Assembly (NCBI RefSeq): GCF_022045235.1
Contig: NW_027266297.1
Location: 70,060,001-70,124,000 of the forward strand
Origin: Haliotis cracherodii
Lineage: Eukaryota
Length of the DNA: 64,000 bases
Direction of reading: 5' to 3'
Part shown: positions 1 to 64,000 of the stretch, one piece after another
Layout of the letters: every line of letters begins with the position of its first letter
How positions within the stretch are numbered: position 1 is the first letter of the stretch
Notes under the pieces: generated by a model
Seen by the model: only the letters and a program-made list of their open reading frames with translations
Told to the model about the DNA's origin: nothing
The model's database searches: none
Position numbers and translations under genes: made by a program

Positions 1-1157
1 GACATGTCAACAATGTGCAGGAACACTTAATGCTGGGCGCGATTTCTAACCAAACATTTTCATTCATTCTTTATGTTTATTAACCAAAATATATTTCATT
101 TCTCTCGCTAACCACACTTCATCTAATTGTCAGCTGACTGCACTATTTACATAACATTTATAGAAGGGACAAGGCTGTGACTGTTCAACACTGCTCACTG
201 GCAAAACACAGCATACAGTTCAAACAAGGACTTGCATGCACAAAACACTGACATGCAATAACCTCTTATTCCTTAACTTATATATCTGGCACACCAGAAA
301 GGCGATTTTGGATTCTGCCAGGCGAGTTCTTTCCCTGTACAGATGAAATCCACTTAACAAGAAGGCCCTGTAACTAATGTATCACTCAAGCGATTACACT
401 GGTTGTAAATAATAATAATATAGATATAACCATCAAACAACATACTACTCCTACTTCTGCTGACCTTGGCAACATCACAACCTTGATCCCGTCATGAGCA
501 GGGGAGATAACTCTCAACATACATGAAGCAAGAATGTGTTGCATGAAAGAACAAAAAGGTTACAGGTCACATGACATCAAGAATGAACAGATTTGTAATT
601 GTTAACCAATAGTGACTAGAAGACACACTGCTGTACTTGCCAGTACTAAGTACCATGTCCCGCATCTCCCACACAATCACACAGTCACACATGCACGTAA
701 CTAACTCAGCCATATTGTTTTGCCGCGACACTCTGAACATGTAAATGAGTGCCTGAAAGACTATCTGTGCTCCTGAACTGAAATTTAATACAATCTATGA
801 TAAGGACAGAATGAGTGTGACCTCGTGGGATTCCAGGTTAGAATGAGTCCCCAGCATCTTATAAGAGGACAAAATTGATGTGGTGGTCCCCCGACTGGGA
901 GACGTGGTCTTATCTTGATGATGTTGTTCATGAACTGAGACCCACACAGGTCACCAACAATCAAAGGAAATGTCATTACAGATTCATCAGTTCTTGTCAC
1001 ACCATATGGGTACAATAGCATCTAAGTTGGAAAACTTAACATCGTCTGAATCAGTACATCTTTACGTCAACACTGATAGGATACTCTGCAACATATCACA
1101 ATCATTCATGTCAAACCTTAAGGTGGCGGTCATAGTTAAGGTAAAGGTTGGGATATA

Positions 1158-1380
1158 ATTTGTTGATTGTGTGTTGTTTAACGCTGCACTCAGCAATATT
1201 CCAGCTATATGACAGCGGTATAATCGAGACAATCCAGTGATTGACGTCATGAGCATCGATCCACGCAATTGGGATACAATGACATGCACCAACCTGACCA
1301 GCCAGCCTGACCACTCAATAGTCGCCCTTTATGGCAAGCATGGGTTGCTGATGACTTATTCTACCCCGGATCTTCACGGG
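1158..1380 (-). mobile_element. SINE family A copy
   Basis: Reverse complement of the ~260-bp element GACCCGTGAAGATCCGGGGTAGAATAGG...CATATAGCTGGAATATTGCTGAGTGCGGCGTTAAACAACAA seen about 15 times in the window. Confidence 0.8.
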
Positions 1381-2966
1381 ATACCTCACTTCATCACGGC
1401 TGTAAAATTCTTCGAGCATACTTTAGTGATGCCATTGCTTGGATCTGTCGAGTACAGTTTCAGCGACAGTCATGGCGTGTGTAAGTAGATACTTTGGTCG
1501 GTAGTTCATCATGAACATGAGGTGTCATTTAAGTGTCCTACAAACTTGGTACAAAAGCATTTGAGGAGAGATAATTTCTTGTACAACTTCACCAAGAACT
1601 ATCATAGACATACCAGTGCCATCACACAACGGCTGACAACTCCCACCTCCCAACTCCATCACACACTAGGCCATAACAAATTACATGGAAAATAAATATG
1701 GTACAAAATACAACATCAAAAACAAGTAAACTGTCCGAATAAAATACATTCAAATATATGTACATGAGCATATAACAAAGTAGGAGAAATAAAACAGTGT
1801 GTTCATGCTTTCCTCAGTCCAGGAACTGCCCACTGCCCTCGTCACTCCGGCCTGGCTCTGGCACTTTCACACTGTCACCAGTCTTGCATTGACTTGCGCA
1901 TTATCAAATGTAATGGATTGACTTTGATTACTTTGTTTAACATTATATAATATCAGGTCTTTGACAACAACCAATCAGCACATATCACATTTGACAGATC
2001 TCTGTAACTTTCAGATCTATCATGGCACATGGATTAAATGTAATAAGTGATCGAAGTACTCATAAAATCCTAACCACACAACTGCTCCATGAGTGTCATG
2101 GGGTAACAACCTACTTTCGGTTCATTATATGAAAGAGTGTACCGACTTGGTGCTACTGGCGTCACAATCCTGTCTGTACAACTGAATGTATCCACCCCTC
2201 TAGCAGTGCATGTTCCAATACTAGGGATTTGACCTTGCAGATGTTTCAGTAACGAGATACCTGCTGTGTCGGTTGAAGCAAGCAACAGTGTTCCAACTGA
2301 AGTTGTTGAAGTTTCCTTGTCATGTTTGTAGGCTTTACTTGCCATAAGGTTGACTATACTCGTCTTCTGTGCAATTGCAATTCAAAGTTGATAACAAAAC
2401 GGTCTTTGGTGGTAAGTCGATTGTCTAGACAGTTCTCCCCAAGTTACTGAGTATTAAGTACTAACCACTCACATCATATCTCCTTTATCTTAAATACTGA
2501 CAAGCGTAATGAGATTCACCCGTCCTAGATTCCCGGACTGCAGCTTTACATCACAGGGAGACTAGCAAACTTAGAGCTCACAACCTGGATGGAATATTAA
2601 AATATGATGTGTACAAACGTGTCTGTGAAACCAGGTTGTAAACAAGACTAGTGTTGGTGGTCTTCAATCAATGTTTCCCGGCCTGACCACCAGGTGGAGC
2701 TACTGGGACATATATTGGTGGATCCCTTCCAACGCACTCCTATTTCCCGGCATCCGTTCCATCATTCAAGCTACTTGACTGGCCCAGCAGGTGACGCGGT
2801 AATTCACGTTACCGATCACATACTAACTGTATCAGGTGTTGTTTTCAGCCATGTTGGTCAAAGGCAGCCTGGGCAGGGATGAGAGTCTGTATGCTGACAT
2901 CGTCAATTCACAAACAATGAAAGCTTATCACATAATGCTGGCAGGCCGATGACAAAGGGAGACAAT

Positions 2967-5900
2967 TCACAGTGAGAAGAGTTTGAGAAACTCTTCAGGG
3001 TTGAGAGGTGTGGATGCTGGAGGCTCTTCGCTGTAGCATGGGTGGCCCAGGGACTGAAACAGTGGAGCAGAATCACAAATAAGCCAATTAACCTGGCAAC
3101 CTGGACATTATCCTTGCCCAATTGTGATCAGGGGCGGAATAGGTTCCCAGCAACTAACACTTGTCCAGTGGAGAGTCACCATATGGGATGTTGATAGTGT
3201 GACATTTGTCCCCTTAAACTGGCTTCCACGGGAGATATGGCTTGGGTGAGATCAAGCAATATCTCCCAGGAGCATCACAATGCTTTGCAGACCATTGTGA
3301 CATCATCGGTTACCATGATGTCACAATGAATGATTTTGGATGATGCATAAATTCTCACCCTCGTGTCTTTTAATATCAACACTCTGCAAGCCTCAGTGTT
3401 TAAACTTTTATTGATTCATATATCAACAGACACCCTGGTGAGATTCTCCATGTCAGAAAGGGTGTCAAGTGTTGCTCTGGTCAGACTTGCATACCACAAT
3501 GAGATGAATGCTGAATGATTAATGGTGAATGATTAATGGTGAATGCAGTGTGATATAACATTCACTGACATCTTCATGTGTAAATTATTGGAACGAAAAC
3601 AAGAAGATGTTTATGTGTTAACCAAAAGCAGGACTGTGAAATAGCAATGTTCCTTGAGTAGTCTCCCTTGGCCTACCTTTGGGGCATTGATTACAGGACA
3701 TCTCCAGAAATATTCACAAAATTGCATTCATTACTAATTAGCTTTGAACTGTCCCCCCATATCATCGTAGTTTCAGTGTGTGAAACCCATATCTGGTGTC
3801 TCCCCTTAATCCCCCCATCGTGGGTACAGAGTGTGACACCCATACCTGGTGTCTCCCCTTAATCCCCCCATCGTGGGTACAGAGCGTGACACACATACCT
3901 GGTGTCTCCCCTTAATCCCCCCATCGTGGGTACAGTGTGTGACACCCATATCTGGTGTCTCCCCTTAATCCCCCCATCGTGGGTACAGTGTGTGACACCC
4001 ATACCTGGTGTCTCCCCTTAACCCCCCCATCGTGGGTACAGTGTGTGACACCCATACCTGGTGTCCCCCCTTAATTCCCCCATCGTGGGTACAGTGTGTG
4101 ACACCGATACCTGGTGTCTCCCCTTAATCCCCCCATCGTGGGTACAATGACACCATATCTCACCTGCCAGAAGATGTTGTTGCAGTGCACACACAAGGCC
4201 AACATGTCAGCGTAACTGTCCTTCTTCCCGAATCGCCTACAATGACATCAGCGATGACATTTACTTCAACATACACAACACATATATCTGTATTGGGCAG
4301 ATGTCAGCCATGACACATACACAACATGCAAATCTGACCATGTCGGAAATTAACAGTAAAAACTGTGCATCACACTGGATTGTTGTCCGAGCTCAAGCTG
4401 GCATACAGGGCTGTTAATAAATGCTGACACTCACTCACTCGGTCACTCAAGAACCTCGACGCTTGAAGATCCGGTGTATATAGGTCTTCAGCAACACATG
4501 CTTGCTGTAAAGGGCGACTAAAGGGATCGGGTTGTCAGGATCGCTGACTTGGTTGATGCATGTCATCGATCCCAATTGCATGGATCGATGCTCATGATAC
4601 TAATCACTGGATTAACAGGTCCAGACTCGATTATTTACAGACCGCTGTCATATAGCTGGAATAATGCGGTGTTAAACAACAAACAAACAAACAAATCAAG
4701 AACCCCACTCACTCACTCACTCACTCAAGCACCAGTTTCGCCTCGCCCTACAATGATACTACTAGCCTAAATATGCCGGCACTGCCTTTAGGCTAAAAAA
4801 AATAATAGTCTTGGGATTCAGGCACTGCCCGCATCATGATGATGATTTTGCTTCCGTTTTCAAGAAAAAAATAAAAATCCTAATACTTAAAAATAATGCG
4901 ATCCAACATAGAATGCAGTTACTTCCCTTTACATGCCCACAGCTTTACTGCACATCTCGTGTTATGGTCATGGCGGCAATAGGAGCTTGTATGCTTGTTT
5001 ATGTAGGGAGGCCCTTTCCCAGGTTGATAATACACAACTGTTTATTTGGTTACATACTAGTTTGAACAAGCAAAACAAAACCCTATATTTTATAAAAGTC
5101 AGGGCCTGAGAACCAATTCTTTTATTTTTTTAGAGCCTTACTTGCAATGTTTCCCTTAGTGGATTGTCGTAGTAGCTTATGCTTGCTGTAAGAGCTGACT
5201 TCAACAGACTGGGTGATTAGGCTCCGTGACTGGTCTGAGTGATCATACTCCGACTGTGTGGAAGGGTGCTCACAATATCAACCACTGGTATGTCTGGACT
5301 TATTTACAAGCTGTTCCGAAACAGCTTGAATATTGCTGACAGTGTTCATGGTGTTAAACAACAAATATTTGTTTGGAATCTTAAACTGGTTATTTAGCTG
5401 AAGTGCGGTATTGCAGCTCTAGAACATATCTTACTTGTAGCAGCGTCTGTAGATGTACTTCCAGTCGATGGTGGGCTGGTGGATGGCGACGGGCAGGAAG
5501 GTCACCAGCTGCTTGTCTGTGAAGTGGAAGAAGCAGAGTTGCTTCCAGAGCTGCGCTTCCTGCGACAACTCATAGACGGTTTGGCTGGTTTGGGAGGTGT
5601 GTAGAATGTCCTTGTGGTCTGCCAGACAGCTCAAGATGCCACGGATACAGTCCTCTGGCAGGTCCATCATCGTCAACTTCCCATCACACTCCCGCTGTGA
5701 AAACAAGTCAAACAATGTACAAATCCCCGCTTTGGAGGTAGACAAGTGTTACCAGTCAAACAATGTTGAACTCTCCTGCTGTGGAGGTAGACAAGTGTTA
5801 CCAGTCAAACAATGTTGAACTCTCCTGCTGTGGAGGTAGACAAGTGTCACAAGTCAAACAATGTTGAACTCTCCTGCTGTGGAGGTAGACAAGTGTCTAA

Positions 5901-8900
5901 CAATGTTGAACTCTCCTGCTGTGGAGGTAGACAAGTGTCAAACAACGTTTAACTCTCCTGCTGTGGAGGTAGACAAGTGTCAAACAATGTTTAACTCTCC
6001 TGCTGTGGAGGTAGACAAGTGTCAAACAATGTTTAACTCTCTTGTTAAGGAACTTGATTACAATGATTACACGCTGTATATACATGAAATATAATGTACC
6101 AAATACGGTGAAAAACCTGACCAACCGACTGTCACGTACCTCTGTCATCTTGTAGGCGTCCACCTTGGAGTTCATCTTGGTGACCTTCTGCTGGTGAAGC
6201 ATCCACAGCCTCGCGCTGCCGATGTGGGACGTCTTCCCCTGCTGGAGCGCCAGGTCAGCTGACTTCAGAAGTTCACGGAGCGTGCTCAGACTGTACTCAG
6301 TCTTCAATACTGGAACACAAAACTCACATCAGTATTCCGTCCTTGTAACTAGAAGTCAACCACAACAGATAGCATAACAAACCAGGCTTGCTTTATCGAT
6401 GAGCCAGTATGTGTTACAAGCTGGAAACATAAACGAGTGTGTGACACTACCAAGATCTACACACAATGAACTAGTACACCATTACAATGTAAGGCATTGA
6501 GACATGATGCTTCTACTGCGATACCACACTAGCATGTGGTACACTTAGGACTGGGACTGGAAGAAAATTGATACCCGGGTACCCAGAGCACTATTACCTG
6601 ACCCAGGTATCCGTCATATTTGATTGAAACAATGTGACTTAAAAAACAAAAGGTACCCAATGTGATGTGGGTTGTAGAGGTGTCAAGACATTGTTAGTCT
6701 GAGTTCTAGAGGCGCCAGGACATTGTCAATCTGAACTATAGAGGCCCCAGTAGACCCGTGACGATCCGGGGTAGAATAGGTCTTCGGCAACCCATGCTTG
6801 CCGTAAAAGGAGACTATGCTTGTCGTAAGAGGCCACTAATGGGATCGGGTGGTCAGGCTCGCTGACTTGGTTGATGCATGTCATTGATCCCAACTGCGTG
6901 GAGCAATGCTCATGATATCAATCATTGGACTGTCTGGTCCAGACTCGATTATTAACAGACATCCATCATATAGTTGTAATATTGCTGAGTGCGGCGTTAA
7001 ACAACAAACCAAGCAACCAATCTAGAGGCGCCAGGACACTGTCAATCTGAGTTCTGACAGATGCTAAAAAACAAAAAACTTTCCAAACGACTAAAGGAAA
7101 AGTAACCCTGTCACGCCTACTGATAAACAGCACAATTCTGAAATGGAAGAGAGTTTGAGATCTTCTGGAGGGTTATAAGGTCACCTTGTTCGGAGGTGGC
7201 CTCCAGGATGTTGATCACCTGCTTCTGGGCAGTCCCGCTCAGCCCACTCAGCTTCGAGCCCAGGATCAGATGCAGCACCTAGAACACAGCCCTGACATTA
7301 CACTGGACATTCTCACACAGCCCTGGCATTACATTGAAATACAGCACTGGTATTACACAGCAACACAGTACTGGCATAACACTGGACATTCTCACACAGC
7401 CCTGACATTACACTGGACATTCTCACACAGCCCTGGCATTACACTGGAACACAGTCCTGACATAACACTGGAACACAGCCCTGACATTACACTGGACATT
7501 CTCACACAGCCCTGGCATTACATTGAAATACAGCACTGGTATTACACAGCAACACAGTACTGGCATAACACTGGACATTCTCACACAGCCCTGGCATTAC
7601 ACTGGAACACAGCCCTGACATTACACTGGAACACAGTCCTGACATAACACTGGAACACAGTCCTGACATAACACTGGAACACAGCACTGGCATTACACTG
7701 GAACACAGCCCTGGCATTACACTGGAACACAGTCCTGACATAACACTGGAACACAGCCCTGGCATTACACTGGAACACAGTCCTGACATTACACTGGAAC
7801 ACAGCCCTGACATTACACTGGAACACAGTCCTGACATTACACTGGAACACAGTCCTGACATTACACTGGAACACAGCCCTGGCTTTACACTGGAACACAG
7901 TCCTGACATTACACTGGAACACAGTCCTGACATTACACTGGAACACAGTCCTGACATTACACTGGAACACAGTCCTGACATTACACTGGAACACAGCCCT
8001 GGCTTTACACTGGAACACAGTCCTGACATTACACTGGAACACAGCCCTGACATTACACTGGAACACAGCCCTGGCTTTACACTGGAACACAGTCCTGACA
8101 TTACACTGGAACACAGCCCTGACATTACACTGGAACACAGTCCTGGCTTTACACTGGAACACAGCCCTGGCTTTACACTGGAACACAGTCCTGACATTAC
8201 ACTGGAACACAGCCCTGGCATTACACTGGAACACAGCCCTGACATTACACTGGAACACAGCCCTGGCATTACACTGGAACACAGTCCTGACATTACACTG
8301 GAACACAGCCCTGGCTTTACACTGGAACACAGCCCTGACATTACACTGGAACACAGTCCTGGCTTTACACTGGAACACAGTCCTGACATTACACTGGAAC
8401 ACAGTCCTGACATTACACTGGAACACAGCCCTGACATTACACTGGAACACAGCCCTGGCATTACACTGGAACACAGTCCTGGCTTTACACTGGAACACAG
8501 CCCTGGCTTTACACTGGAACACAGCCCTGACATTACACTGGAACACAGCCCTGGCATTACACTGGAACACAGCCCTGACATTACACTGGAACACAGCCCT
8601 GGCTTTACACTGGAACACAGTCCTGGCATTACACTGGAACACAGTCCTGACATTACAACAGCCCTGGCTTTACACTGGAACACAGCCCTGACATTACACT
8701 GGTACACAGTCCTGACATTACACTGGAACACAGTCCTGACATTACACTGGAACACAGCCCTGGCTTTACACTGGAACACAGCCCTGACATTACACTGGAC
8801 ATTCTCACACAACCCTGGCATTACATGGGACATTCTCACACAACCCTGGCATTACATGGGACATTCTCACACAACCCTGGCATTACGCGGGACATTCTCA

Positions 8901-11900
8901 CACAGCCCTGACATAACACTGGACATTCTCACACAGCCCTGGCATTACATTGGAACACAGCCCTGGCATTACACTGGAACACAGCCCTGGCATTACACTG
9001 GAACACAGCCCTGACATTACACTGGAACACAGCCCTGGCATTACACTGGAACACAGCCCCGACATTACACTGGAACACAGCCCTGGCATAACACTGGAAC
9101 ACAGTCCTGACATTACACTGGAACACAGCCCTGGCATTACACTGGAACACAGCCCTGGCATTACACTGGACATTCTCACACAACCCCCGGCATTACATGG
9201 GACATTCTCACACAACCCTGGCATTATATGGGACATTCTCACACAGCCCTAACATTATGCAGGACATTCTCACACAGCCCTGGCATTACATGGGACATTC
9301 TCACACAACCCTGGCATTACGCGGGACATTCTCACACAACCCTGGCATTACGCGGGACATTCTCACACAACCCTGGCATTACGCGGGACATTCTCACAGT
9401 CTGACTAGGGCATGCTGTTCTTTCAGTCCTTTACATTGAGGTTAATCCCAAATTCTGTGAAGCTAGTATAAGCTTTTGTTGCACTATTATTGGTGTAATT
9501 ACCAGATGCCTTCACGATGTTAATTATCACTGTTATTTGACATACCTTACACACATAGTTAAATCTGCGAATGTCCTTCACAGCTCCGGTCATGTCCAGG
9601 CGGATGAAGGCCTCACTGATGCTGGTGAGTTCCTTGCGCTGCAACAACGTTGTACAAGCTGTATCAGGACATTGTCAATCTAAATTCCAGAGGCGCCAGG
9701 GCATTGTCAGTCTGAGATTGAGAGGCCCCAGGACATTGTCAATATATAATACCAAAAATAGGCTTCACACATTGTATCCATGTCGGGAATCGAACCCGGA
9801 TCTTTTGCATGACGAGCAAACGCTATCACCACTAGGCTACCCGACCGCCCAAGAACAAGAAAGAGGTATACCTACCAGTCAACATATGCAACTGAATGTT
9901 CAAAGCTCAGTGATAATTCTGTCACTCAATACTTCTAGTTCTATCTGTCATACACAAGATCAGTGTTAATTCTGTCACTGAGTACTTCTAGCTCTATCTG
10001 TCATACAACTGAATGTTCAAAGCTCAGTGTTAATTCTGTCACTCAGTACTTCTACTGTCAACTCTCACACAGAAGATATCCAGTTGGTTGTCCTGAAACC
10101 TAGCTGTAGGATTGCTGTCACTGTAGTTCACCGTAAACTACAATCTGGACGTTAATCACCATAGGAACAACAGGAACTGTATTAAGTCAGAATCATTTGA
10201 CATGTTTTTTAAGTGTCTGGACCAATGTAAGATGTTTGTCTCACTTCTCCCCTACATCTGGGTAAGACCCGTGAAGATCCGGGGTAGAATAGGTCTTCAG
10301 CAACCCATGCTTGCCGTAAAAGGTGGCCATGCTTGTCGTAAGAGGTGACTAACAGGATCGGGTGGTCTGACTTGGTTGATGCATGACATCAATCCCAATT
10401 GCGTGGATCGATGCTCATGATATTAATCACTGGATTGTCAGGTCCAGACTCGATTATTTATAGACCGCCGTCATATAGCTGGAATATTGCCGAGTGTGGC
10501 GTTTAACAACAAACCAACCAAATCATCTGGGTAAACAGCTCACCTCCTTGGACGTCCCCCGGTGGTACTGTATAAAGGGCTGTCGCCGCTCCATCACGTC
10601 TCTCTGGCTGGTGTCCACCAAGGCAAGTCGGATCAACCTGACAACCAGGAATCACGCCATGAGATATCAGCTCTACAAGTATCTCCCTGCGTCCATGCAA
10701 CACTTTGTGGATAATTATCATTTCTGAAATCTTAATTCCATGGAAATGTGACACTTAGTAACTAAAGACCTCCACCAAAAGGCACTCATCAGTACTTGTT
10801 CAAATTTTGGAGATACCTGAATTCAAAATAAACATGGCAGAAACTGCAAGATCAAATTTTCATCTCCTAAACATTATGTTCTTTATATCAGAAATCCATT
10901 TGCCTTTCACCTGAAGAGAGAAACATATTCCCCTACATTGCTACTGGATAAAAATAGAATAATTAACATTGTTCTGGTCGCTCTGTGGCTGAAATAATGC
11001 TGGTGTGACGGTAAATTTTAACTCACTCATAACTGACAACGGAAAAACTGACTATACAAGTGAGTGAGTGATTTATTATTTAACGTCACATCAGCAATAT
11101 TTAAGCCATATCGTGACAAGAAGTTATACATTAATAATACTTATACATAGACTAAATTAAAACCTATTGTCGATGGGCAGTACAATAACTAGAATATCAA
11201 AGATTCAAAACTAGTAGAGAACATTTAAAAGGAGAGAGTATTAGTTAACTCGAATGATATGGAACTTACATACCCTCTTAGGGGGCGACAATAATTTTAC
11301 GCTACTTCGAACTGTTTTCTTTTTAAGTCATCTGCTTGTTAAGGATAAACCACTGGGATAACAATCATTTAAAACATTCTAGGTGGACATGATGAAAACA
11401 CCTTGCACAAATATGCTCCTACCTATCGTGTGAGATGGTGACGCGCTCCGTGTGCCTCCCGACAATGTACAAGGTCTGAAAGTTTGATCATATATACACC
11501 TAAACGTGTCTGTCATCGCGAAGTAAAAATTTTCATTTGAATACATCCAAACATGGATTCGTCAGGTCCATATGCGCCTTTTAAGGGCATGCAAGAAAAC
11601 CCACTATCAGTTCGATAAAAGGGTGTCCTGGATTTACCACTGTCCCGCCAAGCAATATGCTATTTCTAGATATGACACATCAGGTAGCAATCATGGCTGC
11701 CGTTACTGTTGGAGTCACGGCCCGCTGCATATGGGGACAGCAATGGACAGTGTACCACGTGCTAATTACTTCTAATTGATTTGCATAAGACACATGAATG
11801 GACATGGTGATTGGCTGATGAGGTCTGATAAGATTTGAGCCGACCTGCGAGTGATTAGGCTTTTCGTTGATAACGAAAGTGGGCTGGTAGGAGAAGTCTC

Positions 11901-12051
11901 ACTACTACCCTATCACAACAAACCTTGCTATCACATTTTCGTTGAGATTTTCGAAAACTTTAAGCCTCCAAAGTTTGAGCCTTTCCCATCCACTGGCTGT
12001 CCGAACCCATTCGTCGCCCGGCGATCGCCAGTCGCGACCAAGAAAAGGCAT
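2967..12051 (-). CDS. FBXO32: F-box only protein 25/32 (atrogin-1/MAFbx family), 8 coding exons, ~332 aa
   Basis: Exons (minus): 12051-11924 [42 protein letters not shown]; 10637-10544; 9638-9546 [31 protein letters not shown]; 7278-7185; 6309-6140; 5694-5435 (F-box [18 protein letters not shown]...[10 protein letters not shown]); 4236-4164 (CVHC); 3053-2967 SLGHPC...[12 protein letters not shown]. All junctions GT-AG, total 999 nt in frame. The N- and C-termini match the FBXO32/FBXO25 signatures (MPFLGxDWRSPG; PxxFxxLF). Likely the single invertebrate co-ortholog of both. Confidence 0.93.
3778..4155. repeat. 53-bp minisatellite, ~7 copies
   Basis: Unit GTGTGACACCCATACCTGGTGTCTCCCCTTAATCCCCCCATCGTGGGTACAGT; abuts the FBXO exon 7 donor. 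Confidence 0.95.
4460..4695 (+). mobile_element. SINE family A copy
   Basis: Matches the family consensus; (AAAC)n tail. Confidence 0.8.
5700..6040. repeat. 42-49-bp minisatellite
   Basis: Unit AATGTTGAACTCTCCTGCTGTGGAGGTAGACAAGTGTCAAAC; abuts the FBXO exon 6 acceptor. Confidence 0.95.
6753..7020 (+). mobile_element. SINE family A copy
   Basis: Full length; interrupts a short ~32-bp tandem repeat (CTAGAGGCGCCAGGACATTGTCAATCTGAG). Confidence 0.85.
7282..9400. repeat. 24-bp minisatellite (~2.1 kb) with 29-bp variants
   Basis: Unit ACACTGGAACACAGCCCTGACATT; abuts the FBXO exon 4 acceptor. Confidence 0.97.
10265..10522 (+). mobile_element. SINE family A copy with 11-bp TSD
   Basis: Flanked by CATCTGGGTAA on both sides. 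Confidence 0.88.
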
Positions 12052-12099
12052 TATTCACGAAATATCCTACTTTCTTTGGTCTTTTGTATGCGAATATGC

Positions 12100-12535
12100 G
12101 CACTGTTTATAAACATATGTAAATCAGGTGGCAGGATGTACGGGGTGAATTTTTCCTAGCTCAGCGATTGGTCATCACCAGTATAATGCGTGTTTTCATT
12201 GGTCAATATTTCTTTGTCGGCCATGTGCAGTTATCACGTGGTATTGTTTACATCGATCAGCTGTTTCTTACATACACAAAGAACACCTTATTTTGGCTTA
12301 TCTGCGTCGGAGTTATTGTGCCAACTTTCCATCCTGGAAAATATAAAGAATAGCCTTTGTGTTTTCATTAATTCCTTAGGTGAAGATAAACCGTCGGCTT
12401 TTTCGCAACAAACTCAAGTTGTATACTTAGCATGTGTCTAAAAACTTTGTCAAAAAAGTTGCACAGACATCTTTTTGCGTCGTTGTTGACTTGATGACGA
12501 AGCTGCACATGTAACGCAATACTCGTAAACAGATG
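12100..12535 (-). promoter_or_regulatory. Proximal promoter of the FBXO25/32 gene with forkhead (FoxO-type) sites, CCAAT boxes and an E-box
   Basis: TTGTTTAC at 12244-12251, GTAAACA at 12525-12531, palindromic TGTTTATAAACA at ~12104-12115, ATTGG at ~12167 and ~12198, CACGTG at ~12235. All lie within 500 bp upstream of the ATG at 12051. Confidence 0.45.
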
Positions 12536-13389
12536 TGGGTTGTTTTTGACGCGTGATTCACTGTTCTTTTTATCTCTCTAAACTGACTTTTATGATAGCT
12601 TAGAATATATATGTTAAGTCGGGTCATGCTGACCTTTCTACGAATAAATAAATAAATAAACACGGGACGTACGCCAATCTAATGTGTGATCAATAACAAA
12701 GTCATGAAAATATGTTTTAATTAGTTAATGTCATGTTGAGAAATGAAAACATTTTAGGGTTGCACTTCAACCAATACCTCTTTTGCGATTGCGCAGAACA
12801 ATATTCTTCCGTTCAGTACCCTGTGCATGCATGATGCTCCAGATGGGTCACAGTGACTGATGAATATTAGAAGTATCCACGCAGATGACGGAAAGGGACC
12901 CTCAACTACCACATGGCCGACGTGTAACTACGTATACTGACACAGTTTGACAATCGATCATTGGTTTGTCTGGTCTAAATGGGTTCACTGTACAAACAGA
13001 GCACCTTGTTATAGCGGACTAGTGGACATTGCGACATCGAGTGTCGATTTGTACTGTATGTTGGCTGCGCCCCCCCCCCCCCCCCCACCATCCCCACACA
13101 CACACAATTACACATGCAAGTTATGTTTTTTTTTGTTAAATCTGTTTGAATGCGTGTGTCAGGTATGTCACATCAGATCAGACCGATCACAGGATGGTAA
13201 GACTTCCGCCCGCACCCCCCTTCCGAATGTACAAAACAACAACATACGGTGAAGACAATGGATTAAAACCTAATTGAGGTAATGTCGACGAAAGGACTTT
13301 TTCTTTTTTCTTTTTAAGTACATACAAACAGCTTTTCTTTTTAGTAGGGTTCTCTTCGGATATTAGGAGATCGAATCGCATTATTTTCA

Positions 13390-13392
<3 letters not shown>

Positions 13393-13458
<66 letters not shown>
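13393..13458. repeat. (AG)n microsatellite
   Basis: About 33 AG units. Confidence 0.98.
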
Positions 13459-13462
<4 letters not shown>

Positions 13463-13759
13463 AGGGCCATGCAATAAGTTATCACTGACCACACTACATC
13501 TGTTGACATAGTTGACGTACTGCTGACGGAGTAGGCTCGGGGTCAGTGAAGCGGCATTACAATGACACATCACCGACCACACTATATCCGTTGACATTTC
13601 AAATCGTCTAGCCTCTTTAGCCTATGCACATTTTATCTCGTGCAAGTCCTTAAAAATCAAATAATGAAGCGTTGTGTCGAAAAAACAAACGTATCTTAGG
13701 GTTAGCATGCTCAGACTTTAAGAAATAACGCAACATGTCCGATGTCTGTATTTCAGGTA

Positions 13760-14925
13760 AATGCCATCAAGTGATATCCTAGGACTCCCCAAATGATGTC
13801 AGCCAGGAGTTTCCTCAAGTTATGTCCTCGAGTGATGTTGTCCGTGGAATTCCTCAAATGATGTCCTCGAGAGATGTGAATGAGTGAGTGAATGAGTGAG
13901 TTGATATTGACGTCGTATCGGCACTATTTCAGCCATGCAGCGACGAGAACAAGTTTATATATAAACAATTGATGAATCATGAGTACAAAGTTATATTCAA
14001 AAACGAATTTGTCAAACATATTTTGGCATAACAATGTTATTTACAACTGTTTAAAACACTGGCCTGGGATATACGGTGCCTCTGCTTCCTGCATCCCTCA
14101 CTTCAGCCTCTGGTGGTTGTGGCCATTGCTAGCCAATATAAAAAATGCTCAGCAGTGAGTTGGCTTGTTGATGATAGTTACATCGATTATGATAGGAATT
14201 ACGTGTCACAGGGGGACAATCATCTTACGGCATTTTAACCTCCTGGACAGAGCCTTCAATAATCTTTGTTGATAAGATCACACCAAGTTTGAAGACAAAC
14301 AGTTAGTTTTTCGTATACATATTTACAATTTATGATACAGACCATTTTTTTTCAAGTAGCTTAAGATGAGATGCCGTCTTACACGGCGAAAAAGTTCTGA
14401 CATATTTACTGTTTGAGAAGGTCCACACAGTCAAGCAAAATATGCTCGATGGTGCCTAGAGTGATGTCATCCTTTGAATAACCCAAATGAAATCATGGAA
14501 CTTCCTAAAATGATGTCCTCGACTAATGTCCTCCTGGGAATTCCTCAATTGCAGTCCCCACGGGGCTTCCTAATGTCCTCGAGAGATGTCCTCCTTGGAA
14601 TCCCCCAAATGCAGTCCTCCTGTAGCTTCGTAAACTAATGTCCTCGAGAGATGTCCTCCTTGGAATCCCCCAAAATGCAGTCCTTCTGGAGCTTCGTAAA
14701 ATAATGTCCTCGAGAGATGTCCTCCTTGCAATTCCTCAAATGATGTCCTCCTGGGAATTCCTCAAATGATGTCTTCGAGAGATCTCCTCCATGGATTTGT
14801 CGAAAATTTTATTTAATGTATACCTTCTCGTCACGATATGGCTGAAATACTGACGATGTGACGTTACATGTTAACTCACTCACTCACTCCTCCATGGAAT
14901 TCCCCAAATGATGTCCTCCAGGGAC
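13760..14925. repeat. Degenerate ~39-bp tandem repeat interrupted by LINE fragments
   Basis: Unit GATGTCCTCGAGAGATGTCCTCCTTGGAATTCCTCAAAT at 13760-13878, 14456-14800 and 14890-14925. Confidence 0.8.
13879..14455 (-). mobile_element. 3' fragment of an I/Nimb-group LINE
   Basis: Minus strand encodes TIEHILLDCVDL (end of the C-terminal CCHC knuckle typical of I-group ORF2), followed by a 3' UTR ending ...ATGGCTGAAATAGTGCCGATACGACGTCAATATCAACTCACTCATTCACTCACTCA. Tail-only copies at ~11060-11120 and ~14825-14890. Confidence 0.6.
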
Positions 14926-14929
14926 TTGT

Positions 14930-15160
14930 TTTGTAGAGGGTTAACCTGGAGACAGATATGATATATCACCCATGTATTGTGGAGAGTTAACCTGGAGATA
15001 GGTATGATATATCACCCACGTATTGTAGAGGGTTAACCTGGAGACAGGTATGATATATCACCCATGTATTGTGGAGGGTTAACCTGGAGACATATATGAT
15101 ATAGCACCCATGTATTGTGGAGGGTTAACCTGGAGACAGTTATCATATAACACCCATGTC
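14930..15160. repeat. 46-bp minisatellite, ~5 copies
   Basis: Unit GTATTGTGGAGGGTTAACCTGGAGACAGATATGATATATCACCCAT. Confidence 0.9.
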
Positions 15161-15939
15161 TTGGGGCATGGTAACTGTTGCTCATGAGGGTAGTCTTCTT
15201 CAAGACGGGCGTATTATGACCATGGTTTTCACTTGAAGTAGTTTATATCACTACCAGGACGCGTGTCAGTGTTCATGCACACCTTTGTTGTCTACTGTCT
15301 CATGGTTATAAAGTAGGGTGTCAAGCCTCCATTACACACAGCAAGGTAGCGGGGAAAGGTCACGGTTATGTGGGGCGCCCAGACTCGCCTGCAGGTACAC
15401 ACTGCATGGACAGCAACAGATAACGTGTACACAGTACTATACACCAACTCCACAGATAACAGCAACAGGAGGGACATGGATTATATCAGAAAGATATCCA
15501 CTAGTCTGATGGACCTATGCAGTTAAAGCTCAAACAGATAATATGAAGTTTACATATGGCTTTTCCATTGGACAAGAGGTCGGTCACATGACCGCGAAAC
15601 CGACGTTCATTAAGAACTGACGCGGTTTTTTACGTTTATAACTCCATAAACGTAAAAACATAAATAAAGTCAATTCATATAAATAAATACGCCAGCTCTT
15701 ATAACGTATAAACTTATAAACTCAAATACACTGTGGACAACGGTCCGAAATCAGTGACATTGCAGAAATGCCCATTACAGTATCAGCCAATCAGGAAAGA
15801 GTAGTCCGTTAGTGGGGAAAACCAAAACAAATCGATTGGTTAGCCAATCAAATGCTACGGAATCACTTGCAAGGTATTTATACGCGTACGAACTACACAT
15901 TTTGACGTTCGTGCGTTTTTCACGAGAGTGTATTCTTGT

Positions 15940-16760
15940 CTTTGCCAATCCGAACAGAAATTCCGATTCGACTGCATAATGAAACACATCAACAAGAAAA
16001 GGAGCACAGTTGGTGCCCATGACGATGCCTACTTCTTGCCAAATCACGATCTTACCCTCAAATGTTACAAAGATGTTATCAATGAGGAAGAGAACAACAT
16101 GTCTTGAGGTTTTGGAGTCAAATCAAAAGTTGATAGTACTGATGCATGTTTTAGGCCATAAATGTATGCCAAAAAACCCTAACAAATTCATTGATCAAAC
16201 GATCAATGTAGTAATGCTTACATATAATGGTTATGTTATTTGAGGCCTTGTCAGTGGGAACAACTACAAACTTTCCATGTAGGGCAGTCAGACAGAATGG
16301 GTTTATTTTTCCTCTTTCTAAGTTTGTGCATTCTACCAATGACAACATCACGCACTGACTCAATCCACTCTGGAAGACATTCAACAGGTTCCTCTTCTCT
16401 TCTGGACCATTTTTTGGCGTATTTTTCGACAGCATCCATAATCATTTTAAAGTTGTGATCCCAATTGGAAGGAGGTTGCTCACAATATTTTGGTCCACAC
16501 AGCTGGCTGGGACAGAATGGGTATATTTCAATTCAGTGATATCCCTTTTTAGTTTGTGCATTCTACTAATGACAACATCCCGTACTGATTTGACACACTA
16601 TAGAAGACAGAGAACATGTTCCTCTGCTCTTTTGGCCCATTTTTGGCATATGCTTCGACAGCATCCAAAATGATAATGTGACTCCAATTGGAAGGAGACT
16701 GCTCGCGATATGATGGTCCATATTTGAACTGACGAAGGTTGTCAACAGTAGAGAAGTCAT
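15940..16760 (-). mobile_element. Penelope-like retroelement remnant (RT fragments)
   Basis: Minus-strand peptides QEVGIVMGTNCAPFLVDVFHYAVESEF and LHGKFVVVPTDKASNNITIICKHYYID are typical of PLE RT ORFs. Stops and frameshifts, with an internal duplication (16300-16490 vs 16545-16720). Confidence 0.75.
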
Positions 16761-18234
16761 CTACACCTACAGGTTAATGGCAGCATGATGAGCCTTGGCA
16801 GCCACAAGTAGTGGAATGTACATCATGAGCTGCCAAGTCCACGTTCTGCAACACGTTCCTAGAAGGGAACAACCTGGGTGAAATGATGTTCGTCAAGGAA
16901 AATGAAATTGTTGGTGGTTCCTGGAATTATAAATATTGTGGGACATTTTCAGGAACCGATTTTTGTCTGAGAATGTTGCTTAAATGAAAGGCATCAACTC
17001 ACTGTTTGCAAATTTCAAATTCAAGAACATGCGGTCTTTGTCTGCTTTAGTGGAGTCTGGTTTGGCCAAACGTTTCAAATGATGATGATGATGATGATGA
17101 TGATGTTGTAGATTTAACGAGCGCTTCTGGTGTTGCCGATTTCGCACTCGCACGTTTCAAAGCAACACCAAAAGCTATGCTATCTAGTCGATACTGTGGG
17201 GTCTTTCTGTTTGTAGACCCATCCAGCAGCAAAAGTTGCTAGACTCGTATAATTTCTTTCAGTGACACAGCAGTCTTGTAATTTTCTCACTGTCACATAC
17301 TGCTGCTACACACTTTAAGCCACCCTATAGATAGACACCCGTCGTCGACGCCAGAGTCCCCACGTTCTCGCCTGAACCTGTCACTGATGGTCGGATCCAG
17401 GTGGATCCAGGTGGAGCCAGGTGGTGATATAGTGTAGCCTGTCGGGGAACGGAGCCTCACCCTCGCAACAAAGGCGCTTACAAGATACCATCTTCTCGAA
17501 GCAAGGGAGTTTTCCACAGTTAACTCCCTCTCCTCGGGGAGATGACAATACAGATAGCATCGAGTACGGTTATGTGAGAGGTTACACGGACAATGGGACA
17601 TTTTAATCTAATCTGGTGATGCAGTAATGTGAAGTGATGCAGGTACACACACCACATCTACCCCACTGATAGGTAGCGTGAGTATACCTGGCCGGGCCTG
17701 ACTGTACATACCGACGCTGATTGGCCATGCAGGGTGACACACTTGTGTGATACCTCGCTACATTGTAACAAGCTATTACATTCTTTTTACATTCACTTTT
17801 GGGTCTTTTTTGGTTTTTGTTTTGACTTGAATGTTTAGTATCGTTTTTCTACTTCTCCCGTGTTTTATAGTAGCCTATGATCACTCAACCTCATTTGTCT
17901 TGTCTTGTGTACTGTGCAGTTATACAGAAAAGGTTCACATTTGATATAGTCTTTTAATGAATTTATGTGCTGAGTTTATAGCTTGAAGGGAGGAACAGAA
18001 AACATTTGTAAAATGCTATTGGAAATTATTGTTCGCCGAGGAACACCAGAACATGCTTGTAAAACGTCACCCGTATTTTTACAGGTGTAAACATATCGAT
18101 ATGCCTAAGGAAAAAATGAGTCTTTACCCTATACCTCACAGTCACATAAAACAACTGGTTAAACAATTGTTTTATTGGATAAAAATCATCCACAAACATA
18201 TGAGAAGAAATCACGTGGTATGCTCTTTGTCCCT

Positions 18235-18512
18235 CTATTGTATCTACATCATTACAGACACGTGGAGGGAAGGCAGTTCTGAGATAGTTATACAACCCTG
18301 ACACGTTACACCATATCCTGCTTTTGTATCTACATCATTACAGACAGTTTAACACGTGGAGGGAAGGCAGTTCTGAGATAGTTATACAACCCTGACACGT
18401 TACACCGTGTCCTGCTATTGTATCTACATCATTACAGACAGTTTAACACGTGGAGGGAAGACAGTTCTGAGATAGTTATACAACCCTGACACGTTACACC
18501 ATGTCCTTCTAT
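18235..18512. repeat. ~94-bp tandem repeat, 3 copies
   Basis: Unit TGTATCTACATCATTACAGACA...ACAACCCTGACACGTTACACC. Confidence 0.92.
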
Positions 18513-18679
18513 TGGCCATCTAAAAGTGCATCCACGAGATTCTTCAGTACCAAAATAACTCCAGTAGTCTTTTCATTGGTTGATAATTAATCACTGAAAT
18601 TGGAGAGGTCATTGTCCTTGTAATTCATCAGATGAATCAGATGAAATAATCGGTTATCAGCAGAGATTCTTAGCTTTGT

Positions 18680-18800
18680 CAAAGTAAGATTCAATATCAG
18701 CTGTGAATATATTGAACAATGTCAGGGGTAGTATGAAGCCTTGTCTAACCGCTATGTTTGTTGCCGATATACGCTGTGAAGACTTCACATGTAGAGCCCA
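18680..18800 (-). mobile_element. Small non-LTR retrotransposon RT fragment
   Basis: AVRQGFILPLTLFNIFTADI resembles the LINE RT motif GVRQGxxLSPxLFNI. Confidence 0.5.
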
Positions 18801-18984
18801 TTTGTAGATACACAGCACACTACCCCCTGTACATGGAGTAGCTGGCACTGTTTCACGGACATGTTCTGTCTAGTTTCATGTCAGTATGACCTTTGTCCCC
18901 GACACAGGCTGGCAGGGGATCGGATCAGCCATTGTTACATTGACCGTTTAACTGCTTACACTTATATATGCGCAGTGTTCCATA

Positions 18985-19915
18985 CATGTGTTATATCGTA
19001 TATCCGTACTGGTCTATGCTATGGTATATCATATATTCGTACTAGTCTATACGTGTGGTATATCGTATATCCGTACTGGTCTATACTGTGATCTATACCG
19101 TGGTGTATGATATATTCGTACTGTTCTATAGATATGATTTATCATATATTCGTACTGTTCTACACATGTGGTATATCATATATCCGTACTGTTCTATATC
19201 TGTGGTGTATCATATATTCGTACTGTTTTATATCTGTGGTGTATCATATATTCGTACTGTTCTATAGATGTGTTATGTCATATATTCGTACTGTTCTGCA
19301 CATGTGGTATATCATATATCCGTACTGTTCTATATCTGTGGTGTATCACATATTCGTACTGTTTTATATATATGATTTATCATATATTCGTACTGTTCTA
19401 TAGATGTGGTATGTCGTATATCCGTACTGTTCTATATCTGTGGTGTATCACATATTCGTACTGCTCTGTAGATGTGGTATGTCATATATTCGTAATGTTC
19501 TGCACATGTGGTATATCATATATCCGCACTGTTCTATATATTGTGGTGTATCATATATTCGTACTGTGCTGTAGATGTGATATATCTTATATTCGTACTG
19601 TTCTATAGATGTGATATATCATATATTCGTACTGTTCTATAGATGTGATATATCATATACTTGTACTGTTCTATAGATGTGATATATCATATACTTGTAC
19701 TGTTCTATAGATGTGATATATCACATATTCGTACTGCTCTATAGATGTGGTATGTCATATATCCGTATTGCTCTATATCTGTGGTGTATCATATATTCGT
19801 ACTGTTCTATAGATGTGATATAATCATATATTCGTACTGCTCTATAGATGTGGTATGTCATATATTCGTACTGTTCTGCACATGTGGTATATCATATATC
19901 CGTACTGTTCTACAC
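18985..19915. repeat. AT-rich ~34-bp minisatellite directly upstream of the SELENOP promoter
   Basis: Unit ATATCATATATTCGTACTGTTCTATAGATGTGAT. Confidence 0.95.
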
Positions 19916-19989
19916 TGGGGGTCAGAGACCGAGTAGATCCCGTGATAAGACCGGAAGGGGTTAAAGGGTAAGGTTCACGAGTCAGCAGA

Positions 19990-20083
19990 TAGCCTGCACA
20001 CATCAGCGCGCGTCACTCACCATCTCCTCAGTTTGTGTGAGCTCGTCCCGGGGAGACCACGGCACAAAGAACGCTCCACTAAG
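19990..20083 (+). promoter_or_regulatory. Putative core promoter and non-coding first exon of SELENOP
   Basis: Initiator-like TCAGTT at 20028-20033, a GC-richer unique stretch, and a strong donor AAG|GTAAGG at 20083/20084. The ATG-containing exon starts at an acceptor (22840), so an upstream exon is required. MRE core TGCACAC at 19995-20001. Confidence 0.55.
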
Positions 20084-22593
20084 GTAAGGATTGTCGTCTG
20101 GTAGGAACCAAACAGTTTGCAAAACAATTCATAGCGTACTAATATTCATCAGTAACTTGAACGATAGTTATTCGTTACGCATTCAACTTTTGCGGTTTCT
20201 GCGTTGACTCTAACGACGCAAATCAGGTCCCCTGAAGATGAGACCCATATTTTGCCCCTCAAAATAAGAATTTCAACCTGACAGTCTGATCATCCAGATC
20301 TGTCACACAGACCCTGAAACAAACATATCCAATACAGCCCATGCAAGTCTAATATAGTGGGCAAGCTAAGATTACTTCCGTTTGTGAAAATGAAGAGAGT
20401 CTCTGGCTCCTTTATTAAGATATTTTAACAACTGTAAAATATGATCATCTCAGAGACTAGGAGTTGGTCTGTGATCTTCCGTTCACTTTAAGATGCAGCG
20501 TTTTTCGTTATAGTGATGGATGTACAGATGCTTGTGTTTTATCCTGTACTGTCTCCCATACATAAATATATATCAGTCAATGTTGGGTGGCATCACGTGA
20601 CGAGCGTTAAACAAGATTGTTGACGGTCATGATGATCGTTGTATATTACACAACAGCCCAATGCATAATCAACAGCCACCAGTGCAAAACGCCCACAGTT
20701 TAGTAAACAAACTAGAAACTGATCCGGGAGCGCCATTAAAACGTTTGACCTCTTGAACTCCAACGACTGCTTGTAGAATGAATGACCTTGATCAGTCGTT
20801 GGAACGGGTCACGCTACGTGCACGTGAACTTAATCCACCAGATACACAACAATAGACGCTATCTCGCGGACAGCTCATACACAACAATCTTTAGTAATGG
20901 CCGACAGTTTTATCTGGTATTAGATAACTCGAAGAACTTAACATATGATTTATTGAGCTCACCTGACCCAATCTTTTACGCATACTATTTGCGCGTTATA
21001 CTCTATATGCATGTATGGTTATTTGATAGAAAGATATGAGGCATATGTATAATCTGTACAATAACATATAATTTTGTCCGTTTTTTTATGTTGAGTAATT
21101 TTGATTATTTTGGCCCTGTTATGCATCCAATGAATACACGTCCATAGTATCTATATCCAGGTGAGCTACGGTCTCTAAGGTTCCATTATGCAACACATTT
21201 ATATCTCCATTCCATTGTAATACAACTAATAGTAGAGATTGTCTACACGAGCTCTATGTTAGCTCGCCTGTCCTGACGTTGTCTGGCATCATGACTGTAG
21301 AATATATACTTTTTTATGAAAACAAATCCAATCTAAATATATATACAAAAGTAAGTCAAGCCAGCTCTAGCAAGCTCTATTCCACGTCAGCTTCAGGAAA
21401 ATTATTTGTTTTAATTTTAGAAGAGAGCAATGTATCGTGCAATATAAATTTTCATAGACAATATTTTAGTCTAGTCCTTACGGTATATGTCGACAATCGT
21501 CGTGAAACTTTCGATGGATTCGGCTTGAAATCTCGTGTGGGTGTTTGTTACCATCAGGGAATTCAAGTTTGTTTGAGGCATCAAGCCTGCGGTATCAGTA
21601 TAGCAGCCAGAATCCTGAAACCTGGTGAACGCGGTGTTCACTATTTATAGTTCCCTATTAGTTCGAGGCATCGTGATTCAAAATCAAATATGTCTGCCAG
21701 CAGCCATATTTGAAAATATATCAACTCGCGCATCGTCCTCGGTAAACATATTCTTCCCTAAAACCACTCGGACCCAATGAACTGAACCTCCACATGCTTC
21801 CCACCAATGATGACACCCCAATTCTTTCAAGAGGTTAGAACTAGACTTTCAATATGGCTGTCATGGCAGCCATATTGAAATATCTGTTTATGGCCGCTAC
21901 TCATGAAGTTTTTGTCATAAAGTTTGCTATATGTGTCGATGGTAGTGGGAGCTCAACATATGTTTCGGTTGTATTTTTTTGTTCTTGCGATATTTTAAAT
22001 GTTTACCTTTATTTGACCAATGTAGTCTGAACTTATCTAAAAATGCAGTTCTTTGCACTGCAATGTAAACACGATGTCAGACACCACCGAATCAATGAAG
22101 TTGAAACTTCACAAACTTGTCCCACCATTGATGAAGCCCTTTACTCAAGAGGTTCGAATACAATTTTCAACGTGGCCGCTTTGTACAGCAGCCAAATTGA
22201 AAACCTATAGTTGTGGTCATTACTCGGCCATTTTTGTTCAACCTTTGCGTTTGAACCATACTCTTTAATTATCATAAAAGCACTTTTGAGCTCTGTAAAA
22301 CGTAGGTCCCCAGAACCACTGGATCAGTGACGCATCCCATGTTTGTCCCCACCAACTAACAGTTTCATCGCAATTTGTTAAAGTGTCCCGGATCCAATTT
22401 TCAAAAGACCTCCTTCTGATATGGGAATCATTGGGAGTTGAATGTGTGTACTCAATATTAATGCAGAAAATACTACCAATGATGACAACAGGAACCTTTG
22501 ACAGTTTAGATGATTGACAGCATGGCTAGATAATCCAAAGTGTAGCACTGCTTTTTTTTAATTCACCACATAAGCGTTTATGTGGATTTAAGT

Positions 22594-22787
22594 GTTTGTT
22601 TGTTTCTTAATTAACGCCGCACTCAGAATTATTCCAGCTTTATGGCGGAGGTCTGTAAATAATCAAGTCTGGACCAGACAATTCAGTGATTGATATCATG
22701 ATATCACGCAATGTGGGATACGATGACATGCATCAACCAAGTCAAAGTCGCTTTTACGGCAAGTATGGGTCGCTTGGATCTTCAGGG
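22594..22787 (-). mobile_element. SINE family A copy (internally deleted)
   Basis: Reverse-complement match with gaps, just upstream of the SELENOP exon 2 acceptor. Confidence 0.7.
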
Positions 22788-22848
22788 TAGTTATTATAAT
22801 GTGGATGATGATATTAATGACATTGTTGTTTGTCCTCAGGTTGTTCAC

Positions 22849-22880
22849 GCCACTATGCGGGGCCCGCGGGCTCTGCTGGC
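22849..22880 (+). promoter_or_regulatory. GC-rich stem-loop overlapping the SELENOP AUG (initiation stem-loop candidate)
   Basis: GCCA(22849-52)/TGGC(22877-80) and GCGGGGCC(22857-64)/GGCTCTGC(22869-76) pair around a CGCG loop, with the AUG (22855-57) in the bulge/stem. Confidence 0.55.
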
Positions 22881-25795
22881 TTTAGCGGTCCTCTGCGTCC
22901 TCGCCCCCTCTGTCCTGGGCGTCCGCTGCTCCCGACCCCCGTCGTGGTCGGTGGATGGCGTGCGCCCGATGGAACAGTTGCGCGGCAATGTGACGTTGGT
23001 GGCGCTGCTAAAGGCTAGCTGATCCTTCTGTAGAACCCAGGCCGCAAGGTGAGTGTTGCTGTGTTAAAGAAGCACTTCGAGTGGTAACAACACTACCAGT
23101 GATAAAATGTATCTTCATTTCTTGATGCCTGACGCCATCCCCGATTATCCAGAGCATTATATATCCATTCAGTTTTAATTCCCTGAACGCATTCTCTACC
23201 ATGGCTTTGTTTGGGAAGTGACGCAACCCCATCGCTGCTATTTTTAACCTGGCACAGAATGTTTGTTTGTTTGTTTGTTAAACGCCGCACTCAGCAATAT
23301 TCCAGCTATATGACGGCGGTCTGTAAATAATCGAGTCTGAGCCAGACAATCCTGTGACTGATGCCATGAGCATCGATCCACGCAACTGGGATACGATGAC
23401 ATGCATCAACCAAGTCAGCGAGCCTGACCACCCGATCCTGTTAGTCGCCCCTTACCACAAGCATAGTCGCCTTTTACGGAAAGCATGGGTTGTTGACATC
23501 CTATTCTTACCCGGATCTTCACGGGTATGGCACAGAATGTCTCTCGCTGCTCAGAGTAATTTGATTGGACGCTTTTGTTTGCGTCGTGATGTTCGAATCG
23601 ATCTGAGAACTGATGTTGGATCCAGGGTGTTTATCATCATAGAATGGCCTGAATCGTGATCGTTTGTGGAATCTTTTTTTTATGACTGTTAAACTACAAG
23701 TCTTCCTAGGATATATGCAATGAATAGAAATACAATAACCTCTCAGTTAATGTAAGAATATGACATATCCTTATTCACTCACTCACTCATTCCCCTTCAG
23801 TCTGGAAGTTCTCCGGGGTTTGTTTGCTGATCACAACATGCCCGACATCAACATGATCATCATCAACGCCTACGACAACGCCTCCCTCGCCCTGTACAAC
23901 GAATTCGCCAGTCTGGTCACCTTCCCCGTGTACCAGGACACCCCACAGCTTGGACTCTGGGAACGGGTCTACGGCGGCCACAAGGACGATTTCTTCATAT
24001 TTGACAGGTCGGGAACTTACTAACTTGGCAAACTGGCATTACAAATTAAAACCAGTAGTTCCTTCATGGAACGCTCATTCTTGCAGACTCGACAGCCTTC
24101 ATACCATGAGTGGATCCTTGGATCGACTCGAAAGTCGGGTAACTTCGTCTTGGGTTGTTGTGCCATTCATCAAGTGTTTATTATAGAAAGCGGGTCACAT
24201 TTGGGCTCGAGTCTAAAATAGAATATCAAACACTGTCTGAGATAATGGGTGCAGTATTCAGTAGCTAGACAACTATACGTCAGTTTTTATACAGTTTGAC
24301 AATTCTGTCCCCTGACCTTGAGGATTACCAGGGGAAGCCCCCTTCTGTTGTAGTAACTGGTCCCACTGACAATAACTTAATTCGGCATCGATTTTCCCCT
24401 TCTAGGTGTGGACAACAGACCTACCATATCCAGTTTCCGATGACCTACCTTCAGTACCACTACACCCAGAGTGCTCTCATTGCAACCTACCGGGACAGCC
24501 CTTGCTACTGTCGGCTCAACTCCCAGCACCATCAAGGTCATCAAGGTCAACGAGGTCAACGAGGTCAACGGGGTCGACAAGGTCACGGCCACGGCCACGG
24601 CCAGTCCTCCTCTCGTCATCATTCCAACTCCAATCATCAGATGCAGGGAGATGATCCTACAGTACAACGTGTGCCCTCCAGATCTCCCAGATGTCAAGAC
24701 CTTTTATGTAGGATTCTCAGAAGACTGAGACGTCAGAACAGGCTTAACCTGAACAGAAATAGCTATTCCCATCGCCACAGGCAGCACTGAGCCTGCCCCA
24801 ACTCCCCTTCCACGACCCTTGTACCTACTCATGATTGTCTGTGCTCCTCGCAGGAGTCGAGCCGCAGATGATCGTGTTACCAGCAGCTGACTGACCTCGG
24901 CGACAGTCGTCCTGTGGGCTGGAGGTGTTCCTGACATCGCCCATCTGCAGCTCTGAAGGACAGATGTCTCTGTCAGTCCTGCAGACATCAGTCACGCCAA
25001 TCCAAACCCTGACGTCTTGAGAACAGGTGACAGTGACGTCAGCAGAGTGATCTGTCACTGAAACGTTGTCAGTGACCGTCAGTCACAGAATCTAGGTGCA
25101 GCTGACCATCCTTTGGCGACTGTGAGTGCCGTTTTAGACATGACACTTGATCATGATCTTCAACGGTTGCCCGTCGCTGAAGCTGCCCTAGTGGCCCTGA
25201 GTGCTGACAGTGTCTCGAAGGGGGTCAGGACTGTCAGTGACCAAGGTCTGGATCTGCTTGACAGTGACCAGGTACAGGGTCCTCCTGACAGTGACAGCTT
25301 CAGACACCTGAGGGGTCATCCTCATCCTGACAGTGACCAACTGGGTTGGGGGGTACCTGACATTGACAACATAGCTCAGGACAAAATCCATCGTCTTGAC
25401 AATGACCTTCAGGTCTAGGGTCCCCTTGACAGTGACAAGGGCAGGTCGCTAGTGGTGCAGGTTCATTGTACCAGTGACAGGCACATGAGTCAGGTTCAGT
25501 TTCCTGACAGTGTCAGACTCAGCAACAGTCCTGAGACTGACCATCTGGACTGGCAGGTTCTTGACAATGACAAGGGCAGTCCAGTTCTTCTTCCATCTCC
25601 TGTTCCTGACCGTCTGGTTTAGAATCCTGACAGTGACAAGGTCACAACTCAGGTGTGTCCTCTCCATCCACCTGAGTGTGATCGGAGAGCGGCAGGTCCA
25701 CCTCCCGAGTCACGTGACAATGACCTCTCCGATGACTTCCCTCTCTGGGTGCTCCTTGACAGTGACCCATAGGAAGAGGCGCTGAATGACAGTAG
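22855..25795 (+). CDS. SELENOP: Selenoprotein P with 43 in-frame UGA (Sec) codons, ~596 aa
   Basis: Coding exons: 22855-23048 (signal peptide MRGPRALLALAVLCVLAPSVLG...VTLVALLKAS-U-SFC, UGA at 23020-23022 forming UxxC); 23801-24007 (...PVYQD...LWERVYGGHKDDFFIFDR); 24406-25795 (CGQQTYHIQFP...His/Gln/Gly-rich linker, then 42 in-frame TGA with no TAA/TAG until the TAG at 25793). Total 1791 nt = 597 codons. The motifs match the SelP N-terminal domain (VALLQASU, KDDFLIYDRCG). Two SECIS elements lie downstream. Confidence 0.96.
23263..23527 (-). mobile_element. SINE family A copy with 13-bp TSD
   Basis: Flanked by TGGCACAGAATGT (23250-62 and 23528-40). Confidence 0.9.
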
Positions 25796-25973
25796 TCTGT
25801 CACTAGCTTCCACTTGCCAACCCTATACTTCCTCCTCTAAATAATTGTTGATTCCAAACGATCCTATCCCTGAAATTGAAAGCAAATGTCACACATATAG
25901 AAGTTTGTTATCAACAGTTGTCCTGTATCTTTCTCCTCTACCACTATGAACTTCTTAGCTGTCCAGAAAGAGG

Positions 25974-26038
25974 CCAGTGTTAATGAAAGCATTAGGGATA
26001 AAACCTGGCGGTCTCCCAATGAAGGAAGTGAGAACTGG
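25974..26038 (+). promoter_or_regulatory. SECIS element 1 (type II) of SELENOP
   Basis: Helix I CCAGT(25974-78)/ACTGG(26034-38); core ATGAA(25983-87)/GGAA(26024-27); helix II CATT-A-GGGA/TCCCAATG; apical AAAA plus mini-stem ACC/GGT. Two mismatches sit next to the core. Confidence 0.72.
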
Positions 26039-26475
26039 GGTATCGCTGGACGTCTAAGGACAACATAAGGCAGAGATCATCCATGTTGCATTACCATCGA
26101 TCTTTGTATTCATCTTTCATCACAAGGTGGGGCACATTACAAAACACGTAAAACTTTCATCGGACGAGTGAATGGTAGTGAACATATATTTCTTGAAGTG
26201 TTTTTTTCTGCTTTGTCCTGTGCCTCTGTTTTGACATGATCTGATTTTTAATGTGTTTAAGTATTTGTGGGTGGTTTTATTCAAAGGATGTGAAATAAGT
26301 GTTGAACCTTACCCTTCAATGTCATCAAAAAATTGCATTCCAAATTCCAAATTCCAAAGATGACCAACTATCAAGTGTTGGTCTTAATCCTACTGGACCA
26401 TTTCAATGTTTTGTGTGAGGGACATATTTGGGTCAGGTTGCAACATTTGTGTTGTAGTATCGTCAACTAATGAAA

Positions 26476-26571
26476 CTGTAGCTATTGCCTCCCACCGAGA
26501 ATGAGAAGCCATTACAAAACTTGGAAAAGGGTACTGGTTTTGATCAACTGGTGAGAATGCAATAGATACAG
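26476..26571 (+). promoter_or_regulatory. SECIS element 2 (type II) of SELENOP
   Basis: Core ATGAG(26501-05)/TGAT(26541-44); helix II AAGCCATTAC/GTACTGGTTT (9 of 10 paired); apical AAAA plus mini-stem CTT-GGAA-AAG; helix I CACC/GGTG; basal extension CTGTA-G-CTATTGC/GCAATAG-A-TACAG. Confidence 0.9.
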
Positions 26572-26596
26572 ACTCGAGGTTTTGTGTGAGTTTATG

Positions 26597-26602
26597 AATA
26601 AA
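26597..26602 (+). terminator. Polyadenylation signal of SELENOP
   Basis: AATAAA 26 nt after SECIS2, followed by GU-rich GATGTTGTTT (26621-26630). Confidence 0.7.
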
Positions 26603-26644
26603 ACCATTTGTCCTTACTTTGATGTTGTTTATTCTGGTATTAGG

Positions 26645-26804
26645 GGCGGTCGGGTAGCCTAGTGGTTAAAGCGTTCGCTCGTCACGCCGAAGACCCGGGT
26701 TCGATTCCCAACATGGGTACAATGTGTGAAGCCCATTTCTGGCGTCCCCTGCCGTGAAATGGCTGGAATATTGCTAACAGTGGCATAAAACCAAACTCAC
26801 TCAC
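26645..26804 (+). mobile_element. tRNA-derived SINE family B with 15-bp TSD
   Basis: Head GGCGGTCGGGTAGCCTAGTGGTTAAAGCGTTCGCTCGTCACGCCGAAGACCCGGGTTCGATTCCC (A and B boxes, GTC anticodon-like), (ACTC)n tail, TSD TATTCTGGTATTAGG (26630-44 and 26805-19). Confidence 0.9.
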
Positions 26805-27188
26805 TATTCTGGTATTAGGAAGAGTTGGATAGTTCCAGGATCCATGTACCTCAAGTTGCTGAAGACAACCAGTAGCCAGTGAGATGTGAGTAGCCTCTTG
26901 TCAAGAGGTCAAGAGCCTCATTCCACAATGCGATCTTTGAGCTACAACTATTGTTAGCCTGTGTAGAGTCTGATAGTTGCAGCTATGATTGTTTTTGTGG
27001 AACAAGGGTGTGAGGGTTGTCTCCCCTGATTGTCCTTCTTTCCAAGTTTCTTTCATCACCATACTCATCTTTCGGTAACCTTGTATGAGATGGGTTTGTC
27101 CAGGAATGGCACGAGTTGATCATAAATGTTCCAAGTCTATGGCCGTAAGATGTCTCCTGGGTTTCCTTCTAACGTATTCGGGGGCACT

Positions 27189-27448
27189 GGTGGCCCAGAT
27201 GTCCAAGGCGCCGTGATTCGCTGTCACTTGGACTCGCCAGAAACCTATGATTGTGGGTTCGAATCCTGGTTTGCCCCGATTAGGTTTCTAGGTCTGTCAG
27301 CACCATACCTTTGCTCGTGGGTTTCACTGAAGTGGTAAACGTCTGAGACCAGCATCACTCTGCACTTTCCTCCCACATTAAGCTGACACGCTGTGATATA
27401 ACTCGAATACTGTTAAAAGCGGCAGTAAACCCAACTCACTCAATCACT
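27189..27448 (+). mobile_element. tRNA-derived SINE family C
   Basis: A-box-like GTGGCCCAGATGTCCAAGGCG, B-box GGTTCGAATCC, body TTTCCTCCCACATT, shared tail and (ACTC)n. Minus-strand copies at ~48780-48985 and ~57600-57790. Confidence 0.75.
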
Positions 27449-27477
27449 CTAACATATTCTGCCTCAGGCAAACATGA

Positions 27478-27665
27478 TTGTTGTTGTTTGTTTGTTGTTT
27501 AACACCGCACTCAGCAATATACCACGAAATTGGGATATGATTACATACCAAGTCAGTGAGTCTGACCACTTGATCCCGTTAGTTGCCTTTTACGACAAGC
27601 ATAGTCACCTTTTACGGCAAGCATGGGTTGCTGAAGACCTATTCTGCCCCGGATCTTCACGGGTC
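27478..27665 (-). mobile_element. SINE family A copy (internally deleted)
   Basis: Both ends match the family consensus. Confidence 0.75.
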
Positions 27666-29334
27666 CAACATGGGCTTAGCCACCTTGCAGAAGTTGAAGG
27701 AAGACAAGTGTCAAAGTGTATCTGTTCTTGTGTGAAACTGATCATTTGTACTTATTGTTCCTAGGAGAATTATTTCCATGGAACAGATTTTACAAGGAAT
27801 ATTTTCATGAGACATTTACACTGGCAATATTTGTTATGGATGGAGCTTATTTGGTGTGGAACTGATCACCGTTGACACAAGCATTACAAAAATGTTGTAC
27901 TCGTGAAGGTAAAAAACTTTATTCTTTGGTCAACATCAGGCAAATAGACTGTTGATATACCTTTAAAATGTCAGGATATTATTTGGCACATAATAATATT
28001 AAAATGTTGTGTGCTGTTTAAGCACTTCAAATTAGTGAACATTTTGCATGTGGTACTTTTAAAAACTTACAATAGGATAACAATATTATTAATATACCAT
28101 ATACTGGCAGATTCACCAGAAACATGCTGAACGTCATGCAATCATCATTACAGCTGAACAAATATTATGCAGTAGTAAATAGCACCATCATGAGAAAAAT
28201 ATGTGTATTATAACAAAAGTTATGCGGAAGACTTACAAACTACACAAACTTTTCTAAATATTTTGAATAAACTTCAAATGGAACTGAGTAAGGTTCGATG
28301 TGCTCCAGTTCTACCTATACAGTTCACAATCAGACAAAAAACAGACAACAGGGTCAAAATCATCTAAAAGACCAAAAATTGGCACATAGAGTTAAGATAC
28401 TGGGCAGTGAATGGACGGAAAAAGCAAACATGGACATAGCACCAAACGTCGATTGTGACCAGAGTAACACTGCTGCTACTATCAACTGGACAGAATATAT
28501 ACCTAAGAGATATTACAGAGCAAGTATTTGAGATTGGTATCTCTTCATGAGAACAACAACTGTTGTGAACAATGGGCTTTTCATTAGAAAGGCTTAGTCT
28601 TTTATCTAATATTGTTTGCATAAAACATTTGGTGAGGCTTCAGCAGAGATATTTATAACATTTAACCATGGTAACAACAGAATATGGTCATATAAACTAC
28701 ATCGCGATCATCATTTGATTGACTGCAAGCACAAAACATAAAACTCAATGAGTCCCTCCACTGTAGAGAAGACGTAATGATAATACATACTTACGAACAA
28801 GATCCATGTCACATGGGAAACAACATGGCGCCCAAAGAAACAGTACATCATTGTATACTGAAATATCAGCTCTTGCAATAATATGTTCCCATTTTCCAAA
28901 TTCATCTGTATTGATCATTTCTTGGTTAAAAGATCTACACTGTAACTTATGCATCATGTTATGTATGAGTCATATGTTGAAGTTAAATGTTTCCCAGAAA
29001 AATACCATTTGGAATTCGAGATTGTCACCGACAGAAAAACATACTAAATGTTGAATTTTAACGCATGTGTCCAGGCAATTATGGAACAATTACAAGCTAA
29101 AGGCCAATCAGTAGTTATTTCATTATCTATTAAATCATTTAAAATAAACTGCTATCTGACATGTATATGACATTATTATGTCCTGCACCTGATTAGCATG
29201 GCCAAGAACTTTGCTGATTTTGACCTAATATTGCATATGACGTACATTGCAGTGGAATGAGCTGAGGCATCAAGACAATAGTACTCTGAAATTGTCTGGT
29301 GGCCCTGATTTTACACATTGATCTCTCGATCTTC

Positions 29335-32300
29335 TCACAACTCTTCATGTTCGTGTTCCTGGTCATCGTGGTGTGCTTGGTAGGGCAGATCCAATGGAGT
29401 TACCTCTTCCACTGCATCAAGTATAGCTTCTTTGATGTCGTCTACATCCACCCAGGGCCCCCAGGCATTAACCACATGTCCCTTGCCATCAACCAAGTAT
29501 TTCCAGAAGTTCCATGTGGGAGATTTGCCAGCCTCGGCTGAAATATCAAAAGTAACACATCACATAACACTGTCAGTGTTCAGAATAAAGGATGTTGGTC
29601 CATGTTCCTTGTCATAACTCCAATACTATAAAAATAAGAGATTTAGGAGCTCTCTAAACTTGCACTGTGCAATAGAAAACCAAAAACACCCCCATTAAAC
29701 TAGTGGTGGGATGATACACCGATGCCTTGGTGGATCACGATGTTTTACTTCTCCATACAAGTATCGATCACATCCGCACACTAAGTAAAAAGTATAGATT
29801 CTGGCCTTAAATGTTTGCTTTAATAACTGTTCCACTTAATACTAATCAGTAGTGCAAGTTAATAGTGAAAACATAACTATTTTCATTTGTTGTGCCATAC
29901 TTGACACTGCCAACTGTAAATCATCAGTGTACCAGGTATTTGGCCATCCTCTCTATGAAAAAGATGGCTTATGCACCACAGATAAGTGCACATGCAAGTA
30001 TCAGCTCATAAGTTGGGTATTGTGATACGTATCGGATCTCACAGTTGGTGTATCGTCCCAGCCCTACATTAAAACTGATTGTGGCAGATCATATTGAAGC
30101 TGACTGACACATTCAGTGAGTACCACTCTAATCATCATGGATTACAAAAAGAAGCACTGAAAACGTCTGCAAAACAAACTGTTCTGTTGACAAATCCTAG
30201 AAAAGATTGTGTAAATGCTGCAACACTAACTTAATCAATGTTGTCAGGAAAGATTTCTGTATTCATTAACAATAGATGAGGCTGTGTGGGCAGGATATTG
30301 AGAGATGTAATATTTCAAAAGTTGGTTTGTTGTTTAATGCCGCACTCAGCAATATTCCAGCTATATGACGGCGATCTGTAAATAATCGAGTCTGGACAGG
30401 ACAACCCAGTGATTAATATCATGAGCATCAATCCACGCAATTGGGATTGATGACAAGCATCAACTAAGTCAGCGGGCCTGACCACCCGATCCTGTTAGTC
30501 GCCTTTTACAACAAGCATAGTCACCTTTTACAGCAAGCATGGGTTGCTGAAGACCTATTCTACCCCGGAATCTTCACGGGTCAATATATATTTCAAAAGA
30601 ATATCAAGCAACAGGTAACACTTATTTTACCAATGAGCAGTTTCCATGCCTCTGGTACACTATCGCCGGTGACATCGATCTTGGCAAACATGGGGAAGTT
30701 CACCTTGTACTTCCGCTTCACAAACTGGTCGATGTCAGTGCTGCTCTGGAAGACCAAGAACACACATTGACGAAAACTGAGTATATTATTTCACGAAACA
30801 ACACTTGATGTCAGCTGACATACAGTATTACCAATTTTCACCTAAACATGATTATGGCTTTAATAGTTTCTATTTTTTGTTCATGTTTCACATGTGTTTG
30901 GACTTATGACTGAAAATCCCCACACTTTTCACCACCTGAAACCTGTATCTCATGACATGGAAAAACCTCCCTTTCAATGCAATGTTTTCTTTCTTCCTGT
31001 CACCCTGTGCAAACCTGTAGATCGATTTTTTTACTTGACATTTTGAACCAAAGAGCTACATGCAATGCAACGTTGTGATTGTGATATCTAACGAATGCTA
31101 ACAGGCCACAATTGTGATGCCCTGACAATGACTATTTAAGGACAGAAACTCGTTTCAACTATTTTACCTTCATCAAATCTCAATGAGAAAGTGGCTGCAT
31201 TGGCATATCTCAATTAATTTTATTTTTTGTTATAAAGACATCACTTGATCATTGTTGACGTTCAGAACTCCAAATAATCCCTTCCTAGCTCAGAACTTAT
31301 TACATTATTTCAGTCAGGATACCTATAATGCCTCAGAGCCTGCATCAGTGCTTCATGTTATTGTCAACTCATAATCAGAAGCCAATGAAAATACTAACCC
31401 CAGGCTCTTGAGAACCAAACTGGTTACAGGGAAAGGCAAGTACTGTGAACCGGTCAGTATGAACCAGCTCATTATGCAGTCTAACTAGGCCTTTGTAGTG
31501 CTGGTCAGTGTAGCCACACTCACTGGCCACATTCACCACCAGGGATACCTGCAATACACAAGTAACATGCACAATATGTTTTCAAACGGCATTTATAAGC
31601 AATGTTCACTAGTTTAGTTATAACTCTTGCATGCGCCAGAAGTGGAGACACCTGATTATCTCTTGGACCAGATACAGAGAGGCTAATTTATTATATGTCT
31701 TTATTTAATTTATATTTTCTGATAATGAGACTATTGATCAAAGAAACGTCAGTGGTAATAAATGATAATAAAGATGAGGTAAATAGAACAGCCTCAAGGC
31801 AAACTGATGCCTAATCAGGTAATAAATCATTTGATAAATGCCCTTTAATTTAGAGTCCGAATGATTCATTTTTTATCCTGAGGGGCGTATCCGGGCCCTT
31901 GGCTATCATTTGGGAGACAATATACTGACACACTGCATCTTGGTACACGAATCATTTAGTTTGTAGTTGTTGTGATGCTTTTCAAAGCATTCAGGAATAC
32001 AAGTCCCAATTTCTAAACAAGCTTTCCACTGATGGCGTAGTCTTTTTACTAAACAACTAGATATACACGTACATTATTTTTCAACTTATGACACAGCCCT
32101 ATGACATGAAGTAAGATCTGGGCTTACTGTAGAAATTTTAATGCACAGCCAACCATATAGCATGCTTACACCGTGAATTTAACCCACCTTTCCCTTATAT
32201 CTTTTCAATGGAACCAGATTTCCTCTCAGATCATACACGTCATACATGTAGAAATCTTTCGCCGGATCAAATTTCTTGTCGTCTGCAACGCTGCCCTGGT

Positions 32301-32409
32301 CATTTTCGAAGCATAAAGTTGCAACGGGAAAAATAGCTATGAAAATGATCGCAAACGATTGTATAAGTGTCATATCGCACTGGAATGGATTTGATTTTAA
32401 CACTTTCAT
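29335..32409 (-). CDS. GPX7: Glutathione peroxidase 7 (ER-luminal, Cys-type GPx7/8 family), 4 coding exons, ~229 aa
   Basis: Exons 32409-32188 (hydrophobic signal; alternative ATG at 32373), 31548-31399 (VSLVVNVASECGYT...VLAFPCNQFGSQEPG), 30745-30631 (YKVNFPMFAKIDVTG), 29537-29335 (PTWNFWKYLVD...EHEEL*). The catalytic residue is Cys (TGT). The KDEL-like HEEL C-terminus fits GPX7. Confidence 0.93.
29701..30066. mobile_element. hAT-like non-autonomous element
   Basis: Termini TAGTGGTGGGATGATACAC / GTGTATCGTCCCAGCCCTA; near-identical 8-bp flanks CATTAAAC and CATTAAAA. A related element lies at ~38634-38950. Confidence 0.6.
30322..30582 (-). mobile_element. SINE family A copy with TSD
   Basis: Flanked by ATATTTCAAAAG on both sides. 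Confidence 0.85.
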
Positions 32410-32479
32410 TGTCAAAACAGCCCTGGAGACAAGAGGGTTCCTCCCTTGAATAGCACACGTGTAACCCACAAAATGTCAA

Positions 32480-32716
32480 CAACGTGGAACCGGAAGTCTC
32501 GGAAAGTACCGTTGAGATCTCACACAGATTGTTTTGAGCTCGCTTGTTCAGCAACCAATCAACATTCGTCCAGTCGAATGATTGGCCAATAACAAAGCGG
32601 TAAACTTAAACATAGAACGAAGCTAAGTTCGTGTTTAGACACGCCGAGAGAAGAGTGAAACACGAGAGAACGAATGAAAGAAAATATATTTATTTGAGTG
32701 ATTAGCGGTTAAAGAA
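32480..32716. promoter_or_regulatory. Bidirectional promoter shared by GPX7 (minus) and CDC20 (plus), including CDC20 exon 1
   Basis: ETS site CCGGAAGT at 32490-32497; CCAAT at 32555-59, ATTGG at 32581-85 and CCAAT at 32586-90; donor GAA|GTGAGT at 32716/32717. The GPX7 ATG is only ~300 bp from this donor. Confidence 0.65.
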
Positions 32717-35700
32717 GTGAGTATTTTTCAGTCAGGGATCCAATATGAGTTTTTAATCTATGACCGCGCATATTTTGTGAATTATTGTAAACCAGCTGTG
32801 ATATTTTGATTAATGTCACATTGTGTATTGACTTAGGGCTAATGCCTCGATGTGAGTGTTGGTTCAATGAAAACTTTGGTTGTCAAGCCGTGGATACCAT
32901 ACTTTACCTATGATAGAAACTGAAATATACTTAGAAGAGACCAAATACAAGCGTAAAGTGATACACAGTGAACAAAGCCTCCAGGGAAATAGTTCTGTGT
33001 GACGGACAAAAATGACCAGAAGACTCGAGAATATGTAGAGTCTAGACTCAGGGTTGATCATGCTGATAATAAAATAGGCCTTATATATACAATGAAATTC
33101 TGTGATTTGTACTAGGCTACCAATATTTTTGGAAAGTTTGAGTGAATCCTATATATTTCCCTATGTAACTTGTAATCATGGCAGATCACTATTGTGTAAC
33201 CCCCCTTTAACATTAATAACACGCAAAGGCGTGTGTTTTAAAGTGTTTGCATTATACAAATATGGAAAAGGATGACAGGCTTTTACATGACACATTTTAT
33301 TGTCCCCAAGGACATAATTATTAAATGTCATGGACGCAATAGCATGGCAGCGAAATAATAAAACTAACGCAAAGCATGTTAACTTAGACTCTCCTTGTTC
33401 GATTTTCTTCACTCAATGTGTCGTTTCAAACAACAAAATCCAAGTTAATAATAAGCATAAGACTTGAGATCATGAACATTGCTTATTAAAATTCCTTAAA
33501 ATGTTTGGAAAGGAAGTGTAGTGAACAACCAGTTTATAGGCTGTAGATGTGGGTCTATGTACATTTCTACCCGTAGAAATGAGAAATTGTGCACCCCAAA
33601 TCGAAAGTAATTTCGTAATCCTATTAAATAAGCAATGAATTACATTATACAAAATATTAATTGAGATTTAGATCTGAAAACATTTAAAGGGCCAATATTA
33701 TTATTTACAAGAATAACAACATATGGGGTTTATCTGTTGACTGAAACTTATCTTGAAGAAAACTTTGTTTCAACTGACAATTACAATGGGCTTTTTGATC
33801 CCAGTAGCAGATGAGATGGAGATGGGAGATGTATATTTAACAATAGATTAAAATACCAGGTATGTAAAGTGATCATGATTAATGAAGATCTCATTCAATT
33901 AACTTTAACAATGGCTTTTTGTATGTAACACCATTTATGTGATATATACAGTATATTCCAGTTATATATATGCTGGCTGGCTGGACCCTACTATGCAGTG
34001 ACTGAGGTTTGATTGACGGATATTGGATGGTTGTTGTTTTACTGTGATGTGTTTTATTGTGTGTTGGTGATAGCTTTGTGTATGTGTATGTTGGACATCG
34101 TGAATGATTATAGAGAATGATTGGTTTTCTTTATAAATGTGAATGCAATGTTTGCATTGTGATAAATAAATTGTTTTATGAAATCTCAACAGCATCCTCT
34201 GTCCCTATGATATGAATGGACTGCTCCACTGTGACATCACACAACTTGTTATAGCGAGAGAAAGCACGATAAACATGATGAACGATATTATTGTCTTATA
34301 AACAAAGTTAAGATGTTTAGAAACCTATAATCCAACTATAACAATTGTCTTATAGACAGATATTTAGAAATACGAAATAGGGTTACGTAGATTCTTATTT
34401 TCAGGGTTGCAAAGCCAGCGGTAGAAACTAACAGTTTTCGCCCACTAGTCCTTATAATGATAACATATAGCAAAAGCCTTAAAATGGGCAAATGTTTACT
34501 AGTCCTTATGATACCTTAACCATTGGGCAGTTTGGCAAGGACTATAGGACTAGTGCCAATTTCTAAAGCTGAAAGTTTCTAGGGGTACAAATTGCCACAA
34601 CCCGTAGACATCAAGTAGGTCACATTTCGCTTAGTTTAGACAAGAGCTGCGATGGAGTCCAACAGTCAAAACATGACCCTACATCGGACTGGTCACTAAA
34701 GAAGTCAGCATTTGTTACATGAAATCTTCAAGGGCTGGTGTTTTCCTGTGTATTCAGTGTCTCACTTCAACCTGGAGAATGAGGTGAGCAGCGTGCTGAG
34801 GATGGATGCTCCCGTCGCCGGTGTGACAAGAGGGCCACTCACGTCACGCTGGACCAAGAAGGCGGATGCTGACTGCAATGCCTCTGTCAACAACTCGCTC
34901 AATGCCAGCACGTCTGCCAAGACTCCGATGAAGACTGCCAACAAACCTATGGGAGCCAAAACACCCTCAACCGAATCCAAAAAAACACCCAAATCATCAG
35001 GTAAAGAAGCAGTTGTCAATAACAGTCTGTGTTCAATGTCTTGCATACTTAGATTCAGCAGGCACGTGATTTTTGTCACTTTTCTTATATGATGCCATCT
35101 TCCTGAGTAGGGAGTTAACTGACGGTAAAACTCCAGTTTCCACCCTTGCCGAACTAAGCTGGAATTCCTGGGCTTGATTGTAATGCCGCTAGTGGCTATT
35201 ACTAGTATTAGTATTACAAGTTATGTCTCTTCTATGTCCCTATTGACCAATCAAATTTCACCTTTCATATCGCTTAAATTTGGTTCAAACAAAATGGTGG
35301 TGGCCAGTCAAGATGTTTTGATCGATAATCGAAATGTATGTTTTAATAAAATGTGTCAAAATTTGTGAAGTGCAACAAACCACATGAACACCTTGATTAA
35401 AAACATGAAATGATGTGTAAAATATATGTTGACGCTGTACACATCTTTTGCAAATCCTGCAAGCAACTGAATTCTGTATGGCAGTTTATTTTTTTATTTA
35501 AAAAAAAAATTGGATTGGACTATGCATAGGCTCATTAGTCCAGCCAAAATATAGCCCCGTAATGCCAGCCTAGTTCGGCAAGGGTGGAAACTGGACCTTC
35601 ATAGTTGGTTAACTCCCTTGCCTCGGGAAGATATGTTGCAGATTATCCATTGTATTGTATAGAAAAGTACAAAACAACTTGGGCTGCACCCCTCATGGTT

Positions 35701-38700
35701 TATTCCCCTTGCAGTGTTTTAGTGTACGATCAACAACTCCCACTCGTTGTTTATTTCTTAAATATATTGGGTGCCATCATTAATAAGTTGGAATATTGCT
35801 GAGTGTGGTGTTAAAAGATAAACAAAGCCCAGTATCTTACCTTCGTTTTGAACACTGATCATGCTTATGATTACAGTTCCAGCTGTAGTTTGAGAATAAT
35901 GTATGTATTACTTGTGACAGGCAAACATCGGACTCCTGGCGGTAAAGCCCCCAAGACCCCTACAGGAGGTGACCGCTTCATCCCTAACCGTGCCACCACC
36001 CAGTTTGAGTTGGGCCACTACAAGATTGTCAGCGAGGGAGAGAAACCCGAGGACAATGAGCTTCTGAGTCCGACTCAGCAGGAGTACCAGCGTGTGATGA
36101 GTGACAACCTTAACGGCGAGCTCCTCAACAGCAAGATCATCGCCTACAAGAGCAAAGCTCCTCAAGCACCTGAAGGTATACTGTCAATGGTTGTCACTGA
36201 ACATGATCTAAGTCTGTCAACAATCTTGTTGTTTGTCAGTCATGATGGATGTAGCAATGTTGGGCAGGGTTGGATTCCAACATCGTTGATTCAAATCCCA
36301 GAGACACCCTTCTTTTGTGAGCACCATACTCGGGTTCCAAAGCTGCGTCAACCCCAATTCACTATACCCTTGACATGTATCTCTTTTCTCATCAGTGGGT
36401 ATATCGGGCATAAGATGACAAAATATCTTTACCTGTGTGGATTCTCGGTAGGCATATAGGTCCACGGCAACCTAAACTTGTTGTATGAGGCAACTAAATG
36501 GATCGGGTGGTCAGGCTCAGTGACTTACGTGTCATCTACTCCAATTGCACGGATCAATGCTCATGATGTCAATCTCTGGATTGTCTGGCCCAGACTTCAT
36601 TATACAGACCGCTAGGATATTGCTCATAGAGGCATTAAACAAAAACCTTGCACAATAGAATTTATGACTTTTGATTTTCTAGTATCTGACCACTTCATTC
36701 TGTCAATGTGAAGTTTCAGTACAGCTCCTGGAACATGTACGAAAACATCTCATTGAAAGAATAGAAGTGGAAATCCATAGGTCGACCTGTCTTCATTGAT
36801 GCTACCATGACAACATTTACATGTCACGAACTCTGGCTAACCAGGTATAAAGTTGGTAGAATGTATACCGGATAATAATTGTTTTACGTCTGCATGAAAG
36901 AGAAGGGAAAGGATTGAGTGATGTGTGATTGTTCCCAGGCTACAACAACAACCTCAGGGTGTTGTACAGTACAACCAAGACAGCCGCCAGTGCCAAGAAG
37001 ACAATACGACACATTCCACAAGTACCCGAGAGAATACTCGATGCCCCGGACATCCTAGATGATTATTGTGAGTACTACACAGGTTGTGGGCACGGGTGGC
37101 CTAGCGGTCCTATTGGCTGCATTGGGTGTTAGCAGTTAATTCCTAAGTGTCATTTCTGTCCTTGTTGGTTTGAGTACGGTGGTAAATATCTGTTACACTG
37201 GGCTGACTTTTGACAGTGTTCAGCCAGTTATCCCAAAACAGAGAGAAGCCTGACAGCCCTGTTTAGTATTATTTTGAAAATTCTCAAGTACTAGAAGACA
37301 TGACACCAAATGCCAAACGAACAGTTATGACACCACATAATACCTGCACATTTAGAACATGTAGATTGGAAATGATCACATGTTTACCATGACCGCTTTG
37401 TGAAGTTGTTAATATTGGGGTCTTTCCAATATTTGACCAGTTTAGCCTGACAGCAATGAAGAAATGTACCTGACTCTTGAATGAGCATGTTCCTGTCTGT
37501 CATGTCTACAGCGTGTGTAATATCTGAATATGGTGCGACCCGTGAAGATTCTGGGGTAGAATAGGTCTTCAGCAACCCATGCTTGCCGTAAAAGGTGACT
37601 ATGCTTGTGGTAAAAGGCGACTAACGGGATCGGGTGGTCAGGCTCGCTTACTTGTTGGATACATGTCATCAATCCCAATTGCGTGGATCGATGCTCATGA
37701 TATCAATCACTGGATTGTTTGGTCCAGACTCGATTATTTACAGACCGCCGTCATATAGCTGGAATATTGCTGAGTGCGGCGTTAAACAACAAACCAACCA
37801 ACTGAATATGGTGCAAAGTGTCTCAGTGTCTTGTTCCTAATGCCAGAATACCTTTCACATTTGAACTGTCACTACATCTCTCATTTGAGGGCGGTCAGGT
37901 AGCCTAGTGGTTAAAGCGTTCGCTCGTCACACCGAAGATCTGGGTTGAATTCCGGACATGGGTACAATGTGTGATGCCCATTTCTGGTGTCCCCTGGCGT
38001 GATATTGCTGGAATATTGCTAAAAGCAGCGAAAAACCATACTCACTCACACTTTCATTGGAAACTGAAACCCTATTCCCTCCCTGACTGACTTGTGTAAT
38101 GTTGTCAGACCTGAACCTGCTGGACTGGTCAGTGAACAATTACCTGGCGGTGTGTCTGGGCAGCTCTGTCTACCTGTGGAATGCCAGTAGTGGCGACATC
38201 AGCCAGCTGTGTCAGATGGACGGGCAGGACGAGTACGTTGGCGCGGTGTCGTGGATCAAGGAGGGCAACTACCTCGCGGTCGGGACCAGTAGCGGTGAGG
38301 TTCAGGTGGGTCTGTCTACAGTGTGGCTGTTACTCCTAGAGTGGTGTAGAACTCCTTGTAGACAACATATCAAGTATGTCTGTAGTTCAGACCTGTTCCG
38401 CTTACATGAATCTGATAGACCTAGCATAGCTGTGTAACAATGAATAGTAAGATCACTTTGTGGAACAGGTGCCCTTAGAGCTTTGTCATATCATCCATCT
38501 GGGTCACTATTCCGAAGCCAGAGTCTAGCAAGCTCATAGAATAGTCCACATAATAACAGTAAATTCTACTGAGTCATGTTAGGGCAAGTAGTCTCCAAGC
38601 ACAGTGCCTCTTGTAACAACACACATCAGACACTAGAGGTGAAACGATACATGGTCATGATACGATACGTATCGCGATACAGATATTTACGTAAAATCTC

Positions 38701-41700
38701 ATGGAAACTTCTTGACAATAGATATTTCAGTGCAAGTTCAAAAGGAAAATCTAGCTGTAGACACATGTTCGTAGCGGCTATTTTCAGTAGTGAACTTGAA
38801 AGGCTAATTACAACACATCTTGCAATATTTGACTGACAAAAACATCAGGGATCATCATGATCATTAAACGAGTTGTAAGTAATTTATTTAAGTAAGTGTA
38901 TCGGCTTGTATCGATGTAGAAAAAAACGTATCATGTATCGTATCGTCACATGAAAACTCACTATCATTTCACCCCAATCAGACACATCATCAGTATGTAG
39001 GAATAGTGGAAGACTTGGACTGCCTCTGTATCACCCTGTCTACTGGAAGTGTCAGCTGCACTGAGACACCTACCGTATTCGACGTAATAAGTGCCCCACT
39101 CTAATAAGCGCCCCACTCTAATAAGCGCCCACAGCGATATTTGCTGATATATTGGCCAGTGAACAATCCCAATTAGCACCCCTTCTGATTGATCAATGTA
39201 CACAAGACTTATTTATTTGCGTATAATACACACTCGTTTGTTATATGCAACCTTAATTATGGGCAATTAAATTCTGGAAAAATATATCTGTCGTACATAA
39301 ACATTTCAGGCTATCACCATAAACCACCAAAATTTATCTTTCAACTCTGTTTTTTTTTCACCAAAATATTCTAATAAGAGCCCCTCTAATTTTGAGAGTG
39401 CCCTGGGCGCTTATTACGTCAAATATGGTATTGCTGTGGGATGAGGCCCTCACTTCATGGAACACACCAGAACAAACACAATCACCACTATCGCTTTGGA
39501 CAAGAGGTTTCTTGACACCAAATTGACTTTTACTCAGTGAGGTATTCAATTTGTAATGTGTTTTATGTTTCAGTTGTGGGATGTGACACAGCAGAAGAAG
39601 CTACGGAGCATGCGGAGCCATGCTGCACGTGTTGGTAGCCTCTCCTGGAACTCCTACATCCTCAGCAGGTGCTCACTCTGTCAATCTCTCACTCACGCTG
39701 CATTTACTGCATGGTATTAGAGTTCCATCACAGTGGAAGACCACCCTCCTAGACACCTCATGTTCATGATGAACTACCGACCATAGTATCTACATGCACA
39801 CGTCATGACTGTTGTGAAACAGATCCAAGCAATGGCATCACTAAAGTATGGTCAAAGAATTTTACACCTGTGATGGTCCAGGTCAGAATAGTTCTTTAGC
39901 AACTCAGAAGGTGACTACGCTTGTCATAAAAGGCGACTAACGGTATCGGGTGGTCAGACTGGCTGACTTGGTTGATGCATGTCATCGTGTCCAAATTGCA
40001 TGGATCGATGCTCATGATATCAATCCTCATGATATCAATCACTGGGTTGTCTGGTCCAGACACAATTATTTACAGACTGCTGCCATATAGCTGGAATATT
40101 ACAGAGTGTGGCGTTAAACAACAAATAAGCAAACAAACAACATTGTTTCTCTTCTGGACCTCATCTTCAGCAGCATGCTAGTGCAGTTGTTTGTACACAC
40201 ATCGTCATGCACGGAAATATCTCCTGTTTCAGTGGGTCCCGAAGTGGCAGCATCCATCACCATGATGTGCGAGTGGCCCAGCATCACGCGGGCACCCTCA
40301 CTGGACATGCACAGGAAGTGTGCGGTCTCAAGTGGTCACCGGACGGCAAATACCTCGCCAGTGGCGGCAATGACAACATCCTCAACATTTGGTCAGCAGC
40401 GATGGGAAGCCAGTCCGCAGACAACACACAGCCCTTGTACTCCTTCTCCCAGCACCAAGCAGCAGTTAAGGTAGGTCCACAACTGTTGCCCACATTCACA
40501 GGATAATCTGGCACTGAGCAGCAGTCCATGTAGGTCCACATTCACAGGACAATCTGACACCGAGCAGCAGTCCATGTAGGTCACATTCACAGGACAATCT
40601 AGCACCGAGCAGCAGTCCATGTAGGTCACATTCACAGGACAATCTAGCACCGAGCAGCTGTCCATGTAGGTCCACATTCACAGGACAATCTGGCACTGAG
40701 CAGCAGTCCATGTAGGTCATATTCACAGGACAATCTAGCACCGAGCAGCAGTCCATGTAGGTCCACATTCACAGGACAATCTAGCACCGAGCAGCAGTCC
40801 ATGTAGGTCCACATTCACAGGACAATCTGGCACCGAGCAGCAGTCCATGTAGGTCACATTCACAGGACAATCTGGCACTGAGCAGCAGTCCATGTAGGTC
40901 ACATTCACAGGTCAATCTGGCACTGAGCAGCAGTCCATGTAGGTCACATTCACAGGACAATCTGACACCGAGCAGCAGTCAAGGTAGGTCCACATTCACA
41001 GGACAATCTGGCACTGAGCAGCAGTCCATGTAGGTCACATTCACAGGTCAATCTGGCGCCGAGCAGCAGTCCATGTAGGTCCACATTCACAGGACAATCC
41101 GGCACCGAGCAGCAGTCCATGTAGGTCCACATTCACAGGACAATCCGGCACCGAGCAGCAGTCCATGTAGGTCCACATTCACAGGACAATCTAGCACCGA
41201 GCAGCAGTCCATGTAGGTCCACATTCACAGGACAATCTAGCACCGAGCAGCAGTCCATGTAGGTCCACATTCACAGGACAATCTAGCACCGAGCAGTAGT
41301 CCATGTAGGTCCAGATTCACAGGACAATCTGGCACCGAGCAGCAGTCCATGTAGGTCACATTCACAGGACAGTCTAGCACCGAGCAGCAGTCCATGTAGG
41401 TCCACATTCACAGGACAATCTAGCACCGAGCAGCAGTCCATGTAGGTCCAGATTCACAGGACAATCTGGCACCGAGCAGCAGTCCATGTAGGTCCAGATT
41501 CACAGGACAATCGCGCACCAAACTTCTTAGCTTTGAAAGGCTAAGTCTGAAGCATGTAGATTGTAACAATCCACCTCCTGTTCATGTGAAATAGCTTTCT
41601 GCTGCTGTCATGGAACACATTATTAGACAATATCCAACGAGCTATGAACATTATGGATTATTTGTAGAAAAGTAGACTGAGCTCCCAGCATGTCCGCTGG

Positions 41701-43040
41701 CATTGAAGCAATGGAAGTATCACAAATACAAGTGGGATCATCCTAACATGTGGGTATGTTAAGGATCAAGGAAATATCAATACACCAGGTCAATGAATCC
41801 CCCACCATGTATCAGTCATTTTGAGAAAGACAATGAAGAAGCACGTGAAATGTCAACCGAACAGACTCCACTGACGTGTGAAGTAAGCCATGTCATCATC
41901 ATTATCATGGTAATTGTAGTAGTTTGTCATGTCATGTTCAAGGACCTGCTCTCATTGTTTTCCTGTAAGACTGCAGGACCTGACCAGGGCCCACATGCAC
42001 AAAGCGATCTTAGCGCTAAGACGATCATAACTCCCCATCATTTAACATCGGCTTACAATAGTTTTAGCGCTAAGATCACTTTGTGCATGTGGGCCCAGGT
42101 GTCGACATTGTTTACCTATAAGATTGACTGTTGCTGCAGACTGTGGCCTGTGAATGTCATTCTGGTTATCTGTAAGACTGTTGTTGCAGGTCGTGGCCTG
42201 GTGTCAGTGTTGTTTTGTTTATCTGTAAGACTAACTGTGTTGTTGCAGGCCGTGGCCTGGTGTCCGTGGCAGTCCAGCCTGCTGGCCAGTGGTGGGGGAA
42301 CGGCTGACCGACACATTCGCTTCTGGAACTGCAACACAGGGACCTGCCTGAATGCTGTCGATACCAAGTCACAGGTGTGTAGAAACCTCCCAGAGAAATG
42401 CCCTGTGTTGCTGTCAATGCAGTGTTGCTATCATTGCCCCATTGCCGTCATTGCGACATTGCCCTGTGTTGCCATCATTGCCCTGTGTTTTTGTCATTGC
42501 CGTCATTGACCTGTGTTGGCATCATTGCCTTGCGTTACCCATATTGACCTGTGTTGCCGACGTTTTCCTAATCAAAGATATTTTGTTCTCAGACACATCT
42601 GCCAACACCCATCATGAAAAGTTTGGGGAAAATACTGAAAAATTCTCGTTTAAATATATCTCAAAGGAAAGAAAAAATTAAATATCCTTTCTGAGCCAAC
42701 TTCATTGGCAGTGATTTTCATTTGTTAATTCTTCCTGCAGGTGTGTGCTCTACTGTGGTCGACAGAGCACCGAGAACTCATCTCAAGTCATGGGTTTGCC
42801 CAGAACCAGCTGATCATCTGGAAGTACCCGGCCATGTCGAAGATAGCAGAGCTGACGGGCCACACTGCCAGGGTGCTCCACATGGCCATGTCACCAGATG
42901 GCACCACTGTGGTGTCCGCCGGCGCCGACGAGACGCTACGACTCTGGAAATGTTTTGCAGTTGATGAGAAGAAGAAGACCACCCAGAAATCTGCATCCAA
43001 GAGCACCTCCTCCACATTGCATCGAGCTCTGATAAGATGA
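32716..43040 (+). CDS. CDC20: Cell division cycle protein 20 (fizzy; APC/C activator), ~527 aa
   Basis: Exons: 32716 (A of the ATG, inferred); 34758-35000 ([A][20 protein letters not shown]...); 35921-36175 (C-box DRFIPNR; KIIAY Mad2-binding-like motif); 36939-37067 ([14 protein letters not shown]); 38109-38305; 39574-39668; 40233-40470 ([12 protein letters not shown]); 42249-42374 ([16 protein letters not shown]); 42741-43040 (WD40s, C-terminal IR tail). Phases are consistent; total 1584 nt. Confidence 0.95.
35097..35632. mobile_element. MITE family 1 (~535 bp, long TIRs)
   Basis: TIR ATCTTCCTGAGTAGGGAGTTAACTGAC...CCAGTTTCCACCCTTGCCGAACTA with its inverse at 35565-35632. Other copies at ~48982-49516 (inverted) and ~62965-63460. 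Confidence 0.85.
37537..37800 (+). mobile_element. SINE family A copy with 13-bp TSD
   Basis: Flanked by CTGAATATGGTGC. More degenerate copies at ~5160-5365, 36460-36640, 39870-40140, 46890-47110, 57060-57246 and 62650-62860. Confidence 0.9.
37888..38050 (+). mobile_element. tRNA-derived SINE family B copy
   Basis: Same head and tail as the copy at 26645. Partial minus-strand copies at ~9752-9850 and ~56485-56560. Confidence 0.85.
39073..39428. mobile_element. Tc1/mariner-pogo-type MITE (TA TSD)
   Basis: TA|CCGTATTCGACGTAATAAGTGCC ... GGCGCTTATTACGTCAAATATGG|TA with internal TAATAAGCGCCCC sub-repeats. Confidence 0.75.
40471..41515. repeat. 45-46-bp minisatellite in the CDC20 intron after exon 7
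   Basis: Unit CACATTCACAGGACAATCTAGCACCGAGCAGCAGTCCATGTAGGTC. Confidence 0.97.
41984..42099. mobile_element. Short palindromic MITE (~115 bp hairpin)
   Basis: GGGCCCACATGCACAAAGCGATCTTAGCGCTAAGAC...GTTTTAGCGCTAAGATCACTTTGTGCATGTGGGCCC. Degenerate relatives at ~26913-27008 and ~38390-38470. Confidence 0.75.
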
Positions 43041-43950
43041 TGTTCCATGGACGACAGTCCACACTCTGTGCAATATTATGTTGGACTTTATGTACAGGAC
43101 ATTTCTTACACATGCATCACTTTCATCAATACATTTCTCATCCTTGTATCTTTCTTTCATTGACATTGGACGTCAGCAAATGACAACTGTTCTTGATCAC
43201 ACCTATCCTACATATACCTAGCAGAGATCTTGTGATCGTGGCAAGATGTCCCTGTACCTGTTTAGAGGAAATCATGTTTATATCTGTCTTGTTTGTTATC
43301 TTGGGTTGTTAGTTGTGGCTTATTTTGTAGGCCCGTTACACTATTGTTTTTGTGAATGGATTTGACTGAAGATTTACTGACTGGACTGGGTTGTTAGGCT
43401 TGTATCATTACCTCACTAGGGAGAGATGGCCGGCAGATGCTATCCCTGCCGTCATTTTGTTCCCTACTTAGACGGACGCGGTGGTGACGCGGCACTACAC
43501 GTGGCAGTGTTGATTACTAGTATTTGTACAAACGTTTCAGGAGACCAATAACTTCTGAAACCCATTTCTCAGCAACCAATTATGAACACAATCAATCATG
43601 CCCATTCAAGATTTGTGCACAGGCCCAGCTCATTACCCACTCAGTGCTTATGTCACAGTGCTACCACTCGAAGCCCCTGAAGGTACATCTTTACTGTCCC
43701 TTGTGGGGAGAGAGATCATGTGTAATAACTGTGTGATATTTCCACTCGTGCACTGATCGGTCAGTTGAAGCTAGTAAAGTCAGTGCTTTGTTGTTGAGAA
43801 AAATATAAGACATCATTCATTGTTCATGTGGTCACAAATTGATTACATTGTCATCTTAACAATAGACTACTTTCAGGGAATTTTCAAACTGTTTTTTTTT
43901 CTTCCCAAAGACTTGGGACTTGTAGAATTTTCCTATTCGGAATATTCTAT

Positions 43951-46718
43951 AGTAATACGTTTCCACTTGTTATACCGAGGCTGTTGTCTCCCACAACTGC
44001 TCTTATAGCGAAATCTACCAGAGATCTCGATTACCTCATGCAGCACGTGCGTAGCCACCTCAGCTGCCATGTGACACCTTTCACTCTTGTCTCTAGCGAG
44101 AGCAAGTGCTTGGGGGACCAGCGGAAGTAAACAACAAGGCGGAAGCACTCGGTGCGCATGCTCCCAGCTTGGCGTTAACCCTAACGTTAAACGGCCTCAC
44201 TGGATAGGTATTTCATCGCCGCAGCAGAGGAGAACACAGTATCCGTGTGAGCTAAATCATATACATGTGTATGACTGCGTTGATCACTGCCTCGAACTCG
44301 AGGCAATTGATGTGAAGACCTAGTTCATCTCACCTCCCCCTCTAGATGGGCGCCCCAACCCACTAGAGAGGCATCTGTATACAGGTTCAACGTGGCCTGG
44401 AAGGCCCGCATAGAGACTTCTGATAAGACATTGCAAGGGACCGTCCACCCCTCCAGATGCGGTCGGAGCTGATCTGGGAGGATGACGGACGCACTGTTCT
44501 CCTCCTGTGCTAACAACTGGATTAGAAACCGTTGCCGCGGGCCGAGTTGGAGACAACCCCGTTCGGTGCAGTCCTGGGCTGACACAAGTAACCATAACAA
44601 CTGTTCCCAAAAGTGAACCGTCTGTTGCACCGCTAAGACTTTGGCAATCATCACCTGAATCTTGTGCCACCGGTCTGGGGGGACAAAGAGGCGATGGGTC
44701 ACTGTGTGTGAACTGACCTCCGATGAACTTCAAGTTCTGTGAGGGGGTTAACTCGCTCTTGGGAAGATTGACAATCCACCCCAATTGCTCCAAGAGCCGA
44801 AGGGCGAGACAGCACGTCCGTCATCCGATTCGCCACTAGCGAGTCGTCTAGGGAGCAGACGATAGGCGGAATGGGAGTGCCACCCACTCGTAATGCCTGC
44901 CTTGAAAGACAAACCTAATGGTCCGGAACATGCAGATAAGCATCCTTCAGGTCGATCGATGCGAGCCAGTCGGCGTGCATGATCAGAGCTTTCCGGTCTG
45001 CCAAGGTCAACATTCTGAACTTGGCCGGCTTGTCCAGGTAAAACTCGTTGAATGACTTCAGATTGCGAACCATTCTGATTTTGGCACTGTCCTTCTTGGG
45101 AACGAGAAATATCCTGGAGTTAAACCCCGGTGTTATTTCTGGTAGGGCTAACTCCCGTACCGCCCTCTTCTCCACCAACCTGCCGATAAGGAAAGATCGG
45201 TTTCCGAACAGAAACCTTCCAACGGGGCGGCGGATCTGCTTTGAGATCTAGCCGATAGCCGTACTGGATCGTGTTGACCACCCATGGGTCGTCGAACACT
45301 TGTTCCCAGTTCTCCCAGTAAGTCTGGAGGCTCCCACCGGGGAAGGAGAGGGGGGCCTGACAGGCTGCGGCAGGCACAACTGTCCAGGGCCAAGTTGACG
45401 CTGCCGGCATATGAACCCCTCCAGTGAGAGTCACCTGGAGGAGCCCTTGCCGTCCCCCAGTTCCCCTTCTTCCGACGAAAGGGCTGCTGATAGCCCTTAC
45501 CGGAGCCCTCAGGGCTGGGCTTCTTCCCGGAAGAAGGTCCCGACCCCTTAGACTTGCCGGCTGCAGCTTAGGGGCAGCACCCAGGCGTCTATGCAGGGTG
45601 CCAACAAAGATCGAGTGTGTGCCGAGAGGCTTCGGCAGACGAAGAAGCCTGTTGTTCTTTCAGAACCCCAGGGAACTTATTGTTAAAAAGGGTCCACGCA
45701 GACCAAGGCTGCGAAAGGAGCACTTCCTGGTTGGCAGCGTCCAACCCCGAAGCGGCAAGATACGCTTGGTGCCTCAGAAAATGGCACGTGCCTGAAAGAA
45801 AGGCTGAAGCCCCGGCAACGTACTCAAGGGTAGCATTAAACCGAGCAAGCAGTTGTAAATGCGCTGGTCTCGGTCCATGGGAAAACCTTCGACCAGACTG
45901 GCCGCTGCAGCCAAGTACGTGTCTCCGTGAGATATGGCAAGCATGGAGCGCTGAGCGAGGGTGTCCAACTGCTGCAAGGTTGATGCGGGGAAAGCCATGT
46001 CAGAAGACTCCTCGAATACCTCGGCTGAACCCACAGAGCCGTGGATTCCCCGCGGTACCGGCAGGGGCTTAGGCATGTCCTCAAAGAGGGCATATACCAT
46101 AGCCACGCGGTCCATAACCGATAGCGGGAGCAACGGTTCGGGGGAAGGACCAGTGACCACGGAAGCCTAAACCGTACCGGTGGACTCTGCAGCCACCGAA
46201 GAGGCTGGGGATGGAACAGCCATCGGCCTATCCTGAGATAAGGCCGCCAGCTTGGGAGTCCACAAGTTGAGAAAGTAAATGCTGTGACGGAATCCCCGGA
46301 CAGCCCAAGGGCCGCAAAGGTATCCGCCGCAGCCATGGAGGTGGTACCCGCAAGGGGACCCCGACTGGACAAGCCGGCCACAAGGGTGGAAACAGACTTC
46401 ACGTACAGCCTGTAGCGCTCGAACGCCTCAGGCCCCAGACCCTTGCACAGGGCGCACCGGGTGTCCCCGCAAGGAACCCTGAACCGCGGGCAATGATCGT
46501 GGAGATCCCGAGAAGAGAGGAATTTACAGCATGCCCCCGCAACTCCTGGTTGCAGGGGTGGAGGACGGTGAGACTTCCAAGAGTGAAGGGTGTCACATGG
46601 CAGCTGAGGTGGCTACGCACATGCTGCATGAGGTAATTGTGATCTCTGCGGTAGATTTCGCTATAAGAGTAGTTGTGGGAGACAACAGCCTCAGTATAAC
46701 AAGTTGTAACGTATTACT
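43951..46718 (-). mobile_element. Degenerate, internally deleted DIRS1-like (tyrosine-recombinase class) retrotransposon
   Basis: ~140-bp inverted terminal repeats at 43951-44089 and 46578-46718. Minus-strand remnants of a gag-like region (~46400-45500), RT (GGSLQTYWENW..DPWVVNTIQYGY; GFNSRIFLVPKKD..RMVRNLKSFNEF; WLASIDLKDAYLHVP; SLDD in place of YLDD) and RNase H (LYTDASLVGWGAHL). Frameshifted; no YR ORF seen. Confidence 0.88.
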
Positions 46719-49683
46719 TAATGTAATTTAACCATTCATGAGGGACATATAATCTGTAATTTCTCACAGTTCATTCTCTGAATAAGGTATCGTCAATCCC
46801 GATAACTGCCAAATGTATAGAACAGATATGATCACCATCTGAACCCACACGTCAGTGCGTGTCAAGCCACATATTTCCAAATCACCAACCCTGAGAAGAT
46901 CAGGGCGAGAACTGGTCTTCAGCAACCCATGCTTGTAGTATGAGGCGACTAATGAGGTCAGGTGATCAGGCGGTCAGGCTCGCTGACTTGATTGATGCAT
47001 GTCATCGTATCCCAATTGCGTGGATTGATGTCGGTAACTGGATTTACCAACTGCCGTCATATAGCTGGAATAATTCCGAATGCGATGTTGACAAAAGACC
47101 ACGCAACCAACCAGCAAAAGTCCACATTTTAAAATAAATTGTTACATCACTGTTACATGCCAAAGATAGACGTTATTTTGTTCATTTGTTGGTAAGCAAG
47201 TCCCAGCGGCCTTTTAGGATACCTACCTTGGGGCGGTGAGATAGTGTTACCACAGCTGGTATTATCATTATTATGATGATGTAGTTTCACAGTGATTGTT
47301 TTGTACATATTCGTTGTACTTCCCAGATGATATGTACATACTTATTGTTCAAATGTATATATTTTCCAGAATAAAATATTGACAATACCAATACAAATGT
47401 GCACAGTATTTTTTTTTTTTAATATATATACAGAACATTGTATCATGACATGAAAAACAAATGGTAGCTTTAACATACACAACACAGAAACACAAGAATA
47501 CGCAAATATATGTGGAGCTACAATGAGTGTGTGACTAGTTGCCATGGTTACTGCTCAGTCAATAGTGCTGTAAAATTATATGACCTAGATCATACGTAGT
47601 AAAATAGTAGTTATACATATCAAACTTTTTTCCCCGTTATATTTTTCGGTATGTTTTAACGTAATCACCGGAAAATATAAGAAAACTTGTGTACAGCTGA
47701 TTGCTATTTCCGGCTTTGTTTACAAAACAATACACACGGTAATCTTAACCCGTGCATTTTAAACCATGCCTAGAACCATCATGTTAAGTGATGCTTTAAT
47801 TGCAAATTTTCATTGACAAAGTTTGTTATAGCGTTGTTCATTCACCTGAAGTGATACAATGAAGTTGTTTTTTACCAACAAGATTTTGATGAAATTGTAA
47901 CCTTTACATAGGCCGACCCCTTCCTACAAAATATTTTCTCTTGTCCTCAAAATCTGGCTTATCTACGGTCATATATGGTATTGAGAATAACTGGAAGTAT
48001 CACTGCTTTATCCTAACTAGAGTCATCAACTTGACCTTTACCAAGTTCAACACTGCTTGACAGCTCTTGGTCAGTTCACATTCATCTTAGAGACTTAAGA
48101 CATGTGCTGATTGAATAACAGTATGCAAATGACAAAGAATCCACATTTATTTGTTTATTTATGAGTCAGGGTGAAATAACGGATGCTGTGATAAAAGCCA
48201 ATTACATTACAATTACAAAACCGAAATAACAGAAAATAGTGCCAAGGGTACTGTAGTTCACCTGGACATGGAGTGAACAGTTTTAAATGTCAACAAAGAT
48301 GCAGTTGAAGAAACTACAATGTCAACATGAGGAACATACATGCCACAGTTCAGCCTCTTGTCAGTTTCAGGAGAGAGGTTGACAGAGCCAATATATCATG
48401 CCTTTGACAGAATATAAGAGAATGGTCAAAATTTGGTCAATTTTTAAGACATTGCAAAAACATTGAACATGTCTGTTGAGCCCCACTACTAACTACACAC
48501 ACCAAATTTCATTCCATTTTGAGAAGAAAGGGCTGAGTAACAGACACAGAGGTGTCTGGATAGAGCTGGCCATATAGAACTTTGGATTCCAGCATGGTCA
48601 ACATGCAAAGTAAAAAATCAAAGTTCAGCATTTGTGTTGAGCCAACTACTAGTTACACAATTTACTTACATTCTGAACAGAAATGGCAGAGTAATGGCCA
48701 TATGTAGTTTCAGCTTTCAGTGTGGTTGAAGTGCAAAAGTCAAATCTACGTCATAATTTACAAAAAAGGAAACATATATGTCAGCTTAATGTGGGAGGAA
48801 AGCTTGAAGTGATGCAGGCCTCAGACGTTTACCACTTCGGTGAAACCCACAAGCACGGGTATGGTGCTGACAAACCTAGAAACATCATTGGGCCGAACCG
48901 GGATTCGAACCATTAATCATAGGTTTCTGGCGTGCCCAAGGGACACAACTCATAGCGAATTGTGGTGCCTTAGACGACTGGGCAATGGAGTTAACTGACT
49001 GTACATGTCCAGTTACCACCCTTGCAAAACTAGGCTGGGATTATGGAGTTATAGTTTGGCTGGACTAACGAGTCTATCCATAGTCCTATCAAAATCACCT
49101 AACAAAATTGACATCCGGATATAAACAACATGGATTTCAATATGCAGATTTCGGTTGACTGCAGGATTTGCAAAGCATGTGTACTGCCAACTGGGCGTTG
49201 ACATATATTTTCCAAATCTTGTCATGTTTTTAATCAAGTTTCTCAAATGATTTGATATACTTCGTGAGGTAAGACCCGTTTTGTGACAATATAGATCTTG
49301 ATTGATCGTTTTGTTTGGGTGCCGCCATTTTGTTAGAAGCAAATGCAAATGATAAGAGAAGTGGAATCTGACTGGTCAACAGGAGGGACATAGAAGGAAC
49401 ATAACTCGAAATAACCACTGGTGGTGCTACGATCAAGCACAGATCTTCCAGCATAGTTTGGCAAGGGTGGAAACTGGACTTTTAAAGTCAGTTAACTCTC
49501 TTGCCTCGCGAAGATGCAGGAAGATGACTGTGGTATATATTCAGCCAGGTTGATGCAGCATCAGTGCACATGTAAACACACAAAGTATGGCATACAGTGG
49601 CTGATTTTATCCTTGCAGGTGATACATAGTATATCAGCAAGTCCGTACTACACAGCGTTACTTTCCTACTCCCAAGACTTTAT

Positions 49684-50174
49684 CAATCTCATTAAAATCA
49701 GATCTTAGTTCTTGCTCTCGCTAAACAAAGATCTGAGGACATCCCATTACGGGTCACGTCAGACTGACCTTTCATCTAACCAATCAGAGCGTCGCTTACC
49801 AGATCATGAAAGTGACAGTCGGAATGTGTTTTCTAATCATTCAACAACGAAATATTTAACATGGGGTATTCCGAACGACAGTTACGGGTTTTATGATTAT
49901 ATCCATTACAATCTAGGCCATCTATAAGCCATTCCAGAATGTTCTTCTTATTAGCTTTAAATTTTTTAATCAATAATACATAGTCGCCAATTTGAAACTA
50001 GTGTCGTAAAGCTCGAGAAAGCTGCCTTCTGATTGGCTAAATTCGATTTCTTGTCAGTCATTTCATTAGTCGGTCAAAATTCGCGAAAGGTCATTCTGAC
50101 GTGACCCATAATTGTATGTCCTCAGATCTTTGTTTAGCGGTAGTGAAAACTAAGATCTGACTTTAATGAGATTG
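49684..50174. mobile_element. MITE family 2 with ~80-bp TIRs and 9-10-bp TSD (Mutator-like)
   Basis: CAATCTCATTAAAATCAGATCTTAG...GGGTCACGTCAGA and its inverse. Flanks are AAGACTTTAT and GAGACTTTAT. Confidence 0.8.
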
Positions 50175-50680
50175 GAGACTTTATCATCATCATCATATTG
50201 TGGATGGCCGAAGCCTCTTATGCAGTCTTTCTAAGTGTGCAATGAAGCACCCTGACTGGCTGGCCACTGAACCGTGTGTGTTCCTAGGTTTATACTAGAA
50301 AAGACAATAAATATTTTGAGTCGGAACAATCAACTACTGGCTGCTTTATCCTATTTATCAATTGTTATTCAGCTAAGCAAAGTGACATACACAAAAACTA
50401 TACATGGAACTGTTTATTTTAACCAACCAAACAACACATTTCTTAATTTATTAATCCATTTGCCAAACACGATGACCAACATTACTGGTACCCAACTTTC
50501 AGCGGTAGTTTCTGTGGTTGCTTGGCGAGACTCCACGCCCTCATCCCTGGTCAACAGAATGTTTTTCCTTCATGGTGTAAGAGCAGATCTGTTGAACTAC
50601 CACACTGTTACATCTCCATTTATCCGTATCTCTCACACAGCCACAGAGTAAAGCAGTCCCCTTGATCCACACCCCGATCT

Positions 50681-53600
50681 TCACCTGCCATCGATGTGCT
50701 TATCCCGGGCAATAACAGATTCATCAAATTTGATCATGAAGGTGGTCCCCTTGTGCCAGTGGACGGTGACCTTGGCAGGCTGAAACAGAGAGCCTCATTC
50801 TGGAACTGACAAGCTTTCACGTCCGGATCAGATGTCAGTAACTACGGATTCCAGATATAAAACAGTCATCAGGAGATGACATATCCTGCTGTTCTGGTGT
50901 AATTCGGAAATGGAGTTTGGCTACTAATACCCCACTTTTATTTCTTTGCCAATTTGATACCTTCAGTTCAGTGAAGAAAAAGATAAAGCTGTTCAGTATT
51001 TTTCAAAATCCAAAATCATCAAAAGGTGCCAGTTCACCACTAGACTGATCTGCATAGAAAGTTTCAACAAGAAATATTTAACAGTTCTGGAGTCCGGCTG
51101 ACGGACATGGTGATTGCAATATCCCCCTTTTTTAAACAACAATAAAACAAAACGTCCATTATTTCCAATCCTAAACTCAAAAGTTCTGCTCAGGTACGAT
51201 TACTGTACGTTTTAGGCCTGATAATTCATAACATTCATAAAGGCAAAAAGAAAGCACTCACAAAATTTGCCCCATTTAATACTGCTTCCAGGATCCCAGC
51301 TGTAAATGCTGCACAGTTCAAGTTGCCTGCAACACAAAGTCACAGTCAGATCCACGGATACCTGGATAACACACCATCACACACTGATTGTCAACACATC
51401 CCCTCTCAACCTCACAAAGTCACAGTCAGATCCATGGATATCTGGACAACACACCATCACACACTGATTGTCAACACATCCCCTCTCAACCTCACAAAGT
51501 CACAGTCTGATCCATGAATACCTGGACAACACACCATCACACACTGATTGTCAACACATCCCCTCTCAACCTCACAAAGTCACAGTCAGATCCATGGATA
51601 CCTGGACAACACACCATCACACACTGATTGTCAACACATCCCCTCTCAACCTCACAAAGTCACAGTCAGATCCATGGATATCTGGACAACACACCATCAC
51701 ACACTGATTGTCATCACATCCCCTCTCAACCTCACAAAGTCACAGTCAGATCCATAGATACCTGGACAACACACCATCACACACTGATTGTCATCACATC
51801 CCCTCTCAACCTCACAAAGTCACAGTCTGATCCATGGATACCTGGACAACACAACATCACACACTGATTCTCAACACATCCCCTCTCAACCTCACAAAGT
51901 CACAGTCAGATCCACGGATACCTGGACAACACAACATCACACACTGATTGTCATCACATCCCCTCTCAACCTCACAAAGTCACAGTCTGATCCACGGATA
52001 CCTGGACAACACAACATCACACACTGATTGTCAACACATCCCCTCTCAACCTCACAAAGTCACAGTCAGATCCACGGATACCTGGACAACACAACATCAC
52101 ACACTGATTCTCAACACATCCCCTCTCAACCTCACAAAGTCACAGTCAGATCCACGGATACCTGGACAACACAACATCACACACTGATTGTCAACACATC
52201 CCCTCTCAACCTCACAAAGTCACAGTCTGATCCATGGATACCTGGACAACACACCATCACACACTGATTCTCAACACATCCCCTCTCAACCTCACAAAGT
52301 CACAGTCAGATCCACGGATACCTGGACAACACACCATCACACACTGATTCTCAACACATCCCCTCTCAACCTCACAGTCAGATCCATGGATACCTGGACA
52401 ACACACCATCACACACTGATTGTCAACACATTCCCTCTCAACCTCACAAAGTCACAGTCAGATCCACGGATACCTGGACAACACACCATCACACACTGAT
52501 TGTCAACACATCCCCTCTCAACCTCACAGTCAGATCCATGGATACCTGGACAACACACCATCACACACTGATTGTCAACACATTCCCTCTCAACCTCACA
52601 GTCAGATCCATGGATACCTGGACAACACACCATCACACACTGATTGTCAACACATCCCCTCTCAACCTCACAGTCAGATCCATGGATACCTGGACAACAC
52701 ACCATCACACACTGATTGTCAACACATCCCCTCTCAACCTCACAGTCAGATCCATGGATACCTGGACAACACACCATCACACACTGATTCTCAACACATG
52801 CCCTTCTCAACCTCACAAAGTCACAGTCAGATCCACGGTTACCCAAAGACTATAAGCATATGAACTGCTCATCCCAAGTGTGTGTCTAAGTTACCTTTAT
52901 CTTTAGGTACCGATATGAACTTGTTCACCATAGACTCCTTTTCTATTATATAATCTGTCAGAGGATTAAGGAAGGAGTTGAGATCGGATTAACAATGTGA
53001 TTAAGGAGAAACCAATAACCATTGAATAGAGGATACTCTATAAGTCTTAATGACATACTATGTTTACGGCACGAGTGTCGTAAACATAGTATGACATGAA
53101 CACAAATATAATGTTCTATTTTTAACAGTGGCTATTTGAGTGTTTACCTATAAGGACAGCAACATCAGTGGAACCACAATTTGTCGAATGACGTCAACAA
53201 TGCCGTCCAGATGACAGAAACAATACACTGTTTTCTCATGACATGATTTTTATTAACCCCAATATATTTGCCCTCGTAGGTAATAAATCTTCATATTTAA
53301 CCTTGTGGAAATTCCTTTCAGATTATAAAGTTCTGGTTTTGTGGTATAATCTTATTGTTTCCATCCCTGACTAAAACCTGACAACCCTGCGCCAACACAG
53401 AAGAAGGATACATGTTCTCTCGTCATCGTTGGCATGCTCCAGTTTGTCAGCCTCCTTTCCAAATAACGTCTGTAACAAGTAAAGATACAGATTATTGATA
53501 GGAACTGAAGAGCCATAGTGGAAGGTCCAGATGCTGACAGTGGGACATATGTCCAGTCTGTAGAATCAGTTCACTGCATTTAACATAGCCACCAGAAAGA

Positions 53601-56600
53601 GCTACATTTCTAAGTTATCACATAGCAGCATATAAAGGTAATATCACCATGCTTTCTCCATGGCAAATAACAGAGTTTGAGACAGGTAAAACTGAACATG
53701 GCATCTGCCATATGTTATCCATATTGCAGTAACAAAACAGATACAATCATATCTAGACAGTTACATGATTCACACAAACACAGATATACTCAAGGTACAG
53801 TTATAGGATCCCAGCACAAGTTTCACATTCTGTGAACTGCCAAAGTCTCGGCATGGTTGTACATTTTGCAGCTGGATATGCCACCTCATCACATCTAACC
53901 ACAACACATTGAAGGAAATCGTGTTTGTCGGCCGGCTGAACGCAAGATCCTGTTATATACGGGATACAAGTGATGGCAGCAGTTCACACAGAAGGCATTT
54001 GCAAACAAGAGTTGAAGGTGAGACCTAGACCCTAGCAAACTGGTGGACAAGAACAACTGACTGGTGAGCTGGACTGACCTTCCAGACATTGGACTTGATG
54101 AAGATGAGCATCTGCAGCAGCTTGATTTCGCGCTTGAATCCTTTCTCACGGAGAAAGAGGACGTCAAGCAGATGGGATCCAACATGCTGGCCTAACTCTG
54201 CAAGTCTGTGGAGGAGGAAACAAGAAATAGATCATAGTCCTCCGCTTCCCACTCTACTGGTCCACCTCCCACTCTACCGGTCCACCTCCCACTCTACCGG
54301 TCCACCTCCCACTCTACCGGTCCACCTCCCACACTACTGGTCCACCTCCCATTCTACTGGTCCACCTCCCACTCTACTGGTCCACCTCTCACTCTACTGG
54401 TCCACCTCCGATTCTACTGGTCCACCTCCCACTCTACTGGTCCACCTCCCACACTACTGGTCCACCTCCCACTCTACTGGTCCACCTCCCATTCTACTGG
54501 TCCACCTCTCACTCTACTGGTCCACCTCCCACTCTACTGGTCCACCTCTCGCTCTACTGGTCCACCTCCCGCTCTACTGGTCCACCTCTCGCTCTACTGG
54601 TCCACCTCCCCCTCCACTGGTCCACCTCCCACTCTACTGGTCCACCTCCCACTCTACTGGTCCACTTCCACTCTACCGGTCCACCTTCCACTCTACCGGT
54701 CCACCTCCCACTCTACTGGTCCACCTCCCACACTACTGGTCTACCTCCCCCTCTACTGGTCCACCTCTCAATCTACTGGTCCATCTCTCACTCCACTGGT
54801 CCACCTCCCGCTCTACTGGTCCACCTCCCCCTTCACTGGTCCACCTCCCTCTCCAATGGTCCACCTTTCACTCCAATGGTCCACCTTTCACTCCACTGGT
54901 CCACCTCCCACGCTACTGGTCCACCTCCCCCTCCACTGGTCCATCTCCCTCTCCAATGGTCCACCTTTCACTCCACTGGTCCACCTCCCACGCTACTGGT
55001 CCACCTCCTGCTCTACTGATCCTGCTCTACTGGTCCACTTCCCCTTCTACTGAACCACCCCCTGCTCTACTGATCCGCCCCTACTCTACTTGTCCTCCTC
55101 CCACTCTACTGGTCCTCCTCCCTCTCCAATGGCCCACCTCCCACTCCACTTCCCCCTCCATTGGTCCCTCTCTACTGGTCCACTTCCCCTTCTACTGAAC
55201 CACCCCCTGCTCTACTGATCCGCCCCTACTCTACTTGTCCTCCTCCCACTCTACTGGTCCACTTCCACTCTACCGGTCCACCTTCCACTCTACCGGTCCA
55301 CCTCCCACTCTACTGGTCCACCTCCCACACTACTGGTCTACCTCCCCCTCTACTGGTCCACCTCTCAATCTACTGGTCCATCTCTCACTCCACTGGTCCA
55401 CCTCCCGCTCTACTGGTCCACCTCCCCCTTCACTGGTCCACCTCCCTCTCCAATGGTCCACCTTTCACTCCAATGGTCCACCTTTCACTCCACTGGTCCA
55501 CCTCCCACGCTACTGGTCCACCTCCCCCTCCACTGGTCCATCTCCCTCTCCAATGGTCCACCTTTCACTCCACTGGTCCACCTCCCACGCTACTGGTCCA
55601 CCTCCTGCTCTACTGATCCTGCTCTACTGGTCCACTTCCCCTTCTACTGAACCACCCCCTGCTCTACTGATCCGCCCCTACTCTACTTGTCCTCCTCCCA
55701 CTCTACTGGTCCTCCTCCCTCTCCAATGGCCCACCTCCCACTCCAATAGTCCACCTCCCACTCCACTTCCCCCTCCATTGGTCCCTCTCTACTGGTCCAC
55801 TTCCCCTTCTACTGAACCACCCCCTGCTCTACTGATCCGCCCCTACTCTACTTGTCCTCCTCCCACTCTACTGGTCCTCCTCCCTCTCCAATGGCCCACC
55901 TCCCACTCCAATGGTCCACCTCCCTCTCTACTGGTCCACCTCCCACTAAACTGGTCCATCCCAGCTCCTGCTATATACTCACTTGTTCTGGAGCTCAGGC
56001 ACAGTGTAGACTCTGTTCTGACAATACTGGACGATCTCAGAGAACAGCAGTGCAAAGGTTGCGATATTCACCTGAAACAGATATACAAATGCATAAAACA
56101 TACAAATAAAAACATTTTCAACAGAAATATACATATCAGTATATATGTCAGTATAGATCTGAAACTATAAATATTCTAAAACAGTATAATACAGACACAT
56201 GGTAAAGAGCCTGGAGGGTCTGAACGGTAATGTCCACCCATCCATCAATCAACATCCGCCATACAGTGGCTACATCCACCCTGCTCTGCACATATCTCCA
56301 TGAAAACATAGCAGCTGGGTTTGGGTTTTATTGATTCAAAATACCACTTTTATCCATAGAAATGAGAACAATGAACATCGACTTGGTGGATCCCATCTTG
56401 TTTATGATGGATTGCTTTTTAGAAACTGGAAAGCTTTGTATAAGCATGTTCGAAAGAAGAATAAGAAATGCAAAGTGTGAGATAGGATGAGTGTAAAATT
56501 GGGCGTCATACATTGTTCCTATGAGGGATTTGAACCCAAGTCTTTGGCGTGACAAGCAATGCATCAAAGGGAACAGGACAGAGCTCCAGATAAGTTGTTG

Positions 56601-59600
56601 GTTATTAGGATATTTTACCTGGGGTTGGATTTTCATTGGGAATCCTCAATGTTTAGAGGGTATTCAAGTTTATATACCCACCTGTTTCCATCCTCTGTAT
56701 CACTGTATAAAACCTACACTAACCCCAGGACCCATCCATAACTTTTTACCAACCAATCTAACGTCAAGATAAGGCAAGAAAATGTGTTACGGAAGTAAGT
56801 CCTATTGCGTAGAAACCAAAGCACCGCCCCGTTTTTATGGACATGAACACATCCTTGCCAACCAAAAATTTTTGGAGGGCTTTCTTTTGACTGACAGTCA
56901 GTTTTTCAACTTTCAGTTTCTTGCAAACTCTATCGTAATTAATGGTACTGGTTGCTATGTTGTTAATACCACCAACCCCACATTGAGGGTGGTTTTAACT
57001 CGCATTCTGATTGATACGTTAGACCTAGGAGCATAGCGATCAAACTGGTTGAGGGAAATGAAGACAATCCAGTGAGTGACATCATGAGCACCAATCCACG
57101 CAATTGGGATACGATGACATGCAACAACCAGGTCAGCAAACCCCACCACCCGATCCCATAAGTAGCCTCTCGGGACAAGCCTTTTATCATGTTTATGGCA
57201 AGCATGTGTTGCTGAAAACCTATTCTACCCCAGATCTTCACAGGTCTCTAACAGTTGTAATATACGCAATCGTTTTATCTAATAGTTGTAATATATACAT
57301 TAGTTTTATGTCAATAGCATATTTATAGTTTTTGTTGCATATTTGTTACACTAGGATTTGATTTGTCAGTGTATTTCAGCTTACTTAAAGCGTATTTTAT
57401 ACAAATATGCAGCTTATCTCAAGCTCTGTAGGAGAAGACAAATGAAACATTTGTTGGAGGGTTGTCTTAGGAAGGCAAAGGAAAGTACACGTCTAGGAAT
57501 AACACATCAACCTAGTGTAATTCAATCAAACCTACCTTTTACATGTATTGAACTGGCCAGATAGAGAATTTAACTGACACAAGATTCATGTACGATTGAT
57601 TCAGTGAGTTTGGCTTTACCATATTTTAAGCAGTATTCCAGTTCTGTTATGGTGTTTCATCTAAATGTGGGAGGAAAGCCTGAAGTGATGCAGATTTTAT
57701 AAGTTGACCACTTAGGCGGAATCCATGAGCATGGGTATGGTGCTGACAAACCAAATACATAATCACGCGAATCTGGGATTCAAACCCATGATCATATTTG
57801 AACGGTTTGAGTGTTTTTCTAACCACAAAAGAAATGTCAGTTATGCATGGTTACATGCAAAAGTACAATTTGAATACTTTTCATATTTCAAACAGCTATA
57901 TCTTTTTGCATCACTCAGGACCCTTATGGGAATTATTGTCATCTTTTCCAATCTGTCAGGTCATAGGAATAAATGTGTCTGGTAAAAACCCCTTACATAG
58001 TAACTGTCTATGTGTAAATAGCTAAACTAGCTCTTGATTGCATGCTGGAATATATCCATATCTGCACAAGAACTCAGTGTCTGAAATATCAAACAAGCTT
58101 TAAGATTCACTGTTGACCAACAAGGTGTCAATGACACAAACGTTTATGATGGTGAGTTGATGGGTCTTGAGGGTGAGTACAGAAGCAATAAGGGGAAGCA
58201 ATCAGTGAAAAGGAAGCAATGAAAATAAACATTTTGTTGTACTACCACAACAGGAAGGGCCACACAGAAGGGGTAAAACATGCTAAATTGTTATGTCTTG
58301 CAGCTTTGTAAATTTACAGGTGGCAGAAGACATAGCTGCACATAGCAATAATGCAGATTAAGTTGAGATCACAGCATGAAAGTCAAATAACGTTAATTAA
58401 GGCAACATGTATGACTGCCAATTGACCAAGGAAGACATTACTACCAGACTCCACATACAGACCATGATGGGCCATTACAACCATGCATTCTTTCTTTAAT
58501 CATATTGAATGCAGCTGTATGTATGTTGGCATAAACATTGAGTACACAACAATCCAGATTTGTCGTTATTATCTGTATGCCAAAGACCTAAGGATCTATA
58601 TTTACAAAAATGGTCATTGCAAGTTTTATGTACAGAAAAATGTTATTATGACAAGCTTTTTATGACAAATATGTCATAGAATACTATTTCCTTGATATAA
58701 ATTCTAAAAGAGTTAGAACAGCCTTAGCACAATTTAGATGCAGCTCTCATAGACTTATGATTAAAGTTGTCATACATTGGAACATTGCTAGAGAATTGAG
58801 AATTTGTATGAAATGTGATTGAATTTTCATTTTAATCTATCAAATAATATTTAGTTGATGACATAATTTACATATCCATGGTAATTCCAAATTATTGTCA
58901 TGGATTGATTGATCATACTTATATTTAAATGGAGCAGTTTAAAACCATGATCTAAAACACATATGTAAATTAAGATGAGAGGGTACTGCCAAAAAAGTAA
59001 TATCTGCATCAGTATCAATTTTGATAATGTTGTACTGAACAAGCAACAGTGTTTCAGGGTCCTTGTTGTATGATATGGGGACAGTGATGGTGCATGACAG
59101 GTGACTGCGGGATAGGGACTGTGACTCAGGGAGAGACGGACTAACTCACTCCAGGCTTCTCTGGATACAATGGCTGTCAAAGTATACATACAAAAGTCTA
59201 TTTCAGTACATCATACAAGCTGTCTTATTTAGGCAGCAGTTGAAAGCTATTAATTCCACAAGTTCACAGAAAAACAAACATTTGGTATCCTCCTGTCACC
59301 ATCATGCCCACGTTACATGGATCCATTATCATGCAAATCAAACAACTAAATCAACACATAAACCTATTAATATTCATGATCCAAAGTAATTCCGGGGCTC
59401 ACTTCAGTAGTGCAGTGTTATGTTATGTGCAGTCCATGTGCACGTCTCATGGCTTCAGTCAACACTTTCATCACGACACTAGCCTATTGACTCCGTTCAT
59501 GTATTGCATGGGTGATACTGGAATGTGATGTGCCTTAGGTTTTTTTGAATTACTATAGATTAGCTAAATGGACACCATTCTAACGGCTCCCTAAGTCTAA

Positions 59601-59872
59601 ACGTATTGTGGAAGTCATTAGATGTGTAACAAATAATTCACTCAACATAAATCATAAATTTGCCTTGCTGACATTATCAACGTGCACGAAAACTGAGGGC
59701 GTTTCTTGTAGCAGACATAAACAGTTTCTATTTCTGGTTAACAAACAAGTGACTACGACGTGCATTAGCCATTTCGTGAAAAGTATGCGGGTCCAAGTAT
59801 GCAAACCTCGGGTTTTCCTTTCCCGAGATTCTTGTCAAGGTTCGAAGGCTTTTGTCGTGTCAAAGAAGACAT
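50681..59872 (-). CDS. TRAPPC5: Trafficking protein particle complex subunit 5, 7 coding exons, ~187 aa
   Basis: Exons 59872-59807 MSSLTRQKPSNLDKNLGKGKPE; 56071-55983 VNIATFALLFSEIVQYCQNRVYTVPELQN; 54205-54079 LAELGQHVG...IKSNVWK; 53469-53412 TLFGKEADKLEHANDDERT; 52954-52895 YIIEKESMVNKFISVPKDK; 51326-51262 NLNCAAFTAGILEAVLNGANF; 50779-50681 PAKVTVHWHKGTTFMIKFDESVIARDKHIDGR*. Total 564 nt. None of these exons appears in frame in the ORF track. Confidence 0.95.
51333..52840. repeat. 80-bp (later 72-bp) minisatellite in a TRAPPC5 intron
   Basis: Unit CACAAAGTCACAGTCAGATCCATGGATACCTGGACAACACACCATCACACACTGATTGTCAACACATCCCCTCTCAACCT. Confidence 0.97.
54245..55960. repeat. 20-bp C-rich minisatellite with a 597-bp higher-order duplication, filling a TRAPPC5 intron
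   Basis: Unit CTACTGGTCCACCTCCCACT. The block at ~54650-55248 is repeated 597 bp downstream. Confidence 0.96.
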
Positions 59873-60162
59873 TTTCAGGAAGTGGTTGAAACCGGAAGTA
59901 ACGCCAGTACGTTTGCACTAAAAGTTGCAACAATTTAACGAAATTGGAATCTGCTATTGAAACCCAGGGGAAAACTGTGCAACGTGTGTTATATTTCTAG
60001 GAATGACAATGGTGCCGTAAAAACATTATTTACCCTTTAATCACACACACTATTTTTAGTTCGCCAAGAAGATCTGTATGGCCGAGAGAAGCGTTCGTAA
60101 AATTCCGAAACATTAATAGTGATACCGTTCATATGGTTCATGACTTCTTCTTACAGTGCTTC

Positions 60163-61536
60163 ATGTGTCAGAAGAGGGGCTGATGTTAACGGTTTGTATC
60201 AGAAGAGGGGCTGATGTAAACACCATGTATCAGAAGAAGGGCTGATGTGAACGGTTTGTATCAAAAGAGGGTCTGATGTTAACGTCATTTATCCGGATAG
60301 GGGATGATGTTAACACCATGTGTCAGATGAGGGTCTGATGTTAACGCCATGTGTCAGAAGAGGGGCTGATGTGAATGTTATGTGTCAGAAGAGGGGCTGA
60401 TGTTAACGGTTTGTATCAGAAGAGGGGCTGATGTAAACACCATGTATCAGAAGAAGGGCTGATGTGAACGGTTTGTATCAAAAGAGGGTCTGATGTTAAC
60501 GTCATTTATCCGGATAGGGGATGATGTTAACACCATGTATCAGATGAGGGTCTGATGTTAACGGTTTGTATCAGATGAGGGTCTGATGTTAACGCCATGT
60601 ATCAGAAGAGGGGCTGATGTTAACGGTTTGTATCAGAAGAAGGGCTGATGTTAACGCCATGTATCAGAAGAGGGGCTGATGTTAACGCCATGTATCAGAA
60701 GAAGGGCTGATGTTAACGCCATGTATCAGAAGAGGGGCTGATGTTAACGCCATGTATCAGAAGAAAGGCTGGAGTTAACCCCATGTATCCGAAGAGGGGC
60801 TGATGTTAACACCATGTATCAGAAGAGGGTTTGATGTTAACGGTTTGTATCAGAAGAGGGGCTGATGTTAACGCCATGTATCAGAAGAAGGGCTGATGTT
60901 AACGCCATGTGTCAGAAGAGGGGCTGATGTGAATGTTATGTGTCAGAAGAGGGGCTGATGTTAACGGTTTGTATCAGAAGAGGGGCTGATGTAAACACCA
61001 TGTATCAGAAGAAGGGCTGATGTGAACGGTTTGTATCAAAAGAGGGTCTGATGTTAACGTCATTTATCCGGATAGGGGATGATGTTAACACCGTGTATCA
61101 GATGAGGGTCTGATGTTAACGCCATGTATCAGATGAGGGTCTGATGTTAACGCCATGTATCAAAAGAGGGGCTGAAGTTAACGTCATTTATCCGGGTAGG
61201 GGTTGATGTTAACGCCATGTATCAGATGAGGGTATGATGTTAACGCCATGTATCAGAAGAGGGTCTGATGTTAACGGTTTGTATCAGAAGAGGGGCTGAT
61301 GTTAACGCCATGTATCAGAAGAGGGGCTGATGTTAACTCCATGTATCAGAAGAGGGTTTGATGTTTACGGTTTGTATCAGAAGAGGGTCTGATGTTAACG
61401 CCATGTATCCGAAGAAGGGCTGATGTTAACACCATGTATCAGAAAAGGGTCTGATGTTAACGGTTTGTATCAGAAGAAGAGCTGATGTTAACGCCATGTA
61501 TCAGAAGAGGGGCTGATGTTGACGTCATGTATCAGA
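60163..61536. repeat. 31-bp minisatellite
   Basis: Unit ATGTATCAGAAGAGGGGCTGATGTTAACGCC. Confidence 0.96.
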
Positions 61537-61839
61537 TCTATGTCAAGGCCCCGGAATCACGTGCCTCACATTCCCGTCTCAATAAGAGGAACTTTGACCC
61601 CTCCGACTGAAATGAAAGCTATCCAGGACGGCGGTGCGCTTAGATGTTTTGGTTAAAATCACATTTAAGAAATGCTGGAGTTTACAAAACCACATGTTTC
61701 AACCGGTTCCCCTAAAGAGGTGCATTGCAGAAAGCGATTAGACAATGTCTTGACGCCACAAAGTCATCCTGTTAATTGGGAAAACCGCAACGTAAGTATT
61801 CTCCAAAACATTAGACAGACTGTAAAGACAGTTAAAGGA

Positions 61840-62590
61840 TCTGTACGGGACTGGGCGTTGGAGGAGCTGTATATTGGACAAGGCGTTTGAGGAGCTGTAT
61901 ATGGGACAAGACGTTGGAGGAGCTGTATATGGGACAAGGCGTTGGAGGAACTGTATTTGGGACAAGACGTCAGATGGCGGTATGAGACAAGACGTCAGAG
62001 GGGCTGTATGAGACAAGACATTAAAGGGGCTGTATGGGACAACGGTAGAGGGGCTGTATGGGACAAGACGTCCGAGGGGCTGTATGGGACAAGACGTAAG
62101 AGGGGCTGTATGAGACAAGACGTCAGAGGGCTGTATGGGACAAGACGTCCGAGGGCTGTATGAGACAAGACGTCAGAGGGGCTGTATGGGACAAGACATT
62201 AAAGGGGCTGTTAAAGACGTCAGAGGGGCTGTATGGGACAACGGTAGAGGGGCTGTGTGGAACAAGACGTCAGAGGGCTGAATGGGACAAGACGTCAGAG
62301 GGGCTGTATGGGACAAGACGTCCGAGGGGCTGTATGGGACAAGACATCAAAGGGCTGTATGAGACAAGACGTCCGAGGGTTGTATGGGACAAGACGTCAG
62401 AGGGCTGTATGGGACAAGACTTCTGAGGGCTGAATGGGACAAGACGTCAGAGGGGCTGTATGAGACAAGACATCAGAGGGCTGTATGGGACAAGACGTCA
62501 GAGGGGCTGTATGGGACAAGACGTCAGAGGGGCTGTATGGGACAAGACGTCAGAGGGGCTGTATGGGACAAGACATCAAAGGGCTGTATT
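61840..62590. repeat. 26-27-bp minisatellite
   Basis: Unit GGGCTGTATGGGACAAGACGTCAGAGG. Confidence 0.95.
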
Positions 62591-63674
62591 CGCCACTAAT
62601 TTCCGCGATGTTACCAACATACAGTCCACTCACTCAATTTATCAATGTCCCTTTGGGGGTCCGGGTTAGAATAGGTCCCCAGGTTCATATGTTGGTCGTA
62701 AGAGGCGACTGAGTAGAACTGGTAATCAGACTTGGTTGATAGCGTGTGAAGGTACCCCGTACCTGGATCGTTGCTCGTAATATCAAGCACAGGATTGTCT
62801 GGCCCAGACTCGACTATTTACTGGCCGCCGCCATAGAGCTGGAATATTGCTGAATGCGGTGAAACTCTATCAATGTATTAAACTTGATACTTGGTCAATC
62901 TACAAACAAACACACTATCAATGTATTAAACTTGAGACTTGGTCAATAACCTTCAAAGACCTAAGACAAGGACGTTAACTGACTCAACTCTTGCCGAACT
63001 TGAATGGAATTACAATGTTCGATCGTAGCGCCACCAGTGGTTGCTACGAGTTATGTCCCTTCTATGTCCCGCCTATTGACCAATCAGATTCCATCTCTCA
63101 TATCACTTGTATTTGCTTCAAACCAAATGGCGGCGTCCAATCAAGACGATCTAATTGATAGTCAACATATATATTGTAATGAAACGTGTCTTACCCCGCG
63201 ATAAAATCACTTGAGCGCCTAAATTAAAAACTTGAAAAGATTTGCAATCTGTCGATGCCTAATCCTGCAGTCAACCGAAATCTGCACGTTGAAATCCTTT
63301 TTGTTTACGAACCGGATGTCTAGTTCGTTATGCGATTTTGATTTGACTATGCATAGACTCATTAGTCCAGTCAAAATGTAACTCCGCAATTCCAGCCTAG
63401 TTCGGCAAGGGTGGAAACTGGACTTTTATAGTCAGTTAACGCCCTTGCCTCGGGAAGATGAAAACTGGACTTTTTTAGTCAGTCAAAGCCATTGACTCTA
63501 TCAATGTATTAAACTATAGACGTGGTCAGTGACACACACTACTGCGTAAACGGCTCATATACACTAACCTAAGAAGTATAGAAGCAGTATGCTTACATTC
63601 GCAACTGGGTTTCTGCTGGAGATAATCGACTGATGCCAGGTTCCAGCGTTGCTCTACAAGGAAATGGCATTCTT

Positions 63675-63920
63675 ATCGAAATGACGTCATTTCAAATGAA
63701 TTGACAACATAGTTGGGACATAGCCCGCGTGACGCTCATGTGGCGTGCGACATTACTCAGCATATCTACATGCCCTGCGCCATCTGGCGGCCACGTTCAA
63801 CCCCACTACAGACACATTTCAAGATGGCGGCCGCCGTCTGAGAGCGTCACGTGACCCACACCTTGTTGTCGTAGACAAGCGGGCTCGACCCCAGGAAACA
63901 CGTTCGGATATTGAGGTCGG
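63675..63920 (+). promoter_or_regulatory. CpG-rich promoter / probable first exon of a gene continuing beyond the window
   Basis: CRE TGACGTCA at ~63682-89, CTCF-like TGCGCCATCTGGCGGCCA at 63777-94, YY1 AAGATGGCGGC at 63821-31, E-box/CLEAR GTCACGTGAC at 63846-55, possible donor GAG|GTCGGT at ~63915. Confidence 0.55.
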
Positions 63921-64000
63921 TCTGTGAAAGCAGGGAACACAACGGTGTTAACGTGTTTCATCTGTGCGGCAATCGACACATTTACTCAAATGTAGGCCTG

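What the first reader, a model, noticed from the sequence alone, without database searches (positions are those of the whole stretch)
22855..25795. Hidden hyper-recoded selenoprotein: SELENOP with 43 in-frame UGA codons
Seen: the ORF track stops at the TGA at 23020 and the TGA at 24788. Reading on in the same frame from 24788 gives 336 codons containing 42 TGA and no TAA/TAG until the TAG at 25793, which is not credible by chance. The TGAs occupy Cys-like positions (UAC, CSU, CQU, UQC, UQU). With the UxxC UGA this makes 43 Sec in ~596 aa. Established: human SELENOP has 10 Sec, and very Sec-rich SELENOPs are described in bivalves (Pacific oyster 46, up to 132 in a freshwater mussel). The class is therefore known, but this protein would be truncated or missed by standard annotation. 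Inference: a high-capacity selenium storage/transport protein in a probable gastropod.
Basis: partly seen in the sequence, partly recalled or inferred. Interest (0 to 1): 0.95.

Follow-up and report, generated by a model that had tools for sequence, protein, structure and literature searches.

The report
Abalone selenoprotein P, 43 selenocysteines
This is a real black abalone gene for the selenium-carrying protein selenoprotein P; it reads 43 UGA "stop" codons as selenocysteine, public annotation cuts it to a 184-residue stub, and this kind of gene has been known in molluscs since 2019.

Summary
The frame starting at 24788 has 336 codons with 42 in-frame TGA and no TAA or TAG before the TAG at 25793. 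Dinucleotide shuffles give 10.4±2.9 in-frame TGA.

A three-exon model (22855-23048, 23801-24007, 24406-25795) gives 596 codons with 43 TGA. All three exons match Pfam SelP_N in order, and the first TGA sits at the UxxC site. The 23 [U/C]-x-[U/C] dyads use only TGA, TGT or TGC at their anchor codons. The 3'UTR has two SECIS-like hairpins and one AATAAA.

The genome has tRNA-Sec genes, a SepSecS gene and only this one SELENOP gene. The window is Haliotis cracherodii: RefSeq XP_071117120.1 ("selenoprotein Pb-like", 184 aa) is 100% identical to residues 78-261, so it is cut at both UGAs.

The tail aligns collinearly with oyster-type SELENOPs that public catalogues store with UGA read as Trp. Conservation of individual Sec sites did not beat permutation controls.

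Verdict: a genuine multi-Sec SELENOP, a new member of a known kind (oyster 46, bivalve 132, lamprey 162 UGAs). The scan's earlier notes cover this same stretch only, not other DNA.

The parts
19990..20083 (+). Candidate non-coding 5' leader exon (unverified)
Evidence: A GT donor (AAG|GTAAGG) sits at 20084 and the stretch contains no ATG. Exon 1 has an acceptor at 22839, which implies an upstream exon.
22840..23048 (+). First coding exon: ATG at 22855, signal-peptide-like N-terminus, start of the SelP_N domain
   Evidence: Acceptor CCTCAG| at 22839 and donor AAG|GTGAGT at 23049. Pfam SelP_N E 3.4e-8, profile 4-36. The hydrophobic run LLALAVLCVLAPSVLG is read directly from the translation.
23020..23022 (+). 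UGA1: the Sec codon of the U-S-F-C (UxxC) redox motif
   Evidence: It is in frame with the ATG (55 codons downstream) and lies in the gap between profile positions 36 and 47 of SelP_N. Oyster-type homologues carry W (UGA read as Trp) followed by xxC at the same column.
23801..24007 (+). Second coding exon (SelP_N core)
   Evidence: Pfam SelP_N E 4.6e-7, profile 47-117. 100% identical to RefSeq P0004 residues 1-57. Splice sites shown.
24406..24787 (+). Last exon, first part: end of SelP_N, a His/Gln/Gly-rich stretch (tandem 9-nt and 6-nt units at 24533-24603), and a basic segment at 24683-24787 that is almost invariant among four Haliotis species
   Evidence: Pfam SelP_N profile 118-206. 127/127 identity to P0004, which confirms the 24007|24406 junction. 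TRF rows. Alignment A2.
24788..25792 (+). Sec-rich C-terminal tail: 335 codons with 42 UGA and 18 Cys, built of diverged [U/C]-x-[U/C] modules, mostly S-U-Q-U-P/Q
   Evidence: No tandem array was found. Modules are 63-81% identical; in 12 of the 14 repeat families every spacing is a multiple of 3. GC is 0.52-0.55 here and drops to 0.36-0.44 after the stop. BLASTP of the tail alone against oyster-type SELENOP gives E 1e-10.
25793..25795 (+). TAG terminator
   Evidence: It is the only TAA/TAG in the frame. Ordinary stop density resumes after it: TAA 25838, TGA 25871, TGA 25877, TAG 25898.
25945..26067 (+). SECIS-like element 1 (core 25969-26041; ATGA at 25983, GA at 26025, unpaired AAA, mini-stem; long basal helix)
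   Evidence: Constrained folding and my own filter; MFE fold. It is less canonical than element 2: three purine-purine layers lie between the quartet and helix II. Rfam SECIS_1 does not report it.
26465..26581 (+). SECIS-like element 2 (core 26487-26558; AUGA at 26501 opposite UGAU at 26541-26544, an 11-layer helix II, AAAA internal loop, mini-stem; form 2)
   Evidence: It has the canonical U.U / G.A / A.G quartet. Rfam SECIS_1 does not report it.
26597..26602 (+). AATAAA polyadenylation signal
   Evidence: It is the only A[AT]TAAA between 25796 and 26750.

Best explanation
The locus is the single SELENOP gene of the black abalone, Haliotis cracherodii. It encodes a secreted protein of 596 residues. 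The N-terminal part is a thioredoxin-like SelP_N domain with a U-S-F-C redox site. A His/Gln/Gly-rich and strongly basic linker follows. The last 335 residues form a tail holding 42 more selenocysteines, mostly in U-Q-U dyads.

All 43 UGA codons are inferred to be recoded to Sec by the eukaryotic SECIS pathway, using two SECIS hairpins in the 3'UTR, tRNA-Sec, SECISBP2 and eEFSec. By analogy with oyster and vertebrate SELENOP, decoding would be inefficient at UGA1 and processive through the tail.

Three features of the sequence fit that mechanism. All 42 tail UGAs lie in the last exon, so termination there would not trigger NMD. Of those 42, 34 are followed by C, the weakest termination context. 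Cys dominates the start of the tail and Sec the end.

The protein most likely stores and transports selenium in haemolymph, carrying 43 Se atoms per molecule, with a redox function in its N-terminal domain.

Shown here: the sequence features, the family membership and the presence of the Sec machinery genes. Inferred: translation through the tail, secretion and transport.
For: Frame statistics: 42 in-frame TGA against 10.4 +/- 2.9 in shuffles.

Family membership: SelP_N matches on all three exons, with UGA1 at the UxxC gap.

Sec/Cys exchange: the anchor codons of 23 dyads are only TGA, TGT or TGC. In-frame TGG occurs once and TAA never, although both are one step from TGA.

Frame maintenance: the tail modules are old (63-81% identity) and, in 12 of the 14 repeat families, spaced only in multiples of 3.

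Composition: coding-like GC extends to 25795 and then drops.

SECIS: my SECIS-like filter gave six hits in the 128 kb of both strands, and two of them lie in the 830-nt 3'UTR on the correct strand.

Sec machinery: at least five tRNA-Sec genes, with the TCA anticodon confirmed for four, and a SepSecS gene.

Single copy: the gene and the SelP_N domain each occur once in the genome.

Splice junction: the RefSeq model is 100% identical and uses the same exon 2/3 junction.

Homology of the tail: with UGA read as W, the protein aligns end to end with oyster-type SELENOPs that are stored the same way (E 6e-54 overall, 1e-10 for the tail alone). The global tail score lies 3-5 sd above segment-permuted controls.

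Context bias: C follows UGA in 34 of 42 tail codons against 65 of 251 elsewhere, Fisher p 1e-11.

Literature: 46 Sec in oyster and 132 in a bivalve (PMC8230778); 162 in lamprey SELENOP2 (PMC13134290).
Against: Rfam SECIS_1 reports neither hairpin, even at E <= 10. That model also gives only 19.5 bits, below its cut-off of 35, to the likely SECIS of this genome's SELENOF gene, so the negative result is weak.

SECIS element 1 is not fully canonical.

Absence of TAA/TAG alone is only P = 0.074.

Conservation of individual Sec sites against oysters is no better than permuted or reversed controls.
Confidence: 0.93

Rival explanations
1. The gene makes only a single-Sec, SELENOPb-like protein that ends at the UGA at 24788. 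The TGA-rich stretch would then be untranslated 3'UTR, a relic of a former Sec tail.
For: RefSeq names it 'selenoprotein Pb-like' and ends the protein at this UGA in four Haliotis species. There is no translation evidence here. Absence of TAA/TAG alone is only P = 0.074.
Against: A relic would lose its frame. Here the diverged modules keep spacings in multiples of 3 in 12 of 14 repeat families. The 42 TGAs stay in one frame. Their one-step neighbours TAA (0) and TGG (1) are nearly absent, while TGT/TGC take their place in paralogous dyads. Coding-like GC persists to the TAG. The tail is homologous to oyster tails. The RefSeq model also drops the UxxC exon, so its ends reflect a pipeline that cannot read UGA rather than biology.
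Confidence: 0.04
2. The pattern is a by-product of a minisatellite or low-complexity repeat whose unit contains TGACAGTGAC and has a length divisible by 3. It would not be coding sequence.
For: The motif TGACAGTGAC recurs and the tail is modular.
Against: Tandem Repeats Finder finds no array in 24788-25795, even at score 30. Copies are only 63-81% identical and irregularly spaced by 27 to 258 nt or more. The region continues an SelP_N open reading frame in phase. It aligns with oyster SELENOP tails.
Confidence: 0.01
3. The full-length protein is a minor product. Most ribosomes would terminate at UGA1 or early tail UGAs, so the main products are truncated isoforms and the Sec load varies with selenium supply.
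For: From memory of Baclaocos et al. 2019 (not held here): about 5% efficiency at UGA1 in oyster. Shortened isoforms of mammalian SELENOP are established knowledge. The Cys-rich start and Sec-rich end of the tail would fit graded products.
Against: This refines the main reading rather than replacing it. Nothing in the sequence measures efficiency. The UGA-C bias and placement of the tail in the last exon argue for efficient read-through once decoding has started.
Confidence: 0.3

Closest known systems
Pacific oyster (Magallana gigas) SELENOP, 46 UGA (Baclaocos et al. 2019, J Mol Biol 431:4381; cited through PMC8230778, because the paper itself is not held)
   Same: Signal peptide, SelP_N domain with UxxC, basic linker, and a tail of about 330-370 residues built of [U/C]-x-[U/C] dyads, many of them UQU. 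The Sec load is nearly the same (43 against 46). There are two SECIS elements in the 3'UTR. Oyster-type database proteins P0010, P0034 and P0038 align end to end (E 6e-54).
   Different: Gastropod rather than bivalve. Overall identity is about 28%. Abalone has a Q/G/H-rich repeat and a basic segment that the oysters lack, lacks two internal tail blocks, and has a longer C-terminal end. Nothing experimental exists for abalone. The oyster leader ORF and initiation-site RNA structure (recalled from the abstract) were not found convincingly: the fold around the AUG has z = -1.5.
Human/vertebrate SELENOP (SELENOP1), 10 Sec
   Same: Same domain order, UxxC, a His-rich region, and two SECIS elements. 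UGA1 lies in an early exon and all tail UGAs lie in the last exon (the vertebrate layout is from memory).
   Different: Four times more Sec. The tail modules are UQU dyads rather than the vertebrate pattern. Both abalone SECIS look like form 2. Pfam SelP_C could not be tested.
Vertebrate SELENOP2/SELENOPb (single Sec), the name RefSeq gives this gene
   Same: N-terminal SelP_N domain with one redox Sec.
   Different: [quoted passage not shown] Invertebrate genes fall outside both vertebrate clades, so 'Pb-like' is a misnomer caused by the truncation.
Lamprey SELENOP2 with 139-162 UGA (PMC13134290) and the freshwater mussel SELENOP with 132
   Same: Extreme multi-Sec tails that automated annotation misses.
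   Different: They carry three to four times more Sec than abalone, so abalone sets no record.

Membership tests
SELENOP (selenoprotein P) | N-terminal SelP_N domain (Pfam PF04592) | tested here: met
   All three exons score above the 23.2-bit cut-off (33.6, 29.9 and 24.8 bits) at consecutive profile positions 4-36, 47-117 and 118-206. The whole-genome search finds only these three exons.
SELENOP (selenoprotein P) | Sec in a UxxC redox motif at the conserved position of the N-terminal domain | tested here: met
   The TGA at 23020 is followed by S-F-C and lies exactly in the gap between profile positions 36 and 47. It aligns with W-x-x-C (UGA read as W) in two of the three oyster-type homologues, P0010 and P0038; P0034 has W at that column but no Cys three residues later.
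SELENOP (selenoprotein P) | C-terminal domain with multiple in-frame UGA (Sec) interchangeable with Cys | tested here: met
   42 in-frame TGA. The 23 dyads have anchor codons of TGA, TGT or TGC only. Tail-only BLASTP to oyster-type SELENOP gives E 1e-10. Pfam SelP_C was not tested, because the pieces between stops are 26 aa or shorter.
SELENOP (selenoprotein P) | Secretory signal peptide | tested here: inconclusive
   The N-terminus MRGPRALLALAVLCVLAPSVLG has the n/h/c layout of a signal peptide and aligns with the same feature in oyster-type proteins. No signal-peptide predictor was available.
SELENOP (selenoprotein P) | His-rich / basic linker between the two domains | tested here: met
   The HHQGHQG...GHGHGHG...RHH run and the RILRRLRRQNR segment.
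Eukaryotic selenoprotein gene (SECIS-dependent UGA recoding) | SECIS element(s) in the 3'UTR with an AUGA...AA...GA core on a two-helix hairpin (two in multi-Sec SELENOP) | tested here: inconclusive
   Two hairpins pass my own pattern-and-fold filter, out of six hits in the 128 kb of both strands. Element 2 is canonical. Element 1 has three extra non-Watson-Crick layers. Rfam SECIS_1 is silent at E <= 10, but it scores the likely SELENOF SECIS of this genome at only 19.5 bits. My filter missed that control, so its sensitivity is imperfect. SECISearch3 was not available.
Eukaryotic selenoprotein gene (SECIS-dependent UGA recoding) | Sec machinery present in the same genome | tested here: met
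   At least five tRNA-Sec matches above the Rfam cut-off, four confirmed with a TCA anticodon by ARAGORN. A seven-exon SepSecS gene. A SELENOF exon with a weak SECIS_1 match downstream.
Eukaryotic selenoprotein gene (SECIS-dependent UGA recoding) | Transcript contains the UGA-rich region, and ribosomes or protein extend through it | not testable with these tools

The most novel reading that the evidence does not exclude
Abalone (43 Sec) and oysters (46 Sec) carry almost the same selenium load on collinear tails made of the same [U/C]-x-[U/C] dyads. A tail of about 40 Sec, and the processive recoding it needs, may therefore date from the common ancestor of gastropods and bivalves rather than being a bivalve speciality. 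An amplified tRNA-Sec gene cluster in abalone could support it.
Probability: 0.3. Interest if true: 0.5.

Novelty: new member of a known kind. Interest (0 to 1): 0.35.

Why it matters
The gene is real and badly annotated. RefSeq lists 184 of its 596 residues and none of its 43 selenocysteines. The same truncated "selenoprotein Pb-like" entry recurs in three other abalone species, in Gigantopelta, in Dreissena and in Saccostrea. Studies of selenium in abalone that rely on the public gene models will miss what is probably the animal's main selenium carrier. That covers nutrition in aquaculture, stress and disease work, and the endangered black abalone. The finding also adds a gastropod data point to the evolution of Sec-rich SELENOP tails. 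It does not reveal a new mechanism: multi-Sec SELENOPs with 46 to 162 UGAs are published, and Selenoprofiles is designed to find them.

Tried and rejected
**Rfam.** cmscan on 19000-28000 at E <= 1 and on 25700-26700 at E <= 10 found no SECIS family. I treat this as weak evidence, because SECIS_1 gives only 19.5 bits to the likely SELENOF SECIS of this genome.

**My own SECIS filters.** The first two were too strict and found only element 2. The relaxed one finds both elements but misses the SELENOF control.

**Literature.** Baclaocos et al. 2019 is not held, by DOI or by PMC id, and neither is PMC7409585. Whether Haliotis was in their data set is unknown. What I say about that paper beyond "46" and "132" comes from memory.

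**Per-site Sec conservation against oysters.** MAFFT puts 30-32 of the 43 U columns on W. In pairwise global alignments of the tail alone, 33-34 of the 42 tail U positions fall on W, against 23 +/- 3 for residue shuffles, 28 +/- 3 (maximum 34-37) for segment permutations and 30-32 for the reversed sequence. I therefore reject the site-by-site claim. Only the collinear homology of the tail as a whole holds.

**Synonymous-site test on module flanks.** The modules are too diverged to be informative: entropy at the three codon positions is 1.73, 1.72 and 1.86.

**RNA structure at the start codon.** z = -1.5, not significant.

**Other searches.** Pfam Rdx (SelT/W/H) gave no match in the six-frame genome search. 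A second word-index protein search with the RefSeq protein returned only Haliotis.

**What was not sent to tools.** The joined, spliced and read-through protein was never sent to any search tool. Exons and inter-stop pieces were searched by reference. Joining, and reading UGA as W, was done only inside scripts, for counting and for local alignment to database proteins.
Full report
**Observation.** An ATG at 22855 opens a frame that meets a TGA at 23020. From the TGA at 24788 the same phase runs for 336 codons with 42 TGA, no TAA, and a single TAG at 25793. Of the 55 TGA triplets in that segment, 42 are in this frame, and the other five frames carry ordinary mixtures of stops. Dinucleotide-preserving shuffles give 10.4 +/- 2.9 in-frame TGA, with a maximum of 23 in 20,000, so the enrichment is far beyond chance.

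**Gene model.** Canonical splice sites join 22855-23048, 23801-24007 and 24406-25795 into 1791 nt: 596 sense codons, 43 of them TGA, followed by the TAG. Searched one by one by reference, the three exons match Pfam SelP_N above its cut-off at consecutive profile positions 4-36, 47-117 and 118-206. The ten missing positions are exactly the residues U-S-F-C-R-T-Q-A-A-S, so the first TGA is the Sec of the family's UxxC motif.

The N-terminus reads as a signal peptide. A His/Gln/Gly-rich repeat (24533-24603) and a strongly basic segment come before the tail.

GC stays at 0.52-0.55 through the tail and falls to 0.36-0.44 right after the TAG. Ordinary stop density returns there. One AATAAA lies at 26597. 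An acceptor at 22839 implies a 5' leader exon.

**Signs that the TGAs are Sec codons.**
- The tail is not a tandem array. It consists of old modules, 63-81% identical; in 12 of the 14 repeat families every spacing is a multiple of three.
- Aligning the 23 [U/C]-x-[U/C] dyads in frame shows that both anchor codons are only ever TGA, TGT or TGC. Examples are TGT-CAG-TGA at 25067 and 25232, and TGA-CAG-TGT at 25205 and 25505.
- In the whole tail, TGG occurs once and TAA never, although both are one mutation from TGA. This is the classical Sec/Cys exchange signature, seen here between paralogous modules.
- C follows the UGA in 34 of 42 tail codons, against 65 of 251 other codons (Fisher p 1e-11). 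UGA-C is the weakest eukaryotic termination context (established knowledge).
- Cys is concentrated at the start of the tail and Sec at the end. By fifths, Sec counts are 3, 8, 10, 10, 11 and Cys counts are 8, 5, 3, 1, 1.
- All 42 tail UGAs lie in the last exon, so failed decoding there would not expose the mRNA to NMD (inference).

**SECIS elements and machinery.** Rfam's SECIS_1 model reports nothing in the 3'UTR, even at E <= 10. A pattern-and-fold filter of my own required ATGA, GA, at least 9 pairs in helix II, at least 4 pairs in helix I, and unpaired AA 9-15 nt from the quartet. It gives six hits in the 128 kb of both strands of the window. Two of them lie in the 830-nt 3'UTR on the coding strand.
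- Element 2 (core 26487-26558) is canonical: AUGA opposite UGAU, an 11-layer helix II, an AAAA internal loop and a mini-stem.
- Element 1 (core 25969-26041) has the AUGA/GGAA quartet but three extra purine-purine layers before helix II.
- Both sit on long basal helices, 25945-26067 and 26465-26581.
- As a control I located a SELENOF exon elsewhere in the genome. Rfam gives its downstream SECIS only 19.5 bits against a cut-off of 35, so Rfam is insensitive in this species. My filter missed that element, so it is imperfect too.
- I rate the SECIS criterion as probably met but not proven.
- The genome has at least five tRNA-Sec genes above the Rfam cut-off: one on contig 2 and a cluster of four within 5 kb on contig 1. 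Four were confirmed with a TCA anticodon. It also has a seven-exon SepSecS gene.

**Organism and annotation.** The first part of exon 3 finds only "selenoprotein Pb-like" proteins of Haliotis. The cluster of the H. rufescens entry also holds XP_071117120.1 of Haliotis cracherodii (184 aa, on a 73.4-Mb contig). That protein is 100% identical to the window from Met78 in exon 2 to His261, the codon before the TGA at 24788. The window lies at 70.06-70.12 Mb of contig 34 of a 1.18-Gb assembly.

So the window is black abalone, and RefSeq's model uses my exon 2/3 junction. The public protein starts after UGA1 and stops at UGA2: 184 of 596 residues and none of the 43 Sec. The entries for H. rufescens, H. 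asinina and H. rubra end at the same ...HRQH. The gene and the SelP_N domain occur once in the genome.

**Relatives with a tail.** I ran a profile of the four truncated Haliotis proteins against 1.84 billion representatives. It found 247 homologues. Several are 590-623 residues long with 49-52 Trp (P0010, P0034, P0038), and one is 804 residues long with 77 Trp (P0124). They carry W at the UxxC position, so they are SELENOPs whose ORFs were called with UGA read as Trp, from 2-3 kb Logan/ENA contigs. The cluster of P0038 includes the truncated RefSeq entry of the oyster Saccostrea cucullata.

Inside a script only, I read the abalone UGAs as W. The abalone protein then aligns end to end with these (E 6e-54, residues 1-531 against 1-578). 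The tail alone gives E 1e-10 with composition correction.

MAFFT places 30-32 of the 43 abalone Sec columns on W and 4-7 on C. I do not rely on that. In pairwise global alignments of the tail alone, 33-34 of the 42 tail Sec positions fall on W, while residue shuffles give 23 +/- 3, segment permutations 28 +/- 3 (maximum 34-37), and the reversed sequence 30-32. What survives is collinear homology of the whole tail: the global score for P0038 is 368 against 242 +/- 25 for permuted controls, and z is 3-5 across the three proteins. The dyad architecture is also shared.

**What is known.** Held papers state 46 Sec for oyster SELENOP and 132 for a bivalve (PMC8230778), and 139-162 UGAs for lamprey SELENOP2. 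They also state that invertebrate SELENOPs fall outside the vertebrate P1/P2 clades (PMC13134290). The primary paper, Baclaocos et al. 2019, is not held. From memory of its abstract, oyster SELENOP is translated full length, with about 5% efficiency at UGA1 and near-complete efficiency at distal UGAs, and it uses two SECIS elements. No held paper describes an abalone SELENOP.

**Limits.** The joined or read-through protein was not sent to any search tool; exons and pieces were searched by reference.

**Verdict.** This is a genuine, single-copy, 43-Sec SELENOP of Haliotis cracherodii, truncated in RefSeq (confidence about 0.93). It is a new member of a known kind. It is useful as an annotation correction and as a gastropod data point, but it is not a new mechanism.

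Noticed in passing
G000:C1:75962886-75967983 and G000:C2:13918776-13918861 (L002-L004): tRNA-Sec is multi-copy: a cluster of four genes within 5 kb, plus one on another contig. The contig 1 and contig 2 versions differ by a compensatory pair in the variable arm. One cluster copy starts AAA instead of GCC, which breaks the acceptor stem, so it is probably a pseudogene. This could relate to the demand created by a 43-Sec mRNA.
   Followed up: partly
window 24683-24787: The basic segment just before UGA2 (S-R-C-Q-D-L-L-C-R-I-L-R-R-L-R-R-Q-N-R-L-N...H-R-Q-H) is almost invariant in four Haliotis species, while the rest of the protein is 62-70% identical between the distant ones. It is absent from the oyster-type proteins. 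It could be a protein site (heparin or receptor binding, or cleavage) or an RNA element ahead of the Sec tail.
   Followed up: no
proteins P0010, P0034, P0038, P0124: Public ORF catalogues (Logan/ENA) hold full-length multi-Sec SELENOPs translated with UGA as Trp. These 'Trp-rich' entries could be mined for Sec-rich proteins. P0124 (804 aa, 77 W, ANWQ/SWQ repeats) comes from an unnamed ENA contig and may carry about 70 Sec. Its taxon is unknown.
   Followed up: partly
RefSeq proteins P0005/P0154 (Gigantopelta aegis, 148 aa, two copies), P0007 (Dreissena polymorpha, 273 aa), P0169 (Saccostrea cucullata, 168 aa): The same truncated 'selenoprotein Pb-like' annotation recurs in other molluscs. This suggests a systematic annotation error for mollusc SELENOP.
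   Followed up: no
window 26648-26719; also 22700-22790 and 23270-23530: A tRNA-like sequence (Rfam tRNA 24 bits, below cut-off) starts about 45 nt after the poly(A) signal. Related repeat copies sharing 'gggatacgatgacatgcatcaaccaagtca...' lie upstream of exon 1 and in intron 1. They are probably a tRNA-derived SINE family.
   Followed up: no
window 61994-62090 (+), 5263-5363 (-), 10657-10735 (-), 46943-47019 (-): These are the other four hits of my SECIS-like filter in the window. I did not check whether any lies in the 3'UTR of a gene, so they may be chance matches.
   Followed up: no
L009 4295-4471 and 5268-5326 (G000:C5:6436000-6445999): A SELENOF (Sep15) exon with a weak Rfam SECIS_1 match (19.5 bits) about 800 nt downstream. 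I used it only as a sensitivity control.
   Followed up: partly
window 19643-19900: An AT-rich tandem repeat (units like ATGTGATATATCATATA...GTACTGTTCTATAGATG) lies just upstream of the candidate leader exon. It produces spurious weak miRNA matches in Rfam.
   Followed up: no

What the first reader, a model, noticed from the sequence alone, without database searches (positions are those of the whole stretch)
25945..26571. Two SECIS elements, each mounted on an unusually long basal helix
Seen: SECIS2 (core 26501/26541) is near-canonical type II and extends through CTGTA-G-CTATTGC/GCAATAG-A-TACAG. SECIS1 (core 25983/26024) has two purine mismatches next to the quartet. It is enclosed by an outer stem, TTCTTAG-CT-GTCCAG (25952-66) pairing with CTGGAC-GT-CTAAGGA (26046-60), plus TATG/CATA. 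Established: two SECIS elements are the SELENOP hallmark, and in vertebrates one is type I and one type II. Inference: both here look type II, and the extended stems may stabilise or present the SECIS for the heavy recoding load.
Basis: partly seen in the sequence, partly recalled or inferred. Interest (0 to 1): 0.7.

Follow-up and report, generated by a model that had tools for sequence, protein, structure and literature searches.

The report
Twin SECIS hairpins of selenoprotein P
The tail of this animal's selenium-carrier gene holds the expected pair of likely selenocysteine-insertion hairpins, and the extra stems predicted beneath them likely just help them fold, since about half of the comparison hairpins from other selenium genes in the same genome have similar stems.

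Summary
Both SECIS-like hairpins and both outer stems are at the stated coordinates, in the 3' UTR of a spliced, polyadenylated SELENOP gene with 43 in-frame UGAs. The outer stems beat shuffles (p about 0.0005 in a 20-nt window; weaker for SECIS2 in other windows). SECIS1 is odd (two purine mismatches) but very likely genuine: a strict descriptor found 14 sites in 592 kb, all beside selenoprotein-family genes, and 8 of 8 substitutions in close relatives fit the folds.

The interpretation mostly fails. Eight of 17 control SECIS from other selenoprotein genes in this genome also have extended stems, 3 stronger than SECIS1's, so the stems are not a heavy-recoding speciality. Two type II elements are already reported for fish SELENOP (PMC5133445). 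What survives: in silico, SECIS1's weak core folds only with its outer stem (0.94 to 0.10). Verdict: ordinary, a new member of a known kind. The scan noted a SECIS on an extended basal stem once before, in another genome. A side finding, a conserved hairpin beside four GPx SECIS elements, may deserve its own look.

The parts
22855..23048 (+). SELENOP first coding exon: hydrophobic N-terminus and first UGA (UxxC, TGA at 23020-22)
   Evidence: Pfam SelP_N hit; translation; spliced contig in run X8
23801..24007 (+). SELENOP second coding exon
   Evidence: SelP_N hit; splice joint to the last exon in X1, X4, X8
24406..25795 (+). SELENOP last coding exon, 42 in-frame UGAs, UAG stop at 25793-95; whole CDS 596 aa with 43 UGA
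25945..25966 (+). 5' arm of SECIS1 outer stem (4 bp + 7+7 bp), predicted
   Evidence: MFE and pair probabilities 0.74-1.0 with span limits, 0.01 in the unrestricted whole-UTR fold
25974..26038 (+). SECIS1 core: helix 1, AUGA/GA quartet, two purine mismatches, helix 2, AAA bulge, helix 3 (type II-like)
   Evidence: no Rfam hit
26046..26067 (+). 3' arm of SECIS1 outer stem, predicted; 26057 A>G in relatives keeps the pair (U-A to U-G)
26476..26491 (+). 5' arm of SECIS2 basal extension, predicted
26493..26553 (+). SECIS2 core: helix 1, AUGA/GA quartet, helix 2, AAAA, weak helix 3
   Evidence: Rfam SECIS_1 27.7 bits, E 7e-4, below gathering 35
26555..26571 (+). 3' arm of SECIS2 basal extension, predicted
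26597..26616 (+). AAUAAA signal (26597-602) and poly(A) site at 26616
   Evidence: poly(A) loose ends at 26616 in runs X6 and X8

Best explanation
These are the two likely SECIS hairpins in the 3' UTR of a 43-UGA selenoprotein P mRNA, each predicted to continue below helix 1 into an extra stem that likely acts as an ordinary folding clamp, a feature shared with many other SECIS elements of this genome. Shown: gene, splicing, poly(A) site, motifs, complementarity above chance, and similar stems in 8 of 17 control SECIS. Established for the family: the AUGA/GA kink-turn binds SBP2, which recruits eEFSec with Sec-tRNA so that UGA is read as Sec. Inferred: the outer stems close off each SECIS as a local domain and keep its strands from mispairing. 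This matters most for SECIS1, whose helix 2 base is weakened by two purine mismatches. They are not a device for the large number of UGAs.
For: SelP_N hits on three exons, single locus in G000. A contig in run X8 spans 24632-26616, covering the UGA-rich CDS, both elements and the poly(A) end. Strict descriptor: 14 distinct sites in 592 kb, SECIS1 plus 13 already-picked control sites, no other hit (thresholds were set so that SECIS1 passes, and SECIS2 just fails them). 8 of 8 substitutions in relatives are unpaired or pair-keeping, expected share 0.52 each, p about 0.005. Extension beyond Rfam bounds: 8 of 17 controls under the 5% background line, controls vs background p=2e-5; DIO_f -22.5, TrxR_b -20.4, DIO_c -19.5 exceed SECIS1 -17.4. 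A deiodinase SECIS (L038) also has two mismatches beside the quartet and a strong basal stem. Removing or shuffling the arms drops SECIS1 helix 2 probability from 0.94 to 0.10-0.13. Helix 1 is described as variable, and swapping it had very little effect in human reporters (PMC2761289); its length depends on local UTR structure (PMC2647825).
Against: All folding is nearest-neighbour prediction without kink-turn energy or SBP2. The unrestricted fold of the whole UTR breaks SECIS1 by pairing its 3' strand with 25798-25833 (outer stem probability 0.01). No covariation in the outer stems: relatives are about 97-98% identical and only 1 of 8 changes lies in a distal stem; no two-sided change. Both SELENOP elements depend on their arms in silico (2 of 2) against 3 of 17 controls, which leans toward something particular to SELENOP. 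For SECIS2 that dependence is window-dependent (0.19 or 0.63) and largely gone in relatives' variants (0.73-0.99). Core strength and extension strength are not correlated (Spearman -0.21, p 0.40, n=19). Controls were picked by my descriptor and by eye; 11 of 17 are backed by Rfam at E<=10; the deiodinases are paralogues and not independent.
Confidence: 0.68

Rival explanations
1. The outer stems are SELENOP-specific parts that present SECIS1 (or both elements) for processive recoding of the 42 distal UGAs.
For: Both SELENOP elements rank high for extension energy (4th and 6th of 19) and both have weak cores that need the arms in silico, against 3 of 17 controls. Mouse SECIS1 is needed for distal UGAs (PMC5727441; PMC5133445).
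Against: Equal or stronger stems in deiodinase and TrxR family genes. SECIS2 dependence fades in relatives. Helix 1 swap has little effect in human reporters. From recall only (paper not held): the two oyster SELENOP SECIS were reported not to differ functionally in vitro.
Confidence: 0.14
2. The outer complementarity is incidental: the minimal SECIS cores work alone once SBP2 binds, and the extra stems are neutral local structure.
For: 9 of 17 controls lack a strong extension. No compensatory pair seen. SECIS2 significance depends on the window.
Against: Extensions are enriched at SECIS sites over genomic background (p=2e-5). The one change in SECIS1's outer stem keeps pairing. SECIS1 does not fold without them in silico.
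Confidence: 0.12
3. SECIS1 is a decayed or inactive element and SECIS2 does all the recoding.
For: No Rfam SECIS_1 match at E<=10; two purine mismatches at the position SECISearch3 penalises (PMC3753652); a competing long-range fold.
Against: Rfam also missed 6 of 17 controls and SECIS2. Only 2 substitutions in 123 nt across four relative runs, both structure-compatible, core motifs unchanged. Passes a descriptor with no off-target hit in 592 kb. A deiodinase SECIS has the same two-mismatch anatomy.
Confidence: 0.06

Closest known systems
Vertebrate SELENOP SECIS1/SECIS2 pair (Wu et al. 2016, PMC5133445; Mariotti et al. 2017, PMC5727441)
   Same: Two SECIS in the last exon's 3' UTR of a multi-Sec SELENOP, the second close to the poly(A) site; both type 2 as reported for fishes.
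   Different: 43 UGAs here; cores 518 nt apart; SECIS1 has two purine mismatches beside the quartet. Whether the two elements divide the work as in mouse is untested. Orthology of SECIS1/2 to the vertebrate pair was not tested.
Mollusc multi-Sec SELENOP (Baclaocos et al. 2019, J Mol Biol 431:4381; seen only as a reference-list entry, content recalled)
   Same: Very UGA-rich SELENOP with, from recall, two SECIS elements.
   Different: Could not be compared: the paper is not held. It or its supplements may already show these elements and stems. No call named the organism of this window.
Eukaryotic SECIS, Rfam SECIS_1 RF00031; type II consensus of SECISaln (PMC2647825)
   Same: UGAN/KGAW quartet, A before UGA, A-run 10-12 nt above the core, helix 1, helix 3.
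   Different: The model has a 5-bp helix 1; here pairing runs on for 12-18 more pairs. SECIS1 lacks the usual G-Y pair after the quartet. Neither element reaches the gathering score, nor did any of the 17 controls (best 34.4 bits).
Other SECIS elements of the same genome (deiodinases L037, L038, L041, L044; SELENOT L002; TrxR-family L068; SELENOF L054; Rdx-family L065)
   Same: Extended basal stems of equal or greater predicted strength; L038 also has two mismatches beside the quartet.
   Different: These families carry one Sec (one in-frame TGA seen in the deiodinase matches and in SELENOT; taken from family knowledge for SELENOF, Rdx and TrxR).

Membership tests
SELENOP (multi-Sec) | SelP_N thioredoxin-like N-terminal domain with UxxC | tested here: met
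   PF04592 hits on three exons over the cut-off; first TGA in a UxxC context
SELENOP (multi-Sec) | Many in-frame UGAs in a C-terminal domain | tested here: met
   43 UGA in a 596-aa spliced frame, 42 in the last exon
SELENOP (multi-Sec) | Two SECIS in the 3' UTR of the same transcript | tested here: met
   One X8 contig spans 24632-26616 and ends in poly(A); the run is RNA by guess but shows splice joints
Eukaryotic SECIS (element 1) | A-UGAN / KGAW quartet | tested here: met
   AUGAA / GGAA in register; consensus from PMC2647825
Eukaryotic SECIS (element 1) | Unpaired AAR about 11-12 nt above the core | tested here: met
   AAA after 12 nt; controls mostly 11-12
Eukaryotic SECIS (element 1) | Well-paired helix 2 | tested here: inconclusive
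   8 standard pairs, one bulge, two purine mismatches next to the quartet; 1 of 17 controls shares the two-mismatch pattern
Eukaryotic SECIS (element 1) | Helix 1 closing the internal loop | tested here: met
   5 bp, probability 0.66-0.97 with span limits, 0.01 in the unrestricted whole-UTR fold
Eukaryotic SECIS (element 1) | Match to Rfam SECIS_1 | tested here: inconclusive
   No match at E<=10, but 6 of 17 controls and SECIS2 were also missed; SECISearch3 not available
Eukaryotic SECIS (element 2) | Quartet, A-run, helix 2 and helix 1; Rfam match | tested here: met
   27.7 bits over the full model, E 7e-4, below gathering; helices at probability >0.9 except one G-U
Type II SECIS | Helix 3 above the A-bulge | tested here: inconclusive
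   SECIS1 0.66-0.94; SECIS2 0.48-0.50
Eukaryotic SECIS (both) | SBP2 binding and UGA-to-Sec recoding | not testable with these tools
   Needs binding and reporter assays
   8 of 17 control SECIS have them; 3 are stronger than SECIS1's and 4 stronger than SECIS2's
Conserved RNA structure (outer stems) | Two-sided covariation across orthologues | tested here: inconclusive
   Only near-identical relatives were reachable; one one-sided change in the distal stems, none breaking; no distant orthologue found

The most novel reading that the evidence does not exclude
SECIS elements in this lineage carry a second structural tier that minimal models ignore: either an enclosing basal stem (both SELENOP elements and about half of the others) or, in four GPx genes, an adjacent hairpin with a conserved loop. 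In SELENOP, the mismatch-weakened SECIS1 exists only while its outer stem holds against a competing upstream pairing, so the stem gates recoding of the selenium-rich tail and could be a regulatory switch.
Probability: 0.15. Interest if true: 0.6.

Novelty: new member of a known kind. Interest (0 to 1): 0.25.

Why it matters
As it stands it is a correct annotation of a known arrangement, with one practical lesson: a reporter built from a minimal SECIS1 would likely misfold and under-report it, and Rfam misses it. If basal extensions prove functional across SECIS elements, they would help explain why SECIS of similar core differ so much in strength. If the SECIS1 stem gates folding, it would bear on the open question of how dozens of UGAs are read processively.

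Tried and rejected
Rfam scan of 6 kb found neither element; narrow scans found SECIS2 only. A home-made covariance model from 7 control SECIS (R1) was overfitted: it found only its 7 training sequences, none of the 10 held-out controls and neither SELENOP element, so it was discarded. Protein search with the start of the last exon, longer proteins only, found nothing. The metagenome scan gave one bacterial-looking locus, no animal orthologue. No RNA holder was listed on record; runs are RNA by guess. Compensation (weak core, strong stem) is not a general rule across 19 elements. The SELENOP hairpin 3' of SECIS1 (loop near 26084-94) is not the GPx hairpin: model R2 does not match the window, and 26099 G>A in all four relatives falls in its outer arm. 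Rows dropped from the control set: L004 and L040 (near-identical copies of L003 and L039) and L042, L043, L050, L063, L064, L066 (no convincing SECIS). The 20-nt background mean is spoiled by a few no-duplex values; percentiles and ranks were used. Papers not held: Baclaocos 2019, PMC7409585, PMC6302164, PMC1369790; the supplement of PMC2761289 could not be searched. A genome-wide search for the GPx hairpin was not available, so its spread beyond the fetched loci is open.

Full report
1. Observation. SECIS1 has AUGA at 25983, two purine mismatches (A-A, G-A) next to the quartet, 8 standard pairs in helix 2 with a bulged A at 25994, AAA 12 nt above the core, a 3-bp helix 3 and a 5-bp helix 1. 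A 7x7-nt loop separates helix 1 from the outer stem 25952-66/26046-60, so this is not one continuous helix. SECIS2 has AUGA at 26501, UGAU at 26541, and a 12-pair extension 26476-88/26559-71.

2. Context. Pfam SelP_N matches three exons upstream and nowhere else in G000. The spliced frame is 596 aa with 43 UGAs, 42 in the last exon, ending at UAG 25793-95. Contigs of runs X1, X4 and X8 show the last splice joint; one X8 contig runs from 24632 to a poly(A) end at 26616, covering both elements; X6 also ends in poly(A) there. These runs are RNA by guess. No call named the organism; a mollusc is my inference from the UGA-rich SELENOP.

3. Are they SECIS elements? SECIS2 matches Rfam SECIS_1 over the full model at 27.7 bits, below the gathering score of 35. 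SECIS1 has no match. To judge that miss I gathered SECIS candidates beside other selenoprotein-family genes of G000 and kept 17 distinct ones; dropped rows are listed under Tried and rejected. Rfam found 11 of the 17 at 19-34 bits, none at the gathering score, and missed 6 of them as well as both SELENOP elements in that call. So the miss says little. A strict descriptor, with thresholds set so that SECIS1 passes, found 14 distinct sites in 592 kb: SECIS1 and 13 control sites (two of them near-identical copies), nothing else; SECIS2 just failed it. In four runs of relatives about 97-98% identical, 8 substitutions fall in the two elements. All 8 are at unpaired places or keep the pair, where 0.52 each would be expected (p about 0.005). 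The AUGA, GA and A-run motifs are unchanged. I take both as genuine, SECIS1 with slightly less certainty.

4. Are the stems above chance? For the 20 nt beyond the Rfam model bounds, the duplex is -17.4 kcal/mol for SECIS1 and -16.0 for SECIS2, p=0.0005 against 2000 dinucleotide shuffles and within the top 0.5% of 3000 genomic windows. With 35 nt the p-values are 0.004 and 0.046. With a 14-nt cut that splits its stem, SECIS2 is not significant. So yes for SECIS1, and yes but window-dependent for SECIS2.

5. Are they unusual for a SECIS? No. 8 of 17 controls fall under the 5% background line at either window size (controls vs background p=2e-5 and 6e-6). Three exceed SECIS1 and four exceed SECIS2 at 20 nt. 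These include four deiodinase genes with one in-frame TGA in their Pfam match and SELENOT. One deiodinase SECIS (L038) even shares the two mismatches beside the quartet. The deiodinases are paralogues, so the count overstates independence, but SELENOT, SELENOF, an Rdx-family and a TrxR-family gene show it too. This is the main result against the heavy-load reading.

6. What do the stems likely do? In silico, forbidding or shuffling the arms drops helix 2 probability from 0.94 to 0.10-0.13 for SECIS1 and from 0.96 to 0.19-0.29 for SECIS2; 3 of 17 controls behave alike. Without the arms, SECIS1's strands pair among themselves in other registers. For SECIS2 the effect is smaller in another window (0.63) and mostly gone in relatives' versions (0.73-0.99); for SECIS1 it persists (0.10-0.39). 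Core and extension strengths are not correlated across 19 elements. An unrestricted fold of the whole UTR breaks SECIS1 by pairing its 3' strand with 25798-25833, while span-limited folds and folds ending at 26200 mostly keep it (0.49-1.0). None of this includes kink-turn energy or SBP2. The best reading is a generic folding clamp, important for SECIS1. This step is inferred.

7. Literature. PMC5133445 (passages and section 4.4): mammalian SECIS2 is form one and SECIS1 form two, but both are type 2 in fishes. PMC2647825 (part 1 of 2, covering the main text): 224 of 286 SECIS are type II, and helix 1 length depends on local UTR structure. PMC2761289 (abstract, two of three parts of Results): helix 1 is variable, and swapping it had very little effect; its supplement could not be searched. 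PMC5727441 (passages): distinct roles of mouse SECIS1 and SECIS2. PMC3753652 (passages): mismatches next to the core lower the grade. Passages of PMC8704476, PMC9337670, PMC3316567, PMC3885406, PMC8310308, PMC8557442, PMC12693785 and PMC8659212 added nothing on basal stems. Searches listed no paper devoted to extended SECIS basal helices, but the library is partial and the key mollusc paper (Baclaocos 2019) is not held, so prior description cannot be excluded.

8. Earlier notes of this scan. e1-7769898 records a SECIS on an extended basal stem in a retrotransposon of another genome, in line with the trait being generic; I did not check it. e1-10141266 notes UGA-C bias in a mussel SELENOP; here 34 of 42 last-exon UGAs are followed by C.

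9. Side finding. Four GPx SECIS elements (L046-L049) lack an enclosing stem and are followed within about 30 nt by a hairpin with different stems but a shared loop, UU-N(1-3)-U-R-CAUUC. Of 45 loop matches in 884 kb of overlapping loci, only these four distinct sites close a stem of 5 or more pairs (the loop pattern was derived from them). Three of 7 pairs change on both sides (four sequences). It is absent from SELENOP. One search listed no description of it.

10. Verdict. Real, correctly described, and mostly ordinary: a new member of the known two-SECIS SELENOP arrangement. The basal stems are above chance but common among this genome's SECIS elements. Interest 0.25.

Noticed in passing
L046:7284-7325 (-), L047:2926-2967 (-), L048:8301-8342 (-), L049:2592-2633 (+): Four GPx-family SECIS elements on three contigs are each followed by a hairpin whose stems differ (3 of 7 pairs change on both sides) but whose loop is conserved (UU-N1-3-U-R-CAUUC). 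These four lack an enclosing basal stem. Possibly an undescribed SECIS-adjacent element.
   Followed up: partly
L038 (deiodinase, G000:C1 near 36635260, - strand): SECIS with two mismatches beside the quartet and a strong basal stem, the same anatomy as SELENOP SECIS1, in a gene with one in-frame TGA.
   Followed up: partly
window 24788-25789: 34 of 42 last-exon UGAs are followed by C. One UGA (25103-05) reads UGU (Cys) in runs X8 and X15.
   Followed up: partly
window 25841-25921: Predicted long hairpin between the stop codon and SECIS1 with a 12-bp base; the three substitutions seen in relatives (25882, 25896, 25900) lie in its upper half.
   Followed up: no
window 25798-25833 with 26023-26062: A competing long-range pairing that would sequester SECIS1's 3' core strand appears in the unrestricted whole-UTR fold.
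   Followed up: partly
G000:C1 28.6 Mb, 36.6 Mb and 72.9 Mb (L013-L021): Nine deiodinase-family loci, six clustered within about 80 kb; two look truncated or frameshifted (L019, L020), and no convincing SECIS was found downstream of those two.
   Followed up: no
window 29311-31550 (- strand): Neighbouring GPx7/8-like gene with Cys at the active-site motif and a C-terminal HEEL, convergent with SELENOP; no SECIS-descriptor hit beside it.
   Followed up: partly
window 26642-26790: tRNA-like, very high-copy repeat (likely a SINE) starting just after the poly(A) site.
   Followed up: no
L071:75-923: A bacterial-looking metagenome ORF with an in-frame TGA in a UxxC motif and 35% identity to SELENOP exon 2.
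   Followed up: no
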